The notes under the pieces: model-generated
What the model was told of the DNA's origin: nothing
Databases searched by the model: none
Seen by the model: only the letters and a program-made list of their open reading frames with translations
Made by a program: the position numbers and the translations under genes
NCBI GenBank assembly: GCA_045580065.1
Contig: JAZNNA010000003.1
Location: 1 to 56,704 of the forward strand
Length of the DNA stretch: 56,704 nt
From: Eubacteriales bacterium
Lineage (GTDB): Bacteria > Bacillota > Clostridia > Oscillospirales > CAG-272
Direction: 5' to 3'
Shown here: piece by piece, positions 1 through 56,704 of the stretch
How the letters are laid out: every line of letters starts with the position of its first letter
Numbering within the stretch: position 1 is the first letter of the stretch

Positions 1-1
1 G

Positions 2-109
2 CAAAAAACGGGAATTTCTATGGATGATATTCAAGCATTGGATTTTAAGCAGTTGAATCAACTGGCAACTAGTTATTATTTGCAGTTTTCTCGGTTTGAC
101 CAGAATTAA
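2..109 (+). CDS. 3' end of a CDS truncated by the window edge, product unknown
   Basis: Frame is open from base 2 to TAA at 107-109 (...MDDIQALDFKQLNQLATSYYLQFSRFDQN*). AT-rich like the next two genes. No family recognised. Confidence 0.25.
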   Translation, partial: QKTGISMDDIQALDFKQLNQLATSYYLQFSRFDQN

Positions 110-177
110 AACTAAATATTACAAAAGCATATTCTTGATACATTTATTTTGCAATTAGAGAAGGGTGGGATAACTAA

Positions 178-966
178 ATGAGGAAATATTTTATAACATT
201 TTTTTTGCTTGTGATCCTATCAACCATTTTCGTCCTTGTATTGGGATGTAAAGGCCCCAAAAATTCCAATTTCCCATTAGAAGACAATTTTGAAACAGAA
301 CAACCTCAGGAGAAAGAAGACGTGGTCTACTTTACTAATTTTGTGGAAGGGTATGAAGCCAATAATCAAGATGCACTTGCCACAATGCTGCACAACGAAT
401 ACACTTTGCAGGAGTTGCACGCTTTTTTTGGAGAAATTCCGTTTAATGAAACAATGATGTATACAGGTATAAACGATGCTTTGACTATTCAAGAGGTGGC
501 ACAACGTTTTCCCATAGAATGCGTACGTCATGGCGGCCAAATTTTCTATTATTCGGTTTACAAGGTCACCGAGGGTGGATATTTTTATGTGTTTTGGGGA
601 TTTACTACAACCGATTACCAAGCTATTCTTAACGGAGGAAGCGCAGTGACCGCCAAAGTCCGTTTTACGACATACATAGCTTCGTTGAAAAATGAAGGTG
701 CTTTTCAACAAATCATTCCGCAGCAAAGCACTGCCACGGACGTGGCTGAAATTGATCCCGCGATGGAGCTAACCTTTGCTATGTCTTCGCCAAGTTCTTT
801 TCACCTTTTGGATAACGGAAACGTTCTGATCATAAAATATCAGCCCTCGGGTAGTATTTCGGGAAGAAGTAGTTTAACCGTAAAAGAAGTGCAAACTGTT
901 TCCAAGGGAACGGCGCAAACATCCTCGTATCTTGCTTCCATCCTCTCCCAAGACTTGCCCGATTGA
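178..966 (+). CDS. hypothetical lipoprotein
   Basis: 262-aa ORF. N-terminus MRKYFITFFLLVILSTIFVLVLGCKG is a signal peptide with a lipobox-like VLGC. RBS-like GGGTGGG lies upstream. AT-rich. No recognisable family. Confidence 0.7.
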   Translation: MRKYFITFFLLVILSTIFVLVLGCKGPKNSNFPLEDNFETEQPQEKEDVVYFTNFVEGYEANNQDALATMLHNEYTLQELHAFFGEIPFNETMMYTGINDALTIQEVAQRFPIECVRHGGQIFYYSVYKVTEGGYFYVFWGFTTTDYQAILNGGSAVTAKVRFTTYIASLKNEGAFQQIIPQQSTATDVAEIDPAMELTFAMSSPSSFHLLDNGNVLIIKYQPSGSISGRSSLTVKEVQTVSKGTAQTSSYLASILSQDLPD

Positions 967-1090
967 AAAATATTTTTTGGGACCTCGATTGTTTGTAATA
1001 TCAGGTTATTTGGGTGGAGTTGGTTGGTTTATTATCAAACTACGAAGAGCAACGCTAACACTTTTAAATTTTAAAAATAGGGAGATTGAA

Positions 1091-1537
1091 ATGAGAAAGA
1101 TCCTCAACAGTATCGGTAAGCCCATTGTTTTTATTATTGCAATTTTGTTTTTCTTTACTTCCTGTAGACATCAAGAAACTTACGACTTCATGAACGCAGT
1201 GGATGAGATTGCTGAGATTTCAATTGTAGCATTATCTTTTGATGAAGAGCAAGCTCTAGTTGAAACAAATGTTCAAAAAATAGTTGACACAAATGCATTT
1301 CTTAATGAATTTGGTGATATTGCTTGTTATACGTATTTGGGAGATCCTGCAGGGGTAACACCTGAAGGAGTTGAAGACACAGTTATCAAAATTTCTTATA
1401 CTAACGAAGAGTATGAATTGATTAATTGGAATGGTCAGGCAAAATACACTTTAGAAAGAGGTTTTATCTATTATTCGGGGTATCACGTGTTTGACAAGGA
1501 TCAATTCGAATCATTCATAACAAAATATTCTACTTAA
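1091..1537 (+). CDS. hypothetical lipoprotein
   Basis: Internal ATG at 1091 is preceded by AGGGAGA. MRKILNSIGKPIVFIIAILFFFTSCRHQ is a signal peptide with a Cys lipobox. The annotated upstream extension from 932 lacks an RBS. Confidence 0.65.
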   Translation: MRKILNSIGKPIVFIIAILFFFTSCRHQETYDFMNAVDEIAEISIVALSFDEEQALVETNVQKIVDTNAFLNEFGDIACYTYLGDPAGVTPEGVEDTVIKISYTNEEYELINWNGQAKYTLERGFIYYSGYHVFDKDQFESFITKYST

Positions 1538-1666
1538 GTTTTATATAAAAATCTTATGGAAAACTGCTTGGAGAGCAATTATTTTCCCCGCGTTTCTAAG
1601 TGGCATTAAGCCTCAGTTAGTTGCGATTCTATATGATTTTTATTTTAGAATCACAATTTTCAAAAA

Positions 1667-1697
1667 CCCTGCAACACCTTCCATGATGTTGCAGGGT
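1667..1697 (-). terminator. orphan intrinsic-terminator-like hairpin (minus-strand orientation)
   Basis: 10-bp stem CCCTGCAACA/TGTTGCAGGG. On the minus strand it is followed by TTTTTG. No convincing minus-strand gene lies upstream of it. Confidence 0.4.
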
Positions 1698-1881
1698 CCA
1701 CGGACAAGCTATTAGCAACCCTACACCAATCTCTACGACACGTTCATCACGTATGACGAGCAATCGCGCGTCAGCACGATCACACACTCGCTGGACTATC
1801 CTTTTCCAGCTACAGTTGATAGCTGCTACACAAGAAGAATTGATTGCTATTTTAAGCGGCATTGCACAAAAATGATCAAAG

Positions 1882-1912
1882 CAGCGGGTAAATTTTTTGC
1901 CCGCTGTTTTTT
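1882..1912 (+). terminator. intrinsic terminator (plus strand) just upstream of the LacI-family promoter
   Basis: 7-bp stem CAGCGGG/CCCGCTG with an 11-nt loop, followed by TTTTTT. Confidence 0.55.
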
Positions 1913-1926
1913 ATGTTATTCCCCTC

Positions 1927-1955
1927 TTGACAAGCGCAGGGCTGTGTGCTATAAT
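1927..1955 (+). promoter_or_regulatory. sigma-A type promoter of the LacI-family regulator
   Basis: TTGACA (1927-1932), 17 nt spacer, TATAAT (1950-1955). It lies downstream of the ORF-track ATG at 1872, which excludes that start. Confidence 0.75.
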
Positions 1956-1963
1956 GCAAGAAG

Positions 1964-1977
1964 GAGAAACGTTTCTC
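1964..1977. promoter_or_regulatory. LacI-family operator palindrome (copy 1), overlapping the predicted transcription start
   Basis: Perfect 14-bp palindrome GAGAAACGTTTCTC with the central CG typical of LacI/GalR operators. The identical core recurs at 3137-3150. Confidence 0.7.
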
Positions 1978-2006
1978 TATTTTTTCGAAAGGATACAGGG
2001 ACATCG

Positions 2007-3089
2007 GTGAGGGCTTGCAAGAAAACGACCGTAAGAGATATCGCGCAAAGGCTGAACGTTTCGCTCAGCACCGTCAACAAGGCGCTTACCGGAAAACCCG
2101 GGATCAGCGAAAAGCGGCGCGCTGAGATCATTGCCACGGCAAAAGAAATGGGATATGAGGTAAACCACGTGGCGCAAGCTCTATCCAGAAAGCCCATCAA
2201 GATCGGCGTGATCATCCCCTCTGACTGGCAGCAATATTTTGCCCCTGTAGAGGAAGGGATGCAAAAGGCGCTCTCGGAGCTTTCACATTCCAACGTCAGC
2301 GGCGAGATCCTGCATATTGCCAAGAGCGAGGATATTCTCCCCTCTTTGCAGCATTTTTCGGAAAATGCGTTTGATATCATTCTCTACTGCCCCTCGCTGA
2401 TCAGCCTGAGCGATGCAGCCCGCGCGTATCTGGCGCAGATCAACATTCCGCTTATGCTTGTGGGTGCGGATTTCTCGTTTATCGACAACGTATGCACCGT
2501 CAGCATCGACAGCGAGCTTTCGGGCAAGATGGCGGCTGATTTTTTGAGCTTCCCCCTCAAAAACGGCGACAAGGTTGCCGTTTTTATCGGCTCCAAGCAG
2601 ATCGACACGCACGTGAGCAAGGCGGTTTCTTTTGTGGAGCGCGCGCAAAAAAACGGATTGGCGGTTGTTGCCGTGCATGAAACGGGCGACGTTTCCAAAA
2701 CGATACGCCGGCATCTGGAAAGCACCCTGCGGGACCACCCCGACCTTGCAGGGATCTATGCCGCAACGGGCAGCAGCGAGCCCATCGTGCAATATTTTTG
2801 GGAAACGGCATCCAAGCTGCCCTACATTGTAGCCACCGACGTTTACGACGACGTAAAGGCGAACATGAAAAGCGGCAAGGTGTGCGCAACCATCTTTCAA
2901 AACCAGATGCTGATGGGCAGACTGGCGATCGAGCATGCTTATAAATTTATTGTGCAAAAAACAAGCTACAGCATCGATCCCCCGCCCCTCCCCTCTCGCA
3001 TATACGTAACCCCGCACCTTCTTTTGCCGTCAAGCTTTGATAACGATCACCCGTACGACGGCAACGATTACAGAACGGATATTACATAA
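2007..3089 (+). CDS. LacI family transcriptional regulator
   Basis: GTG start at 2007 with AGGGA 5 nt upstream. N-terminal HTH TVRDIAQRLNVSLSTVNKALTGKPGISEKRRAEIIATAKEMGYEVNHVAQALS, followed by a periplasmic-binding-protein-like sugar-binding fold. Confidence 0.85.
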   Translation: MRACKKTTVRDIAQRLNVSLSTVNKALTGKPGISEKRRAEIIATAKEMGYEVNHVAQALSRKPIKIGVIIPSDWQQYFAPVEEGMQKALSELSHSNVSGEILHIAKSEDILPSLQHFSENAFDIILYCPSLISLSDAARAYLAQINIPLMLVGADFSFIDNVCTVSIDSELSGKMAADFLSFPLKNGDKVAVFIGSKQIDTHVSKAVSFVERAQKNGLAVVAVHETGDVSKTIRRHLESTLRDHPDLAGIYAATGSSEPIVQYFWETASKLPYIVATDVYDDVKANMKSGKVCATIFQNQMLMGRLAIEHAYKFIVQKTSYSIDPPPLPSRIYVTPHLLLPSSFDNDHPYDGNDYRTDIT

Positions 3090-3098
3090 AACCAAACA

Positions 3099-3121
3099 CC
3101 CGCAGCCCCTTGGGCTGCGGG
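3099..3121 (+). terminator. GC-rich hairpin after the regulator gene (weak terminator)
   Basis: Stem CCCGCAGCC/GGCTGCGGG. No T-tract follows on the plus strand, so termination is likely partial. Confidence 0.35.
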
Positions 3122-3134
3122 AATTAAAAAAACT

Positions 3135-3152
3135 TAGAGAAACGTTTCTCTA
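3135..3152. promoter_or_regulatory. LacI-family operator palindrome (copy 2) in front of the SDR-transketolase operon
   Basis: Perfect 18-bp palindrome TAGAGAAACGTTTCTCTA, 24 nt upstream of the SDR start codon. Confidence 0.7.
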
Positions 3153-3175
3153 ACGAATACAGAAAGGAACAAGCT

Positions 3176-3961
3176 ATGAATCTCACAGGAAAAAAGGTAG
3201 TCATCACGGGCGGTGGCGGCGGCATAGGCAGATCTGCCTCCTTCCTCTTTGCCGAGTACGGTGCCGAGGTCATCATTCTTGAATACAACGAGGAAAGCGG
3301 CAAAAGCGCCGAGGCGCAGATCACCGCCAAGGGGCAAAAGGCGTGGTTTATCAAAACCGATATTTCAAAGCCGGAATCCGTCAAGGCGGCGTTTGCGCAG
3401 ATCAAGGAAAGATACGGCTATATCGACGCGCTTTACAACAACGCCTCGGTCTTTCTTGGCGGAAGGGACACCAGCATTGATCAGCTGGAGGAGGACGTTT
3501 GGGACAAAGTGCTTTCCATCAATCTGAACGGGCTGTATTATTGCTCGAAGCAGGCGGCAAACCTGATGAAGGAGCGCGGCGGCGCGATCGTAAACACCGC
3601 ATCCTCTGCCGGCGTGGTGGGTATTCCCTGCAGCACGGCCTATACCGCCACCAAGGGCGCAACGGTATCGCTGACGCGGTGCATGGCGGCGGATCTTGGC
3701 AGATACAACATCCGCACAAACTGCATTGCTCCTGCGGCCATTATGACGGATATGGTAAAGGAAAGCAACCTCAACGACCCCAACTTTGACAACGATTTCT
3801 TTATCAAGCAGATCACCCCCTTAAAGCGCTGGGGCAAGCCCGAGGACGTTGCAAATCTTGCGGCATTTCTGATCTCTGACGAGGGCGCTTACCTCAACGG
3901 AACGATCATCCCGTGTGACGGCGGCATCACCATCAACGGCGACGTAAACAAGCAAATCTAA
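3176..3961 (+). CDS. SDR family NAD(P)-dependent oxidoreductase
   Basis: TGGGGGIG dinucleotide-binding motif, NNAS, and catalytic YTATKGA (YxxxK). 261 aa. Confidence 0.9.
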   Translation: MNLTGKKVVITGGGGGIGRSASFLFAEYGAEVIILEYNEESGKSAEAQITAKGQKAWFIKTDISKPESVKAAFAQIKERYGYIDALYNNASVFLGGRDTSIDQLEEDVWDKVLSINLNGLYYCSKQAANLMKERGGAIVNTASSAGVVGIPCSTAYTATKGATVSLTRCMAADLGRYNIRTNCIAPAAIMTDMVKESNLNDPNFDNDFFIKQITPLKRWGKPEDVANLAAFLISDEGAYLNGTIIPCDGGITINGDVNKQI

Positions 3962-3981
3962 CCAAAAGGAGAAAAAGCCAA

Positions 3982-4833
3982 ATGAATAAGGAAAGACTTT
4001 GCGAGCTTGCGGATTTTGCATTCCGCGTTCGCAGAAACTGCATCAGAATGACCAATCACGGACAATCCGGGCACGTGGGGAGCATGCTGTCGATGGCAGA
4101 GATCATCACTGTGCTTTATAACGGTGTGCTGAAAAACGTTTCGGCACAGGACCCCAAAAACCCTGCACGTGACCGCTTTATTTTAAGCAAGGGGCATGCC
4201 GGCTGCGCCGTTTATGCAGCGCTGTATGAAAAGGGATATTTCCCCGAGGACTGGCTGATGACCTACTACTGCGACAACGGCAAGCTGATGGGGCATATCA
4301 GCCACCACGTGCCGGGCGTTGAGTTCTCTACCGGCTCGCTTGGCCACGGCCTTCCCGTTGCGGTGGGTATGGCGCTGAACGCAAAGCTGAAAAACGCATC
4401 GCACAAGGTATATTGCCTGATGTCCGACGGCGATATGAACGAGGGCTCGACCTGGGAGGGCATTATGTTTGCAGGCCAGCACAAGCTGGATAAGCTTGTG
4501 GGCATCGTGGACTACAACCGCGTGCAGGCGCTGGGCCACTCCGAAAACATTGCGGATCTTGAGCCGCTTGACGAAAAGCTGAAGCTTTGGGGTTGGGATG
4601 CCGTTTACGTTGACGGGCACGATCTTGAAGCGCTGGAGAACGCCTTTGCGGCGATTGAGGAAAACGGCAAGCCCACCATGATCATCTGCCGCACCATAAA
4701 GGCGCGCGGTATCCCGTGGCTTGAGGATACGGTCAAATCTCACTACGGCTTTATCCCCGATGACAAGGTGGAGGAAGCTATTGCGGGCTGCGCAGCATTC
4801 TGCGAGCAGACAAAGAACGGAGGCAAAGCATAA
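3982..4833 (+). CDS. transketolase, N-terminal (thiamine-diphosphate-binding) subunit
   Basis: GHVGSMLSMAEI, SKGHAG and SDGDMNEGSTWE motifs of the split transketolase family. Confidence 0.9.
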   Translation: MNKERLCELADFAFRVRRNCIRMTNHGQSGHVGSMLSMAEIITVLYNGVLKNVSAQDPKNPARDRFILSKGHAGCAVYAALYEKGYFPEDWLMTYYCDNGKLMGHISHHVPGVEFSTGSLGHGLPVAVGMALNAKLKNASHKVYCLMSDGDMNEGSTWEGIMFAGQHKLDKLVGIVDYNRVQALGHSENIADLEPLDEKLKLWGWDAVYVDGHDLEALENAFAAIEENGKPTMIICRTIKARGIPWLEDTVKSHYGFIPDDKVEEAIAGCAAFCEQTKNGGKA

Positions 4834-5753
4834 TGAGAACGGTATTTAATAAAACGCTGATCGAGATCGCCAAAAACGACCCGCGCATCCATATGATCCT
4901 TGCCGATATCGGCTACGGAGAGATCGAGGCCTTTGACAAAGCCTTTCCCGGCAGGCTTTATAACGTGGGCGTTGCCGAGCAGAACATGACCGGCGTTGCC
5001 TGCGGCATGGCGATGGAGGGCAATATCTGCATCACGTATTCGATTGCAAACTTCCCCACCCTGCGCTGCCTTGAGCAGATCAGAAACGACGTATGCTACC
5101 ACAACCAGAACGTCAAGATCGTCATCATCGGCGGCGGCGTATCCTACGGTCCGCTTGGCGTTTCTCACCACTCCACTGAGGATATTGCCATTATGCGCGC
5201 GCTCCCCAACATCGTTGTCGTCGTCCCCTGCGACAATCTGGAGGCAGAGGCTGCCACCCACGCAATGATCGCGCATCAAGGGCCCGTATACTATCGCTGC
5301 GGCTATAAAAACGAGAGCGATATTCACGAGGCACCGATCAAATTTGAGATCGGAAAATCCATCCCCGTCAGCGACGGGAAGGATCTTGCCATCTTCTTTA
5401 CCGGCCCCATCGGCTACGATGCCAAGATCGCGGCAAAAAGGCTGGAGGCAGAGGGATATTCGATCCGCCTTGTCAGCATGCACTCGATCAAGCCCATCGA
5501 CAAGGAGGAGATCGTTTCCTCCTCGAAGAATATCGGCAAGATCCTGACCGTAGAGGAGCATAACCTCTCGGGCGGCCTTGGCTCTGCCGTTGCAGAGGTG
5601 CTGGCAGACGAGGGGCGCGTATGCAAATTCAAGCGTATGGCTCTCCCCGACGTCAACGTATCCAAGGTTGGCTCGCAGCAATGGCTGCGCGAGCAATACG
5701 GCCTTGGCGTGGAGGATATCTACAACGCGGCAAAGGCTATGATCAAGGGATAA
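4833..5753 (+). CDS. transketolase, C-terminal (pyrimidine-binding) subunit
   Basis: TAATG stop/start overlap with the N-terminal subunit. NVGVAEQNM motif. 306 aa. Confidence 0.9.
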   Translation: MRTVFNKTLIEIAKNDPRIHMILADIGYGEIEAFDKAFPGRLYNVGVAEQNMTGVACGMAMEGNICITYSIANFPTLRCLEQIRNDVCYHNQNVKIVIIGGGVSYGPLGVSHHSTEDIAIMRALPNIVVVVPCDNLEAEAATHAMIAHQGPVYYRCGYKNESDIHEAPIKFEIGKSIPVSDGKDLAIFFTGPIGYDAKIAAKRLEAEGYSIRLVSMHSIKPIDKEEIVSSSKNIGKILTVEEHNLSGGLGSAVAEVLADEGRVCKFKRMALPDVNVSKVGSQQWLREQYGLGVEDIYNAAKAMIKG

Positions 5754-5760
5754 AAGGCAA

Positions 5761-5792
5761 AAAGATCGCACCCGCGGGTGCGATCTTTTTTT
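5761..5792 (+). terminator. intrinsic terminator of the SDR-transketolase operon
   Basis: GATCGCACCC/GGGTGCGATC stem followed by TTTTTTT. Confidence 0.85.
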
Positions 5793-5891
5793 CACTGCCA
5801 AGCAAAACTAAACAAATCGTCAAAATTGTTTATTTTCAAATGGCTTTTTGTGTGTTATAATGATTTTATCAAAACATTGCGAGGTGCTACT

Positions 5892-6770
5892 ATGAAAACG
5901 TATATCATTTATAACCCCCACGCAGGTACCGGAAATGGCGAGAGCGAGGCGCAAAAGCTGACTGCGCTTTACGGCACTGACGTTTTGCTGCAGGATATGA
6001 CCGGGATCGAAAGCTATGCTGAGTTCCTTGCCCCCCTTACCGCTGAGGATCAACTGGTGATCTGCGGCGGCGACGGCACGCTCAACCGCTTTGTCAACGA
6101 TACCGAGGGGCTGGAGCTGCCCTTTGACATTCTTTACTGCGCGGTGGGCACCGGCAACGATTTTTTGAACGACCTTGGCAAAAAGCCGGGGGGTGAGCCC
6201 TTTTCCATCAAAAAATACCTTTCCGACCTACCCGTGGTCGAGGTAAACGGCATGACGCGCCGCTATCTCAACGGCATCGGCTTTGGTGTTGACGGCTACT
6301 GCTGCGAGGTGGGCGATCAGCTCAAGGCAAGATCCGACAAGCCGGTGAATTACACCGCCATTGCCATCAAGGGGCTTTTGTTCCACTACAAGCCCGCCAC
6401 CGCCACCATCACGGTGGACGGCAAGAGCTATACCTATAAAAAGACCTGGATCGCCGCTGCGATGAACGGCCGCTTTTACGGCGGCGGTATGATGACCGCC
6501 CCCGCGCAGGATCGCCTTGGCGAGAACGGTGAGGTGACACTTGTGGTGATGCACGGCTCCGGCAAGCTCAAGACCCTGATGGTGTTCCCCTCTATCTTCA
6601 AGGGCGAGCACGTCAAGCACACCGAGATGGTTGCCGTACATACGGGTAAGGAGATAGAGGTCAGCTTTGACCACCCCTGCGCCCTGCAGATCGACGGCGA
6701 AACGGTTCTGAACGTGACCTCTTACCGCGTAAAGGCGGGCAAAACCGCAAAATCCCCCGTAACGGTATAA
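5892..6770 (+). CDS. diacylglycerol kinase catalytic-domain family lipid kinase (YegS/BmrU-like)
   Basis: Internal ATG at 5892 preceded by GAGGTG. MKTYIIYNPHAGTG... with the GGDGT nucleotide-binding motif (ICGGDGTLN). Confidence 0.8.
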   Translation: MKTYIIYNPHAGTGNGESEAQKLTALYGTDVLLQDMTGIESYAEFLAPLTAEDQLVICGGDGTLNRFVNDTEGLELPFDILYCAVGTGNDFLNDLGKKPGGEPFSIKKYLSDLPVVEVNGMTRRYLNGIGFGVDGYCCEVGDQLKARSDKPVNYTAIAIKGLLFHYKPATATITVDGKSYTYKKTWIAAAMNGRFYGGGMMTAPAQDRLGENGEVTLVVMHGSGKLKTLMVFPSIFKGEHVKHTEMVAVHTGKEIEVSFDHPCALQIDGETVLNVTSYRVKAGKTAKSPVTV

Positions 6771-6778
6771 AAAACAAA

Positions 6779-6814
6779 GCAGCCCCACGGCCAAATGCCG
6801 CGGGGCTGTTTTTT
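6779..6814. terminator. bidirectional terminator between convergent genes
   Basis: AGCCCCACGG/CCGCGGGGCT stem with one mismatch. T-tracts are present on both strands. Confidence 0.75.
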
Positions 6815-8663
6815 AATGCTCTACGCCGGATAAGATCAGCGTATCGCTATGGCGGTTGCGGTGATTTCCGTATACCGTGTAGGTGCTTTTATCGGTTTGC
6901 GGCACAAAGAAGTATGCCGTGTGTGCCTCTACAAGCATCGAGGCGGTATCCTCGCGTGCAAGGCGCGGCGTGTCGCCGTTTTCGCTCAAATAAAGCGAGG
7001 TACCGGCGTAATAGTAAAAGGTATCGTCAAGCGTAACGCAAAGGGTGCCGGGATTGACGGTGTCCACAAGGCGCACCGCAACGGGGTTCACCCCCTTGGT
7101 TTCAAGCGAGTAGAGCGCGTATTGCCAGTCGGCAAACATCACGCAGCTGCCATCCACGTTGGTGCAGAACTCGGCAACGTCCCAGTAAAGACATTCTGCC
7201 TCGGTCTTTCCCTTTTTGCTGTGGTACAGATGCTTGCGCACCTCCTCCTGCTCGCGCACCTCCACCACAAGGAAATACACGCCCTTGTCGGTAACGGTCA
7301 CGTTGCTTTGCAGGGCATCAACACGGTGAACAAGCGAAAGCTCGCCGTTGCGGCCAAGGTACATCAGCATCGTGCCGTCCTCGGCAGCGCCGGACTTGAG
7401 ATAATACCCCTTTAAAAAGCTTTTGACAAGCTTTTGTGCGGCGCAGGGCAGCTGATTGCTTGCAGCGCGGCGATTGGGCAGAAAGCTCAGCTTTTCGCCC
7501 ACCTTCAGCTCGGGGATCGTGATGCGCTCGCCGTCGATCCAAAGCTGGGTGCCCGTGGCGGTATCCAGCAGCATCTCGCTGAAATCGCGGTTGAAGGTGA
7601 TGCCGTAGGGCTCCTCGCTCTTGTAGCAGATCACGGGAAGCTCGTCCTCGGGGGCAAAATAATACAGCGCGCCGTCGGCCTGGTTCTGATAGTAGAGATA
7701 CGTGCAATTGTTGGCGATCGCCACGGGGATAAGGCCGGTGACGTTCTCCATACGCGGCTCGTTATTAGAGGCGGAGTAGATCTTGGCGCGCGTGCTTTCC
7801 TGCTGCACGTAGGTATAGAACAGCTCGTTTCCGTTGGGAGAGAGACAGTAGCGCGCGTCGCGCGTGTCGGTGGACATACGCTGCGGCGTGCGATCGCGCG
7901 TGATGGGGCAATAGAAAAGCAGGTTGTCGGTGGTGCGGAAGGCGATGGCTGAGCCGTTTTGCGCCAGCACAAAGTCGGCAACGCCTGCATACAGTACAGA
8001 AACGCTTTTGCGCTCGATCAGATAGAGCGTGTCGCCAATGATGGCAGCGCTGACGTTTCCGTTTTCGCTGAAGCCCTGTGCGGTGCATTTGCCCGCAAGG
8101 GTCGCATTTTTGAGGGGAGCGCCGTTGACCACCACGGTGGTGGTATCAGATTCCGGCACGTAGAAAAGCTGCACCGATGCGGTGCGCTCGGCATAAGCGG
8201 TGGGACGGTACAAAAAGATCAGCAGTGATGCAGTAAAAATGGCGGCAATGCCCAGCAGCAGCAAAAGCATTTGGAAAAAGTTGCGGCGCTCCTGCTTTAA
8301 GGGCGGAAAGGCGATGGGCGGAACGGCATTTTCAACCGAGCCACCGTGCGCCTCGTCACTGGGGAGCGCGGCGCCCGAGGGGGGCGGCAGAGCGCCCTGT
8401 GCCCCGCCTTCCTGCTCGTTGCTCTCCGGCAGAGAGGCAAGCAGCTCCGCCTCGCTTTTGGCGCGGTTCTTTTTCTGCTTTTTGGGCTTGCTCTCAGTGC
8501 TTGGTGCTTCCTCGGCGACAGCCTCAGCAGCTTCCTTGGGGGCGGCTTCGGCAGCTCCCTCGGGTGCCTTTTGCGGCTCGCTTTTTTTATTCTCCTCCTC
8601 GGGCGCTGCAGCTGCCATTTGCTCGGCAACCTCGCCCTCGCTTAATATCTTCTTTTTCGGCAC
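6813..8663 (-). CDS. single-pass membrane protein with a low-complexity N-terminal tail and a beta-propeller-like C-terminal domain
   Basis: 616 aa. About 125 aa are Ala/Glu/Pro/Lys-rich. One TM segment (FFQMLLLLLGIAAIFTASLLIFLY). About 460 aa follow with recurring aromatic beta-strand-like blocks (LYLIE, LFYTYV, LYYQNQADGALYYF, FYYYAGTSLYL). Confidence 0.7.
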   Translation of the reverse strand: MPKKKILSEGEVAEQMAAAAPEEENKKSEPQKAPEGAAEAAPKEAAEAVAEEAPSTESKPKKQKKNRAKSEAELLASLPESNEQEGGAQGALPPPSGAALPSDEAHGGSVENAVPPIAFPPLKQERRNFFQMLLLLLGIAAIFTASLLIFLYRPTAYAERTASVQLFYVPESDTTTVVVNGAPLKNATLAGKCTAQGFSENGNVSAAIIGDTLYLIERKSVSVLYAGVADFVLAQNGSAIAFRTTDNLLFYCPITRDRTPQRMSTDTRDARYCLSPNGNELFYTYVQQESTRAKIYSASNNEPRMENVTGLIPVAIANNCTYLYYQNQADGALYYFAPEDELPVICYKSEEPYGITFNRDFSEMLLDTATGTQLWIDGERITIPELKVGEKLSFLPNRRAASNQLPCAAQKLVKSFLKGYYLKSGAAEDGTMLMYLGRNGELSLVHRVDALQSNVTVTDKGVYFLVVEVREQEEVRKHLYHSKKGKTEAECLYWDVAEFCTNVDGSCVMFADWQYALYSLETKGVNPVAVRLVDTVNPGTLCVTLDDTFYYYAGTSLYLSENGDTPRLAREDTASMLVEAHTAYFFVPQTDKSTYTVYGNHRNRHSDTLILSGVEH

Positions 8664-8769
8664 GGCGGTTTCCTCCTTTGCAGAAAACTCACCCCGGTCG
8701 GGGGAAAAGGATATCTTTCCCTATTATTTTACACAAAATGACACAAAAAGTCAAGCCCTTTAGAAAACA

Positions 8770-10218
8770 CTATAGCTGCGCCGCCTGCTCCAAAACGGCA
8801 TTTTTCTCGTTTAAGGGGGTACGTACCCCGCCGATCAGCTGAAAATCAAGGCTTCCCTTGCCAAAAAGCAACAGCACGTCACCGGGGCGAAGGTCGCTGA
8901 CGCCGCGCTTGATAGCGGCAACACGGTCGGGAATGACCACCGCGCGCTCGGGCTGCGCCATACCGTCCAGCATCTGCGCGCAGATGCTGCGCACGTCCTC
9001 GGCATCGGGATCGTCAGCCGTCAGATACACAAAATCCGCATACTCTGCAGCTACTCGCCCAAGCGCCATACGGCGGGAATGGGCACGTCCGCCAACCGAG
9101 CCGAGCAGCACGCACAGCCTGCCCGCGGTATGCTTGCGCAGAGCAGAGAGCGAAGCGGCAAGATGCTGCGGAAGATAGCCGCTGTCGGTATAGACCAGGC
9201 GCTCCTTTTGCGCATAAATACAGCAAAGTCCCACCGGCAAGTTGATCTCGCACAGGGCCTGAGAGATCTGCTCTGGCGTTACCCCGATCACACGGGCAAG
9301 CAACGCCGCAGCAGCGGCGTTTTCGGCAGCCCAAGGCGCAGGATCGGAAAGCAAGGCGGCGATCTCTGCACCGGCGACCTGCAGCACGATCTCAAGCTGC
9401 GGCTTGCCATAGGGAGATACACGTACGCGGCCCTCGCGCACAAAAGCATCACCGCCCTTGCCAAGCCAAAGCGCTTTTCCGCTTCCCTTTGTCTTTGTGC
9501 CGCACGGCAAAAGCGAAAATCCGCTGCATTCCTCAAGCAAACGCGGCAAGGCCTCGCGCTTTCTTGCAAGCGAGCGATCGAAATCCTCGATTTGGCAGGA
9601 ATATTCGGTGTTCGTCAGCAAAACGGCGGCAAACGGTATGAGTTTTGCGGCAAAATGTGCCAGCTGATAGGCAGAAAACTCCAAAATGGCGACCTCGGCG
9701 CCCGCTGCCGCCATTTTTTGCAGCGCATACTGTATTTCCACCGCATCCGGCACGGTGGTGCGCGGGTACTGTTTTCCCTTTTCAAGCGAAAAACCGCGTG
9801 ACGTGAGCGAGAAAACGCATATTTCCTGCCGTTTCAGGATCTGCTCCAGCAGCAGGGCAACCGAGGTCTTGCCCACCATGCCGGAAATGCCGATCACCGT
9901 CATTTTTCTTGCAGGATAGCCAAGTAAGCGCGCCGTAAGCTCGCCTGCCAGCGCCTCAGGGCACTCGCAAAGCACTATCACGCACCCCTCGCCCGGATAG
10001 GCGTCGTGCGCGCAAAGAAAAAGACGGCAGCCGTTTGCATACGCACACGCCATGCCGTCGCGTGCGCTGTCCACCGCGCGCCCGGTACAGATATATAACG
10101 CGTTCTGCAGCTCCCCCGTGGGGGCAGTTACGATCCTTGTCACCTCCTGCTCCGCAAGGGGCAGAGAGTCGGGCGAGAGGCGATACTCTACCCCGCAAAG
10201 CAATTCAGTCAGCAGCAT
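8770..10218 (-). CDS. Mur ligase family protein (MurE-like paralogue with degenerate motifs)
   Basis: Start at internal ATG 10218 with GGGAGGAG upstream. P-loop-like GISGMVGKTS, LEFSAYQL (canonical EVSSHAL), LTADDPDAED (canonical DNPRxEDP) and FGKGSLDF (canonical GKGHE). Confidence 0.7.
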   Translation of the reverse strand: MLLTELLCGVEYRLSPDSLPLAEQEVTRIVTAPTGELQNALYICTGRAVDSARDGMACAYANGCRLFLCAHDAYPGEGCVIVLCECPEALAGELTARLLGYPARKMTVIGISGMVGKTSVALLLEQILKRQEICVFSLTSRGFSLEKGKQYPRTTVPDAVEIQYALQKMAAAGAEVAILEFSAYQLAHFAAKLIPFAAVLLTNTEYSCQIEDFDRSLARKREALPRLLEECSGFSLLPCGTKTKGSGKALWLGKGGDAFVREGRVRVSPYGKPQLEIVLQVAGAEIAALLSDPAPWAAENAAAAALLARVIGVTPEQISQALCEINLPVGLCCIYAQKERLVYTDSGYLPQHLAASLSALRKHTAGRLCVLLGSVGGRAHSRRMALGRVAAEYADFVYLTADDPDAEDVRSICAQMLDGMAQPERAVVIPDRVAAIKRGVSDLRPGDVLLLFGKGSLDFQLIGGVRTPLNEKNAVLEQAAQL

Positions 10219-10219
10219 C

Positions 10220-10579
10220 TCAAAGCTCCTCCCCCAGCACCTCGGCGGCGCGGCGCAGAATAAAGCGCGCCTCAAGCACCGAGCGGTTTCTGTTTACAAA
10301 GCCGGCATACGCCTCGTCACAAAGCACCAGCAGCGGCACGCGCATACCGCCGGAAAGCTCAACGTCCTGCAAAATGGTCAAAAGCAGCTCGTCGGAGAGC
10401 GTGGGGGGCGCATTGATCAGCGTGACGGAGGGCAGAAAGCGCAACGTGAGCGCGCGCTTGCCGGAGAGGACCGTGCTGCCGATATCATAATGCTTTTGCA
10501 TATAACGCACGCAGGCGTGGCAGGGCGTGTTTGCCCCCAGCATCACGGGATATAAGCAATCGTGCAGCAGACTATCCAC
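10220..10579 (-). CDS. hypothetical protein (119 aa, CxxC-containing), coupled to the Mur-ligase paralogue
   Basis: Its stop is 1 nt before the downstream start. Contains the CHAC motif. No family recognised. Confidence 0.5.
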   Translation of the reverse strand: MDSLLHDCLYPVMLGANTPCHACVRYMQKHYDIGSTVLSGKRALTLRFLPSVTLINAPPTLSDELLLTILQDVELSGGMRVPLLVLCDEAYAGFVNRNRSVLEARFILRRAAEVLGEEL

Positions 10580-10669
10580 GGCGTTCCCCTCCTCTTTTTT
10601 ACTCTGCTATTATTATACCGCCTTTTGCTGCAAAAAACAAGCGAATTTTGTATCCTTGCCAAATTTCTA

Positions 10670-10698
10670 TTGCAAGCGGTGAAAAAATAGAGTATAAT
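10670..10698 (+). promoter_or_regulatory. sigma-A type promoter of the GNAT gene
   Basis: TTGCAA, 17 nt spacer, TATAAT. Confidence 0.65.
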
Positions 10699-10728
10699 GT
10701 TGTCAGAGCACCCCCTGAGGAGGACAGC

Positions 10729-11304
10729 ATGAAGAAGGAAACGCTATATCATATCTTTTCGCATATCCCGGAGCTGGAGACCGAGCGCCTTATCCTGCGC
10801 CAGATGCGCGTGCGCGATGCCGAGGATATGTTTGCCTACGCCAAGGACCCCGAGGTCACCAAATATCTTTTATGGCGTCCACACGCCAACCTGCAGTACA
10901 CGCGCAGTTATCTGGAATATCTTGCAGGGCGCTACCGCATCGGCGCGCACTACGAATGGGCGGTGATCTCAAAGCAATCAGGACATATGATCGGCACCTG
11001 CGGCTTTGCGCGCATCGACTGTGCCCACAACTGCGGCGAGCTTGGCTACGTGCTGAACCCCGACTACCGCGGCAAGGGGCTGATGCCCGAGGCAGCGCAG
11101 CGCGTGCTGCGCTTTGGCTTTGCGGTGCTGGGGCTTCACCGCATCGAGGCAAGATATATGATCGAAAACACGGCCTCGCGCCACGTGATGGAAAAGCTGA
11201 ATATGCGCTTTGAGGGCGTGGCGGCCGAATCTATGCTGGTCAAGGGCATCTACCGCGACATTGGCACCTGCGCCATTCTGGCAAAGGACTTCCGCGCCGA
11301 ATAA
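10729..11304 (+). CDS. GNAT family N-acetyltransferase (RimJ/RimL-like)
   Basis: ATG at 10729 preceded by GAGGAGG. ...TERLILRQMRVRDAEDMFAYAKDPEVTKYLLW... and YRGKGLMPEA acetyl-CoA-binding block. Confidence 0.85.
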   Translation: MKKETLYHIFSHIPELETERLILRQMRVRDAEDMFAYAKDPEVTKYLLWRPHANLQYTRSYLEYLAGRYRIGAHYEWAVISKQSGHMIGTCGFARIDCAHNCGELGYVLNPDYRGKGLMPEAAQRVLRFGFAVLGLHRIEARYMIENTASRHVMEKLNMRFEGVAAESMLVKGIYRDIGTCAILAKDFRAE

Positions 11305-11360
11305 GTGCACCACATATTGGCAATACTCCTCCTTGCAACACAATGCAAGGAGGATTTTTT

Positions 11361-11927
11361 ATGGCAAGCTATGTAAAGCCCGGCGTTGACCCCGCCGCAT
11401 TAAAGGGCAGCAAGACCGAGCAAAATCTGCACACCGCACTCAGCGGCGAGTCGCAGGCCTATCTGCGCTACAAATGGTTTGAGCAAAAGGCGATCGCAGA
11501 TGGCTTTGTTGACGTGGCCAAGCTGTTTGAGGCGACGGCCGCCAACGAAAAGGAGCACGCCGAGCTGTGGTTCCGCTATCTCGGCGGCTACAGCGCCACC
11601 GAGAAAAACCTGGATGCGGCAGCAGGTGGCGAGCATTTTGAGTGGGAAACGATGTACGCCGATTTTGCACGCGAGGCGCGCGAGGAAGGGTTTACCACCC
11701 TGGCGCTGCTGTTTGAAAAGGTGGCCTCGATTGAAAAGCAGCACGAGCAGAATTATCGCAAGGCGATGCAGCAGCTGCAGGACGGCAGCGTGTTTGAGGA
11801 CAGCAACCCCGACACAAAGTGGATCTGCCTGAACTGTGGGCTTGTGATCAGCGGCAAAACGCCGCCTGCCATCTGCCCCGTCTGCTCGCATCCGCAGGGG
11901 TATTTCACAAGGCAAAAGGAAAATTAA
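11361..11927 (+). CDS. rbr: rubrerythrin
   Basis: AAGGAGG RBS before ATG 11361. Ferritin-like di-iron ExxH motifs and a C-terminal rubredoxin-like CLNCG...CPVC. Confidence 0.9.
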   Translation: MASYVKPGVDPAALKGSKTEQNLHTALSGESQAYLRYKWFEQKAIADGFVDVAKLFEATAANEKEHAELWFRYLGGYSATEKNLDAAAGGEHFEWETMYADFAREAREEGFTTLALLFEKVASIEKQHEQNYRKAMQQLQDGSVFEDSNPDTKWICLNCGLVISGKTPPAICPVCSHPQGYFTRQKEN

Positions 11928-11932
11928 AAAGC

Positions 11933-11964
11933 AAAAAAGGGGGGACGTGTCCCCCCCTTTTTTT
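11933..11964. terminator. bidirectional terminator (rubrerythrin / spoVAE)
   Basis: AAAAAAGGGGGGAC GTGT CCCCCCCTTTTTTT. Confidence 0.85.
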
Positions 11965-12334
11965 ATCGGCGCGGCTTGCCGCCGTGGCAGATCGCCGCCG
12001 CCAGAAGCCCCGCGCAAAGCGCCACCGTGGTGCCCGCAGCAGCGGCGGAAAGCCCACCGCTGAAGACGCCAAGCAGTCCCTTTTCATCCACCGCCTCGCG
12101 CACGCCCTTGGCGATCAGATGCCCAAAGCCGGAAAGCGGCGTGGTCACACCCGCGCCCGCAAGCTCGGCAAGCGGCGCGTAAAGCCCCACGGCTGAGATC
12201 AGTACACCTGCCACCACGTACCCCACAAGGATGCGCGCAGGGGTCAGCTTGGTCTTGTCGATCAGCATCTGCGCCAACGCGCAGAGCGCCCCACCGAACA
12301 CAAAGGAAAGGATCAGCTTTAAGACAATGCCCAT
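11963..12334 (-). CDS. spoVAE: stage V sporulation protein AE (SpoVAEb-type)
   Basis: Internal ATG at 12334 with AAAGGAGGTGGGAG upstream. MGIVLKLILSFVFGGALCALAQMLIDKTKLTPA...AGAGVTTPLSGFGH matches the SpoVAC/SpoVAEb family signature. Confidence 0.85.
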   Translation of the reverse strand: MGIVLKLILSFVFGGALCALAQMLIDKTKLTPARILVGYVVAGVLISAVGLYAPLAELAGAGVTTPLSGFGHLIAKGVREAVDEKGLLGVFSGGLSAAAAGTTVALCAGLLAAAICHGGKPRR

Positions 12335-13338
12335 TCTCCCACCTCCTTTGCCGTGATGCAAAGCAAATGCGCCACCGCGGGGATGCACTCGCCCTGCTGA
12401 ATAGATTGCGGACTCATCATAGCACCCGTGCCGAGAAACAGAATTTTTTGCAGCTCGCCGCGCTGCAGCTTGGGCAAAAGATAAGAGGCAAGCACTGTCG
12501 CCGAGCAGCCGCAGCCCGATCCCCCCGCGTGCGTATCCTGTACGTCGCGGCTGTAGATCATCATGCCGCAATCGTTGATCACGCCGCTGATATCCCAGCC
12601 CTCGCTTTTCATCAGCTCACAAAGGATGCTGACCCCCTCGTAGCCAAGATCCCCCGTGACGATGAGATCAAAATCCGAGGGGACGGTGTGCGTATTTGCG
12701 AAAAATCGCAGCAGCGTGTCCGCTGCGGCAGGTGCCATCGCCGCGCCCATATTTGCGGCATCACGCACCCCCATTTCCAATACCGTTCCGGGGTATACAC
12801 CGCGGATCAGCGCCTGCGCACCCACGCTTTCCCCCACGATAAAGGCCCCCGCCCCCGTTACCGTCCATTGCGCGGTAGGGGCGCGCTGCGCACCGTACTC
12901 AATGGGCGAGCGATACTGCCGCTCGGCCGTGCAGTTGTGCGAGGATGCCACCGCTGCGGCACGGCGCAGCATTTTGCCGGAAACAAGCAGGGCGGATAGC
13001 AAAAGCCCCTCTGCCGCCGTTGAGCAAGCACCGTATAAGCCCAGATACGGTATTGAAAAATCCTTCAATCCGTATGCCGCCCCCACGCATTGGTTCAAGA
13101 GATCCCCTGCAAAGATCGCGTCGATCTCCCCCTCGTGCAGCTTGCCCTTGGCAAGGGCTGTGTTCAACGCAAGCCGCTGCATTTCCGCCTCTGCCTTCTC
13201 CCAGGTCTTTTGCGAAAAGCGGTCGTCTGTACAATGCAGATCAAAGCAGTCACCAAGCGGCCCCTCTTTTTCCATTTCTCCCACTACAGAGGCGGCGCAA
13301 TGAATGCCACACTCCGTCAAGATCCAGTCGTTTCTCAT
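12319..13338 (-). CDS. spoVAD: stage V sporulation protein AD
   Basis: 339 aa thiolase-fold-like protein. N-terminus MRNDWILTECGIHCAASVVGEMEKEGPLGDCFD is typical of SpoVAD. Followed by spoVAE. Confidence 0.9.
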   Translation of the reverse strand: MRNDWILTECGIHCAASVVGEMEKEGPLGDCFDLHCTDDRFSQKTWEKAEAEMQRLALNTALAKGKLHEGEIDAIFAGDLLNQCVGAAYGLKDFSIPYLGLYGACSTAAEGLLLSALLVSGKMLRRAAAVASSHNCTAERQYRSPIEYGAQRAPTAQWTVTGAGAFIVGESVGAQALIRGVYPGTVLEMGVRDAANMGAAMAPAAADTLLRFFANTHTVPSDFDLIVTGDLGYEGVSILCELMKSEGWDISGVINDCGMMIYSRDVQDTHAGGSGCGCSATVLASYLLPKLQRGELQKILFLGTGAMMSPQSIQQGECIPAVAHLLCITAKEVGEWALS

Positions 13339-13369
13339 ACCGTCCCCCCTTCAATTTACATTACGGGAT

Positions 13370-13398
13370 TATTTTTCCTTATTTTTTGCATTTTATGC
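13370..13398 (-). promoter_or_regulatory. putative forespore sigma-F/G-type promoter of spoVAD-spoVAE
   Basis: Minus strand reads GCATA, 15 nt spacer, GGAAAAATA. This fits the published sigma-F pattern GCATR-N15-GGHRARHTX. It lies about 30 nt upstream of the spoVAD ATG. Confidence 0.45.
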
Positions 13399-13400
13399 AA

Positions 13401-13438
13401 GAAAGAAAAAAGCCCCCGCTTTTTGGCAAAAGCGGGGG
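13401..13438 (-). terminator. intrinsic terminator ending the DUF1538...membrane-protein operon
   Basis: CCCCCGCTTTT/AAAAGCGGGGG stem followed on the minus strand by TTTTTTCTTTC. Confidence 0.85.
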
Positions 13439-13449
13439 ACGTATGGGGG

Positions 13450-13980
13450 TTATTTGTGCAAAAAGCGGAACAGGTGCCGCCATTTTGCATAATATGCGGA
13501 AACAAGGCGTGTCAGCGCGATATCGTACAGCACAAACACGGGAATGCAAAGCAGCAAGAGCGCATAGTACAGCGGTGGGATCTCAAAGAGCGCCAGCACC
13601 TTGACCGCCACCAGAACGGCAACGGCAAGCGCCGCACAAAACACGGCAAGCTTGATCACCCATTCCAGCACGCGCGAGGTGAGTTTGCCCTCTATTTTTG
13701 CCTTGATGATGGGATAATACCCCATAAAGCAAAGGTAATACAGCGGTGCGGATTTATAGGGCACCAGCAGCATTGCAAGCAGTGCGGTCACGGCATAGAT
13801 GAGGTACGGATACTTTCCCCCAAGCTCGATCACCGCAAGGATCACAAATAGCGAGGCGATCACCGCCATGGAGATATCCAGCACCTGCACAAGCGAGCCG
13901 AGGGCCAGAAGGATCACGCCCAGCGCGCAAAGCATAGCCGACGCGGCAAGATAGCGCGTGCTTTTTTTGCGGCGGTCCAT
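13450..13980 (-). CDS. polytopic membrane protein, unknown function
   Basis: 176 aa with about 5 hydrophobic segments. Its start is 1 nt after the J-domain gene stop. Confidence 0.7.
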   Translation of the reverse strand: MDRRKKSTRYLAASAMLCALGVILLALGSLVQVLDISMAVIASLFVILAVIELGGKYPYLIYAVTALLAMLLVPYKSAPLYYLCFMGYYPIIKAKIEGKLTSRVLEWVIKLAVFCAALAVAVLVAVKVLALFEIPPLYYALLLLCIPVFVLYDIALTRLVSAYYAKWRHLFRFLHK

Positions 13981-13981
13981 C

Positions 13982-14623
13982 TCAGCAGCAGGAGATCAGA
14001 TCGCCACCCATGCACTCGCAGCAGCAATCTGCGCAGATCAACGAGTTACAAACGTCGCATGCAGAGCAGCCGCCGGTGGTTTCGGTGCGGCGATAGCCGC
14101 CGCCAAAGCCGCTTGACTGCTTTGCCATCTGCTCCTTGGCGCGGTAATATTCGCTGTTGGTGGGCTCCATACGGTAGGCAGTATCAAACGCCGTTTGCGC
14201 ATCCACGTAAAAGCCCTTTCGCATCAGAACGCAGCCGGAAAGAAAGTGCCACTCGGCACCGCGATCCGCCTCGGCGATCTCGGTGAGCAGTCTTTCAGCC
14301 TCGGTGATATTGCCCGCATTGATGCAGTTGCGGATCAGGGTAAACTTTTCCTGCGCCTCACGCGAGTACTGGCGTCTGCCCTGCTGGGTGTTGCTGTAGG
14401 CGTTGGCGCCCGTCCCGGTCTTTCCCTGCCCCTCGGCACGCTCGCTCTGGATCTGCTCGTAAGCGGCGTTGACCTCCTTCATCTTGTCGCTGGCAAGATC
14501 GGCAAGGTCACTATCCGCATAGCGGTCGGGATGGTATTTACGCGCAAGCTCGTGATAAGCCTGCTTGATCTCGTCATCTGTGGCTGTGGGCGAAACACCC
14601 AGCACCTTGTAAGGATTGTTCAT
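13982..14623 (-). CDS. J-domain protein with a TPR-like middle region and a Cys-rich C-terminal tail
   Basis: Internal ATG at 14623. [33 protein letters not shown] carries the HPD motif. C-terminus is [30 protein letters not shown]. Confidence 0.85.
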
Positions 14624-14648
14624 CGATCGTTCCCTTTCATTGATCGTA

Positions 14649-15524
14649 TTACTGCTTTTTGTTTTCCTGTAGCATGGCGGCAGTTGCCCTTTTGGCTGCT
14701 TGCGGCAGACCAAGATACAGCACGTTATGAATGATGCCGCCAAGCTCGGGTGAGGGATGATCCTCCAGCAAAAGCACTCCCTGCTCCGCATCGGCAAGCA
14801 AGGCGGTCAGCGCTGCGCAAAGCCCCTGCACGTCCCCCTCGCTCGGTCCATTAGGATAAAGCCTTTTATAGGGGTTGAAACGCCCTTTTTTGCAGTCCTC
14901 GCGGTAATCGTCGGCAGCATCCACCAGGTAGATCCAGCGTCCGATCGCCCTGCCGATCACGGCGGCGATGCGCTGCTGCTTTTCCGGCAATCCCTCGCAC
15001 AGCACGGCCTCCATCAGGGCGCCAAAGCGAGAAGCGGGCTGATCGGCCCCCGTCAGCGCCTCGGATTTTTCATCCCTTGAAAGATCGGCAAGCGAGGTGG
15101 CAATGCTTTGCTCCAGCGCGGGGTAACGCCCCCTTGCCTTTTGAAAGCCGTATCTGAAAAAGCAGCGCCCAAGCCGTGCACGCAGCCGCTTTGCACCGCG
15201 CTCATCGCTGATATCGTCGGCCAGCTTGTGATATACAAGCAGCGCCGAGGCGTCCGCGCAAAAATCCAACGCCTGACAGGGCTGCACCGTCCAGCGCTTG
15301 CGGAAGGGATGCAAAAAGCAGCTTTGCTTTTTAAGCTCCACCCGCTCGCCGGTCAGCGCCAGTCGCACGGCCGCAAGAAACACAAAATCATAGCTGAGGC
15401 ACGCCCGCGAGCAATGCCCCGTGCATTTACCCATACTGTGGCAAAGACCGCAGTAAAGCGCACGGTAATATTCGTATTCGCGCACACGCAGCTCGCCGCG
15501 CTCGGTTTTAACGTACCCGAACAT
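14649..15524 (-). CDS. DUF5685 family protein
   Basis: N-terminus [33 protein letters not shown] is as I recall for DUF5685 proteins of Firmicutes. 291 aa. Confidence 0.7.
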
Positions 15525-15580
15525 ACCGTACTCCTTTACTTTATCGCATCAGCGTGATGAATATAAGTGTTTTGTGTGAA

Positions 15581-15904
15581 TTATTCTGCCTTTTGCGTGG
15601 GCAGGCCGACCACTCCGTCTACCGGCAGCGCCATGGCAATGCCCTGGCCGGGGGTCTGCAGACCCACCTTTTGGTACAGCGCGTGCAGCACGTCGTCCTT
15701 GATCTTGCTGGGGACCAGAATGATCACAGCCTCCTTTTCAGGCTGAATGGTGATCTTGAAAAAGGTTTCTGCCTCTTTGTTTGCGGTGCCGCGTGCGTGA
15801 AGCACCGTACCGCCCCCTGCGCCGCAGGCACGTGCGGCGTCCATCACAACGTCGCTGTAGCCGGCGTTGACGATGCACAAGATCAATTCATGCTCAAATT
15901 TCAT
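15581..15904 (-). CDS. P-II family (GlnB-like) signal-transduction protein
   Basis: 107 aa. ELILCIVNAGYSDVVMDAARACGAGGGTVLHARG... has the ferredoxin-like P-II pattern of the subgroup found beside DUF1538 genes. Confidence 0.8.
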   Translation of the reverse strand: MKFEHELILCIVNAGYSDVVMDAARACGAGGGTVLHARGTANKEAETFFKITIQPEKEAVIILVPSKIKDDVLHALYQKVGLQTPGQGIAMALPVDGVVGLPTQKAE

Positions 15905-16353
15905 TGCTCCGCACCCATCCTTCCTTGGCGATTGTTGGATAAAAATTGATAGATCGCCACGCCGATCACGCCCGTGAGCGGTACGGTCATAGCAATACCC
16001 TTTCCGTTTTTGATCGTGGCAAATTTTTCCTCCAGCTTAGAAAGCACCTTTGCTGCCCGATCCTCTCTCACCGTGCTGAAGATCACGGTCTTTTCGCTTT
16101 CCTCCAGACCCATCAGCGAGCGGATCTCTGAGGTGGCGGTGCCGTTTGCCGCCGAGCAGAACTGCATATTTACGTCAAAGGACTGGATCAGGTCCATATA
16201 AAACTCTGCCTTGGTACGGTCCACCACCGTGATCAGCAGCTTTAATTTTTGCGGGGCTGCCTTGTGGTTGGTGGCCTCCGGCTTTTTCACCGTCCTGCGG
16301 CGCTTGGACGCGGCTTCCGGCTTTTTTGCTGTGGGATTTCCGTTTTCCGACAT
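15901..16353 (-). CDS. P-II-like protein with a basic Lys/Ala/Pro-rich N-terminal extension
   Basis: ATG at 16353 with AAGGAGGG upstream. About 45 aa of basic tail, then LKLLITVVDRTKAEFYMDLIQSF...GKGIAMTVPL. 4-nt overlap with the next P-II gene. Confidence 0.75.
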   Translation of the reverse strand: MSENGNPTAKKPEAASKRRRTVKKPEATNHKAAPQKLKLLITVVDRTKAEFYMDLIQSFDVNMQFCSAANGTATSEIRSLMGLEESEKTVIFSTVREDRAAKVLSKLEEKFATIKNGKGIAMTVPLTGVIGVAIYQFLSNNRQGRMGAEQ

Positions 16354-16366
16354 AGTGCCACCCTCC

Positions 16367-17890
16367 TTACATAAAGTCGATGATCTGCTCATCGTCGGCA
16401 TCCAGGATGCGCTTCATCATAATGTTGTCGCGCACCTTTGCGGCCATCACGGCACGGAAGCCCATCACCTGAATGGTGATCAGGGGGGTCATGGCTACCA
16501 TTGCCACAATGCCAAAGGCATTTTCCAGCACGGAGGATGCGCCGCCCACGCACACGCAGGCGCCGATGGCAAGCGGCAGGATAAAGCTTGAGGTCAAGGG
16601 ACCGCTGGCAACACCGCCCGAGTCAAAGGCGATGGCCGTATACAGGCGCGGCACAAAAAAGGAAAGGCCGAGCGAGATCATGTAGCCGGGGATCAGATAA
16701 TACAAAATGCTGAAATCAAAAATGATACGCAGCATAGAAAGCCCAATGGAAACACCGACACCGACCGAAAGCGCAACGGTCATGGAGCGGCGGCTGACCG
16801 AGCCGCTGGTGATGCTTTCCACCTGGCGGTTCAACACGTGAACGGCGGGCTCGGCCAATACGACCACAAGGCCAAGAACAAACCCGAATATCACAAGCAC
16901 CACGGGGCGCTGGGCAAGCTGGCTGCCAAGCTTATAGCCGATGGGCATAAAGCCGATGGTGACCGAGGACAAAAAGATCACAAGGCCCAAAAAGGTGTAA
17001 ACAAGACCAACACCGATACGCCCGAGGATCCTGCCGGGCAGGTGCAGGCAAGTAAACTGCAGCACGGCAAAAAACACCACGATCAGCGCAAGCGCCAGCA
17101 GCACCTCGCCCGCCACCTTGCCGACGACGTGCAAAAGGTTGATGCCAAGATTTGCCTCAACGCTGTATTCGGGCAGTGCATAGGTCAGATCCCCCTTGGC
17201 AAAAATCCCAAGCGCCATTACGGCAAGAATAGGGCCGACCGAGCAAAGCGCCACCAGACCGAAGCTGTTCTCGCCCGCGTTTTTACCGCCCAGCACACCC
17301 GCGATACCGGCACCAAGTGCCATGATAAAGGGGACCGTGATGGGGCCGGTTGTCACGCCACCCGAGTCAAAGGCAAGCGGCAGCAGCGCCTGATTGCCGT
17401 TTTGAAAGATCAGCGAGGCCAGGGCAAACAGCATCAGATAAAAGAACAAAAGCAAGGAGGAGAGCTGTGTTTTGGTAAGGATCTTCAGCACGGAGAGCAG
17501 CAGAAACAGACCCACGCCCAATCCCACGAACAGGATCAGCTGCGTGCCGTTGATCACGTCGCTGACCTGCGTTGCAAGCACGGAAAGATCCGGCTCGGCC
17601 ACCGTGATCAGCACACCCAGCACAAAGCAGGTGCCAAGCAAAACGCCCATCCGGCGGGATTTGGAAAGACCTGCACCCACGTGTACGCCCATTGGCGTCA
17701 TTGCCATATCGGCACCCATATTGAAAAGCCCGATGCCGCCGATCAGCATAACGGCGGAAACGGCAAAGGCAACGATCTCTGTGGTGGACAAGGAAAGCAA
17801 GGGGGTAAACGCCAGAATCAGCACGATCAGTGCCACCGGCAATACCGAGGTCAGCGCTTCCTTCATCTTTGCGACCAACGCCTTAAGCAT
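16367..17890 (-). CDS. membrane protein with two tandem DUF1538 domains
   Basis: 507 aa, highly hydrophobic. Internal duplication is visible: AFDSGGVTTGPITVPFIMALGAG in the first half and AFDSGGVASGPLTSSFILPLAIG in the second. Confidence 0.8.
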   Translation of the reverse strand: MLKALVAKMKEALTSVLPVALIVLILAFTPLLSLSTTEIVAFAVSAVMLIGGIGLFNMGADMAMTPMGVHVGAGLSKSRRMGVLLGTCFVLGVLITVAEPDLSVLATQVSDVINGTQLILFVGLGVGLFLLLSVLKILTKTQLSSLLLFFYLMLFALASLIFQNGNQALLPLAFDSGGVTTGPITVPFIMALGAGIAGVLGGKNAGENSFGLVALCSVGPILAVMALGIFAKGDLTYALPEYSVEANLGINLLHVVGKVAGEVLLALALIVVFFAVLQFTCLHLPGRILGRIGVGLVYTFLGLVIFLSSVTIGFMPIGYKLGSQLAQRPVVLVIFGFVLGLVVVLAEPAVHVLNRQVESITSGSVSRRSMTVALSVGVGVSIGLSMLRIIFDFSILYYLIPGYMISLGLSFFVPRLYTAIAFDSGGVASGPLTSSFILPLAIGACVCVGGASSVLENAFGIVAMVAMTPLITIQVMGFRAVMAAKVRDNIMMKRILDADDEQIIDFM

Positions 17891-17931
17891 ACCACGTTCT
17901 CCTTTCTGATTTTATATTACACACTTAATTT

Positions 17932-17961
17932 ATTATACAGTATTTAGTATTTGTTTGTCAA
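17932..17961 (-). promoter_or_regulatory. sigma-A type promoter of the DUF1538 operon
   Basis: Minus strand reads TTGACA, 18 nt spacer, TATAAT, about 40 nt upstream of the start codon. Confidence 0.65.
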
Positions 17962-18056
17962 GGGGGGAGTGTGGCGATTTCGTAACGCAAGAAGCAAGAT
18001 TTTTTGACACCGTTCCCCCACTTTTTTCATATTCTGCCAATAGAGGAGGTGTTTTT

Positions 18057-18308
18057 ATGTCCGGTGAAGCAGCATGGAGCTGCATAGCGGCACTCGGCAG
18101 CACGACGCAGGCGATCAAGGCGCAGCGCGTTTTGCTTGGCAGCGGCATTCCCGCCGAGGTGCTGGCTCTCGCCCCCTCGCAAACCAGAAGGGGCTGCGCC
18201 TTTGGCGTATCCTTTTCCTGCAGCAGGCTTGCCGCGGTGCGCGCAGAGCTGCAAAACGCGGGAATTCCCGTTTCTCAATTCATCAAAAGAAAGGAACCCT
18301 TCACTTGA
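18057..18308 (+). CDS. DUF3343 domain protein (putative S/Se-carrier-like)
   Basis: ATG at 18057 preceded by GAGGAGG. 83 aa. STTQAIKAQRVLLGSGIPAEVLALAPSQTRRGCAFGVSF resembles the DUF3343 pattern. Followed by a desulfurase gene. Confidence 0.65.
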   Translation: MSGEAAWSCIAALGSTTQAIKAQRVLLGSGIPAEVLALAPSQTRRGCAFGVSFSCSRLAAVRAELQNAGIPVSQFIKRKEPFT

Positions 18309-19426
18309 TCTATCTGGATCATGCGGCAACCACCTTTCCAAAGCCGGGCAGCGTTTTGCGCGAGGTGGAGCGCTGCATCACGACCTATTGCGGCAACGCG
18401 GGCAGGGGCGCGCACCCGTTGGCGCTCGCCAGCGCCGAGGCGATCTACTCCACGCGTGTTGCCCTTTCAGATTTTTTGCACCTTGGAGCGCCGGAGCGCA
18501 TCATCTTTACCCAGAACACGACCCACGCCCTCAACCTCGCTCTGCAGGGCTTTTTGCGGCCGGGAGCGCACGTTCTGATCTCAGAGCTGGAGCACAACGC
18601 CGTTTTGCGTCCACTTTGTGCCCTGCGCGATGCGGGCAGGATCACGTTTGACGTCTTTCCCGTTCTGGGGCACTCCAAGGCCGAGGTGCTTGAGGGCATC
18701 CGTGCTCGTTGCCATCGGCACACAAGCGCCGTAGTCTGCACACACGCCTCAAATATTTGCTCCGTTACGCTCCCACTTGATGAGATCGGCGCCCTTTGTA
18801 AAGAAAAAGGGTTGACCTTTATCGTGGATGCAGCGCAATCGGCAGGACATTTGCCGATCGATATGCAAAAAATGCAGATCAGCGCGCTGGCGCTCCCCTC
18901 ACACAAGGGGCTGCTCGGCATTCAAGGCGCGGGGGCACTGGCGCTTGGCGAGGGCTTTTTGCCCGAGCCGCTGCTGTACGGCGGAAGCGGCGTTGCCTCG
19001 CTTTCCACGGAAATGCCGCCCGAGCCACCCGAGCGCTACGAGGCCGGAACGCTGCCCACACCCGCCATCGTTTCGATGCAAAAGGGAGTCGAATTTTTGC
19101 AAGCGTTGGGGCTTGATGCGATCGGGGCGCATGTGAACGCCCTGTTTGCCGCCATGCGCGAGCGGCTTTTGTCGCTGCCCGATATCAGGATCTATCAAGC
19201 AGAGCAGCCCGGGGCGATTCTTCTGTTTTCGCAAAAAGGCCACTCCTCGGCTGAACTGGCGCATCGGCTGGCCGGGGCGGAGATCTGCTGCCGCGCGGGG
19301 CTGCATTGTGCGCCGCTGGCACACAAGGCACTTGGCACGCCGCAGGACGGCGCCGTGCGCCTCAGCTTTGGGATCTTTAATCGCCGGGAGGACGCCGATG
19401 CCGTATGGAAGGCGCTGAAGGCATAA
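18305..19426 (+). CDS. aminotransferase class V / cysteine desulfurase family protein
   Basis: TTG start at 18305 overlaps the DUF3343 stop (TTGA). LIYLDHAATTFPKP..., PLP-lysine motif LPSHKGLLG. Confidence 0.85.
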   Translation: MIYLDHAATTFPKPGSVLREVERCITTYCGNAGRGAHPLALASAEAIYSTRVALSDFLHLGAPERIIFTQNTTHALNLALQGFLRPGAHVLISELEHNAVLRPLCALRDAGRITFDVFPVLGHSKAEVLEGIRARCHRHTSAVVCTHASNICSVTLPLDEIGALCKEKGLTFIVDAAQSAGHLPIDMQKMQISALALPSHKGLLGIQGAGALALGEGFLPEPLLYGGSGVASLSTEMPPEPPERYEAGTLPTPAIVSMQKGVEFLQALGLDAIGAHVNALFAAMRERLLSLPDIRIYQAEQPGAILLFSQKGHSSAELAHRLAGAEICCRAGLHCAPLAHKALGTPQDGAVRLSFGIFNRREDADAVWKALKA

Positions 19427-19458
19427 AAAAAGAACCCCCGGATGGGGGTTCTTTTTTG
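19427..19458. terminator. bidirectional terminator (desulfurase / rplQ)
   Basis: AAAAAAAGAACCCCC GGAT GGGGGTTCTTTTTT. Confidence 0.9.
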
Positions 19459-19460
19459 GA

Positions 19461-19805
19461 TTACTCCTCGTCGATCAGCTTGATGATGGCCATCTCGGCT
19501 GCATCGCCGCGACGGGGACCAAGCTTGAAGATCTGGGTGTAACCGCCGTTGCGGGACTCATACTTGGGAGCGATCTCGTTGAACAGCTTTGCAACGACAT
19601 CCTCCTTGGTGATATAAGCCAGCGCCTGACGGCGAGAAGCAAGAGTATTCTTCTTGCCAAGTGTGATCATTTTCTCTGCCATGGAACGAACTTCCTTTGC
19701 ACGAGCAAGGGTGGTTTCGATCTTGCCGTTCTCAAGCAGGTAAGTCACAAGACCGCGGAGCATTGCATTGCGATGCGCCGTAGGTCTGCCAAGTTTTCCG
19801 GGCAT
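19461..19805 (-). CDS. rplQ: 50S ribosomal protein L17
   Basis: [21 protein letters not shown]... Lies downstream of rpoA. Confidence 0.96.
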
Positions 19806-19844
19806 TGTGTTTCCCTCCTAATGTTTTCGTTCGGGCACCGCCGA

Positions 19845-20819
19845 TTATTCCTCTTCCTTTTTGAGGTCGAGGCCGAGCGAGTGCAGTTTTTGAATAACTT
19901 CTTCCAGCGATTTCTTGCCGAGGTTGCGGACCTTGATCATGTCCTCCTCGGTGCGGTTGGTAAGATCTTCAACCGTGTCAATGCCGGCGCGCTTCAAGCA
20001 GTTAAAGCTACGCACAGACATGTCAAGCTCTTCAATGGTCATCTCAAGGACCTTTTCTTTGATGGTCTCTTCAGGCTCCTTCAGGATTTCAGCCTCCTTG
20101 GCCTCGTCGGTGAGGTTTACAAAGAGGTTGAGATGTTCATTGAGTATCTTGGCGCCAAGCGAAATCGCTTCTTTGGCCGTGATGGTTCCGTTGGTCAGAA
20201 CATCAATGGTCAGTTTGTCAAGGGCGGAAATGTTGCCCACACGGGTGCTTTCCACGTTGTAGTTGACCTTGTAAACAGGGGTGTAGATAGAGTCGGTAAA
20301 GATGGTACCGATGGGTGCGGAGGTGTTGGGGCCAAGCGCCATAGCAGCAAGCTGCTTGTTGCGCTCCTGCGAAACATATCCGCGGCCGTGATCAAAGGTC
20401 ATTTCCATATAGAAACGCTCATTCTCGGCCAGAGTCAGAATGTGATGCTCGGGGTTCAGGATCTCCAGGTCGGCATCCTGCTTGATGTCGCCTGCGGTAA
20501 CGTCGCGGGGACCGGTCACGTCGATAATGGCGGTCTTTTGCGTGTTGCTGAACAGCTTTGCCGTGATGCCCTTAACGTTAAGGACGATCTCGGTCACATC
20601 CTCTTTTACACCGGGGATCGTGGAAAATTCATGGAGGACACCGTCGATCTTGATGCTGGTTACAGCAACACCCAGCAGGGAGCTGAGCATGATACGACGC
20701 AGAGAATTGCCCAAAGTGATACCGTAGCCGCGCTCCAGGGGATCGACCACAAAGGTACCGCTTTTTCCGTCCTCGCTCAGGTGAGCAATGGTAATATTCG
20801 GCTTTTCGATTTCAAGCAT
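19845..20819 (-). CDS. rpoA: DNA-directed RNA polymerase subunit alpha
   Basis: MLEIEKPNI...[25 protein letters not shown] and C-terminal domain [17 protein letters not shown]. Confidence 0.97.
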
Positions 20820-20916
20820 TCCAATAAACCCTCCTAATTTTAATTTGATGCCGCCACGCGGCAGTGGGAAATGTGTGCTGGCGGTATCCGCGCCCGGATA
20901 CCGTCACAGGCACGGA

Positions 20917-21543
20917 TTATTTGGAATAGAACTCAACGATCAGCTGCTCGTTGATCTCAAAATCAATATCCTCGCGAGCAGGAAGAGCAACTACCTTTGC
21001 GGTGCCGTTCTCCTTGTTCACCTCAAGCCACTTGGGAGTAAGCTTGCTGGAAAGACCCTCAAGCAGAGCCTTTACCTTGGTGAGATCGCGGCTGGTTTCC
21101 TTGATTGCGATCACGTCGCCAACCTTAACGGAGATAGAGGGGATGTTTACCTTCTTACCGTTGAGGGTGAAGTGAGCGTGAAGAACCAGCTGACGAGCCT
21201 CGCGGCGGCTGTCTGCCATGCCCATGCGGTAAACCACGTTGTCAAGTCTTCTCTCAAGCAGGACAAGCAGGTTCTCGCCGGTCATACCGGGCTTACGCTC
21301 TGCCTCGTTGTAGAGATTCTTGAACTGGGTCTCCAGCATGCCGTAGTACTTCTTGACCTTCTGCTTTTCACGAAGGTGCATACCGTACTCACGAACCTTT
21401 TTGTTTGCTGCGCCATGCTGACCGGGAGCAGTGTTGCGGCGGTCAAGTGCGCACTTACCTGTCATGCAACGCTCGCCCTTAAGGAACAGCTTAGTGCCCT
21501 CGCGGCGGCAAATGCGACAAGCAGGACCAGTATATCTTGCCAT
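20917..21543 (-). CDS. rpsD: 30S ribosomal protein S4
   Basis: [26 protein letters not shown]... Confidence 0.96.
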
Positions 21544-21564
21544 TTTCGTTTACCTCCTGAATGA

Positions 21565-21957
21565 TTAAACGCGGCGGCGCTTGGGGGGACGGCAGCCGTT
21601 GTGGGGGATGGGAGTTACGTCCTTGATCATGGTAACCTGCAGGCCAACAGCCTCCAGTGCACGGATCGCAGACTCACGGCCGGAACCGGGACCCTTAACG
21701 TAAACCTCAACAGACTTCAGACCGTGCTCCATAGCAGCCTTTGCAGCCTGCTCTGCAGCAGATTGAGCAGCAAAGGGGGTGGACTTACGGGAGCCCTTGA
21801 AGCCGAGCTCACCGGCAGATGCCCAAGAAATTGCATTGCCTGCAACGTCGGTCACGGTGATGATGGTATTATTGAAAGTTGCGCTGATATGCACAGCACC
21901 CTTTTCAATATTTTTGCGCTCGCGGCGTTTCTTAACGACTTTCTTAACATTAGCCAT
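21565..21957 (-). CDS. rpsK: 30S ribosomal protein S11
   Basis: ...[30 protein letters not shown]... Confidence 0.96.
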
Positions 21958-21973
21958 TTGTTATGCCACTCCT

Positions 21974-22342
21974 TTATTTCTTCTTGTTCGCAATGGTCTT
22001 TGCGGGACCCTTACGAGTTCTGGCGTTGGTCTTGGTTCTCTGACCTCTCACGGGCAGGCCTTTTCTGTGGCGGATGCCGCGATAGCAGTTGATCTCAACC
22101 AGACGCTTGATGTTCAGCGCGACGTCACGGCGAAGGTCACCCTCGACGTGGTAAGAATTTTCGATCTCGTCACGCAGCTTTGCAACCTCTTCCTCGGTCA
22201 GATCCTTTGCACGGGTATCGGGATTGATACCGGTCTTAGCGAGGATGTCGTTTGCGCTCTTACGGCCGATGCCGTAGATATAGGTGAGTGCAATTTCCAC
22301 TCTCTTTTGATTGGGAATATCAACACCTGCAATACGAGCCAT
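21974..22342 (-). CDS. rpsM: 30S ribosomal protein S13
   Basis: [26 protein letters not shown]... Confidence 0.96.
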
Positions 22343-22372
22343 ACTATTTTACCTCTTTCTTCAGTGTGGGGA

Positions 22373-22486
22373 TTAGCCCTGTCTCTGCTTGTGCTTGGGA
22401 TTTTCACAGATGACCATTACCTGGCCCTTTCTCTTGATAATCTTGCACTTTTCGCAGATCTTTTTAACGGAAGGCTTTACTTTCAT
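22373..22486 (-). CDS. rpmJ: 50S ribosomal protein L36 (zinc-binding form)
   Basis: Not in the ORF track because it is too short. Hand translation of the minus strand gives [37 protein letters not shown]. Confidence 0.93.
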
Positions 22487-22527
22487 TTGTCACACCATTC
22501 CTTTCATCTAAAATTTGATCCAAACGA

Positions 22528-22746
22528 TCATTTCGCACGCCAGGTGATGCGCCCCTTGGTCAGGTCATAGACCGAAACCTCGATGGTAACGCGGTCGCCG
22601 GGCAAAATGCGGATATAGTTCATACGAAGCTTGCCGGAAATGTGGGCAGTTACAACGTGCCCGTTCGGCAATTTTACTTTGAAGTTGGCGTTGGGCAGAG
22701 CCTCAAGCACCGTGCCTTCAAATTCGATCACATCATCCTTTGGCAA
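22528..22746 (-). CDS. infA: translation initiation factor IF-1
   Basis: [53 protein letters not shown]... Confidence 0.96.
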
Positions 22747-22781
22747 AACATTCCCTCCCTTTCTGTGATGTTTTTTGCGAT

Positions 22782-23543
22782 TTATTCTCCAATTTCAACC
22801 TCTGTCAGATTGATGATACCCTCCTCGGTCAGCGCTACGGTGTTTTCGTAGTGCGCCGAAAGGCTGCCGTCAACGGTTTTGACCGTCCATCCGTCCGCCA
22901 TCTCACGAACCTCATGCGCCCCGGCATTGACCATCGGCTCGATGGCAATGACCAGCCCCGCACAAAGACGGGGTCCGCGCCCGGGCGTGCCGTAATTCGG
23001 AACGTCGGGTTGCTCGTGCACGTCGCGGCCGATGCCGTGCCCCACGTATCGCCTTACCACGCTAAAGCCCTGAGAACGCACATAGCCGTCAACAGCCGCG
23101 CCGATATCGCCGATGCGATTACCGACTTTAACTGCTGTGAGTGCCTCATTGAAGCTTTGCTTGGTCGCTGCGATCAGGCGCAGTGCCTCGTCGCTGACTT
23201 TCCCCACGGGAAAGGTGCGCGCGCTATCGCCGTGGTAGCCCTTATAAAAGGCCCCAAGGTCGATCTTTACAATGTCACCCTCCTGCAAAACTCGTTGCTT
23301 TGAGGGGATGCCGTGAATGACTTCATCATTGATGCTGATGCAAGCAGATCCGGGAAAGCCGTACAGCCCGAGAAACGAGGGCTTTGCGCCCCGCTTTTCA
23401 ATGTGGTTACGGATCACCGTATCCAATTCCTTGGTGCTGATGCCGGGGCGGATGTGATCACGGGCGACAAGCAAAGCCTCGCCCGTGATACGTCCTGCCT
23501 CCTTCATGGCTGCGATCTGCACAGGATTTTTGATCTGTATCAT
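22782..23543 (-). CDS. map: type I methionine aminopeptidase
   Basis: Internal ATG at 23543, just after the adk stop. [24 protein letters not shown]..., with metal ligands in the [12 protein letters not shown] and HGIG blocks. Confidence 0.93.
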
Positions 23544-23547
23544 CGGT

Positions 23548-24180
23548 TTAAATGTTGCTGAGCGCCTCGAAGGTAAGGCGAGTGGTGTCACACACCTCTT
23601 CCTGGCCTTCAACAGTCAGCAGAATACCCTTTTTGGCGTAATACTCCTTCAAGGGCTCGGTCTGCGAATGGTAGGTGCTCAGTCGGTTGAGTACGGTTTC
23701 GGGAGCATCGTCCTTGCGGACGTAAAGCTCGGCACCGCACCTGTCGCAAATGCCATCTTTTTTAGAGGGCTTGTAGACGGTATGATAGGAAGCGCCGCAA
23801 GTGCAAACGCGTCTGCCGCTCATACGCTCTACGATCTTTTCGTCTGCCACCTCGATAGAGAGGACGGCGTCGATCTTAACGCCCATTGCATCCAACGCCT
23901 CAGCCTGAGGGATGGAGCGAGGAAATCCGTCAAGAATGAAGCCATTCTTGCAGATATCGGACGCCAGATATTCCTTGATAATACCAATTACGATCTCATC
24001 GGGGACAAGGTTGCCGCCATCCATATAGGATTTTGCAGTCTTGCCAAGCTCCGTGCCCTCTTTGATAGCGGCGCGAAGCATATCGCCGGTGGAAATCGCG
24101 GGAATTCCCCACTTTTCTGAGATCTTCTCGGACTGCGTGCCTTTGCCCGCACCCGGAGCACCCATCAGAATTAAATTCAT
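23548..24180 (-). CDS. adk: adenylate kinase (zinc-lid type)
   Basis: Internal ATG at 24180 with GGAGGA upstream. [17 protein letters not shown]-loop. Lid is CTCG...CDRCG. Confidence 0.95.
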
Positions 24181-24209
24181 AGTATCCTCCATCAATGAAT
24201 TCAGTGGAA

Positions 24210-25532
24210 TCAACCAAGGAAGCCCTTGCTTTGACGCAGGCTGAGCTGTGCCTCAAGATCACGGATGGTCTCAAGAACAACGCCCACAACGATGAGCAAG
24301 GAGGAGCCGCTGAAGGTCAGTGCGCCAAGGCCTGCGGGAACGCTAACGCCTGCGTTTGCCAATGCGGAGGTCACAACGGTAACCAGCATGGGAACGCCTG
24401 CAACGATGCACAGGAAGAATGCGCCGATCAGCGTGATACGCTTGAGAATGCGCTGGATATACTGTACGGTGGGGCGACCGGGACGGTGTCCGGGGATCGC
24501 GCCGCCGTTGCTGTTGATGTTGTTTGCTACCTCAACAGGGTTGAAGGAGATCAACACGTAGAAGTAGGAGAACGCCACCGTCAGCACCAGGAACACAACG
24601 AGATATTCCCAAGTGGAGGGAGAGAAGAAGTTGTCGACAAAGTCAACGAAGCCCTTCCATTTACCGGAAGGAACGAATGCAACGATGGTTGCAGGAATAG
24701 AAACAATAGAAGAAGCGAAAATGATGGGCATAACGCCGGTCATATTCAGCTTAATGGGAAGGTTGGTGGACTGACCGCCATACATCTTGCGACCCACAAC
24801 GCGCTTTGCGTACTGGATCGGGATGCGGCGCTCGGAGTTGGTGACGAAGACGATGAAGGCGATCGCAGCAAGAGCAACGATCACAACAACAACAGCAACG
24901 ATCACACCTACCCACCAGGTACCGCTTGCGATACCGGTAACCAGAGAGTTGGCAAGGCCGGGGAAGCTTGCAATGATGTTGATGCACAGGATCACGGAGA
25001 TACCGTTACCAATGCCCTTCTCGTTGACAAGCTCGGCAAGCCACATCACGATGGATGCACCGGCACAGAAGCAAGCGTTGATGACGAGCATGGCGAACCA
25101 ATCGTCACGAACGAGCCAGCCCTGCGTGTTAAGCAGCATGCTGTAGCCATAGCTGGTAATGGCCGCCAAAGCAACGGTCAGGATGCGAGTGAGAAGATTG
25201 ATCTTCTTCTGGCCGTTTGCGCCGTCCTTTGCCCATCTTTCGAGGGGAGGAAGTGCTACGGTCAAAAGCTGCACAACGATCGAAGCCGTGATATACGGGC
25301 TGACCGACAGTGCAAACAGCGTGGCGTATTGCATAGCGCCACCGGAGAGGATGCTCATCAGTCCAAGGACGGAGGAGCCATAGAGAGCGCTGAAGGACTC
25401 AGAAATATCTCCGCTGACAAAGGGGACGCAAATGCAAGCACCAAGGCGATAAAGGAGGACGATAAACAATGTGAAGAGCATCTTCTTTTGCAGTTCCGGT
25501 GTCTTCCACGCGTTCTTTAACGTCTTAAACAT
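24210..25532 (-). CDS. secY: preprotein translocase subunit SecY
   Basis: 440 aa polytopic protein. [31 protein letters not shown]... Canonical position after rplO. Confidence 0.96.
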
Positions 25533-25534
25533 CC

Positions 25535-25978
25535 TTATGCCACCTCGATCTTTCCACCTGCTGCTTCAATCTTTTCCTTTGCGGTAGCCGAAAAGACGGT
25601 AGCTTTTACGGTTAATGCCCGGGTAAGCTCGCCATTGCCCAAGATCTTAACACCGTCCACAACCTTGCGAACGATTCTCTTGGCCATCAGTGCTTCCAGG
25701 TCTACAACTGCACCGTTGTCGAACACGTTAAGCTGCTCAACGTTAACGATGGCGTATACCTTAGCAAACTTGTTGTTAAAGCCGCGCTTGGGGTGCTTAC
25801 GGTAAAGCGGGATCTGACCGCCCTCGAAGCCGGGACGAACACCGCCGCCGGAGCGAGCGTTTTGACCCTTGTGACCCTTGCCTGCGGTCTTGCCGTTACC
25901 GGAACCGGGGCCGCGGCCCTTGCGGTAGGTTGCCTTTGCGGAACCTTCTGCGGGAGAGAGTTCATGGAGTTTCATCAT
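25535..25978 (-). CDS. rplO: 50S ribosomal protein L15
   Basis: [12 protein letters not shown]...[19 protein letters not shown]... Confidence 0.96.
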
Positions 25979-25989
25979 CTTTACCTCCT

Positions 25990-26163
25990 TTACGCGTTTT
26001 CTACCTTAACAAGGTGAGAGATGACCTTCACCTTGCCGGCAAGAACGGCGTTGTCCTCATGAATGATGAAATCGCCGATTTTGTTAAGGCCAAGGGACTT
26101 AGCAGTGGCCTTCTGATTGGGAAGAGCGCCGATGGTGCTCTTTACAAGAGTAACCTTTTTCAT
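25990..26163 (-). CDS. rpmD: 50S ribosomal protein L30
   Basis: Start taken at the second ATG (26163), 8 nt after [34 protein letters not shown]... Confidence 0.9.
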
Positions 26164-26176
26164 TGCCATTCCCTCC

Positions 26177-26680
26177 TTAACCCTTGATCTGTGCCACGTC
26201 AAGGTCGCGGATCTTAGCAACCTCTTCAGCGGTACGCAGAGCCTTCAGACCCTCAACAGTAGCCTTAACTACGTTAGCAGGGTTGCTGGAACGCAGGCAC
26301 TTTGCACGGATGTTCTTGATGCCGGCAAGCTCCAGCACGAAACGAACACCGCCGCCTGCGATGATACCGGTACCGGGAGCGGCAGGCTTAAGAAGAACCT
26401 TGCCGGCGCCGAATACACCGATAACCTCGTGGGGGATGGTGCTTCCCTTAAGGGAAACAGTGATCATATTTTTCTTTGCATCCTCAATGCCCTTGCGAAT
26501 TGCTTCCGGCACCTCGGCTGCCTTACCGAGACCTACACCGATGCGGCCCTTGCCGTCGCCTACTGCCATGATAGCGGCAAAGCGAGCGGTACGACCACCT
26601 TTAACGGTCTTGGAAACACGGTTGAGTGCGATGAGCTGTTCTTTGAACTCTTGCTCAGCGGGATTTCTGTTGTAAGCCAT
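26177..26680 (-). CDS. rpsE: 30S ribosomal protein S5
   Basis: ...[39 protein letters not shown]... Confidence 0.96.
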
Positions 26681-26733
26681 GTTTTTCCTCCTAAAATTTG
26701 CTCAACTGAAGTTAAGCAGTGTACAAACCGGAC

Positions 26734-27093
26734 TCAGAACTTCAGGCCGCCCTCGCGAGCGCCTTCAGCCAGTTCCGATACACGTCCGTGATAAAGATAG
26801 CCGCCACGGTCGAATACGACTTCGGTAATACCCTTTGCAGCTGCACGCTCGGCAAGAGTCTTGCCAACGCTTCTTGCTGCTGCCTTGTTGCTGCCGATTT
26901 CCTCAAACGCCTTTTCGTAGGTGGAAGCGGATACAAGCGTAACACCTGCCACGTCATCAATGATCTGGGCGCTGATGTTCGCATTGGAACGATACACGCA
27001 CAGACGGGGACGTGCTGCGGTGCCGGAGATCTTTGCTCTGACTCTCTTATGTCTCTTAAGGCGAGCCTGATTGCTGTCTTTTCTCGATACCAT
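26734..27093 (-). CDS. rplR: 50S ribosomal protein L18
   Basis: ...[36 protein letters not shown]... Confidence 0.96.
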
Positions 27094-27111
27094 TTCAATC
27101 CACTCCTTTCA

Positions 27112-27672
27112 TTATTTACCGGCTTTACCGGCCTTGCGGCGAATGTGTTCGTCAGCATACTTAACACCCTTGCCATGATAAGGCTCGGGGGGTCTCTTGC
27201 CGCGGATAACAGCGGCGATCTGGCCTACAGCCTGCTTGTTGATGCCCTTCACGATGATGGTGTTGGGGTTGGGAACCTCAAAGGTAATGCCCTCGGGCTC
27301 GGCAACGACCAGGTTGCTCTGGGGAAGACCCTTCACCAGAGAATGACCAAGATAAAGCTGCAGGTTCTTGCCCTGCTTTGCAACCTTGTAGCCTACGCCA
27401 ACAATCTCAAGAGTCTTGGAGTAACCGGTGGTTACGCCAACTACCATGTTGTTGAGCAGTGCGCGGGTCAGACCGTGCAGGCTACGGGTCTCCTTTTCGT
27501 CATTGGGGCGGGTAACGATAAGCTCGGCACCCTCCTGCTTGATGGTAAGGAGCGTGGTAAAGGTCTCGGTAAGGGTACCGAGGGGGCCCTTTACGGTAAC
27601 AACGTTGCCATCAGCGATGGTAACGGTTACGTTTGCGGGGATAGCGACAGGCATTCTTCCAATTCTAGACAT
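27112..27672 (-). CDS. rplF: 50S ribosomal protein L6
   Basis: [32 protein letters not shown]... Confidence 0.96.
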
Positions 27673-27686
27673 CTTATGCTACCTCC

Positions 27687-28085
27687 TTACCAAACGAAGG
27701 CGATGACTTCGCCACCGATCTTCAGCTCGCGTGCCTTCTTGTCGGTCATAATACCCTTAGAGGTGGACACGATCGCGATACCAAGACCGTTCATAACCTT
27801 GGGCATATCCTCGTAGCCGGCGTAAATACGAAGGCCGGGCTTGGACACGCGGCGCAGGCCACGGATGACCTTCTGCTTGCCGGCAGTGTACTTAAGCGTA
27901 ACGCGGATGCTGCCCTGCTTGCCGTCCTCGATCACCTGATAGCCCTTTACATAGCCCTCAGCGGTGAGAATGTCGGCAATGGACTTCTTCATGTTGGATG
28001 CCGGAATATCAACCGTAGCGTGCTTCGCATTGCTTGCGTTGCGGATACGGGTGAGCATATCGGCAATAACGTCAGACATTTGCAT
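27687..28085 (-). CDS. rpsH: 30S ribosomal protein S8
   Basis: [22 protein letters not shown]... Confidence 0.96.
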
Positions 28086-28255
28086 AATTAAATCCTCCTG
28101 TATGCAAGTATTTTTTTCTTGCTGCCGACCGTTTTGCGGTCGGCGGCCGATCGGTGGTTAAATCTAACTGCCCTCTGTTTTTTGGAGCCACGTTTAATTT
28201 CCTACCGAAAGTTAGGGGTTATTCGATCGGGCTTTGCCCGAGGAATACAAATGAA
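28086..28255 (-). other. unusually long structured spacer between rpsN(Z) and rpsH
   Basis: 170 nt with no ORF. The minus-strand RNA contains hairpins TCGGGC-AAA-GCCCGA, GCCGACCG-CAAAA-CGGTCGGC and GCAAG-N11-CTTGC. The last lies next to the rpsH RBS. Confidence 0.5.
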
Positions 28256-28441
28256 TTACCAGGATGCTTTCTTTACACCGGGGATCTCGCCCTTGTAGGC
28301 AAGGTTACGGAAGCAAATACGGCAAATACCGAACTTACGCAGGTAAGCGTGAGGACGGCCGCAGATCTTGCATCTGGTGTAAGCGCGAGTGGAGTACTTA
28401 GGCTCTCTCTGCTGCTTGAGAATCATAGATTTCTTTGCCAT
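28256..28441 (-). CDS. rpsN: 30S ribosomal protein S14 type Z (zinc-binding)
   Basis: 61 aa. [21 protein letters not shown] (CxxC...CxxC). Confidence 0.96.
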
Positions 28442-28459
28442 TGTTCTTTACCTCCCGGA

Positions 28460-28999
28460 TTATTGAGCGAAGGGAGCGCCCATCAGACGGAGCAGCTCTC
28501 TTGCCTCTGCATCGGTTTGTGCGGTGGTGACAAAGCAGATGTCCATACCGCGGATCTTTTCAACCTTATCGTACTCGATTTCGGGGAAGATCAGCTGCTC
28601 CTTGAGACCCAGGGAGTAGTTGCCGCGACCGTCGAATGCGTTGGGATTGATACCCTTGAAGTCACGCACACGAGGAAGTGCGAAGTTGAACAGACGATCC
28701 ATAAACTCGTACATACGGTTGCCGCGAAGAGTGACCTTTGCACCGATCTTCATGCCCTGACGGAGCTTGAAGTTTGCAACGGACTTCTTAGCAACGGTAG
28801 CTACGGCCTTCTGACCGGAGATAATGGTCAGATCGTTGATGATGTTTTCAATCACCTTTGCGTTGTCCTTTGCGTCGCCTGCACCGATGTTGATAACGAT
28901 CTTATCAAACTTCGGGATCTGCATAACGCTGGAGTAGTTAAACTGCTTCATGAGAGCGGGGGCAACCTGCTCACGGTACATATCCTTCATTCTTGCCAT
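28460..28999 (-). CDS. rplE: 50S ribosomal protein L5
   Basis: [30 protein letters not shown]... Confidence 0.96.
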
Positions 29000-29015
29000 G
29001 TCAGTTTACCTCCTC

Positions 29016-29330
29016 TCAAAGCTTTGCGCCGCACTTGGCGCAAACGCGTACCTTCTTGTCGCCCTCAAGCTGGACCTTGGTGCGAACACCCTTGTCGCAG
29101 TTTGCGCAGTAAAGAGCTACGCGGGATGCATAGATGGCGCCCTCGGCATCCACGATGCCGCCGGTCTCGCCCTGTCTGCGGGGCTTAACGTGCTTTTTAA
29201 CCATGTTAACGCCCTTAACGAGGATCTTGCCCTCAGCGGGAGAAACGGCGATAACCTCGCCCTTTACACCCTTGTCATCACCGGAAAGCACGATAACGGT
29301 ATCGCCGGTCTTTACATGAACCTTATTCAT
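29016..29330 (-). CDS. rplX: 50S ribosomal protein L24 (with CxxC...CxxC C-terminus)
   Basis: Start taken at ATG 29330, 10 nt after GGAGGT. MNKVHVKTGDTVIVLSGDDKGVKGEV... C-terminus is CANCDKGVRTKVQLEGDKKVRVCAKCGAKL. Confidence 0.93.
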   Translation of the reverse strand: MNKVHVKTGDTVIVLSGDDKGVKGEVIAVSPAEGKILVKGVNMVKKHVKPRRQGETGGIVDAEGAIYASRVALYCANCDKGVRTKVQLEGDKKVRVCAKCGAKL

Positions 29331-29347
29331 TTTACCAGTTACCTCCA

Positions 29348-29716
29348 TTAAAGTACTTCGGGAGCAAGAGAAAGGATCTTAAGGTAGTCCTTCTCACGCA
29401 GTTCGCGCGCCACCGGCCCAAAGATACGGGTGCCACGGGGCGTCTTGTCTTCTCTGATAATAACAGCGGCATTCTCATCAAACTTGATATAAGAGCCGTC
29501 TGCACGCTTCAGGCCGTGAACGCTTCTTACGATAACAGCCTTTACGACCTCGCCTTTTTTCACCATGCCACCGGGAGCAGCCTTCTTAACGGCTGCAACC
29601 ACTACGTCACCAATGTTGGCGTAGCGGCGGCCGGAGCCACCCAGTACGCGGATGCACATCAGTTCCTTGGCACCGGTGTTATCGGCAACTTTCATTAAAC
29701 TTTGTTGCTGAATCAC
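29348..29716 (-). CDS. rplN: 50S ribosomal protein L14
   Basis: [27 protein letters not shown]... Confidence 0.96.
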
Positions 29717-29783
29717 TTTTATTTCCTCCTACTTGCTTCGGCACGCTTCGACGTACCTACTATTAGAATTCATGTGGTGCGAA

Positions 29784-30044
29784 TTACTTCGCCTTTTCGA
29801 TGATCTCGGTCACGCGCCATCTCTTCGTCTTGGAGAGGGGGCGGGTTTCCATAACCTCAACACGGTCGCCAACGCCGCACTCGTTGTTCTCGTCGTGGGC
29901 GTGAACCTTCAGGGTGTGCTTGATGATCTTACCGTAAACGGGGTGCTTGACGTTATCCTCGATGGCAACGACAACAGTCTTGTTCATCTTGGAGCTAACG
30001 ACCAGGCCAACTCTCGTTTTTCTAAGGGTTCTTTCTTCGGTCAT
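29784..30044 (-). CDS. rpsQ: 30S ribosomal protein S17
   Basis: ...[32 protein letters not shown]... Confidence 0.96.
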
Positions 30045-30056
30045 GACTGTTCCTCC

Positions 30057-30245
30057 TTATGCGTTCTTCTGCTGAAGAACGGTCATTACACGCGCGATAT
30101 CCTTCTTGACCTCCACCATCTTGTGGGGGTTCTCAAGCTGATTGATTGCGTGCTGGAAGCGGAGGTTGAAAAGCTCGGTCTTGAGTTCCTTGAGCTTAGC
30201 GTTAAGCTCTTCGACACTCAGTTTATTCAGTTCTGCTGCCTTCAT
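30057..30245 (-). CDS. rpmC: 50S ribosomal protein L29
   Basis: MKAAELNKLSVEELNAKLKELKTELFNLRFQ... Confidence 0.95.
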   Translation of the reverse strand: MKAAELNKLSVEELNAKLKELKTELFNLRFQHAINQLENPHKMVEVKKDIARVMTVLQQKNA

Positions 30246-30248
30246 TGC

Positions 30249-30668
30249 TTAACCCTCCTGTTCTTCTTTCTTCATGAACTTGGTCTTGATAGGCAGCTTG
30301 TGGCCTGCAAGACGCATAGCTTCGCGAGCGATCTCCTCGGGAACGCCAGCCATCTCGAACATGACGCGGCCGGGCTTAACCACTGCCACCCAGTATTCGG
30401 GAGAGCCTTTACCGGAACCCATTCGAGTTTCGGCGGGCTTTTCGGTGATGGGCTTATCGGGGAAGATCTTGATCCAAACTTCACCGCCACGCTTGATATA
30501 ACGAGTCATGGCGATACGGGCTGCCTCAATCTGGTTGCTGGTGATCCAAGCGGGCTCAAGAGCTACCAGGCCGTAGGTGCCGTTAGAAATGGTATTGCCA
30601 CGCATGGCCTTACCGGTAAGACGGCCGCGCTGTACGCGACGGTACTTAACTCTCTTAGGCATCAACAT
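30249..30668 (-). CDS. rplP: 50S ribosomal protein L16
   Basis: [21 protein letters not shown]... Confidence 0.96.
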
Positions 30669-30670
30669 GA

Positions 30671-31450
30671 TTATTTCGTGCCTCCTTGTCCTTGCGCTTT
30701 GCGCTCGCCGCGGAAGTCGCGACGCTCGCCATTGCCGCGACGGTTGTCACGACGGTCGCCGCGGTTGTCACGACGGTCGCCACGGCGATCGTTGCGAGGA
30801 GCGGCTGCGGTACGGTTTACTTCGTTGAGCACCTCGCCGCGGTAGATCCATACCTTGATACCGATCTTACCGTAGGTGGTGTTTGCTTCCCAGAAACCGT
30901 ACTCGATGTCTGCGCGAAGCGTTTGAAGCGGGATGGTACCCTCATGATAGTGCTCGGTCTTAGCGATCTCAGCACCGCCAAGGCGGCCGGCACAGCTGAT
31001 CTTGATACCCTTGGCACCAAGACGCATGGTGTTACGGATAGCCATCTTCATTGCACGGCGGAATGCCACACGGTTCTCAAGCTGAGAAGCAATGTTCTCG
31101 GCAACCAGCTGTGCATTGAGGTCGGGAGAGCGCACCTCAACCACGTTGAGGGCAACAGGCATACCAACCATCTTTTCAAGAGCAACCTTGTACTTGTCGA
31201 TCTCAGCACCGCCCTTACCGATCACCATACCGGGCTTAGCGCAGTGTACGAACACGCGTACACGGTGGCTGTCGCGCTCGATCTCGATCTTGGGAACGCC
31301 TGCCTTCTGCAGCTCGCTCTTGAGGTATTTACGAATCTGATAGTCGGAAACGAGGGTGTCGCCAAACTTCTGATCGTTTACGAACCATCTCGAGTCCCAG
31401 TTTTTAATGACGCCCACGCGAAGACCGTGGGGATTTACCTTCTGACCCAT
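30671..31450 (-). CDS. rpsC: 30S ribosomal protein S3 (with Arg/Asp/Asn/Gly-rich C-terminal extension)
   Basis: [23 protein letters not shown]... 259 aa, ending [41 protein letters not shown]. Confidence 0.96.
30742..30783. repeat. 21-bp tandem duplication inside the rpsC 3' extension
   Basis: GGTTGTCACGACGGTCGCCGC followed by GGTTGTCACGACGGTCGCCAC. These encode the repeated GDRRDNR peptide. Confidence 0.8.
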
Positions 31451-31466
31451 TCTGCGTTTCCTCCTC

Positions 31467-31802
31467 TCATTCTCTTTCTTTTACAACCATGGTCACATGG
31501 CTGGTTCTCTTCAGGATGCGGTCTGCGCTTCCCTTTGCGCGGGGCATGATACGCTTAAGCGTGGGGCCTGCGCAAACGAAGCACTCGCTGACGTACAGCT
31601 TGCTGGCATCCATGTGGAAATTGTGTTCTGCATTCGCAATTGCACTGCCAAGGAGCTTAATGAGAAGCTCAGATGCTGCCTTGGGGGTGGTCTTGAGAAT
31701 ACCCATTGCTACGCCGGCATCCTTGCCACGGATGAGATCCAGAACGATCTGAACCTTACGGGGAGAGATGCGCGCATACTTAAGATATGCTTTTGCTTCC
31801 AT
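31467..31802 (-). CDS. rplV: 50S ribosomal protein L22
   Basis: [27 protein letters not shown]... Confidence 0.96.
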
Positions 31803-31817
31803 TGTTTAAATCCTCCC

Positions 31818-32099
31818 TTATTTACCGTTGTTGGATGTCTTGGAACCGGCATGGCCCTTGAAGGTACGGGTGGGAGCAAACTCGCCGAGCTTGTGACCAA
31901 CCATATCCTCGGTAACGTATACCGGAACGTGCTTCTTGCCGTCGTGAACGGCGATGGTGTGACCCACGAAATCCGGGAAGATCGTGGATGCACGGGACCA
32001 GGTCTTAAGGACCTTCTTTTCATTCTTCTCGTTCATTGCGCAGATACGCGTGTAGAGTTTCTCTTCGACGTAAGGCGCTTTTTTCAAACTTCTGCTCAT
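31818..32099 (-). CDS. rpsS: 30S ribosomal protein S19
   Basis: [15 protein letters not shown]...[35 protein letters not shown]... Confidence 0.96.
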
Positions 32100-32114
32100 T
32101 ACTCGATACCCTCC

Positions 32115-32945
32115 TTACTTCGCATTTCTACGCTTGACGATGAACTTGTCGGTTCTCGCCTTCTTGTTACGAGTCTTATAACCCAGAGCAGGCTTGCCCC
32201 AAGGAGTTACGGGAGAAGGACGGCCCACAGGGGACTTGCCTTCACCACCGCCGTGGGGGTGGTCGCAGGGGTTCATTACAGAACCGCGCACGGTGGGACG
32301 GATGCCCTTGTGGCGGGTCTTACCGGCCTTACCGACCTTAACGGTGTCGTGCTCGATGTTGCCGACCTGGCCGATGGTAGCCTTGCAATCCAGACGGATC
32401 AGGCGAACCTCACCGGAGGGAAGACGGACCTGAGCTACGCCGTTTTCCTTTGCGATCAGCTGTGCAAAGGTGCCGGCACTGCGAACGAGCTGTGCGCCCT
32501 TACCGGGGTAAAGCTCGATGTTGTGGATGAAGGTACCCACGGGAATGTTGCCAATAGGCAGGGTGTTGCCGGGCTTGATGTCGGCATCGGCACCGGAGTA
32601 AACGGTGTCGCCTGCGGTAAGGCCAACGGGAGCGATGATATAGCTCTTTTCGCCCTCGGTGTTCTGAAGCAGTGCGATATATGCGCTGCGGTTGGGATCG
32701 TACTCAACACCAACAACGGTTGCGGGAGCTACGCTCTGACGCTTGAAGTCGATGATTCTGTACTTTACCTTGTTGCCGCCGCCGCGATGACGGACGGTGA
32801 TGCGACCGTAGCTGTTACGGCCTGCATTCTTCTTCTTGGTAACGATCAGGCTCTTCTCAGGAGAGAACTTGGTGATCTCCTCGAAGGAAGGAACGCTCAT
32901 CTGGCGTCTTGCCGGGGTAGTCGGCTTATACTTAATTGTAGGCAT
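32115..32945 (-). CDS. rplB: 50S ribosomal protein L2
   Basis: ...[28 protein letters not shown]... and C-terminal [15 protein letters not shown]. Confidence 0.97.
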
Positions 32946-32963
32946 TTTCTAAACCTCCTACTC

Positions 32964-33257
32964 TTACTGCATACCATCGAAGAACTCGATGGTCTTGGAA
33001 TCAGCCGCAAGGGTTACGATGGCCTTCTTCCACTCGGAAGTGTAGCCGGCGTGAACACCCATTCTCTTGGGCTTCTTCTTCATGTTGATGGTGTTAACGG
33101 ATGCAACCTTTACCTTGAACATAGCCTCAACTGCGTTTGCAACGTCAGCCTTGGTTGCATTGCTCTGTACCTTGAAGACGTACTTCTTGGAGCCAAGCAT
33201 ATCCATGCTTGCTTCCGTGATAACGGGCTTGATGATGATATCTTCGATCATTCTCAT
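32964..33257 (-). CDS. rplW: 50S ribosomal protein L23
   Basis: ...[32 protein letters not shown]... Confidence 0.95.
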
Positions 33258-33880
33258 TATGCGTACACCTCCTCAAGCATTGCGACGGCGTCCTTGGCGA
33301 TGACAAGCTTGTCAGCGTTGAGCACGTCGTAAACATTCACGGTGTTGTACTGAGTGGTAACAACGCCGGGGATGTTGGAAAAGCTCTTGATCACAACCTT
33401 GTCAACGGTGGGAAGAACGACCAAGGACTTCTTGGTAGCACCCAGGGCGTTGAGCATGGTTGCCATGGTCTTGGTAGAATAAGACTCAGCAGCGATGCTG
33501 TCAACCACGATAAAGTCGCCGCCGGCAACCTTAGCGGAAAGGGCGCTGTAAAGAGCAACCTTTCTGGTCTTCTTATTCATACCGGTGCGGTAGTCACGGG
33601 GCTTCGGGCCCAGTGCGATACCACCGTGAGTCCACTGAGGAGAACGGGTGGAACCCTGACGGGCACGGCCGGTTCCCTTCTGTCTCCAGGGCTTTTTGCC
33701 GCCGCCGGAAACTTCGCTGCGGGTGAGAGTGGACTGCGTGCCCTGACGCTGATTCATCAGATAAGCACGTACTGCTGCGTGGAGGACAGCGCCGTTGACC
33801 TCTGCGCCGAAGATCACATCGGACAGGGCGATCTCGCCGACTGCTTTGCCGGCCATGTTATAAACTTTTACGCTAGGCAT
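33257..33880 (-). CDS. rplD: 50S ribosomal protein L4
   Basis: ...[37 protein letters not shown]... Confidence 0.96.
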
Positions 33881-33898
33881 TGTAGTTCCTCCTTCCGC

Positions 33899-34528
33899 TT
33901 ACGCTTTGACCGAGTCGCGAATGAACACGATACCGTTCTTGGCACCGGGAATGGCACCCTTTACAGCGATCAGGTTCTTTTCAGCGTCGATCTTAACAAC
34001 TTTGAGGTTGAGAATGGTAACCTGCTCGTTACCGTACTGGCCAGCCATCTTCTTGTTCTTGAAGATGCGGGCAGGGTCGATAACACCCATGGAGCCGGAC
34101 TGGCGGTGGATAGGACCAACACCGTGAGTTGCACAGAGCTTGTGCAGGTTCCATCTCTTGATGGCGCCGGTGTAGCCGCGGCCCTTGGTGGTGCCGGTCA
34201 CGTCGATCTTGTCGCCGATGGCGAAAGCATCAACGCCAACCACGTCGCCCACGTTAAGAGCGGTGCAGTCCTCAAGGCGGAATTCCTTAAGGTGCTTCTT
34301 TGCAGCAACGCCTGCCTTTGCAAAGTGACCCTTTGCAGGCTTACTGAGCTGCTTTTCCTTGGCATCAACGAAGCCAAGCTGAACGGCCTCATAGCCGTCG
34401 GTTTCGGCGGTCTTCTTCTGCGTTACTACGCAGGGACCGGCCTCGATTACCGTAACCGGGATCACATTTCCGATCTCGTCGAAAATCTGAGTCATACCGA
34501 TTTTCTTACCGATAATACCCTTTTTCAT
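33899..34528 (-). CDS. rplC: 50S ribosomal protein L3
   Basis: [33 protein letters not shown]... Confidence 0.96.
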
Positions 34529-34645
34529 TTTGTTTTCCTCCTGTAAATTATTGGTTGACGCCTAAAGGATGACGCCAACATGATTTACAAAGTTGCCGAG
34601 CTGCCTTGCGGCATCGACTGTTATCTTTGTTTTGCCGTTGCAAGA

Positions 34646-34957
34646 TCAAAGCTTGATCTCGATCTCAACACCGGCGGGGAGCTCTACGTTCATCAGCGCA
34701 TCCACAGTTTTCTGGGTGGGCTTGATGATGTCGATAAGACGCTTGTGCGTTCTCATCTCGAACTGTTCGCGGCTATCCTTGTACTTGTGCACTGCACGAA
34801 GGATGGTGATGATCTCCTTCTTCGTGGGGAGCGGTACGGGACCGGAAACAGCTGCGCCATTTCTCTTGGCAACTTCCACGATCTTCTCGGCTGCGGTGTC
34901 GATCAGAGTGTGGTCGTAGCTGGTGAGTCTAACGCGGATCTTCTCCTTGACTGCCAT
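34646..34957 (-). CDS. rpsJ: 30S ribosomal protein S10
   Basis: Internal ATG at 34957 with AAAAAGGAGG upstream. [28 protein letters not shown]... Confidence 0.95.
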
Positions 34958-35270
34958 TTGTTTTGCCTCCTTTTTGATTTTTGCGTCCATGGATGGGCGG
35001 TCTTTATAATTAATGAAGGCCGTCATCGATGTCCGCAGCTTTTAAGGGGCCGAGGATGCTCTGACACCCTGCCGAGCGTTTCTTTTCCCTCCCGACAAAA
35101 ACCGGATTTGCCCACACATCAGCATCTGTACGGGTAGTTTCCGGGATCGGGGGTACTTGCCAAACGTCCGGCGCGGTGCTTTTACACACTCGTTCGCCCG
35201 GTGAACGGACATACTCTGCGAAAATTAACCTACTTTACGTAGCAACCTCTCGCTTCATCGCATATCAGAC
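34958..35270 (-). promoter_or_regulatory. long (about 310 nt) untranslated leader of the S10 operon
   Basis: This is the distance between the predicted promoter (35277-35305) and the rpsJ ATG. It is GC-rich with several stem-forming segments and has no credible ORF. Confidence 0.5.
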
Positions 35271-35276
35271 CTGTAT

Positions 35277-35305
35277 ATTTTATCATATTTTGCCTTGAAA
35301 TGCAA
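35277..35305 (-). promoter_or_regulatory. sigma-A type promoter of the S10-spc-alpha cluster
   Basis: Minus strand reads TTGCAT, 17 nt spacer, TAAAAT. An AT-rich UP-like region lies upstream. Confidence 0.6.
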
Positions 35306-35552
35306 TAGTTTTGCCGATTTTTTTCTTTACCCCATCTGTAGAAGTTAAAAGAATTTTATCCGCCCGAATTGTGCATTATGCATAAAAATAAACGGATTTA
35401 AAGCAAAATACGGCTTTTCTCCGCTTTACACCCACTGCTCTTCCCCAATTTTTTTGCATCTGACCCGATCCGGTCGCAAAGTCGCCCCAAAAGTGCAATA
35501 TTTGCCGCAAAAAACGAAAGTTTTTGTAGAACTCGCCCTTCGTCATAATTTA

Positions 35553-35581
35553 TTCACATTTATGCGGTATACTGATATAAA
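35553..35581 (+). promoter_or_regulatory. sigma-A type promoter (extended -10) of the membrane-protein/wHTH pair
   Basis: TTCACA, 17 nt spacer, TATAAA, with TGa immediately upstream of the -10. Confidence 0.55.
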
Positions 35582-35609
35582 TGTACTTTTTCGAAAGGAG
35601 TAGACCAAA

Positions 35610-36410
35610 GTGAAGCGGTTTTTCAGCGCGCGTTTTGCCCCCTATCTTCTGGCACTTCTGGCACTTTTTACGCTTGCTTGCACGGTGGTGCGCACCCTGG
35701 CGCTCGCCCTTGCCTTTGATGCCGATATCGGCTATTTCAAGGCCGGCGCCCCGCTTGTAATATTGCTGTACGTGCTGACCGGCCTGTCGCTTGCGGTCTG
35801 CCTGCTTTTCTTCCTTTATATTAAAAAGGAGGAGCTGCGGCAAAGCACGACCCCCACTCTGTTTGCCATGGTGGGCGACGGCATGTGCCTTTTGCTCTGC
35901 CTTTCTGCCGCCTGCTATCTGCTGCTGCGCGGCAATACGCTCCCCGCCCCGGCGCTCGTTTCGATCCTTGCGCTGATCTCCCTTCTTTTCGGCGCGGGCT
36001 ACTTTATCACACATTTTGTACGCATCTCCCCCGCCGTGCGCGTGCTGCTTGGCTATGCGCTGCTGCTCGCGCTGATCCTTGTGATCGTGCTCACCTATTT
36101 CGACCGCTACACGCAGATGAACGCACCGCACAAGATCTCGCAGCACCTGAGCATCCTGGCAGCGCTGCTTGCTCTGCTTTGCGAGCTGCGCGTGCAGCTT
36201 GGCCGTGCCAAGCACGCAAGATCCCTGCCCTTTTTGGGGCTTGCCGGCTTTGCCTGCCTTACCACCGGCGTTTCCAACGCGCTGGCCTTTGCGCTTGGCA
36301 GCTACGACGATCTCACCTATTTTGTATTTGACCTTCTGCTTTTGGCGCTTGGGCTGCACTTTGCAGCGGGTTGTGCCTCTTATCACGTTTGTGAGGAGGG
36401 AGAGCAATGA
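35610..36410 (+). CDS. polytopic membrane protein, unknown function
   Basis: GTG start 9 nt after AAAGGAG. 266 aa with about 7-8 hydrophobic segments. No recognisable family. Confidence 0.7.
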   Translation: MKRFFSARFAPYLLALLALFTLACTVVRTLALALAFDADIGYFKAGAPLVILLYVLTGLSLAVCLLFFLYIKKEELRQSTTPTLFAMVGDGMCLLLCLSAACYLLLRGNTLPAPALVSILALISLLFGAGYFITHFVRISPAVRVLLGYALLLALILVIVLTYFDRYTQMNAPHKISQHLSILAALLALLCELRVQLGRAKHARSLPFLGLAGFACLTTGVSNALAFALGSYDDLTYFVFDLLLLALGLHFAAGCASYHVCEEGEQ

Positions 36411-36958
36411 ATGCCAACAACCGCATCCAATGGCTGCACAAATATATCGTCAATATGCGCTATCCCAACGCCAACCGCCTTGCCGAGCGCTTTGGGATCT
36501 CTCACCGCCAGGCGCAGCGCGACGTGACCAGCCTGCGCGAGGATTACGGCGCGCCGCTTGCCTATAGCGCCGAGCATCGCGGCTTTTATTACACCGAGGA
36601 GTATTCCCTTCCCTCATACACCGCAAACGAGGGGGGACTGGACTACGTTGAGGCCGTGACCGGCGAGCGCTCGTTTGGCGCAAAGCAGGAGGTCCTGCAG
36701 ATGCAGATCCCCTACTCCGCCGTTTTGCGCATCCCCGACAAGCTCACGCGCCTGGAGCTTTCGCAATTCATCGTGGGCGAGGAATCGCGCGGCAATTACA
36801 TTTGCGAGTTCCACAGTGTGGAAATGTTTTTGGGGCTGGTGCTGGCTGCCGAGGCCGAGATCACGGTGCTGAAGCCCGCATGGCTGCGCCGCCGCCTGAT
36901 CCAATCTGCCGAGCGCGTGCTGCGCTGCAATATCGCCATCAAGGACGAGGAGGAATGA
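36407..36958 (+). CDS. short wHTH transcriptional regulator (YafY/BrxR-like HTH plus WCX-like C-terminus, no obvious WYL core)
   Basis: ATGA overlap with the upstream gene. N-terminus RIQWLHKYIVNMRYPNANRLAERFGISHRQAQRDVTSLREDYGAPL is an HTH_11/DeoR-type wHTH. C-terminus is ...VEMFLGLVLAAEAEITVLKPAWLRRRLIQSAERVL. Confidence 0.65.
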   Translation: MNANNRIQWLHKYIVNMRYPNANRLAERFGISHRQAQRDVTSLREDYGAPLAYSAEHRGFYYTEEYSLPSYTANEGGLDYVEAVTGERSFGAKQEVLQMQIPYSAVLRIPDKLTRLELSQFIVGEESRGNYICEFHSVEMFLGLVLAAEAEITVLKPAWLRRRLIQSAERVLRCNIAIKDEEE

Positions 36959-37018
36959 CCGATGCACCGCCGTGTGTCGGTCATTTCAAATTTCTTTCAA
37001 CTTTTTTCAAAAAAGGGG

Positions 37019-37047
37019 TTGACAAACCCTTTTGTTTGTGTTATAAT
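37019..37047 (+). promoter_or_regulatory. sigma-A type promoter of rplJ-rplL
   Basis: TTGACA, 17 nt spacer, TATAAT. Confidence 0.8.
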
Positions 37048-37054
37048 GCTTGCG

Positions 37055-37190
37055 TTATCCAAAGACAGCAGGTTCCCGTAAAGGTTACGTTCGCGTAGCT
37101 CTCCTGCCGAGGAGCGACTCAATTTCTCTATATAGAAGTGTGTCTTTCTTCGTGCCGGGGTGTGCCTTTGGCGGGAGAAAGATTTTTTTA
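37055..37190 (+). ncRNA. ribosomal protein L10 leader (autoregulatory attenuator)
   Basis: About 135-nt structured 5' UTR between the promoter and rplJ. It ends in the hairpin TCTTTCT...AGAAAGA followed by TTTTTTT (37143-37189), as in Firmicutes L10 leaders. Confidence 0.65.
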
Positions 37191-37221
37191 TATCAATTTT
37201 TCCATGGGAGGTGAAAACAAA

Positions 37222-37740
37222 ATGCCCAGCAAAGTTATCCTTGAACAAAAGCAGAAAGTGGTTGCCGAGCTTGCCGAGCAGATCAAAAACTCTGTTTCCG
37301 GTGTGCTTGTTAACTATCAGGGTATCACCGTTGAGGATGATACCGCAATGCGTAAGGCTCTGCGCGAAGCAGGTGTTCACTACGCCGTAGTAAAGAACAC
37401 TCTGACCGGCCGTGCCTGCGAAATGGTTGGCTATGGCGAAATGAAGCAGTACCTCAACGGTATGACCGCTATCGCCATCAGCGAAAACGACGCCGTTGCT
37501 CCTGCAAAGGTTCTGAAGAAGTTCGCCGATAAGGTCGAGTCCTTCAAGATCCTTGCCGGCTACCTTGACGGTGCCGTGATCGACGAGGCTACTGTAAACG
37601 CTCTCGCCGACATTCCTTCGAAGGAAACCCTTATTGCCAAGTTCCTTGGCAGCATCCAGTCCCCCGTTTACGGCTTTGCATATGCCATCCAGGCTATCAT
37701 CGACAAGAACGGCGAAGAGGCTGCTCCCGCTGCAGAATAA
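37222..37740 (+). CDS. rplJ: 50S ribosomal protein L10
   Basis: ATG at 37222 after GGGAGGTG. MPSKVILEQKQKVVAELAEQIKNSVSGVLVNYQGITVEDDTAMRKALREAG... Confidence 0.95.
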   Translation: MPSKVILEQKQKVVAELAEQIKNSVSGVLVNYQGITVEDDTAMRKALREAGVHYAVVKNTLTGRACEMVGYGEMKQYLNGMTAIAISENDAVAPAKVLKKFADKVESFKILAGYLDGAVIDEATVNALADIPSKETLIAKFLGSIQSPVYGFAYAIQAIIDKNGEEAAPAAE

Positions 37741-37843
37741 TGCGGCATAACGGTGCCGCACCGTTTAAAGCGGAAACCGCAGCGTGACGGCTTCACGCAA
37801 AACAAAATTTTAAAAATACTCTATTTACAGGAGGACAATCAAA

Positions 37844-38218
37844 ATGGCTAGCGAAAAGATTACCGCTATTGTTGAAAGTGTTAAGGGTCTTACCCTTCTT
37901 GAGCTCAACGAGCTTGTTAAGGCTGTTGAGGAGGAGTTCGGCGTATCCGCTGCTCCCGTTGCCGCTGTTGGCGTTGCAGCAGCTGCTGCTCCCGCTGCTG
38001 AGGAGAAGACCGAGTTCGACGTTATTCTTGCATCCTTCGGTGCTAAGAAGCTTGACGTTATCAAGGCTGTTCGTGAGATCACCGGCCTTGGCCTGAAGGA
38101 CGCTAAGGACCTCGTTGAGGCTGCTCCCAAGGCTGTTAAGGAAGGCGCTACTAAGGAAGAGGCTGAGAGCATCAAGAAGGCTCTCGAGGATGCCGGCGCT
38201 ACGGTTGAGCTTAAGTAA
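37844..38218 (+). CDS. rplL: 50S ribosomal protein L7/L12
   Basis: [34 protein letters not shown]...[19 protein letters not shown]... Confidence 0.96.
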
Positions 38219-38247
38219 GTTTTTACCGTTCCGAAAACCTGACTGTA

Positions 38248-38282
38248 CAAAAGGGGTGCACGTTTGTGCACCCCTTTTTGTC
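38248..38282 (+). terminator. intrinsic terminator after rplL
   Basis: AAAAGGGGTGCAC GTTT GTGCACCCCTTTTTG. Confidence 0.9.
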
Positions 38283-38295
38283 TTTGAAAAAACGC

Positions 38296-38347
38296 GCAGG
38301 GCTTCGTTGCTCCTCGCTCACCGGCTCGGAGTAGACTTCTACACCTT
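38296..38347. repeat. intergenic direct repeat, copy 1 (about 52 bp, palindromic core)
   Basis: GCAGGGCTTCGTTGCTCCTCGCTCACCGGCTCGGAGTAGACTTCTACACCTT. Core is GGAGTAGA-CT-TCTACACC. Confidence 0.8.
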
Positions 38348-38406
38348 CGCCGCCTCTCTGCGGTGCGCCTCGCCCTACACGTTTTTTCTTTGACAACCTT
38401 TTCTCG

Positions 38407-38457
38407 GCAGGCCTCATTGCCCCTCACTCACCGGCTCGGAGTAGAGTTCTACACCTT
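38407..38457. repeat. intergenic direct repeat, copy 2
   Basis: GCAGGCCTCATTGCCCCTCACTCACCGGCTCGGAGTAGAGTTCTACACCTT. About 110 bp downstream of copy 1, with a few mismatches. Confidence 0.8.
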
Positions 38458-38587
38458 TTTCCCTTAAAACCCTTTCAAATTCAGCCTTTATTTTTGCAAA
38501 AGCAGCCACAGCTTGGCGCGATGCCTGTTTTATTTGCTGTCACGGGGCGGTTAAAGCAAAAAAATCTCTCAAAAATCGCAAGTTGTC

Positions 38588-38617
38588 TTTACAAATCGCC
38601 TTGGTGTGTGATATAAT
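38588..38617 (+). promoter_or_regulatory. sigma-A type promoter (extended -10) of nagB
   Basis: TTTACA, 18 nt spacer, TGaTATAAT. Confidence 0.65.
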
Positions 38618-38659
38618 GATAAAGTAAATTTAAATTTCAATTTGTAAAGGAGCACAAAA

Positions 38660-39445
38660 ATGAAATTAATCATCAAAGACAATTACGACGCTATGAGTGC
38701 TTGGGCTGCTCAGCACATTGCTGATGCCATCAACAACCACAAGGAGGACCGCCCCTTCGTGCTTGGTCTGCCCACGGGCTCTTCCCCCATCGGCGTTTAC
38801 AAAAACCTGATCGCTATGTACAAGGCCGGCAAGGTTTCCTTCAAGAACGTTGTGACCTTCAACATGGACGAGTACGTTGGCCTGCCCCGCGAGCATGACC
38901 AGAGCTACTGGTACTTCATGCACGACAACTTCTTCGATCACGTTGACGTTCCCGCAGAAAACATCAACATCCTCAACGGCATGGCAGAGGATCTTGATGC
39001 TGAGTGCCAGCGTTACGAGGAAAAGATCGCTTCCTACGGCGGCATTGATCTGTTCCTTGGCGGCAGCGGTGTTGACGGACACATCGCATTTAACGAGCCC
39101 TTTACCTCTCTCTCCTCCAGAACCGGTGTGCGCGCACTCACCGAGGACACGCTGATTGTCAACTCCCGCTTCTTTGACAACGACGTAAACAAGGTTCCCA
39201 AGAGAGCGCTTTCTGTTGGTGTGGCTACCGTTTGCGGCGCAAAGCAGGTATTGCTTTTGATCAGCGGCCACAACAAGGCACGCGCCCTTCGCCATTGTGT
39301 AGAGGGTGGTGTTGACCACGCTTGGACGATCAGTGCACTGCAGATGCACCAGGATGGCATCATCGCTTGCGACGAGGCTGCTTGCGGCGAGCTGAAGGTT
39401 GATACTTACAAGTACTTCAAGGAAATCTACAAAAACGAGAAGTAA
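38660..39445 (+). CDS. nagB: glucosamine-6-phosphate deaminase
   Basis: [20 protein letters not shown]...[19 protein letters not shown]...[12 protein letters not shown]...[14 protein letters not shown]. Confidence 0.95.
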
Positions 39446-39448
39446 AAT

Positions 39449-39480
39449 AAAAGGGGTGCGCCAAACGCACCCCTTTTATT
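39449..39480 (+). terminator. intrinsic terminator after nagB
   Basis: AAAAGGGGTGCG CCAAA CGCACCCCTTTTATT. Confidence 0.85.
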
Positions 39481-39511
39481 GCAAAAAAGCGCACACGTGC
39501 TGCTTTTTTGC

Positions 39512-39540
39512 TTGACAAATGCGCAAGTCTGCGCTAAAAT
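39512..39540 (+). promoter_or_regulatory. sigma-A type promoter of the SGNH hydrolase gene
   Basis: TTGACA, 17 nt spacer, TAAAAT. Confidence 0.65.
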
Positions 39541-39572
39541 AAAAGCAACGAACACACCAAGGAGCTAAGGCT

Positions 39573-40712
39573 ATGAAAAATTATACGAACGAGCTTGCCC
39601 CCCTGTGGCAGGGGCAAACAGTCTACCGCGAAACCGTGATGTTCATCGGTGCCACAGACAAGGCGCCCTTGCTCTATATGCCAACGCAGATCCTTTCCAT
39701 CACCAATTACGGCGGTGACGTGACCTATGAGCTTGGACGGGACCTTGTGCTGAACAGCGACGGCACGCTGTCGCTGACTGCTGACACGCGCATCCCCTAC
39801 ATCACCGAGGAAGCCTATTATCATAACGATCCTTCATCGCTGATCAGCATCCCCTACAAGGGCAAGGAAACCTTTATCTACTGGGGCGAGGGCACCAGCA
39901 TGACCAAATGGCAGATCGCTGTGACCTATGCGCATAATTCCACCCCGATTTTGAGCCAACCCCCTTGTTTTTCGCACCGTTACACCCCGTTTTTTGAAAA
40001 GCTGCAAAACGGAAGGGACGTGACCGTGTTCTTTTACGGGGACAGCATCACCGTGGGCGGCAACTGCTCGTATCTTTGCAAAACGCCCCCCTACATGCCC
40101 TCTTGGACGATGCTTCTCACCGAATATGTGGCAAAACGGTATGACTTTTCGCACAAATACGTGGACACCAAGCTCCCCCGCGCCATGCCCGTGCCGGGCG
40201 AGATAAGTGTAAGCGGCACGCGCGGCACGCTGACCTATCTGAACACCGCCGTTGGCGGATGGAACTCCACGCAAGGGATCGAAGGGCTTGAGGAGCGCGT
40301 TGTTGCCCCGATCTCGCAATACGGGTGCGATCTTTTCGTGCTGGCACACGGCATGAACGACAAACGCCTTTCCCCCGAGGAGTATATCGAAAAGCAGCGC
40401 ATCATGCTTGATCGCGTGCTTGCCGTTGCCCCCGACACCGCCGTTTTGCTGGTTGCCACCATGTATGCCAACCCCGCATCCCCGCGCTGGTGTATGAACC
40501 AACCTCTGTTTGAGCCGGAGCTGTTAAAGCTTGCCGAGGAGTATAACGAAAGGGGCGTTCCCTGCGCCGTTGCGCCGGTCACGTCGCTGAGCGGTCAGCT
40601 TTTGCAGCGCAAGCGCTTTTGCGATTGCTCCGGCAACAACATCAACCACCCCAACGATTTTCTGGTGCGCCTTTATGCGCAGACCGCCCTGCAGACCCTG
40701 ATCGGGCTGTAA
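39573..40712 (+). CDS. SGNH/GDSL hydrolase family protein with an N-terminal extra domain
   Basis: Block I FFYGDSITVGGN, block II GGWNS, block III AHGMNDK, block V-like NINHPND. 379 aa. Confidence 0.8.
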   Translation: MKNYTNELAPLWQGQTVYRETVMFIGATDKAPLLYMPTQILSITNYGGDVTYELGRDLVLNSDGTLSLTADTRIPYITEEAYYHNDPSSLISIPYKGKETFIYWGEGTSMTKWQIAVTYAHNSTPILSQPPCFSHRYTPFFEKLQNGRDVTVFFYGDSITVGGNCSYLCKTPPYMPSWTMLLTEYVAKRYDFSHKYVDTKLPRAMPVPGEISVSGTRGTLTYLNTAVGGWNSTQGIEGLEERVVAPISQYGCDLFVLAHGMNDKRLSPEEYIEKQRIMLDRVLAVAPDTAVLLVATMYANPASPRWCMNQPLFEPELLKLAEEYNERGVPCAVAPVTSLSGQLLQRKRFCDCSGNNINHPNDFLVRLYAQTALQTLIGL

Positions 40713-40713
40713 G

Positions 40714-40746
40714 AAAAAAGCACGGCAAGCGCCGTGCTTTTTTCTT
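40714..40746. terminator. bidirectional terminator (SGNH hydrolase / GH127)
   Basis: AAAAAAGCACGGC AAGC GCCGTGCTTTTTT. Confidence 0.9.
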
Positions 40747-42538
40747 ATTTTATATGCAACCAGATCAGCATATCACTCTCGCCGCGGTTGGCAAAACCGC
40801 TATACGGTACCAGCTTTAAGGTTGCGGGTACGGTTTTGGGGGCGCTTACTGCATACAAGCCGCCCGCAAAGGGCAAGCGGCGCTCGCACGCGATCTCCAG
40901 CGTGGGTAAGGCAAATTCTGCGCTCTCCTGCAGCTTGGCAGAAAGCGTATCTCCCAGCACAAAGCTATGCAGCTCAGCGCCGTTGTCCACGCCCTCGGCA
41001 CAATAAACCACCGGGCCGCGCATCACGCACGCGCATCCGGCGGTGCGATACACGCGCGGATCGGCATACACAAGCTGCGGTGTCATATCAAATTCCACCA
41101 GGATCTCACCACCGTCATTTTGCAGCACAGCATAGCCGTTTTGCATCACATATGGGCGGTCAATTTCAAATTTGCGGCACCACGCGGGCACGCGAACGGC
41201 AACGGCCTTCGCGCCGCTCGCCCGCAATTTTATCGTACCGTTGCGGGGGTAATCGGTATTCATCTCGCAGCTGATCACATCGCCCGAAAGGCGCGAGGTC
41301 ACAAACTGGTTGATATACAGCGTGTCCCCTTCTTGCCCGTAAACGTAGTTCCCGAGCGAGGCAAGGATGCGGTTGAGGTTGGGCGGACAGCAGGAACAAT
41401 CAAAGCAGCTGACACGCTGCGTGATCGAGTAACGCTTTTGCGGATCGCCCCGACGCTCGGCAAGGTTGATCTCCAACGGATTTTCGTAAAAGAAGGCAGC
41501 ACCGTCAAGCGAAAGCCCTGCCAGCACACCGTTGTAGAAGGCGCGCTCCACCGCGTCGGCATATTTGGCATCGGTTTCCAGCTGCAGCATCTCCTGCGAA
41601 AACAGCATCAACGCGATCGCCGCGCAGGTTTCGGCATAGGCGGTATCGTTTGGCAGATCGTATGCCACGTTGCTGAACGCCTCGCCGTGGCGGGTGGAGC
41701 CAAGCGCGCCGGTCACGTACATTTTGTGTGCGGTCACGTCCTGCCACAGGATCCTGCAGGCATTTATCAGCTCCTGCTCACCCGTTTCGCGCGCAAGAGA
41801 TGCCATGCCCGTGTAGAGATAAAGCGCACGCACCGCATGCCCCAACGCCTCTGTTTGCCGGCGCACGGGCAGATGGCTTTGCGTGTAGCTATCATTCTGC
41901 TCCGGCTCGGCATAGCAGCCACGGGCATTGATAAAGTAGGCGGCAAGCTCTAAATATTTGCGCTTTCCCGTATAACGGTACATGCGCATCAGCGCAAGCT
42001 CGATCTCTTCGTGCCCCGGTGTATGAAAGGCGGCATAATGCTCCTCAACAAACACGCGGCAGATATGATCGGCATATTTTTCCATGCAGCAAAGCAGCTT
42101 TTTCTTGCCCGTTGCCTCGGCATATGCAACCGCCGCCTCCATCAGATGTCCGGCGCAGTACAGCTCGTGCTTTTTGCGGTGCGTCCATCTGGCGCTTGGT
42201 TCTACCACGGTGAAGTAAATGTTGAAGTAACCGTCCTCCCCCTGGTGCGCCTCGATCTTGTCCACCACCTCGTCCACGCGGCGGGCAAGCTCTGTTTCCT
42301 CGGGGTGCTTTTGCAGAATATATGCCGCACCCTCGATCCATTTTGCCACGTCGCTATCCCAAAAATAGTGGGGCTTTTTTTCGTCCCCCTCTTGATAAGA
42401 AAAGTCAAACGCCGCAAAGCGCCCGGTTTCGGTAAAGCGGTCGTACACCGCGTTGATCGTGATTTTCCGATTTAACTCCTGCTTTTCAAACAAATATCCT
42501 GCAAGCAGCTCTACGTCGGTATAAGAAAAAGTTTTCAT
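40745..42538 (-). CDS. glycoside hydrolase family 127 (DUF1680, beta-L-arabinofuranosidase-like)
   Basis: Start taken at ATG 42538, 9 nt after AAGGGAG. ...EALGHAVRALYLYTGMASLA..., CFDCSCCPPNLNR Cys-rich block typical of GH127. Confidence 0.85.
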   Translation of the reverse strand: MKTFSYTDVELLAGYLFEKQELNRKITINAVYDRFTETGRFAAFDFSYQEGDEKKPHYFWDSDVAKWIEGAAYILQKHPEETELARRVDEVVDKIEAHQGEDGYFNIYFTVVEPSARWTHRKKHELYCAGHLMEAAVAYAEATGKKKLLCCMEKYADHICRVFVEEHYAAFHTPGHEEIELALMRMYRYTGKRKYLELAAYFINARGCYAEPEQNDSYTQSHLPVRRQTEALGHAVRALYLYTGMASLARETGEQELINACRILWQDVTAHKMYVTGALGSTRHGEAFSNVAYDLPNDTAYAETCAAIALMLFSQEMLQLETDAKYADAVERAFYNGVLAGLSLDGAAFFYENPLEINLAERRGDPQKRYSITQRVSCFDCSCCPPNLNRILASLGNYVYGQEGDTLYINQFVTSRLSGDVISCEMNTDYPRNGTIKLRASGAKAVAVRVPAWCRKFEIDRPYVMQNGYAVLQNDGGEILVEFDMTPQLVYADPRVYRTAGCACVMRGPVVYCAEGVDNGAELHSFVLGDTLSAKLQESAEFALPTLEIACERRLPFAGGLYAVSAPKTVPATLKLVPYSGFANRGESDMLIWLHIK

Positions 42539-42647
42539 CAAAAGCATCTCCCTTCTCGCCGCTATTGCTTTTTTTACACTTTTATTGTATAATACCTCTG
42601 AGGGGATGTCAAGTCCCAAAAAACGATATGAGGTAAGAAAAACCGAT

Positions 42648-43424
42648 ATGGATGCATTGCAAAGCACACAAGCCGTTTTTGATTTTGCCGGCCTTTTTCA
42701 AAGCAAGCACCCGTGGATCCACCCCGCACGGGTGGAAAAGACCTGGGAGATCATCTACGTGACCGAGGGCGAGGTGTTTATTGAGGAAGCGGGCAAGGAA
42801 TATCACCTGACGCGCGGCCAGCTTTTGCTTTTGTCGCCGGGCGTTGCCCACAAGGGCACGCGCGAGAGCATTGGCGTTGGGTTCTATTGGGTGCATTTTC
42901 ACCTGAGCGGCGCCGCGCTCCCCTTCACCACGCGCTATTTCCAAGAGTTTGACGACGCCTATTTGTTCCGCGAGCTGCTGCACTATAACAATCTGCCGCA
43001 AATTCCCCTGTATCTGGTGGGTGCTATCCTTGCGCATATTTTGGCGCAGCTTTGCCATTTGAGCGAGAAAAACTTATACCGTTATGACGCTAAATGCGAA
43101 AAGATCTACGAATGGTTGCGCATCAATGCCACTGCCTCGCTTACGGTAGAGCACGCTGCCGCACAGCTTGGCTACTCCCCCGATCACCTCACAAGGCTTT
43201 GCAAAAGGGCCTACGGTACGGGAGCGCGCGAGCTGATCAATCGCTTTGTGATCGCACGTGCCAAGGAGCTGCTTTGCAACACCGATAAATACGTCAAGGA
43301 GATTGCGGGCGAGCTTGGCTTTTCCGGCGACAAGGCCTTTATCGGTTATTTCAAATACCACGAGGGGTGCTTTCCCACCGCGTTTCGCACCCGCTTTGCC
43401 AAAACGCATATGAACAATCACTAA
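42648..43424 (+). CDS. AraC family transcriptional regulator (cupin N-terminus plus HTH)
   Basis: Divergent from GH127. C-terminal AraC HTH is ...AAQLGYSPDHLTRLCKRAYG...IAGELGFSGDKAFIGYFKYHEGCFPTAFR. The start is uncertain (ATG at 42585, 42606 or 42648). Confidence 0.8.
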   Translation: MDALQSTQAVFDFAGLFQSKHPWIHPARVEKTWEIIYVTEGEVFIEEAGKEYHLTRGQLLLLSPGVAHKGTRESIGVGFYWVHFHLSGAALPFTTRYFQEFDDAYLFRELLHYNNLPQIPLYLVGAILAHILAQLCHLSEKNLYRYDAKCEKIYEWLRINATASLTVEHAAAQLGYSPDHLTRLCKRAYGTGARELINRFVIARAKELLCNTDKYVKEIAGELGFSGDKAFIGYFKYHEGCFPTAFRTRFAKTHMNNH

Positions 43425-43521
43425 AAGCCAAAAACAGTGCCACGTGTGCCGTTTTTGGGCAAAAATTACGTTGCGGGGGCGTTCCCCGCCAAAAACAACG
43501 CCGCCCAAAGGAAAATTTTTC

Positions 43522-43550
43522 TTTACAAGCGGGCGCGTTTATGATATACT
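43522..43550 (+). promoter_or_regulatory. sigma-A type promoter of the TIR-like/nucleoside-hydrolase cassette
   Basis: TTTACA, 17 nt spacer, TATACT. GGAGG RBS lies 7 nt before ATG 43578. Confidence 0.65.
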
Positions 43551-43577
43551 GGAGATATCAAAGGCGGAGGTTGTGCA

Positions 43578-44975
43578 ATGGGCAACAAACGAGTTTTTAT
43601 AGGCTGGAACGGCGCGGATAACCGCGAGATCGCACACAAGATCAGCAACATTTTGAGTGAAGCCAATTACCACCCCATCATCGGCGGACAATGGCGTGCC
43701 TCGCTGACCGTCAGTGAGGAGATCATCCACCAGATGAACGGGTGCGATTTTGCCATCATCCTGATCGAAAAGGAGATCCGCAAAAACGACCGCGACGAGA
43801 TCGTGAGCATGGGCTTTAACCCCAACGTGATGATGGAGATGGGCTATATGCTCCACAAGCTCACCGACCCCAACCGTATCCGCCGCATCCTGATCAACAT
43901 GGACCCGAGCGAGCTCCCCTCCGACCTGCAGGGCGCGTGGAGCATCGCCGTGAAAAAGCCAAGCTATACCGAGGGAGATGACAATGCAAGAGATGCAGCG
44001 CTCTCTCACGTGGCAAGCAAGGCGACCGAGGACTTTTTTGAATACATCAAGATCGTTCGCAGCCGCACCAACAAGCTGGACTACTTTGACCATTGGGACG
44101 AGAACGTGCTGGACATTTACCGCTACACGGGCGACGTCCGCATTTCCGAAAAGCTGATATTCGGTATGCAGGCAGCCATCTACTCCGGTGATTTTGAAAA
44201 GCTGTATCAAAAGCTTTTGCAGCTGCGCGACCACCTCTCGCAGCAGGACCGCTTTCACGACTATCCTGCCGTTGCCTGCGCCATTGCAGTGCTTTCGGTA
44301 TTTGTTGTCAGCAAGCGCCTGACCGTGCTACCCACCGAGCAGCAGTTTTACGACCTCTGCGAGGCCTTGGAGCAGGAATACGAGCGCGACGTGGACGACC
44401 CCGGGCTGCAGGTGTGGTGCAAGATCTTCCGTCTGGACAAGCAAGAGCTGTGCTATGAGTTGTTTGCGCAAACGCTTGATAATGATGACGAAAAGATCGA
44501 ATATTTTTACGATGCCCTGTCGCTTTGCCATGAGATCGTTGATCTGATCGAGGCGCATCTACAGACCGAGGAGGGCAAAAAGGACGAGAAATACGCCCTG
44601 CTCTACAAGGCGTTTGCGCATCGCAACATCTCGCAGATCCACAAGCGCCTTTGCGAGCTGGAACCGGAAAAGGCCACCGAGCATCTGGAGGAGCAGAAAA
44701 AATACTGCGCCGTTACGCTGCGCAACCGCAAGGAGCTTTACGACTACTACAACGGCAGCGCAAGAGAAAACACGCTCTCGATGGATTTTATCTCGCAGGA
44801 GTATCTGCTGGCGCTTGCCGAGCAGCATAAGTTTGAAGAAAACCGCCTGGAGAAAAGAAAGATCGCCCAGACCGTGCGCGGCATCTTTCACAGGTGGCAG
44901 GACCGCAACACGGTGCGCAATATGATCTTTGAAAAGGTCGGGCGCGAGGCGGCAGAATTTTTGACCCGAAGCTAA
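43578..44975 (+). CDS. TIR-like domain (Cap12/PycTIR-type, PF10137-like) protein with a roughly 330-aa helical C-terminal domain
   Basis: The N-terminal ~130 aa carry, in order, RVFIGWNG, SEEIIHQMNGCDFAIILIEKE, NPNVMMEMGYMLHKL and ELPSDLQGAW. These correspond to the family blocks vFivHG / dfAvvLlTPDD / RqNVifElGyfiGkLG / PSDlxG. The remainder has no P-loop and no TM segment, and is rich in heptad/TPR-like helices. Confidence 0.7.
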   Translation: MGNKRVFIGWNGADNREIAHKISNILSEANYHPIIGGQWRASLTVSEEIIHQMNGCDFAIILIEKEIRKNDRDEIVSMGFNPNVMMEMGYMLHKLTDPNRIRRILINMDPSELPSDLQGAWSIAVKKPSYTEGDDNARDAALSHVASKATEDFFEYIKIVRSRTNKLDYFDHWDENVLDIYRYTGDVRISEKLIFGMQAAIYSGDFEKLYQKLLQLRDHLSQQDRFHDYPAVACAIAVLSVFVVSKRLTVLPTEQQFYDLCEALEQEYERDVDDPGLQVWCKIFRLDKQELCYELFAQTLDNDDEKIEYFYDALSLCHEIVDLIEAHLQTEEGKKDEKYALLYKAFAHRNISQIHKRLCELEPEKATEHLEEQKKYCAVTLRNRKELYDYYNGSARENTLSMDFISQEYLLALAEQHKFEENRLEKRKIAQTVRGIFHRWQDRNTVRNMIFEKVGREAAEFLTRS

Positions 44976-44987
44976 GGAGCAAACACA

Positions 44988-45779
44988 ATGAAGAAAAAAG
45001 TAGCACTCTTGTGCGATTACGGTATGGACGATGCCGTTGCAACGCTCTACCTGTTAAAGCACGCCGCACTGTTTGAAAAAATTGACATTCTTGCCATTGG
45101 CGGCAACTTCCCGCAAAAGGATTCGCTTGTCAACATCAAGCGGCTGCTGACCTATGCGGACAGTGTGCCAAGCAACCTGCGCGTGGTGGATACCGCAAGC
45201 GCACCGCAAAGCGAAAATCACATCCCCGAGATCCACGGCAACGACGGCATGGGCGACGTGCTACCCGCCGCATTTGAGGAAAAGGCACCGGTGATCACCT
45301 ACGAGGAATGGCTGCGCGACGCGGATGCAGATACCGTGATCGTCAGCCTTGGCCCCTGCAGCGTTACGCAGGATATTTTGCAGAAAAAGGGCGCACTCCC
45401 CCTTATTTTGATGGCCGGCAACGTCGCCGAGCCCCCCAACTATAACGGATACGAGTTCAATCACGGTATGGACACGGCCGCCTTTGCCGAAACGGTAAAG
45501 CACCCCCATGCGGTGGCCACGCTGGACACCTGCCACGTGCCCGCCTGCAACCTCAACATGCTGACCCTGCCTGCAGAAGGGCTGTTTGCCCGTATGCTGC
45601 AGCGCTATCAGGCGCTATCAAAGGGGCGCGGCGAGGAGATCTGCAGCGTATACGATATGGTGGCGGTGGCATATCTGATCCACCCCGATCGCTTTGTGAC
45701 CGAGGACGTCACCGACCCGGACGGTAACCGCCTGTCTCTTTTGCGCTACGTTAGCAAAAAATCCATCCTTGAGGACTAA
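44988..45779 (+). CDS. divergent inosine-uridine nucleoside N-ribohydrolase (IU-NH) fold protein
   Basis: 12 nt after the upstream stop, with AAGGAG RBS. Motifs are LLCDYGMDDAVA (canonical DxDxGxDDxxA, first Asp replaced by Leu), HGNDGMGD, LGPCSVT, MAGN...EFNHGMDTAAF, LDTCHV and YDMVAVAYLIHPD. 263 aa, shorter than typical. Confidence 0.7.
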   Translation: MKKKVALLCDYGMDDAVATLYLLKHAALFEKIDILAIGGNFPQKDSLVNIKRLLTYADSVPSNLRVVDTASAPQSENHIPEIHGNDGMGDVLPAAFEEKAPVITYEEWLRDADADTVIVSLGPCSVTQDILQKKGALPLILMAGNVAEPPNYNGYEFNHGMDTAAFAETVKHPHAVATLDTCHVPACNLNMLTLPAEGLFARMLQRYQALSKGRGEEICSVYDMVAVAYLIHPDRFVTEDVTDPDGNRLSLLRYVSKKSILED

Positions 45780-45796
45780 AAAATCCCCCAAAACAG

Positions 45797-45830
45797 CAAA
45801 AAGCCACCCCACGTGGGGTGGCTTTTTTAT
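45797..45830. terminator. bidirectional terminator (NH-fold gene / small membrane-protein gene)
   Basis: AAAAAGCCACCCC ACGT GGGGTGGCTTTTTT. Confidence 0.9.
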
Positions 45831-45831
45831 T

Positions 45832-46227
45832 TTAATCTTCAAACACCAGCAGCATTGGACCGTATGCATTGGTACTAAAGCAATACGGTGAGCTTGCCAG
45901 TGCCATCAGGCTTCCGTCATCCAAAAAGCTGACAACAAAATAATCTCCGTTGCCATAACAAAGCAGCTCGCATTCGCCGTTGACGGTTTTGGATTTCCAT
46001 TTTCCCTCTCGGGAGACTTGCGTCTTTCCGTCACAAGTGACGATCAGCTCATAGGTATTGTCCTTGTAAATGCCAAGCGCGTATTCATACGAGCCGTCCT
46101 TTTTATCATAGACGCCGTAAAATTTCCACACACGCCCAAGATGCAGCAGCACTGCCGTCAGGATCACGACAAGCAAAATAACTGCTACAACGACAAGCGC
46201 GATCAATCTTTTTGCCTTAAGTGTCAT
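45832..46227 (-). CDS. small membrane-anchored hypothetical protein, translationally coupled to thrS
   Basis: ATG at 46227 overlaps the thrS TGA (ATGA). One TM segment (LIALVVVAVILLVVILTAVLL), then about 95 aa of beta-rich sequence. An alternative start is at 46251. Confidence 0.6.
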   Translation of the reverse strand: MTLKAKRLIALVVVAVILLVVILTAVLLHLGRVWKFYGVYDKKDGSYEYALGIYKDNTYELIVTCDGKTQVSREGKWKSKTVNGECELLCYGNGDYFVVSFLDDGSLMALASSPYCFSTNAYGPMLLVFED

Positions 46228-48161
46228 CTTCTCTTTTCCTTGATCTCGCAAAGGATGTCTGCCTTAAAGGCATCCAGTGCCATCACGCCCTTGTCGCCTT
46301 CCTTGCGGGAGCGCACGGCAACGGTCTTGTCGTTCATCTCGTTATCGCCGATGACCAGCATATAGGGCAGCTTTTCCAGCTGTGCGTTGCGGATCTTTTT
46401 GCCGATGGTTTCGTTGCGGTCGTCCACCTCAACGCGGATGCCGTCAGCCTCAAGGGCGCGCTTGACCTCGTAGGCATAGTCGATATGCTCGTCGCCGATG
46501 GGCAGCACCTTGACCTGCACGGGAGCCATCCACGTGGGCAGGGCGCCTGCAAAGCGCTCGATCAAATAAGCCAGCGTGCGCTCGTAGCAGCCAAGGCTGG
46601 TGCGGTGGATGATATAGGGGCGCTTCATCTGCCCGTCGCTATCCACGTACTCCATGCCAAACTTTTCGGCAAGCAGCATGTCGATCTGGATGGTCACGAT
46701 GGTGTCCTCTTTGCCAAATACGTTCTTATACTGGATATCCAGCTTGGGGCCGTAGAAGGCAGCCTCGTCAATGCCGATCTCATACTTCAAGCCAAGATGA
46801 TCCAGGATCTGACCCATCACGCTTTGCGCGTGCTCCCATTGCTCGGGCGTGCCCTCATACTTGATGCCGGCACGTGCGGGATCCCACTGGGAGAATCGGA
46901 AGGTGCAGTTTTCCAGCATACCAACGGTATCCAGGCAATACTTTGCAAGCTCCAGACAGCCGCGGAACTCCTCCTCAAGCTGCTCGGGGCGCAGGACAAG
47001 ATGCCCCTCGGAAATGGTAAACTGGCGCACGCGGATCAGACCGTGCATCTCGCCGGATTCCTCGTTACGGAACAGGGTAGAGGTCTCGCCAAGACGCATG
47101 GGCAGCTCGCGGTAGGAGCGCTTTTTGTTGAGGAACACCTGGTACTGGAAGGGGCAGGTCATGGGGCGCAGTGCAAAGCACTCCTTGGTATAGTCGTCGG
47201 GGTCACCCAGCACAAACATACCGTCCAGATAGTGATCCCAGTGGCCGGAGATCTTGTAAAGCTCGCGCTTTGCCATCAGGGGGGTCTTGGTCAGCAGATA
47301 CCCGCGCTTTTGCTCCTCGTCCTCGATCCAGCGCTGCAGCGTCTGGATCACGCGTGCGCCCTTGGGCAGCAGGATGGGCAGGCCCTGGCCGATCTCCTCA
47401 ACGGTGGTGAAATATTCCAGCTCGCGGCCCACCTTGTTGTGGTCGCGCTTTCTTGCTTCTTCCAATGCTTCCAAATGCGCCTTCAGCTCGTCCTTAGAGG
47501 GGAACGCCGTGCCGTACACGCGCTGCAGCATCTTGTTTTTCTGGTCGCCCTTCCAGTAAGCGCCGGTGCATTGCGTCAGCTTGAATGCCTTAACGGCACC
47601 GGTGGAGAACAGGTGCGGGCCTGCGCAAAGGTCGGTGAACTCGCCCTGCTTGTAAAAGCTGATCACGGCATCAGCGGGCAGCTCCTCGATCAGCTGCACC
47701 TTATAGGGCTCGCCCTTTTCCTGCATCAGGGCGATCGCCTCGGCGCGGGGCAGCTCAAAGCGCTCGATCAGATGATTTTCCTTGACGATCTTTTTCATCT
47801 CGCCCTCAATGGCGGCAAGCTGCTCGGTGCCAAAGGAAATATCGCTGTCAAAATCATAGTAAAAGCCATCCTCAATGGCAGGGCCGATGGTCAGCTTGAC
47901 CTCGGGATACAGTCTTTTCACTGCCTGCGCCAGGATATGAGAGGCGGTGTGACGGAACACGTGCCTGCCCTCCGGCTCGGCAAAGGTCAAAAGCTGCACC
48001 TCGGCATCGGCAGAAAGCTGCTCGGTCATGGCGACCACGCGGCCGTTTACCTTAGCGGCAACGTGGGCACGGGAAACAAGCTCGGCCTCCTTGGCGGCAT
48101 CAAACACGGAAAGCGGTGCCTCAAAGCACATTTCCTTTTCTGCAAATTTTACGCAAAACAT
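46224..48161 (-). CDS. thrS: threonine--tRNA ligase
   Basis: 645 aa with TGS, editing, class II catalytic and anticodon-binding order. ...RHTASHILAQAVKRLYP..., FRNEESGEMHGLIRVRQFT. Thr T-box upstream. Confidence 0.96.
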   Translation of the reverse strand: MFCVKFAEKEMCFEAPLSVFDAAKEAELVSRAHVAAKVNGRVVAMTEQLSADAEVQLLTFAEPEGRHVFRHTASHILAQAVKRLYPEVKLTIGPAIEDGFYYDFDSDISFGTEQLAAIEGEMKKIVKENHLIERFELPRAEAIALMQEKGEPYKVQLIEELPADAVISFYKQGEFTDLCAGPHLFSTGAVKAFKLTQCTGAYWKGDQKNKMLQRVYGTAFPSKDELKAHLEALEEARKRDHNKVGRELEYFTTVEEIGQGLPILLPKGARVIQTLQRWIEDEEQKRGYLLTKTPLMAKRELYKISGHWDHYLDGMFVLGDPDDYTKECFALRPMTCPFQYQVFLNKKRSYRELPMRLGETSTLFRNEESGEMHGLIRVRQFTISEGHLVLRPEQLEEEFRGCLELAKYCLDTVGMLENCTFRFSQWDPARAGIKYEGTPEQWEHAQSVMGQILDHLGLKYEIGIDEAAFYGPKLDIQYKNVFGKEDTIVTIQIDMLLAEKFGMEYVDSDGQMKRPYIIHRTSLGCYERTLAYLIERFAGALPTWMAPVQVKVLPIGDEHIDYAYEVKRALEADGIRVEVDDRNETIGKKIRNAQLEKLPYMLVIGDNEMNDKTVAVRSRKEGDKGVMALDAFKADILCEIKEKRR

Positions 48162-48164
48162 AAC

Positions 48165-48372
48165 AAAACACTCCTTAAAAGGTATTGATTTTAAAAAAAC
48201 GCACCCCGAGCGACCAATTAGCCGCTCGGGGTGCGGAGATTTCGCACGGTTCCACCCGAACTTTTTACTTTACAAGCTATACAAGCTGACGGCCGGGCGG
48301 TACCTGATAAAAGCTTGTGAAAGACCTTTCAGCCAAGGGCCTTCTCTCTGCACGCAAGTGGTTTTATCGGCT
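48165..48372 (-). ncRNA. T-box riboswitch leader, Thr (ACC) specifier, controlling thrS
   Basis: Minus strand carries the AGAGA motif, GGTACCGCC with the ACC codon, the T-box sequence GGGTGGAACCGTGCG, and the terminator GCACCCCGAGCG...CGCTCGGGGTGC followed by TTTTTTT. Confidence 0.85.
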
Positions 48373-48383
48373 TGTTCCAGCCA

Positions 48384-48809
48384 TTATTTTTTGCTGCGGT
48401 TATACGCGCTGGTGGGGTTGATAAAGTCGCGCCAGTCAAGATCGCCGCGCTCAAGGGCCGTGATCAGCACCTCGGCGGTGGCAATGTTGGTGGCAACGGG
48501 AATGTTGTAGCGGTCGCAGGCAAGCAACAGCTCCTCCTCTTCCTCTTTAAAGGGCTTATCGGGGCGCGTGTCGCGGAAGCAGAGCAGAATGTCGATCTCG
48601 TTATACGCGATGCGCGTGGCGATCTGCTGCTCGCCGCCCTGCTCACCGGTCATCAACCGCTCGATCTTAAGGCCGGTCGCCTCGGAAATATATTTGGCTG
48701 TGATGCTGGTGGCGCAAAGATTATGCTTGCTTAAAATACCGCAATATGCGATACAAAACTGAGTCATGATCTCTTTTTTTACGTCAGCGGCAATGATTGC
48801 AATTTCCAT
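48384..48809 (-). CDS. methylglyoxal synthase-like (MGS fold) protein with substituted catalytic residues
   Basis: MEIAIIAADVKKEIM...ATSITAKYISEATGLKIERLMTGEQGGEQQIA...FRDTRPDKPFKEEEE...NIPVATNIATAE aligns along its whole length with B. subtilis and E. coli MgsA as I recall them. Confidence 0.75.
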   Translation of the reverse strand: MEIAIIAADVKKEIMTQFCIAYCGILSKHNLCATSITAKYISEATGLKIERLMTGEQGGEQQIATRIAYNEIDILLCFRDTRPDKPFKEEEEELLLACDRYNIPVATNIATAEVLITALERGDLDWRDFINPTSAYNRSKK

Positions 48810-48851
48810 TGGCATCCCCCTTTTGATAGAGTTAGGTTAACAATTGAATTT

Positions 48852-48880
48852 ATTATAGCACAATTCCCTAACATTGTCAA
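48852..48880 (-). promoter_or_regulatory. sigma-A type promoter (extended -10) of the MGS-like gene
   Basis: Minus strand reads TTGACA, 17 nt spacer, TGcTATAAT. Confidence 0.75.
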
Positions 48881-48910
48881 TGGATTTTTTAAAAATTTTG
48901 TGGTTTTCCA

Positions 48911-48951
48911 CAAAAATACAAAGAGCTACCGCCAAACGGCGGTAGCTCTTT
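48911..48951 (-). terminator. intrinsic terminator after ispH-S1
   Basis: AAAGAGCTACCGCC GTTT GGCGGTAGCTCTTT followed by GTATTTTTG on the minus strand. Confidence 0.9.
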
Positions 48952-48957
48952 GAAAAA

Positions 48958-50979
48958 TTACTCCTCAACGGGTGCTTCGTCAACGGGCATAGCAGCCTCA
49001 GCAGCGGCAACCTCTTCAAGAAGTGCGCGGATGGAAAGGCTGACCTTTTGCTTGTCGTTGTCGATCTCGATGATCTTGGCATCGACCTCCTGGCCGACCT
49101 CAAGCACGTCGGCAGGCTTGCCGATGCGGGTCATAGCGATCTGGGAGATGTGGATCAGGCCGTCAACGCCGTCAACGATCTCAGCAAATGCGCCGAATGC
49201 CATCAGGTTTACGATCTTAACCGAAACAACGTCGCCAACCTGATACTGGTTGGTGAAGATGAACCAGGGGTTGGTCTCCTCGGTCTTGTAGCCAAGGGAG
49301 ATGCGCTTTTTCTCAGCATCGAAGGACTTGACGAACACGGTGATGGTGTCGCCCACGGCAACGACCTCTGCGGGGGACTTGATGTGCTTCCAGGAAAGCT
49401 CGCTGGTGTGCACCATGCCGTCAACGCCGCCAAGATCCACAAATGCGCCGTAAGAGGTCATGCTCTTTACAACGCCGGTGTAGGTCTTACCCTCTTCGAT
49501 CTCAGACCAGAACTTCTCCTCTGCTGCGCGGCGCTCCTCGCGAGCAACCACACGGATAGAGCCGATGGCCTTGTTGCCGGGCTCCTTGGTCTCGATCACC
49601 TTGAACTTAACGGTGGTACCCTTCAGGGGGGCAAGATCGCCATCCTTGGGAACACCGGTCTGGGATGCGGGGATGAACACGCGGTTGCCAAGGACGTAAA
49701 CGATAACGCCGCCCTTTACAACGTCGGAAACAACGGCCTCAAGAACAGTGCCCTCGTCCTTTGCTGCAACAACCTTTTCCCAGTTCTTGGTGGAGTCAAC
49801 ACGGCGCTTATCAAGCTCTGCCATGCCCTCCTTGTCACTCACGCGAATGACCTTTGCTTCGATGGTGTCACCGATCTTGAACTGCTCGGTGAGCTTTACA
49901 GAAGAATCGGCGCTAACGTGGTCGGCGGTGATATAGCCGGTCACGCTTGTACCAAGGTCAAGCTGCAGCTCTGTATCGGACACAGCGGTCACGGTACCGG
50001 TAACGATCTCTCCTGTATGTATCATTTTAGTAGCGCCATCAAGCATTTGTGCAAAGTTTTCCATTTCACTCATTGTTTTATGTACCTCCTCAATGATGTC
50101 CGAAGGGGTTGATGCCCCAGCGGCAATGCCCACTTTGCGATGGGTAAATGAAAACGCCTTGGCCAAGTGCAGGTCCGCCGTACCCGATATCCAGAGCGTT
50201 TCGGGGCAGTATGTGCGGCAGATCTCGAAAAGCTTTGCGGTATTAGAGCTTTCGCGACCTCCGATCACAACCATTCCGTCACATTCGGCAGCCAGTGCTG
50301 CGGCCTCGGTTTGGCGCAAGTGCGTAACATTACATATTGTATCAAAAATTAATGGATTTGTATAGTACTTTCGCAAAATTTTCTGACATTTTTTCCATTC
50401 TGTTAAATTTTGCGTGGTTTGTGCAACCATAATCGGTGTTTTTGACGAAAATTTATGTTGCCATTTGTCTAAAATTGCCTGCTCCATTTCCGCTGCAGAA
50501 GAAAACACGGCCTTCTCCCCGTCAAAGCAGCTCATAAAGCCCTCCACCTCCGGGTGGTGCTTGCTGCCTACGCAAAAAAACAGCACCTCCTCCGCCCGCG
50601 CATTTTGCTCGGCGGCGATGCGGTGGATCTTTTCCACAAAGGTGCAGGTGCAATCCACAAAGCAAAAGCTTTGGTTCTGTGCCGCAAGCTGCTCCAGCAG
50701 CTCTCTTGTCTGCACTGTGATGCCATGGGCGCGAACAAATACCGTTACGGGGGATCCGGGCGTTGCGCTTGTTGCAAGCTCCTGCAGCTCGTCGCCGGAA
50801 ACGGCGCGCACCCCCTGCTGTGCAAGGCTTTGAATATACTCCTCGTTATGGATCAGATGCCCGAGGGTAAAAATGCGCTCGCCGGGCAGCCTTTGCTGCA
50901 TGCGGCGGCGCAGCCGCTCGGTCGCGGCGCGTACGCCGGGGCAAAAGCCCGCGTTTTTTGCAATTACGACCTCGCTCAT
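48958..50979 (-). CDS. ispH: bifunctional 4-hydroxy-3-methylbut-2-enyl diphosphate reductase / ribosomal protein S1-domain fusion
   Basis: N-terminal IspH/LytB (AKNAGFCPGVRAA...) of about 290 aa, followed by four S1 (OB-fold) repeats, for example GTVTAVSDTELQLDLG and GVVKSMTSYGAFVDLGGVDGMVHTSELS. Confidence 0.9.
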   Translation of the reverse strand: MSEVVIAKNAGFCPGVRAATERLRRRMQQRLPGERIFTLGHLIHNEEYIQSLAQQGVRAVSGDELQELATSATPGSPVTVFVRAHGITVQTRELLEQLAAQNQSFCFVDCTCTFVEKIHRIAAEQNARAEEVLFFCVGSKHHPEVEGFMSCFDGEKAVFSSAAEMEQAILDKWQHKFSSKTPIMVAQTTQNLTEWKKCQKILRKYYTNPLIFDTICNVTHLRQTEAAALAAECDGMVVIGGRESSNTAKLFEICRTYCPETLWISGTADLHLAKAFSFTHRKVGIAAGASTPSDIIEEVHKTMSEMENFAQMLDGATKMIHTGEIVTGTVTAVSDTELQLDLGTSVTGYITADHVSADSSVKLTEQFKIGDTIEAKVIRVSDKEGMAELDKRRVDSTKNWEKVVAAKDEGTVLEAVVSDVVKGGVIVYVLGNRVFIPASQTGVPKDGDLAPLKGTTVKFKVIETKEPGNKAIGSIRVVAREERRAAEEKFWSEIEEGKTYTGVVKSMTSYGAFVDLGGVDGMVHTSELSWKHIKSPAEVVAVGDTITVFVKSFDAEKKRISLGYKTEETNPWFIFTNQYQVGDVVSVKIVNLMAFGAFAEIVDGVDGLIHISQIAMTRIGKPADVLEVGQEVDAKIIEIDNDKQKVSLSIRALLEEVAAAEAAMPVDEAPVEE

Positions 50980-51599
50980 TTCGCTACCGTGTCGCCAAGG
51001 CGGCAGATCTCGTCAAAGATCTCACCGGAGATGCGGGCGTACTCGCCGGGCTTTTCTTTGTCATAGCCAAATTTTTCAAAGGGAATGGGCTCGCCCACCA
51101 CCACGTCAACGCGGCGCAAAAACTTCCACTTTTGGTTTTTCATGCCAATATACACGGGAAGTACCTGCACGCCCGTATGTGCGGCGATCATGCCCACACC
51201 GGGCTTAACGCGCGTGTCGCGCAAGGCCTTTTCGGGGCAGCGAGTCCCCTGCGGGAACATTCCCACCGAGCGCCCACTCTGCAAGAGCTTGATGGTGTGC
51301 TTGATGGCGCCCACGTCGCTGCGCCCTCTTGCCACGGGATAAGCTCCCAGCCAGCGCACAAGGCGCCCCAGCACGGGCACGCGGAACAGACCGTCCTTTC
51401 CCATAAAATGAGGCTGTTGGCGCTTTAAGGCCACACACAAAAACACCACGTCCAGCACCGTTTGGTGATTGGCGCACACAAGATAGGGCCCCTCGGCCTT
51501 GCGCGGCTCATTCTTGCGATTTTTGGGATGCACGCGGAAGATCAGGCGTGCGGGGATCACAAAGAGCGTGCGGATGATCACGTAAAACACACTTTTCAT
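50976..51599 (-). CDS. plsC: 1-acyl-sn-glycerol-3-phosphate acyltransferase
   Basis: HxxxxD motif (CANHQTVLDV) and FPQGTR block. 4-nt overlaps with both flanking genes. Confidence 0.88.
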   Translation of the reverse strand: MKSVFYVIIRTLFVIPARLIFRVHPKNRKNEPRKAEGPYLVCANHQTVLDVVFLCVALKRQQPHFMGKDGLFRVPVLGRLVRWLGAYPVARGRSDVGAIKHTIKLLQSGRSVGMFPQGTRCPEKALRDTRVKPGVGMIAAHTGVQVLPVYIGMKNQKWKFLRRVDVVVGEPIPFEKFGYDKEKPGEYARISGEIFDEICRLGDTVAK

Positions 51600-52270
51600 T
51601 GCGCCATCCCCTCTTGTACGCGGGCCACGATATCCAGCACCGCCTGCACGTTTTCCTCGATCGTCATATCCGAGTTATCCAAAAGGATCGCATCGTCGGC
51701 GGCAACGGCGGGCGCTACCTCGCGCTCACGGTCGTTTTTATCGCGCTCGATCATCTCGCGCAGCACGTCCTCATAACGCGCGGGCATGCCCTTTTGCTGA
51801 AGCTCCAGCGTGCGGCGACGCGCACGCGCCTCGTTGGAGGCGGTCATAAAGATCTTGACCTCGGCGTTCGGCAGGATCACCGTACCGATGTCGCGCCCAT
51901 CCATGATCACGCTGTTTTTGGCGGCGATATCGCGCTGCGTATCCAGCAGAAAATCGCGCACGGCGGGCACGGCGGAAACGGCAGAGGCGTACATAGAGAT
52001 CTCGGGCTCGCGGATGCGATCCCCCAGATCCTCGCCGTTCAGATACACGTGCTGCGCACCGTTTTCATAGCGCACCTCAATGCGGATGTGCGCAAGGCAG
52101 CTGACGATACCCGCCTTGTCCTCGCGTGCGATCCCCTTGGAGCGCACAAAATAGCCAACGGTGCGATAAAGTGCACCCGTATCCACGTAAACAAAACCAA
52201 GTCTTGCGGCTACTGCCTTGGCGATGCTGCTTTTTCCCGCACCGCTGGGGCCGTCGATGGCAATTTGCAT
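51596..52270 (-). CDS. cmk: cytidylate kinase
   Basis: MQIAIDGPSGAGKSSIAKAVAARLGFVYVDTGALYR... Confidence 0.94.
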   Translation of the reverse strand: MQIAIDGPSGAGKSSIAKAVAARLGFVYVDTGALYRTVGYFVRSKGIAREDKAGIVSCLAHIRIEVRYENGAQHVYLNGEDLGDRIREPEISMYASAVSAVPAVRDFLLDTQRDIAAKNSVIMDGRDIGTVILPNAEVKIFMTASNEARARRRTLELQQKGMPARYEDVLREMIERDKNDREREVAPAVAADDAILLDNSDMTIEENVQAVLDIVARVQEGMAQ

Positions 52271-52307
52271 ATAGTTCTCCTTTCAACACCCGTTTTCGGG
52301 GTAAATC

Positions 52308-53564
52308 CTAAGACTGCACCTCGATCGCCGCGCTCTCCCCCGCCAGCACTGCGGTGGAAAAGGCGATCTGCAGATTAAAGCCGCCCGTGTAGGCATCAAG
52401 ATCCAAAAGCTCGCCCGCAAAATAAAGACGGGCACACTTTTTGGATGCCATGGTGCGCGGATCCACCTCGGAAAGCGTCACACCGCCCTTGGTGATGATG
52501 GCCTCTGCAATAGGGCGCGCACCCTTGACGGGGATGGCAAGGCCCTTGAGCAGCGCCGCAAAGCGGTGGCGCTCCTCCTTGGTAACGGTATGCACCTTTT
52601 TGCGCCCGTCGATGCCTGAACGCTCGACAAGCGGGGCGATCAGCTTTTGCGGCAGCAGATCACCCAATGCATTCAAAAAGTCGCGGTTGCTGTATTTTGC
52701 AAAATCAGAAAGCAGGCGCGCGTCCAGCGTTTTTTCATCCAGCGCAGGCTTGAGGTCTATCAATAACTCGTACCGTCCACGCTCCATCGGGGCAAGATGC
52801 GCCGAGGCGGAAAGCACCAGGGGACCCGTGATGCCAAAGTGCGTAAACAGCATTTCGCCAAAGTCCTCAAACACGATCCTTCCGCTTTTGAGGTCACGCG
52901 CACGCAGGCACACGTTGCGCAGCGAAAGCCCCTGTACCGAGGCACAAAAGCTGCCGTCCTCCACCAACGGGACAAGCGAGGGGACAGGGGTAACGATGCT
53001 GTGCCCTGCCGCCCCGGCAAAGCGATAGCCGTCGCCCGTAGAACCGGTAAGGGGGTAGGAAGCCCCGCCCGTTGCAAGGATCACCGCGCCAAAGCGCTGC
53101 TCCCTGCCGTTTGCCACAACGCCGCAGGCGGTGTCGCTTTCAATAAGGATATCCTCCACCTTAGCGTTCAGGATCCTCACGCCCGCATCGCGTGCGGCGC
53201 GCACCAGAGCATCCACCACGTCACGCGCCTTGTCGGAAACGGGAAACACGCGGTTCCCCCTCTCCACCTTCAGCGGCACGCCAAGCTCCTCGAAAAAGGC
53301 CTCGGTATCCTCGCTGCCAAAACGGCTCCACGCAGAGTACAAAAAGCGCGCGTCGCCCGTGACGTTGGCAAAAAAGGTTTCTCTGTTACAATGGTTGGTG
53401 AGGTTGCAGCGCCCCTTGCCGGTGATGCCCAGCTTGCGGCCGCAGCGCTCGTTTTTTTCAAATACCGTGACCGCAGCACCAAGGCGCGCGGCGTGGATCG
53501 CCGCCATTAGCCCTGCGGCACCGCCACCTACCACTGCCACGGTCGGTTGTTGCATCTGCTCCAT
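52308..53564 (-). CDS. NAD(P)/FAD-dependent oxidoreductase (HI0933/YhiN/BaiN-like flavoprotein)
   Basis: VAVVGGGAAGLMAA dinucleotide fold, ...GRKLGITGKGRCNLTN..., C-terminal GELLDLDAYTGGFNLQ. Confidence 0.88.
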   Translation of the reverse strand: MEQMQQPTVAVVGGGAAGLMAAIHAARLGAAVTVFEKNERCGRKLGITGKGRCNLTNHCNRETFFANVTGDARFLYSAWSRFGSEDTEAFFEELGVPLKVERGNRVFPVSDKARDVVDALVRAARDAGVRILNAKVEDILIESDTACGVVANGREQRFGAVILATGGASYPLTGSTGDGYRFAGAAGHSIVTPVPSLVPLVEDGSFCASVQGLSLRNVCLRARDLKSGRIVFEDFGEMLFTHFGITGPLVLSASAHLAPMERGRYELLIDLKPALDEKTLDARLLSDFAKYSNRDFLNALGDLLPQKLIAPLVERSGIDGRKKVHTVTKEERHRFAALLKGLAIPVKGARPIAEAIITKGGVTLSEVDPRTMASKKCARLYFAGELLDLDAYTGGFNLQIAFSTAVLAGESAAIEVQS

Positions 53565-53567
53565 ACG

Positions 53568-54428
53568 TTATACCATTTTATCGTAAATATTATACTCGTC
53601 CCAGATCTTTTCCAATCGGTGCAACCTCTCGCTCACCTCGTCGTGATGCGCCATTGAAACGGCAACCACCATGGCGTTGATGATGCTGAGCGGTGCCGCC
53701 AGCGAATCCACAAAGGATGCCATATCGCTGCGCGCGGTCAGCACCTGGTCGGCAAAGGGGGCAAGCGGGGACTGTGCGCTATCCGTCAGCGCCACCACGT
53801 CGGCGCCGCTGTTGTGCGCATACTGTGCGGCGCGCACCGTGCGATTGGAATAGCGCGGAAAGCTGATGGCGATCAGCACGTCCTCCTTCCCGATGGACAT
53901 GATCTGCTCAAACATTTCGCTGCCCGAGGACATTTCCACGTGGCATACGTTATCAAACATCATGCGCAGGTTAAAGCTTAAAAAAGAGGCGAGCGCTGCC
54001 GCGGAGCGCGAGCCGATGATGTAGATATTGCGCGCATTGCCGATCTTTTCCACGGCGCTTTCAAACGCGGCGCGGTCGATCTCGTCAAGCGTGTGGCGGA
54101 TCTTATCGGCATCGCCCAGCAGCACCTTATCAAGCACGGTGCCGCGGTTCATCAGATTGTCCGCCACGCCCATACGCTGAGCGGCGGTGAGGTGTGTGCG
54201 CGCGTATTCCTGCAGGGCGCGCTGCATTTCGGGATATCCCTCAAATCCAAGCGCGTTGGCAAAGCGCACCACCGTGGATTCGGAAACCTCGATCACGGCG
54301 CCAAGGCGCGAGGCAGTCATATAGGCCGCGCGGTCGTAATGCTCCTTGATATATTCAGCGATCTGGCGCTGCCCCTTGGAAAAGGAAGGCGCCTTTTGCT
54401 CTATCAGCTGCAAAAAATTTTGTTTCAT
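53568..54428 (-). CDS. MurR/RpiR family transcriptional regulator
   Basis: ATG at 54428 after GGGAG. N-terminal HTH_6 (FSKGQRQIAEYIKEHYD...MTASRLGAVIEVSESTVVRFANALGFEGY) plus a SIS domain. Confidence 0.88.
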   Translation of the reverse strand: MKQNFLQLIEQKAPSFSKGQRQIAEYIKEHYDRAAYMTASRLGAVIEVSESTVVRFANALGFEGYPEMQRALQEYARTHLTAAQRMGVADNLMNRGTVLDKVLLGDADKIRHTLDEIDRAAFESAVEKIGNARNIYIIGSRSAAALASFLSFNLRMMFDNVCHVEMSSGSEMFEQIMSIGKEDVLIAISFPRYSNRTVRAAQYAHNSGADVVALTDSAQSPLAPFADQVLTARSDMASFVDSLAAPLSIINAMVVAVSMAHHDEVSERLHRLEKIWDEYNIYDKMV

Positions 54429-54535
54429 GGTATAACTCCCATTCTGACAAGGATCGCGCCCACGATCAGGCACACATAATATTATTATACAATACTATAC
54501 AAAAAAAGTCAACACCGGCTTTTGTGCAAAAGCAC

Positions 54536-54564
54536 TTGACAAACAACAAAAGATATGCTATACT
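54536..54564 (+). promoter_or_regulatory. sigma-A type promoter of the tyrS leader
   Basis: TTGACA, 17 nt spacer, TATACT. Confidence 0.75.
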
Positions 54565-54569
54565 ATCAC

Positions 54570-54840
54570 GGTAAACAAGAAAGACGATGACCGAAAATAG
54601 TAAGCAAGCACGCTTTTCGCAGAGAGCCGCCGGTTGGTGTAAGGCGGCAAAAGCAGTTTGCCGAATACCTTCGCGAGTTGCGCCCCGAAAGGCTTTGCCC
54701 GGTAGGCGGCGACGGTGTCGCCCGTTATGCGAGAACGGCATTATCGTGCCGTAAGGCTGTTGCGTGCAGCAGCGAACAGAGGTGGTACCGCGTATCGGGA
54801 GATGCGCCCTCTTGCATTTTTTGCAAGGGGGCTTTTTATT
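54570..54840 (+). ncRNA. T-box riboswitch leader, Tyr (UAC) specifier, controlling tyrS
   Basis: AGAGA motif (about 54621), TAC at 54666-54668 in the specifier region, T-box GGTGGTACCGCG (54781-54792), and terminator GCGCCCTCTTGCA...TGCAAGGGGGC followed by TTTTTA. Confidence 0.85.
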
Positions 54841-54881
54841 TTCCCCCTTCTCCCAAAAATATCTGTAAAAGGAGAAACGAG

Positions 54882-56102
54882 ATGAAGATTTATGAAGAGC
54901 TGGTCGCGCGCGGTCTGATCGCGCAGGTGACCGACGAGAGTGAGATCCGCGAGCTGATCAACGAGGGCAAGGCGACCTTCTACATCGGCTTTGACCCCAC
55001 GGCTGATTCCCTGCACGTGGGCCACTTTATGGCACTGTGCCTGATGAAAAGACTGCAAATGGCAGGCAACCGCCCCGTGGTGCTGATCGGCGGCGGCACC
55101 GCCATGATCGGCGACCCCTCCGGCCGCACCGATATGCGAAAGATGATGACGCGCGAGACCATCCAGCACAACGTGGACTGCTTTAAAAAGCAAATGGAGC
55201 GCTTTATCGAGTTTGGTGAGGACAAGGCGATCCTTGTAAACAACGCCGACTGGCTGCTTGACCTCAATTACGTTGAGGTGCTGCGTGACGTGGGCGCTTG
55301 CTTCTCGGTCAACAAGATGCTTTCTGCCGAGTGCTATAAGCAGCGCATGGAAAAGGGCCTTTCCTTCCTGGAATTCAACTACATGATCATGCAGTCCTAC
55401 GACTTCTATCACCTGTACCAAAACTATGGCTGCAATATGCAGTTCGGCGGCGACGACCAGTGGTCGAATATGCTGGGCGGCACCGAGCTGATCCGCAAAA
55501 AGCTGGGCAAGGACGCTTACGCCATGACCATCACGCTGCTGCTCAACTCCGAGGGCAAGAAGATGGGCAAGACCGCGAGCGGTGCCGTTTGGCTTGACCC
55601 CAACAAGACCACCCCCTACGAGTTCTATCAGTACTGGCGCAACGTGGGCGATGCCGACGTGCTCAAGTGCATCCGTATGCTGACCTTCCTGCCCATGGAG
55701 CAGATCGAGCAGATGAACACCTGGGAGGGCGAGCAGCTCAACCGCGCCAAGGAGATCCTTGCCTTTGAGCTGACCAAGCTGGTTCACGGCGAGGAGGAGG
55801 CACAAAAGGCCGAGGCTGCCGCAAAGGCACTGTTTGGTGCAGGCTCCGGCGAGAACGCCCCCGAGGCAGAGCTTTGCGACGCCGATTTTGTGGACGGCAC
55901 CATCGACATTCTCACCCTTCTTGTAAAGAGCGGGCTGTGCGCTTCCAAATCTGAGGCACGCCGCACTGTTGAGCAGGGCGGTGCCACCGCCGCCGGCGAA
56001 AAGGTCACCGACATCAAAAAAACCTTTACCGCTGCCGATTTTGCAGAGGGCTTGCTCGTAAAGCGCGGCAAAAAGAACTTCCGCCGCGTGGTGCTGAAAT
56101 AA
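54882..56102 (+). CDS. tyrS: tyrosine--tRNA ligase
   Basis: ATG at 54882 after [25 protein letters not shown]...[13 protein letters not shown] (HIGH), KMGKT (KMSKS) and a C-terminal S4 domain. Confidence 0.96.
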
Positions 56103-56140
56103 CCGGCATATCATAAGACGGGACGTCCCAATAAACATCA

Positions 56141-56177
56141 AATGCCCCGTGACGCATATGCGCCACGGGGCATTTTT
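56141..56177 (+). terminator. intrinsic terminator after tyrS
   Basis: AAATGCCCCGTG...CACGGGGCATTTTTG. Confidence 0.85.
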
Positions 56178-56187
56178 GTGAGGAATT

Positions 56188-56694
56188 ATGAAAAACAACG
56201 TTACCCTGATCGGCCTTCCCTCCTGCGGCAAAAGCACCGTGGGCGTGCTGCTTGCCAAAAGCCTTGGCTACCGCTTTCTGGATAGCGACCTTGTGATCCA
56301 GGAGCGCGAGGGCAAGCTGCTGCACGAGATCATTGAGCAAGAGGGCATCCGCCGCTTTTTGCAAATCGAAAACGAGGTCAACGCCACCCTCAACGTGACG
56401 CACACCGTGATCTCCACGGGCGGAAGTGCGGTCTACGGCAAGGAGGCGATGGCACACCTCAAAAGGATCAGCCGCGTGCTGTATCTCAAGATCGACTACG
56501 ATTCTCTTGTCGCGCGCCTTGGTGATTACTCACACCGCGGTGTGGTATTGCCGGAGGGCTATACCCTGCGCGACCTGTATGACGAGCGCACTGCGCTTTA
56601 CGAGCAATACGCAGACCTTGTGGTGGACGAGCGCGACACCGAAGGCAACCTTTCCAAAACCGTAGAGCGCTGCATCGCGCTGTGCAAAAGCTGA
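56188..56694 (+). CDS. aroK: shikimate kinase
   Basis: MKNNVTLIGLPSCGKSTVGVLLAKSLGYRFLDSDLVIQ... 168 aa. Confidence 0.9.
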   Translation: MKNNVTLIGLPSCGKSTVGVLLAKSLGYRFLDSDLVIQEREGKLLHEIIEQEGIRRFLQIENEVNATLNVTHTVISTGGSAVYGKEAMAHLKRISRVLYLKIDYDSLVARLGDYSHRGVVLPEGYTLRDLYDERTALYEQYADLVVDERDTEGNLSKTVERCIALCKS

Positions 56695-56704
56695 AAAAAG
56701 AGGG

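Follow-up and report, generated by a model that had tools for sequence, protein, structure and literature searches.

The window, a 56,704-nucleotide stretch of DNA from an Eubacteriales bacterium, contains a real, rare, and undescribed two-gene unit of uncultured gut Clostridia. Its first gene, ORF1 (43578..44975, +; 465 aa), encodes a TIR-like domain, a linker helix, and a helical domain and looks like an effector-sensor protein; its second, ORF2 (44988..45779, +; 263 aa), encodes a short, divergent protein of the IU-nucleoside-hydrolase (IU-NH) fold. The cassette is probably an anti-phage or cell-suicide module. The explanation we prefer, with a probability of roughly 35%, is a new abortive-infection-type module in which ORF1 would be effector and sensor and ORF2 an N-ribohydrolase controlling a small ribosyl ligand. 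The TIR domain of ORF1 would then cleave NAD+ when switched on by ORF1 oligomerization, by analogy with Cap12 and PycTIR, and the TPR-like helical domain would be the regulatory or receptor part. ORF2, as a catalytically competent enzyme, would act upstream of the effector, not downstream, and the small ligand read by the helical domain, of ribosyl, nucleoside, or nucleobase type, would be either what ORF2 makes or what it removes. In the favored version, similar to CBASS, Pycsar, and Thoeris, the partner enzyme would supply the signal and the N-terminal module, a TIR or a two-transmembrane (2TM) segment, would execute; a hydrolase would be an unusual signal generator, which counts against it. 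In the mirror image, which we consider nearly as likely, ORF2 would clear the ligand and keep the effector off, like the ring nucleases of type III CRISPR.

Cassette signals and the TIR-helical protein

The cassette is self-contained, as the preliminary description had it. The promoter-like site at 43522..43550 (+), TTTACA-17 nt-TATACT, has a TG-extended -10 and matches the consensus at 10 of 12 positions; being a consensus match only, it is weak evidence when taken alone because 6 sites of this kind occur in the region, where chance would give 3.0 ± 1.9. By direct reading of the sequence, a GGAGG ribosome-binding site (43566..43570, +) lies 7 nt 5' of the ORF1 ATG, and the AAGGAG site of ORF2 (44974..44979, +) overlaps the stop codon of ORF1, exactly 12 nt separating the two genes. 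Downstream of ORF2, a perfect 15+15-nt palindrome (45798..45827, both strands) is bordered by A5 on one side and a T-rich run on the other and is thus predicted to be an intrinsic terminator working in both directions, common to the cassette and the convergent 138-aa gene at 45832-46251 (-). Domain assignments of the flanking genes (AraC, GH127, GDSL hydrolase, and ThrRS) agree with the AraC/GH127 and thrS neighbors reported earlier, and a PADLOC scan of the 55 other window ORFs likewise detected no cyclase, STAND NTPase, SIR2, or other recognizable defense system. The cassette had also been called insertion-like. In favor of this, the pair sits at a different site even in a relative with an 80% identical ORF2, but the G+C content is the same as that of the flanks, with no compositional anomaly, and a search for flanking repeats around the cassette found none.

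The N terminus of ORF1 (aa 1-130; 43578..43967, +) is a TIR domain of the Cap12/PycTIR type. The sequence blocks on which this assignment had been based were all found, in the order and at the positions given for them, and the domain matched the PF10137 profile with 48.2 bits (cut-off 24.7, E value 1.3e-12, aa 5-125). A Foldseek search with the predicted structure retrieved TIR-STING (9lmq, E value 4e-4) as well as SARM1 and plant TIR domains. Within the ORF1 family, E64, E87, and D116 of the TIR domain are invariant, and in the alignment to PDB 7un8 E87 falls on the Glu of the Cap12 TIR-STING motif NVVFEFG. The CBASS effectors Cap12 (TIR-STING and TIR-SAVED) and the Pycsar effector PycTIR belong to the same PF10137 subfamily, and ORF1 has a conserved Glu where the alignment puts the catalytic position; Cap12 TIR-STING also shares the domain order, with the TIR N-terminal to the regulatory domain (residue ranges of 7un8 and 9lmq). 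The best PADLOC match of ORF1 is the candidate system PDC-S35 (E value 1.1e-7), via its PF10137-type TIR. This match is limited to aa 3-127 of ORF1 and the C-terminal part of the 231-aa profile, and the architecture is another one, lacking both the helical domain and the nucleoside-hydrolase (NH) partner; the literature searched does not mention PDC-S35.

The remainder of ORF1 is helical and TPR-like without a P-loop or an obvious transmembrane (TM) segment, as had been supposed. Beyond the TIR domain we found no Pfam family match and no Walker A motif, and in the AlphaFold2 model (pLDDT 88.5, pTM 0.77) aa 163-465 (44064..44972, +) form an all-helical, family-specific domain with helices spanning 167-457. 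The hydrophobic stretch at aa 229-245 (Kyte-Doolittle 1.96) is modeled as a helix inside this domain with pLDDT >90 and, going by the model, is not an obvious membrane segment. Conserved polar motifs of the domain include KLDYxDxW, WCxIxRxDKxEL, YRN, and QEYxLxLxE. Foldseek returned only TPR-like matches, weak and generic (E value about 1e-2), and the C-terminal part of ORF1 differs from those of Cap12 and PycTIR in being TPR-like and not a STING, SAVED, or cNMP-binding domain. The generic matches, and the fact that TPR-like domains usually bind proteins and not small molecules, weigh against a ligand-reading role.

The nucleoside-hydrolase-like enzyme

ORF2 has the IU-NH fold, in agreement with the preliminary description. 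It matched PF01156 with 84.4 bits (cut-off 34.2), and the top Foldseek match of its AlphaFold2 model (pLDDT 94.1, pTM 0.93) was YeiK (3mkm; E value 7e-13, TM score 0.71, about 20% identity). The fold is that of RihA, RihB, and RihC and of the protozoan IU-NH and IAG-NH (TM score about 0.7, E value 7e-13), but ORF2 is not an ordinary RihA/B/C enzyme: it is only about 20% identical to these and scored 27-40 bits with the NCBIfam RihA/B/C models, far below the equivalog cut-offs of 382-459. Unlike those of the Rih and IU-NH enzymes, its gene always shares an operon with an effector-like gene. The claims that it has Tyr for the leaving-group His and is shorter than usual both held. In the HMMER alignment to YeiK/RihB (PDB 1q8f), Tyr222 replaces the His preceding the conserved Asp, and the match stops near YeiK residue 258 of 313, the C terminus being about 50 aa shorter than that of YeiK; the classical nucleoside hydrolases matched have about 300-345 aa against the 263 aa of ORF2. 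The same alignment places Leu8 at the first Asp of DxDxxxDD, and to this extent ORF2 lacks part of the calcium-binding motif, as had been claimed. The claim was nevertheless overstated, since the calcium-binding Asp residues of YeiK (the second and fourth Asp of the motif and the Asp after the His) are kept as D10, D15, and D223.

Conservation within the ORF2 family points the same way. The invariant residues are D10, D14, D15, N40, H83, D86, E156, N158, H159, D180, and D223, of which D10, D14, D15, N40, E156, N158, and D223 correspond to calcium and ribose ligands of Rih/IU-NH, whereas His159, following the EFN motif, is the family's own. Since none of the metal- and ribose-binding residues varies among the 38 family members compared, the enzyme activity of ORF2 is, as judged from sequence conservation, under selection. 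Throughout the family, Leu or Phe stands in for the first Asp of DxDxxxDD, and position 222 holds either Tyr or Trp but in no case His; a Trp at the position of the leaving-group His recalls IAG-NH, which uses aromatic stacking. More distant short NH proteins stand alone beside unrelated genes.

Pairing, distribution, and exchange of the N terminus

The proposed linkage of the two genes holds across genomes. In all 14 genome loci with an ORF1 homolog at least 42% identical, ORF2 lies directly downstream, and none of them shares the flanking genes of the window; we found no third gene recurring at the paired loci. The pairwise divergences of ORF1 and ORF2 are correlated (Mantel r = 0.62, 0 of 5000 permutations). 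Both the pair and the helical domain are rare: 185,579 species genomes contained 17 loci with a relative, 14 of them with the pair, and 1.84 billion (1.84e9) representative proteins contained 35 relatives of the helical domain. The hosts seen for the paired form cover a narrow range: most are MAGs of uncultured Clostridia, and several were recovered from samples of animal gut.

A sister system retains the helical domain and the NH-like partner but has two hydrophobic TM-like segments where ORF1 has its TIR domain. Full examples of this 2TM-helical system with the NH gene are L022 and L068, and L026 is a partial one; the 2TM-helical family comprises 17 clusters, 8 of which have a longest contig equal in length to that of an NH-like hit, and its helical domains have residues in common with those of the TIR type in the alignment. 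Every helical-domain member examined carries one or the other N terminus: PF10137 was present in 10 of 10 longer proteins scanned and two hydrophobic N-terminal segments in 10 of 10 shorter ones. Given this swap, the N terminus of the ORF1-type protein looks like an exchangeable effector. TIR effectors similarly alternate with TM effectors (Cap14/15, PycTM) in CBASS and Pycsar, which the alternation of TIR and 2TM on the ORF1 scaffold resembles.

The retention of the NH partner in systems without a TIR implies that its function cannot depend on TIR chemistry. This disfavors an NH enzyme that simply processes the TIR product. The preliminary description had suggested just that: the helical domain would sense, the TIR would cleave or derivatize NAD(P), and the NH enzyme would process an ADP-ribose- or nucleoside-type product. 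In a variant that we add, the NH enzyme would prevent reconstitution of NAD+ from ADPR and nicotinamide. In favor of the model, the two genes are tightly paired at every TIR-type locus of the Clostridia clade and at two more distant loci (L025 and L029), and TIR products are within reach of PF01156-fold enzymes, as XopQ/HopQ1 cleaves 2'cADPR (Roth et al., bioRxiv 10.64898/2026.06.15.732069). XopQ, of the same Pfam family and fold as ORF2, shows that an immune ribosyl signal can become the substrate of a repurposed enzyme of this fold, a precedent for our preferred reading too, but it is a secreted virulence factor inhibiting immunity, whereas ORF2 would be an immune-operon-type partner. The ORF2 family has no special affinity to XopQ, which was absent at E ≤ 0.01 from an ORF2-family profile search of PDB sequences and from the best 50 Foldseek matches of ORF2. 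We consider this model very improbable.

In the clade of L025 and L029 (about 27% identical in the helical domain), the PF01156 gene directly following is of the canonical, His-type lineage. That the partner comes from a different NH lineage suggests that NH chemistry matters for the pairing rather than one particular protein surface. This bears on a guard or toxin-antitoxin arrangement, in which ORF2 would bind the helical domain and hold ORF1 inactive until a phage factor inhibits, titrates, or degrades the NH protein or stops its synthesis. The 12-nt spacing, and in L025 an overlap of the genes, point to translational coupling of the kind typical for interacting pairs; the divergences are correlated, TPR-like domains bind proteins, and the logic would serve TIR and 2TM effectors equally well. 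We still find such an arrangement decidedly unlikely: shared chemistry explains partners from two lineages, the short Tyr/Trp type and the canonical His type, more easily than a shared surface does, a pure antitoxin needs no invariant catalytic residues, and solo ORF1-type genes occur without a nearby antidote.

The solo genes also count against our preferred reading. At 27 other distant TIR-helical loci examined, no NH gene lies within 4 kb, and since effectors that need a dedicated signal generator are rarely found alone, an ORF1-type protein probably requires no partner to sense and act. ORF1 could then be a self-contained sensor-effector, its TPR-like domain recognizing a phage protein and triggering TIR oligomerization or 2TM membrane damage, with ORF2 an add-on second effector or enhancer that destroys nucleosides, nucleotides, or NAD precursors such as nicotinamide riboside or NMN in parallel, so that the infected cell cannot recover. 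Besides the solo loci, the protein-binding habit of TPR-like folds and the invariant catalytic residues of ORF2 would suit this arrangement. The yeast IU-NH enzyme Urh1 hydrolyzes nicotinamide riboside, and its structure (8rih) is among the Foldseek matches of ORF2; with a leaving group that already carries a charge, Tyr or Trp could well take the place of the acid-catalyst His. We consider it rather unlikely nonetheless, as ORF2 is a single small domain without a regulatory part, constitutive nucleoside hydrolysis is harmless, as in the Rih enzymes, and how it would be switched on is hard to explain; blocking NAD resynthesis would not explain why 2TM versions retain ORF2.

Defense context and known systems

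The association with defense islands is weak. Some support for a defense role comes from 3 of 13 loci, where a defense-type neighbor no more than 4 kb away encodes a TIR_2 protein, a TIR effector of the CBASS/Pycsar type, or a CARF-PDDEXK nuclease; the window has none, and most loci are set among housekeeping genes. Searches of IMG/VR viral contigs, PLSDB plasmids, and INPHARED phages found no relatives, which, like the unremarkable composition and the lack of flanking repeats, speaks against a defense module. A non-immune alternative is that the pair serves regulation or metabolism in gut Clostridia, as in a module for nucleoside or NAD-riboside turnover tied to a stress or cell-fate switch, with a TIR-like domain that binds or processes nucleotides and is no suicide NADase. 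It would fit the housekeeping neighbors, the narrow range of mostly uncultured hosts, the lack of mobile-element hallmarks, the solitary short NH genes, and the close relatives L009, L010, and L018, which have downstream genes in common and keep one locus. On balance it seems unlikely: so few loci among so many genomes, at positions varying even at 80% ORF2 identity, argue against it, the characterized PF10137 members in the Pfam description are immune effectors, and exchanging a TIR for 2TM while the scaffold stays conserved is what toxic effector modules, not metabolic ones, typically do.

Among known systems, CBASS and Pycsar differ from the cassette, whose operon and window have no CD-NTase or pyrimidine cyclase and whose conserved partner of ORF1 is an IU-NH-fold hydrolase. 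Thoeris, types V-XI included, likewise consists of two genes, for a TIR protein and a second protein, and uses ribosyl (ADPR-derived) chemistry. The type VIII effector ThsI, which Yirmiya et al. (bioRxiv 10.64898/2025.12.03.692087) describe as "CMP hydrolase and TPR," loosely resembles ORF1 in architecture by that description, having an N-glycosidase-type domain together with TPR; the preprint's text and the part of its supplementary tables covered contain no IU-NH/PF01156 partner. In Thoeris, the TIR makes the signal and the partner is the effector, whereas the TIR of the cassette is of the effector (PF10137) type and appears interchangeable with 2TM.

Organization of the cassette and features of its two proteins

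ORF1, encoding a TIR and helical-domain protein of 465 aa, occupies positions 43578–44975 of the forward strand, and ORF2, encoding a short nucleoside-hydrolase-like (NH) protein of 263 aa, occupies positions 44988–45779 of the same strand, with a gap of 12 nt between the two; the ORF1 stop codon overlaps an AAGGAG ribosome-binding site, also on the forward strand. The ORF calls reproduced the coordinates and lengths of the preliminary description, and every sequence block quoted there was found at its position. The same description gave the unit its own promoter. A consensus-like site with a TG-extended −10 element (TTTACA-17-TATACT, 43522–43550, forward strand) is indeed present 5′ of ORF1 and is a plausible promoter of the cassette, but not a proven one, because the region has only about twice as many such sites as shuffled sequence. 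The strong bidirectional terminator was recovered 3′ of ORF2 as a perfect palindrome of 15+15 nt with an A-run on one side and a T-run on the other (45798–45827), common to the cassette and a convergent gene. The product of the latter (45832–46251, reverse strand) is 138 aa long, matches no family, and has a single hydrophobic segment at its N-terminus; no counterpart was found at the other loci with tblastn. Rfam detected no RNA elements in or adjoining the cassette.

The TIR-like character proposed for the N-terminus of ORF1 held up in the profile searches, with aa 5–125 matching Pfam PF10137 (CAP12/Pycsar effector TIR domain) at 48.2 bits (cut-off 24.7, E = 1.3e-12) over profile positions 1–117 of 119. 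A profile built from 30 ORF1 homologues had a single significant solved relative, the Cap12 TIR-STING structure 7un8, in which the Glu of NVVFEFG is aligned to E87 of ORF1 (NVMMEMGY). E87 is invariant in all 30 sequences and also in the distant set, and we take the Glu at this position to be the catalytic residue of TIR NADases. The AlphaFold2 model of ORF1 (pLDDT 88.5, pTM 0.77) consists of an alpha/beta TIR-like domain (aa 1–125), a long linker helix (aa 135–162), and an all-helical domain (aa 167–457). The N-terminus is predicted to have a TIR (flavodoxin-like) fold, the best Foldseek match being another Cap12 TIR-STING structure, 9lmq (E = 4e-4), with SARM1 and plant TIR domains further down. 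Membership in the PADLOC candidate system PDC-S35 was rejected, as only aa 3–127 aligned, and to part of the model (profile positions 82–206 of 231, E = 1.1e-7).

The helical domain belongs to no Pfam family and has no match among PDB sequences. Its structural matches in Foldseek are generic TPR-like proteins (LGN, KLC, and APC subunits) with E-values of about 1e-2, and no Walker A motif was found in ORF1, all of which agrees with the earlier view that these residues form helical, TPR-like repeats without a P-loop. An exhaustive HMMER search of 1.84 billion representative proteins gave only 35 relatives of this domain. The longer ones had a PF10137 N-terminus in 10/10 proteins scanned and the shorter ones two hydrophobic N-terminal segments in 10/10 proteins examined.

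ORF2 matched Pfam PF01156 at 84.4 bits (cut-off 34.2), as anticipated from its motifs, and its model (pLDDT 94.1, pTM 0.93) superposed in Foldseek on the nucleoside hydrolase YeiK/RihB with E = 7e-13 and TM 0.71. All 50 top structural matches were nucleoside hydrolases, with TM of about 0.7 and roughly 20% identity. Residues D10, D14, and D15 (the last three Asp of DxDxxxDD), N40 (the Asn of GGN), E156 and N158 (E-x-N), and the C-terminal D223 align with YeiK residues and are invariant in 38/38 sequences of the ORF2 family; presumably they hold the calcium- and ribose-ligand roles known from YeiK and IU-NH structures. Two elements of the IU-NH and CU-NH groups are altered in the family: the first Asp of the DxDxxxDD motif (position 8) is replaced by Leu or Phe, and at position 222, just ahead of the C-terminal Asp, where the leaving-group His would stand, 31 sequences have Tyr, 7 have Trp, and none has His. 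The C-terminus ends about 50 residues short of YeiK. The divergence noted in the preliminary description was therefore correct as to the lost Asp, the Tyr for His, and the shorter length, but the metal site is less affected than it implied, calcium ligands D10, D15, and D223 being kept. Given the conserved calcium and ribose residues, the altered His, and the shortened C-terminus, ORF2 seems to be an active N-ribohydrolase whose leaving-group pocket has been remodelled, rather than a pseudo-enzyme or a salvage enzyme of the ordinary kind.

Two closer assignments were tried and rejected. Against the NCBIfam equivalogs for RihA, RihB, and RihC (models of about 305–313 aa), ORF2 with its 263 aa and short C-terminus scored 27–40 bits with cut-offs of 382–459; as suspected, it does not group with the ordinary enzymes, although its metal ligands are intact. 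XopQ/HopQ1 chains were found neither at E ≤ 0.01 in a profile search of PDB sequences nor in the top 50 Foldseek matches, and XopQ is no nearer to ORF2 than the Rih enzymes are.

The exchange of His for Tyr or Trp, the presence of an extra, invariant His, and the short C-terminus point to a substrate other than ordinary nucleosides. Replacement of the acid-catalyst His by Tyr or Trp suggests a substrate held by aromatic stacking, such as the purines of IAG-NH, or one whose leaving group is already activated, such as nicotinamide ribosides. The extra residue, His159 (45462–45464), directly follows the E-F-N ribose-binding motif, is invariant in the short NH-like family (EFNH, against EFNI in YeiK), and may take over the role of the absent leaving-group His. 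Distant short NH-like proteins, 39–43% identical and one of Tyr type and one of Trp type, were found at two further loci (L023:6737–8768 and L024:8001–8816). Neither gene has a helical-domain partner, one overlapping the end of a histidine-kinase gene and one following ABC-transporter genes, and a broader family of short Clostridia NH enzymes thus appears to be the source of the partnered NH proteins.

Conservation of the pair and exchange of its modules

Homologues formed 51 clusters for ORF1 and 158 for ORF2, and those with a taxon name came from uncultured Clostridia (Acutalibacteraceae and Oscillospiraceae). Among 185,579 species genomes scanned, 17 loci carried a relative and 14 of them the pair, a small sample made up almost entirely of metagenome-assembled or metagenomic contigs. 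That the two genes would be neighbors in other genomes was borne out: in 14/14 loci with an ORF1 homologue at least 42% identical, an ORF2 homologue lies 19–52 nt downstream on the same strand, and none of these loci shares the flanking genes of the window. The pairwise divergences of the helical domain and the NH protein are correlated (r = 0.62, reached by 0 of 5,000 permutations). An all-vs-all comparison of 132 neighboring ORFs from 13 loci gave no third recurring gene around the pair, the only links being between loci at the same position.

The pair changes its position. In a relative with an 80%-identical ORF2 it adjoins different genes, and some close relatives keep one common locus. 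In the window it is flanked by genes for GH127, AraC, a GDSL hydrolase, ThrRS, an MGS-like protein, and an IspH-S1 fusion, which confirms the AraC/GH127 and thrS flanks named earlier. The G+C content of the cassette is in line with that of its flanks, no flanking repeats or transposon scars were seen around it, and no relatives were found on viral contigs, plasmids, or phages (IMG/VR, PLSDB, and INPHARED). Two related genomes (L004:6928–9867 and L018:8076–9831) have common outer flanks of MgtE, peptidase U32, the pair, and YitT. Between U32 and the pair, the first has a MarR-nucleotidyltransferase, a 394-aa standalone TIR_2 protein, and a GDSL hydrolase, and the second has TspO, a 144-aa protein of no known family, and YhfC; this interval is a local variable region adjoining the pair. 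The L004 contig ends in a DUF4368 gene.

A second system shares the helical domain and the enzyme. One class of ORF2 homologues, 259 aa long and about 50% identical, has a protein of about 375 aa without Pfam annotation 5–13 nt upstream. This protein is 35% identical to ORF1 aa 163–463 (E = 4e-56), and its N-terminus has two hydrophobic, transmembrane-like segments (2TM) where ORF1 has the TIR domain. The 2TM-helical family comprises 17 clusters, in 8 of which the longest contig equals in size the contigs of the NH-like matches, and all loci of the 259-aa class examined directly (L022, L068, and L026) carry the 2TM-helical and NH pair. In L026 the downstream gene is present as a fragment that starts LLCDYGLDDAAATLYLL. 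CBASS and Pycsar effectors show this pattern, in which TIR and 2TM modules alternate on a single conserved scaffold, and by this analogy the exchange indicates that the N-terminus would execute and the helical domain would regulate. The exchange also bears on the mechanism first put forward, in which the helical domain senses, the TIR domain cleaves NAD(P), and the NH enzyme processes the product. The sister system retains its NH partner without any TIR domain, so ORF2 cannot exist merely for processing a TIR product, and we consider this mechanism very improbable.

At greater distance the partnership varies. In the P0202 clade of TIR-helical proteins, about 27% identical in the helical domain, a PF01156 gene lies directly downstream in 2/2 loci (L025 and L029), overlapping the TIR-helical gene by 14 nt in L025. 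These NH proteins are of a different, canonical-type lineage, with the full DxDxxxDD motif, the His kept, a length of 289–308 aa, and scores of 134–170 bits. One could imagine that ORF2 serves as a binding partner of ORF1 in a protein–protein guard or antitoxin arrangement, but the invariant active site of ORF2 and the recruitment of two NH lineages favor chemistry over mere binding and make such an arrangement improbable. The same two loci are the only ones among 31 distant TIR-helical loci with an NH gene within 4 kb, and the P0050/P0051 clade (L016 and L021) is solo, with no NH gene. The NH partnership is strict in some clades and absent in others, and ORF1-type proteins can therefore probably act alone. 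ORF1 could then be an autonomous sensor-effector and ORF2 a second effector; the solo clades and the TPR-like fold favor an autonomous sensor, and overall we regard this arrangement as unlikely.

The L025 pair lies in a co-directional cluster (L025:111–8332, on an 11.3-kb contig of Logan SRR29674351) of genes for a VWA protein, a PP2C-like phosphatase, the TIR-helical protein, the canonical NH, a 778-aa protein of no family with a faint FHA match only, and a 522-aa RyR-domain protein. Several of the genes overlap or are closely spaced, and the cluster is possibly a conflict island of greater extent or an expanded form of the system. In L027 a very distant TIR-helical gene, P0208, is followed after 30 nt by the gene for a 500-aa DHH-family phosphoesterase (L027:9351–10853). 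The phosphoesterase may be an alternative nucleotide-processing partner, but its homologues, found in four loci in all, are directly adjacent in L027 only and non-adjacent in three more distant loci; we rejected the candidate, whose presence is probably lineage synteny.

Relation to known systems and a probable role in conflict

PADLOC gave only domain-level matches for the module, and no CD-NTase cyclase was found with the pair when the window and the 132 neighboring ORFs in 13 loci were scanned with PADLOC and Pfam. Membership in CBASS was rejected on the lack of a cyclase and on a C-terminal domain that is all-helical and TPR-like, not SAVED or STING. The PycTIR model matches ORF1 weakly in its TIR part (E = 2.6e-3), and Pycsar was rejected as there is neither a pyrimidine cyclase (PycC) nor a cNMP-binding domain. 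The rest of the window holds no defense system recognizable by PADLOC, in line with the earlier observation that no cyclase, STAND NTPase, or SIR2 partner lies nearby.

For Thoeris, we compared the described effectors ThsA and ThsC–ThsL as given in the text and part of the tables of a systematic survey of TIR systems (bioRxiv 10.64898/2025.12.03.692087). The survey screened PF10137 clusters, dropped TIR proteins that were standalone or in CBASS or Pycsar context, and demanded enrichment beside known defense genes. Under "hydrolase" it has a CMP hydrolase with TPR as the type VIII effector and a HIT hydrolase as that of type XI, and a nucleoside-hydrolase (PF01156) partner is not among the effectors in the text and the part of the table compared. 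On that basis Thoeris was rejected as well: Thoeris has a signal-generating TIR protein (ThsB) and a separate effector, whereas the sole TIR of the pair is of the PF10137 effector type, sits on a helical domain, and is exchangeable for 2TM, and the PF01156 partner corresponds to no effector described there. The one precedent of a PF01156-fold enzyme acting on an immune ribosyl signal is XopQ, which hydrolyses 2′cADPR and blocks type VI Thoeris (bioRxiv 10.64898/2026.06.15.732069); no other link of PF01156 to phage defense was found in the literature searched. We would place the module among the TIR/TM-effector conflict systems, with a sensor domain and a partner-enzyme class that are undescribed.

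A defense-type gene lies within 4 kb of the pair in 3/13 nonredundant loci (none in the window; PADLOC), a number too small for statistics. L004 has the standalone TIR_2 protein, L005 a full-length TIR effector of CBASS/Pycsar type, and L011 a CARF-PDDEXK nuclease. In L005 (5203–8396, 3.5 kb upstream of the pair) the effector, a protein of 356 aa, aligns from end to end with the PADLOC CBASS "Effector TIR" model (E = 4.8e-33) and matches the PycTIR model at 5e-10; an overlapping gene for a 709-aa protein with no PADLOC match follows it. As no cyclase was identified nearby, the effector may be an orphan effector or belong to another undescribed TIR system. The L011 protein (L011:14114–15355, 1.9 kb downstream of the pair) is a Can/Card1/Csx1-like ancillary nuclease of type III CRISPR. 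Several other PADLOC matches near the pair were generic (DinG helicase, GlgB, and XRE-type HTH regulators), and AriA matches were taken as generic too.

Taken together, we assign a conflict or defense role to the pair with a probability of about 0.65. In favor are the PF10137 effector family, the TIR/2TM exchange, the rare and patchy distribution, the shifts in position, and the 3/13 loci with defense-type neighbors; against it are the mostly housekeeping neighbors and the absence of mobile-element carriage in the databases searched. A nonimmune pair with a regulatory or metabolic function would fit the latter two observations and, set against the former, seems to us doubtful. What we infer of function here draws on sequence, predicted structure, and gene context.

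Proposed mechanism and other features of the window

Our preferred mechanism, held tentatively and at less than even odds, has two components. ORF1 would be an effector-sensor, with a TIR NADase under the control of the helical domain, and ORF2 an active N-ribohydrolase acting upstream, making or removing a small ribosyl or nucleobase ligand that the helical domain reads. In a stronger and quite unlikely version, the IU-NH-fold enzyme would be an infection-responsive signal generator for a new TPR-like receptor and the pair a new immune signaling pathway: from NAD+, a nicotinamide riboside, or a (phage) nucleoside the enzyme would make a messenger of ribosyl or nucleobase type, and the receptor would bind this messenger and switch on the fused TIR NADase or the 2TM membrane effector. 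The logic would be like that of Thoeris and CBASS, but without a TIR synthase or a cyclase.

If the pair is an immune system, the family-specific helical domain would be a new receptor or regulatory domain and the IU-nucleoside-hydrolase fold a new class of partner enzyme, a fold until now tied to immunity only via XopQ, a pathogen enzyme destroying a TIR signal. The natural experiment of TIR versus 2TM, presence or absence of NH, and two NH lineages would make the order of action testable, and finding the substrate of ORF2 could uncover a small-molecule signal or a depletion strategy that is new. The pair would then also be a defense candidate from uncultured Clostridia, a group known mainly through metagenomes of gut and rumen; the defense surveys compared here are heavy on Pseudomonadota and Bacillota genomes and performed their tests in Escherichia coli and Bacillus subtilis.

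Elsewhere in the window, an S10-Clostridia ribosomal-protein leader (RF03136) at 35194–35267 of the reverse strand scored 37.6 bits, barely passing the gathering score of 35.1. Three consecutive ORFs of 284, 253, and 199 aa at 35550–38424 of the same strand match no Pfam family at E ≤ 1e-5, and some of them may be spurious. The gap of about 220 nt that precedes thrS (48162–48383) gave no T-box match. At 54578–54814 of the forward strand, a T-box leader (RF00230, 117.6 bits) lies directly 5′ of a tyrosyl-tRNA synthetase gene (about 54880–56102, forward strand), an ordinary arrangement. The IspH-S1 fusion, at 48958–50979 of the reverse strand, is a 673-aa protein in which IspH/LytB is joined to four S1 RNA-binding domains.
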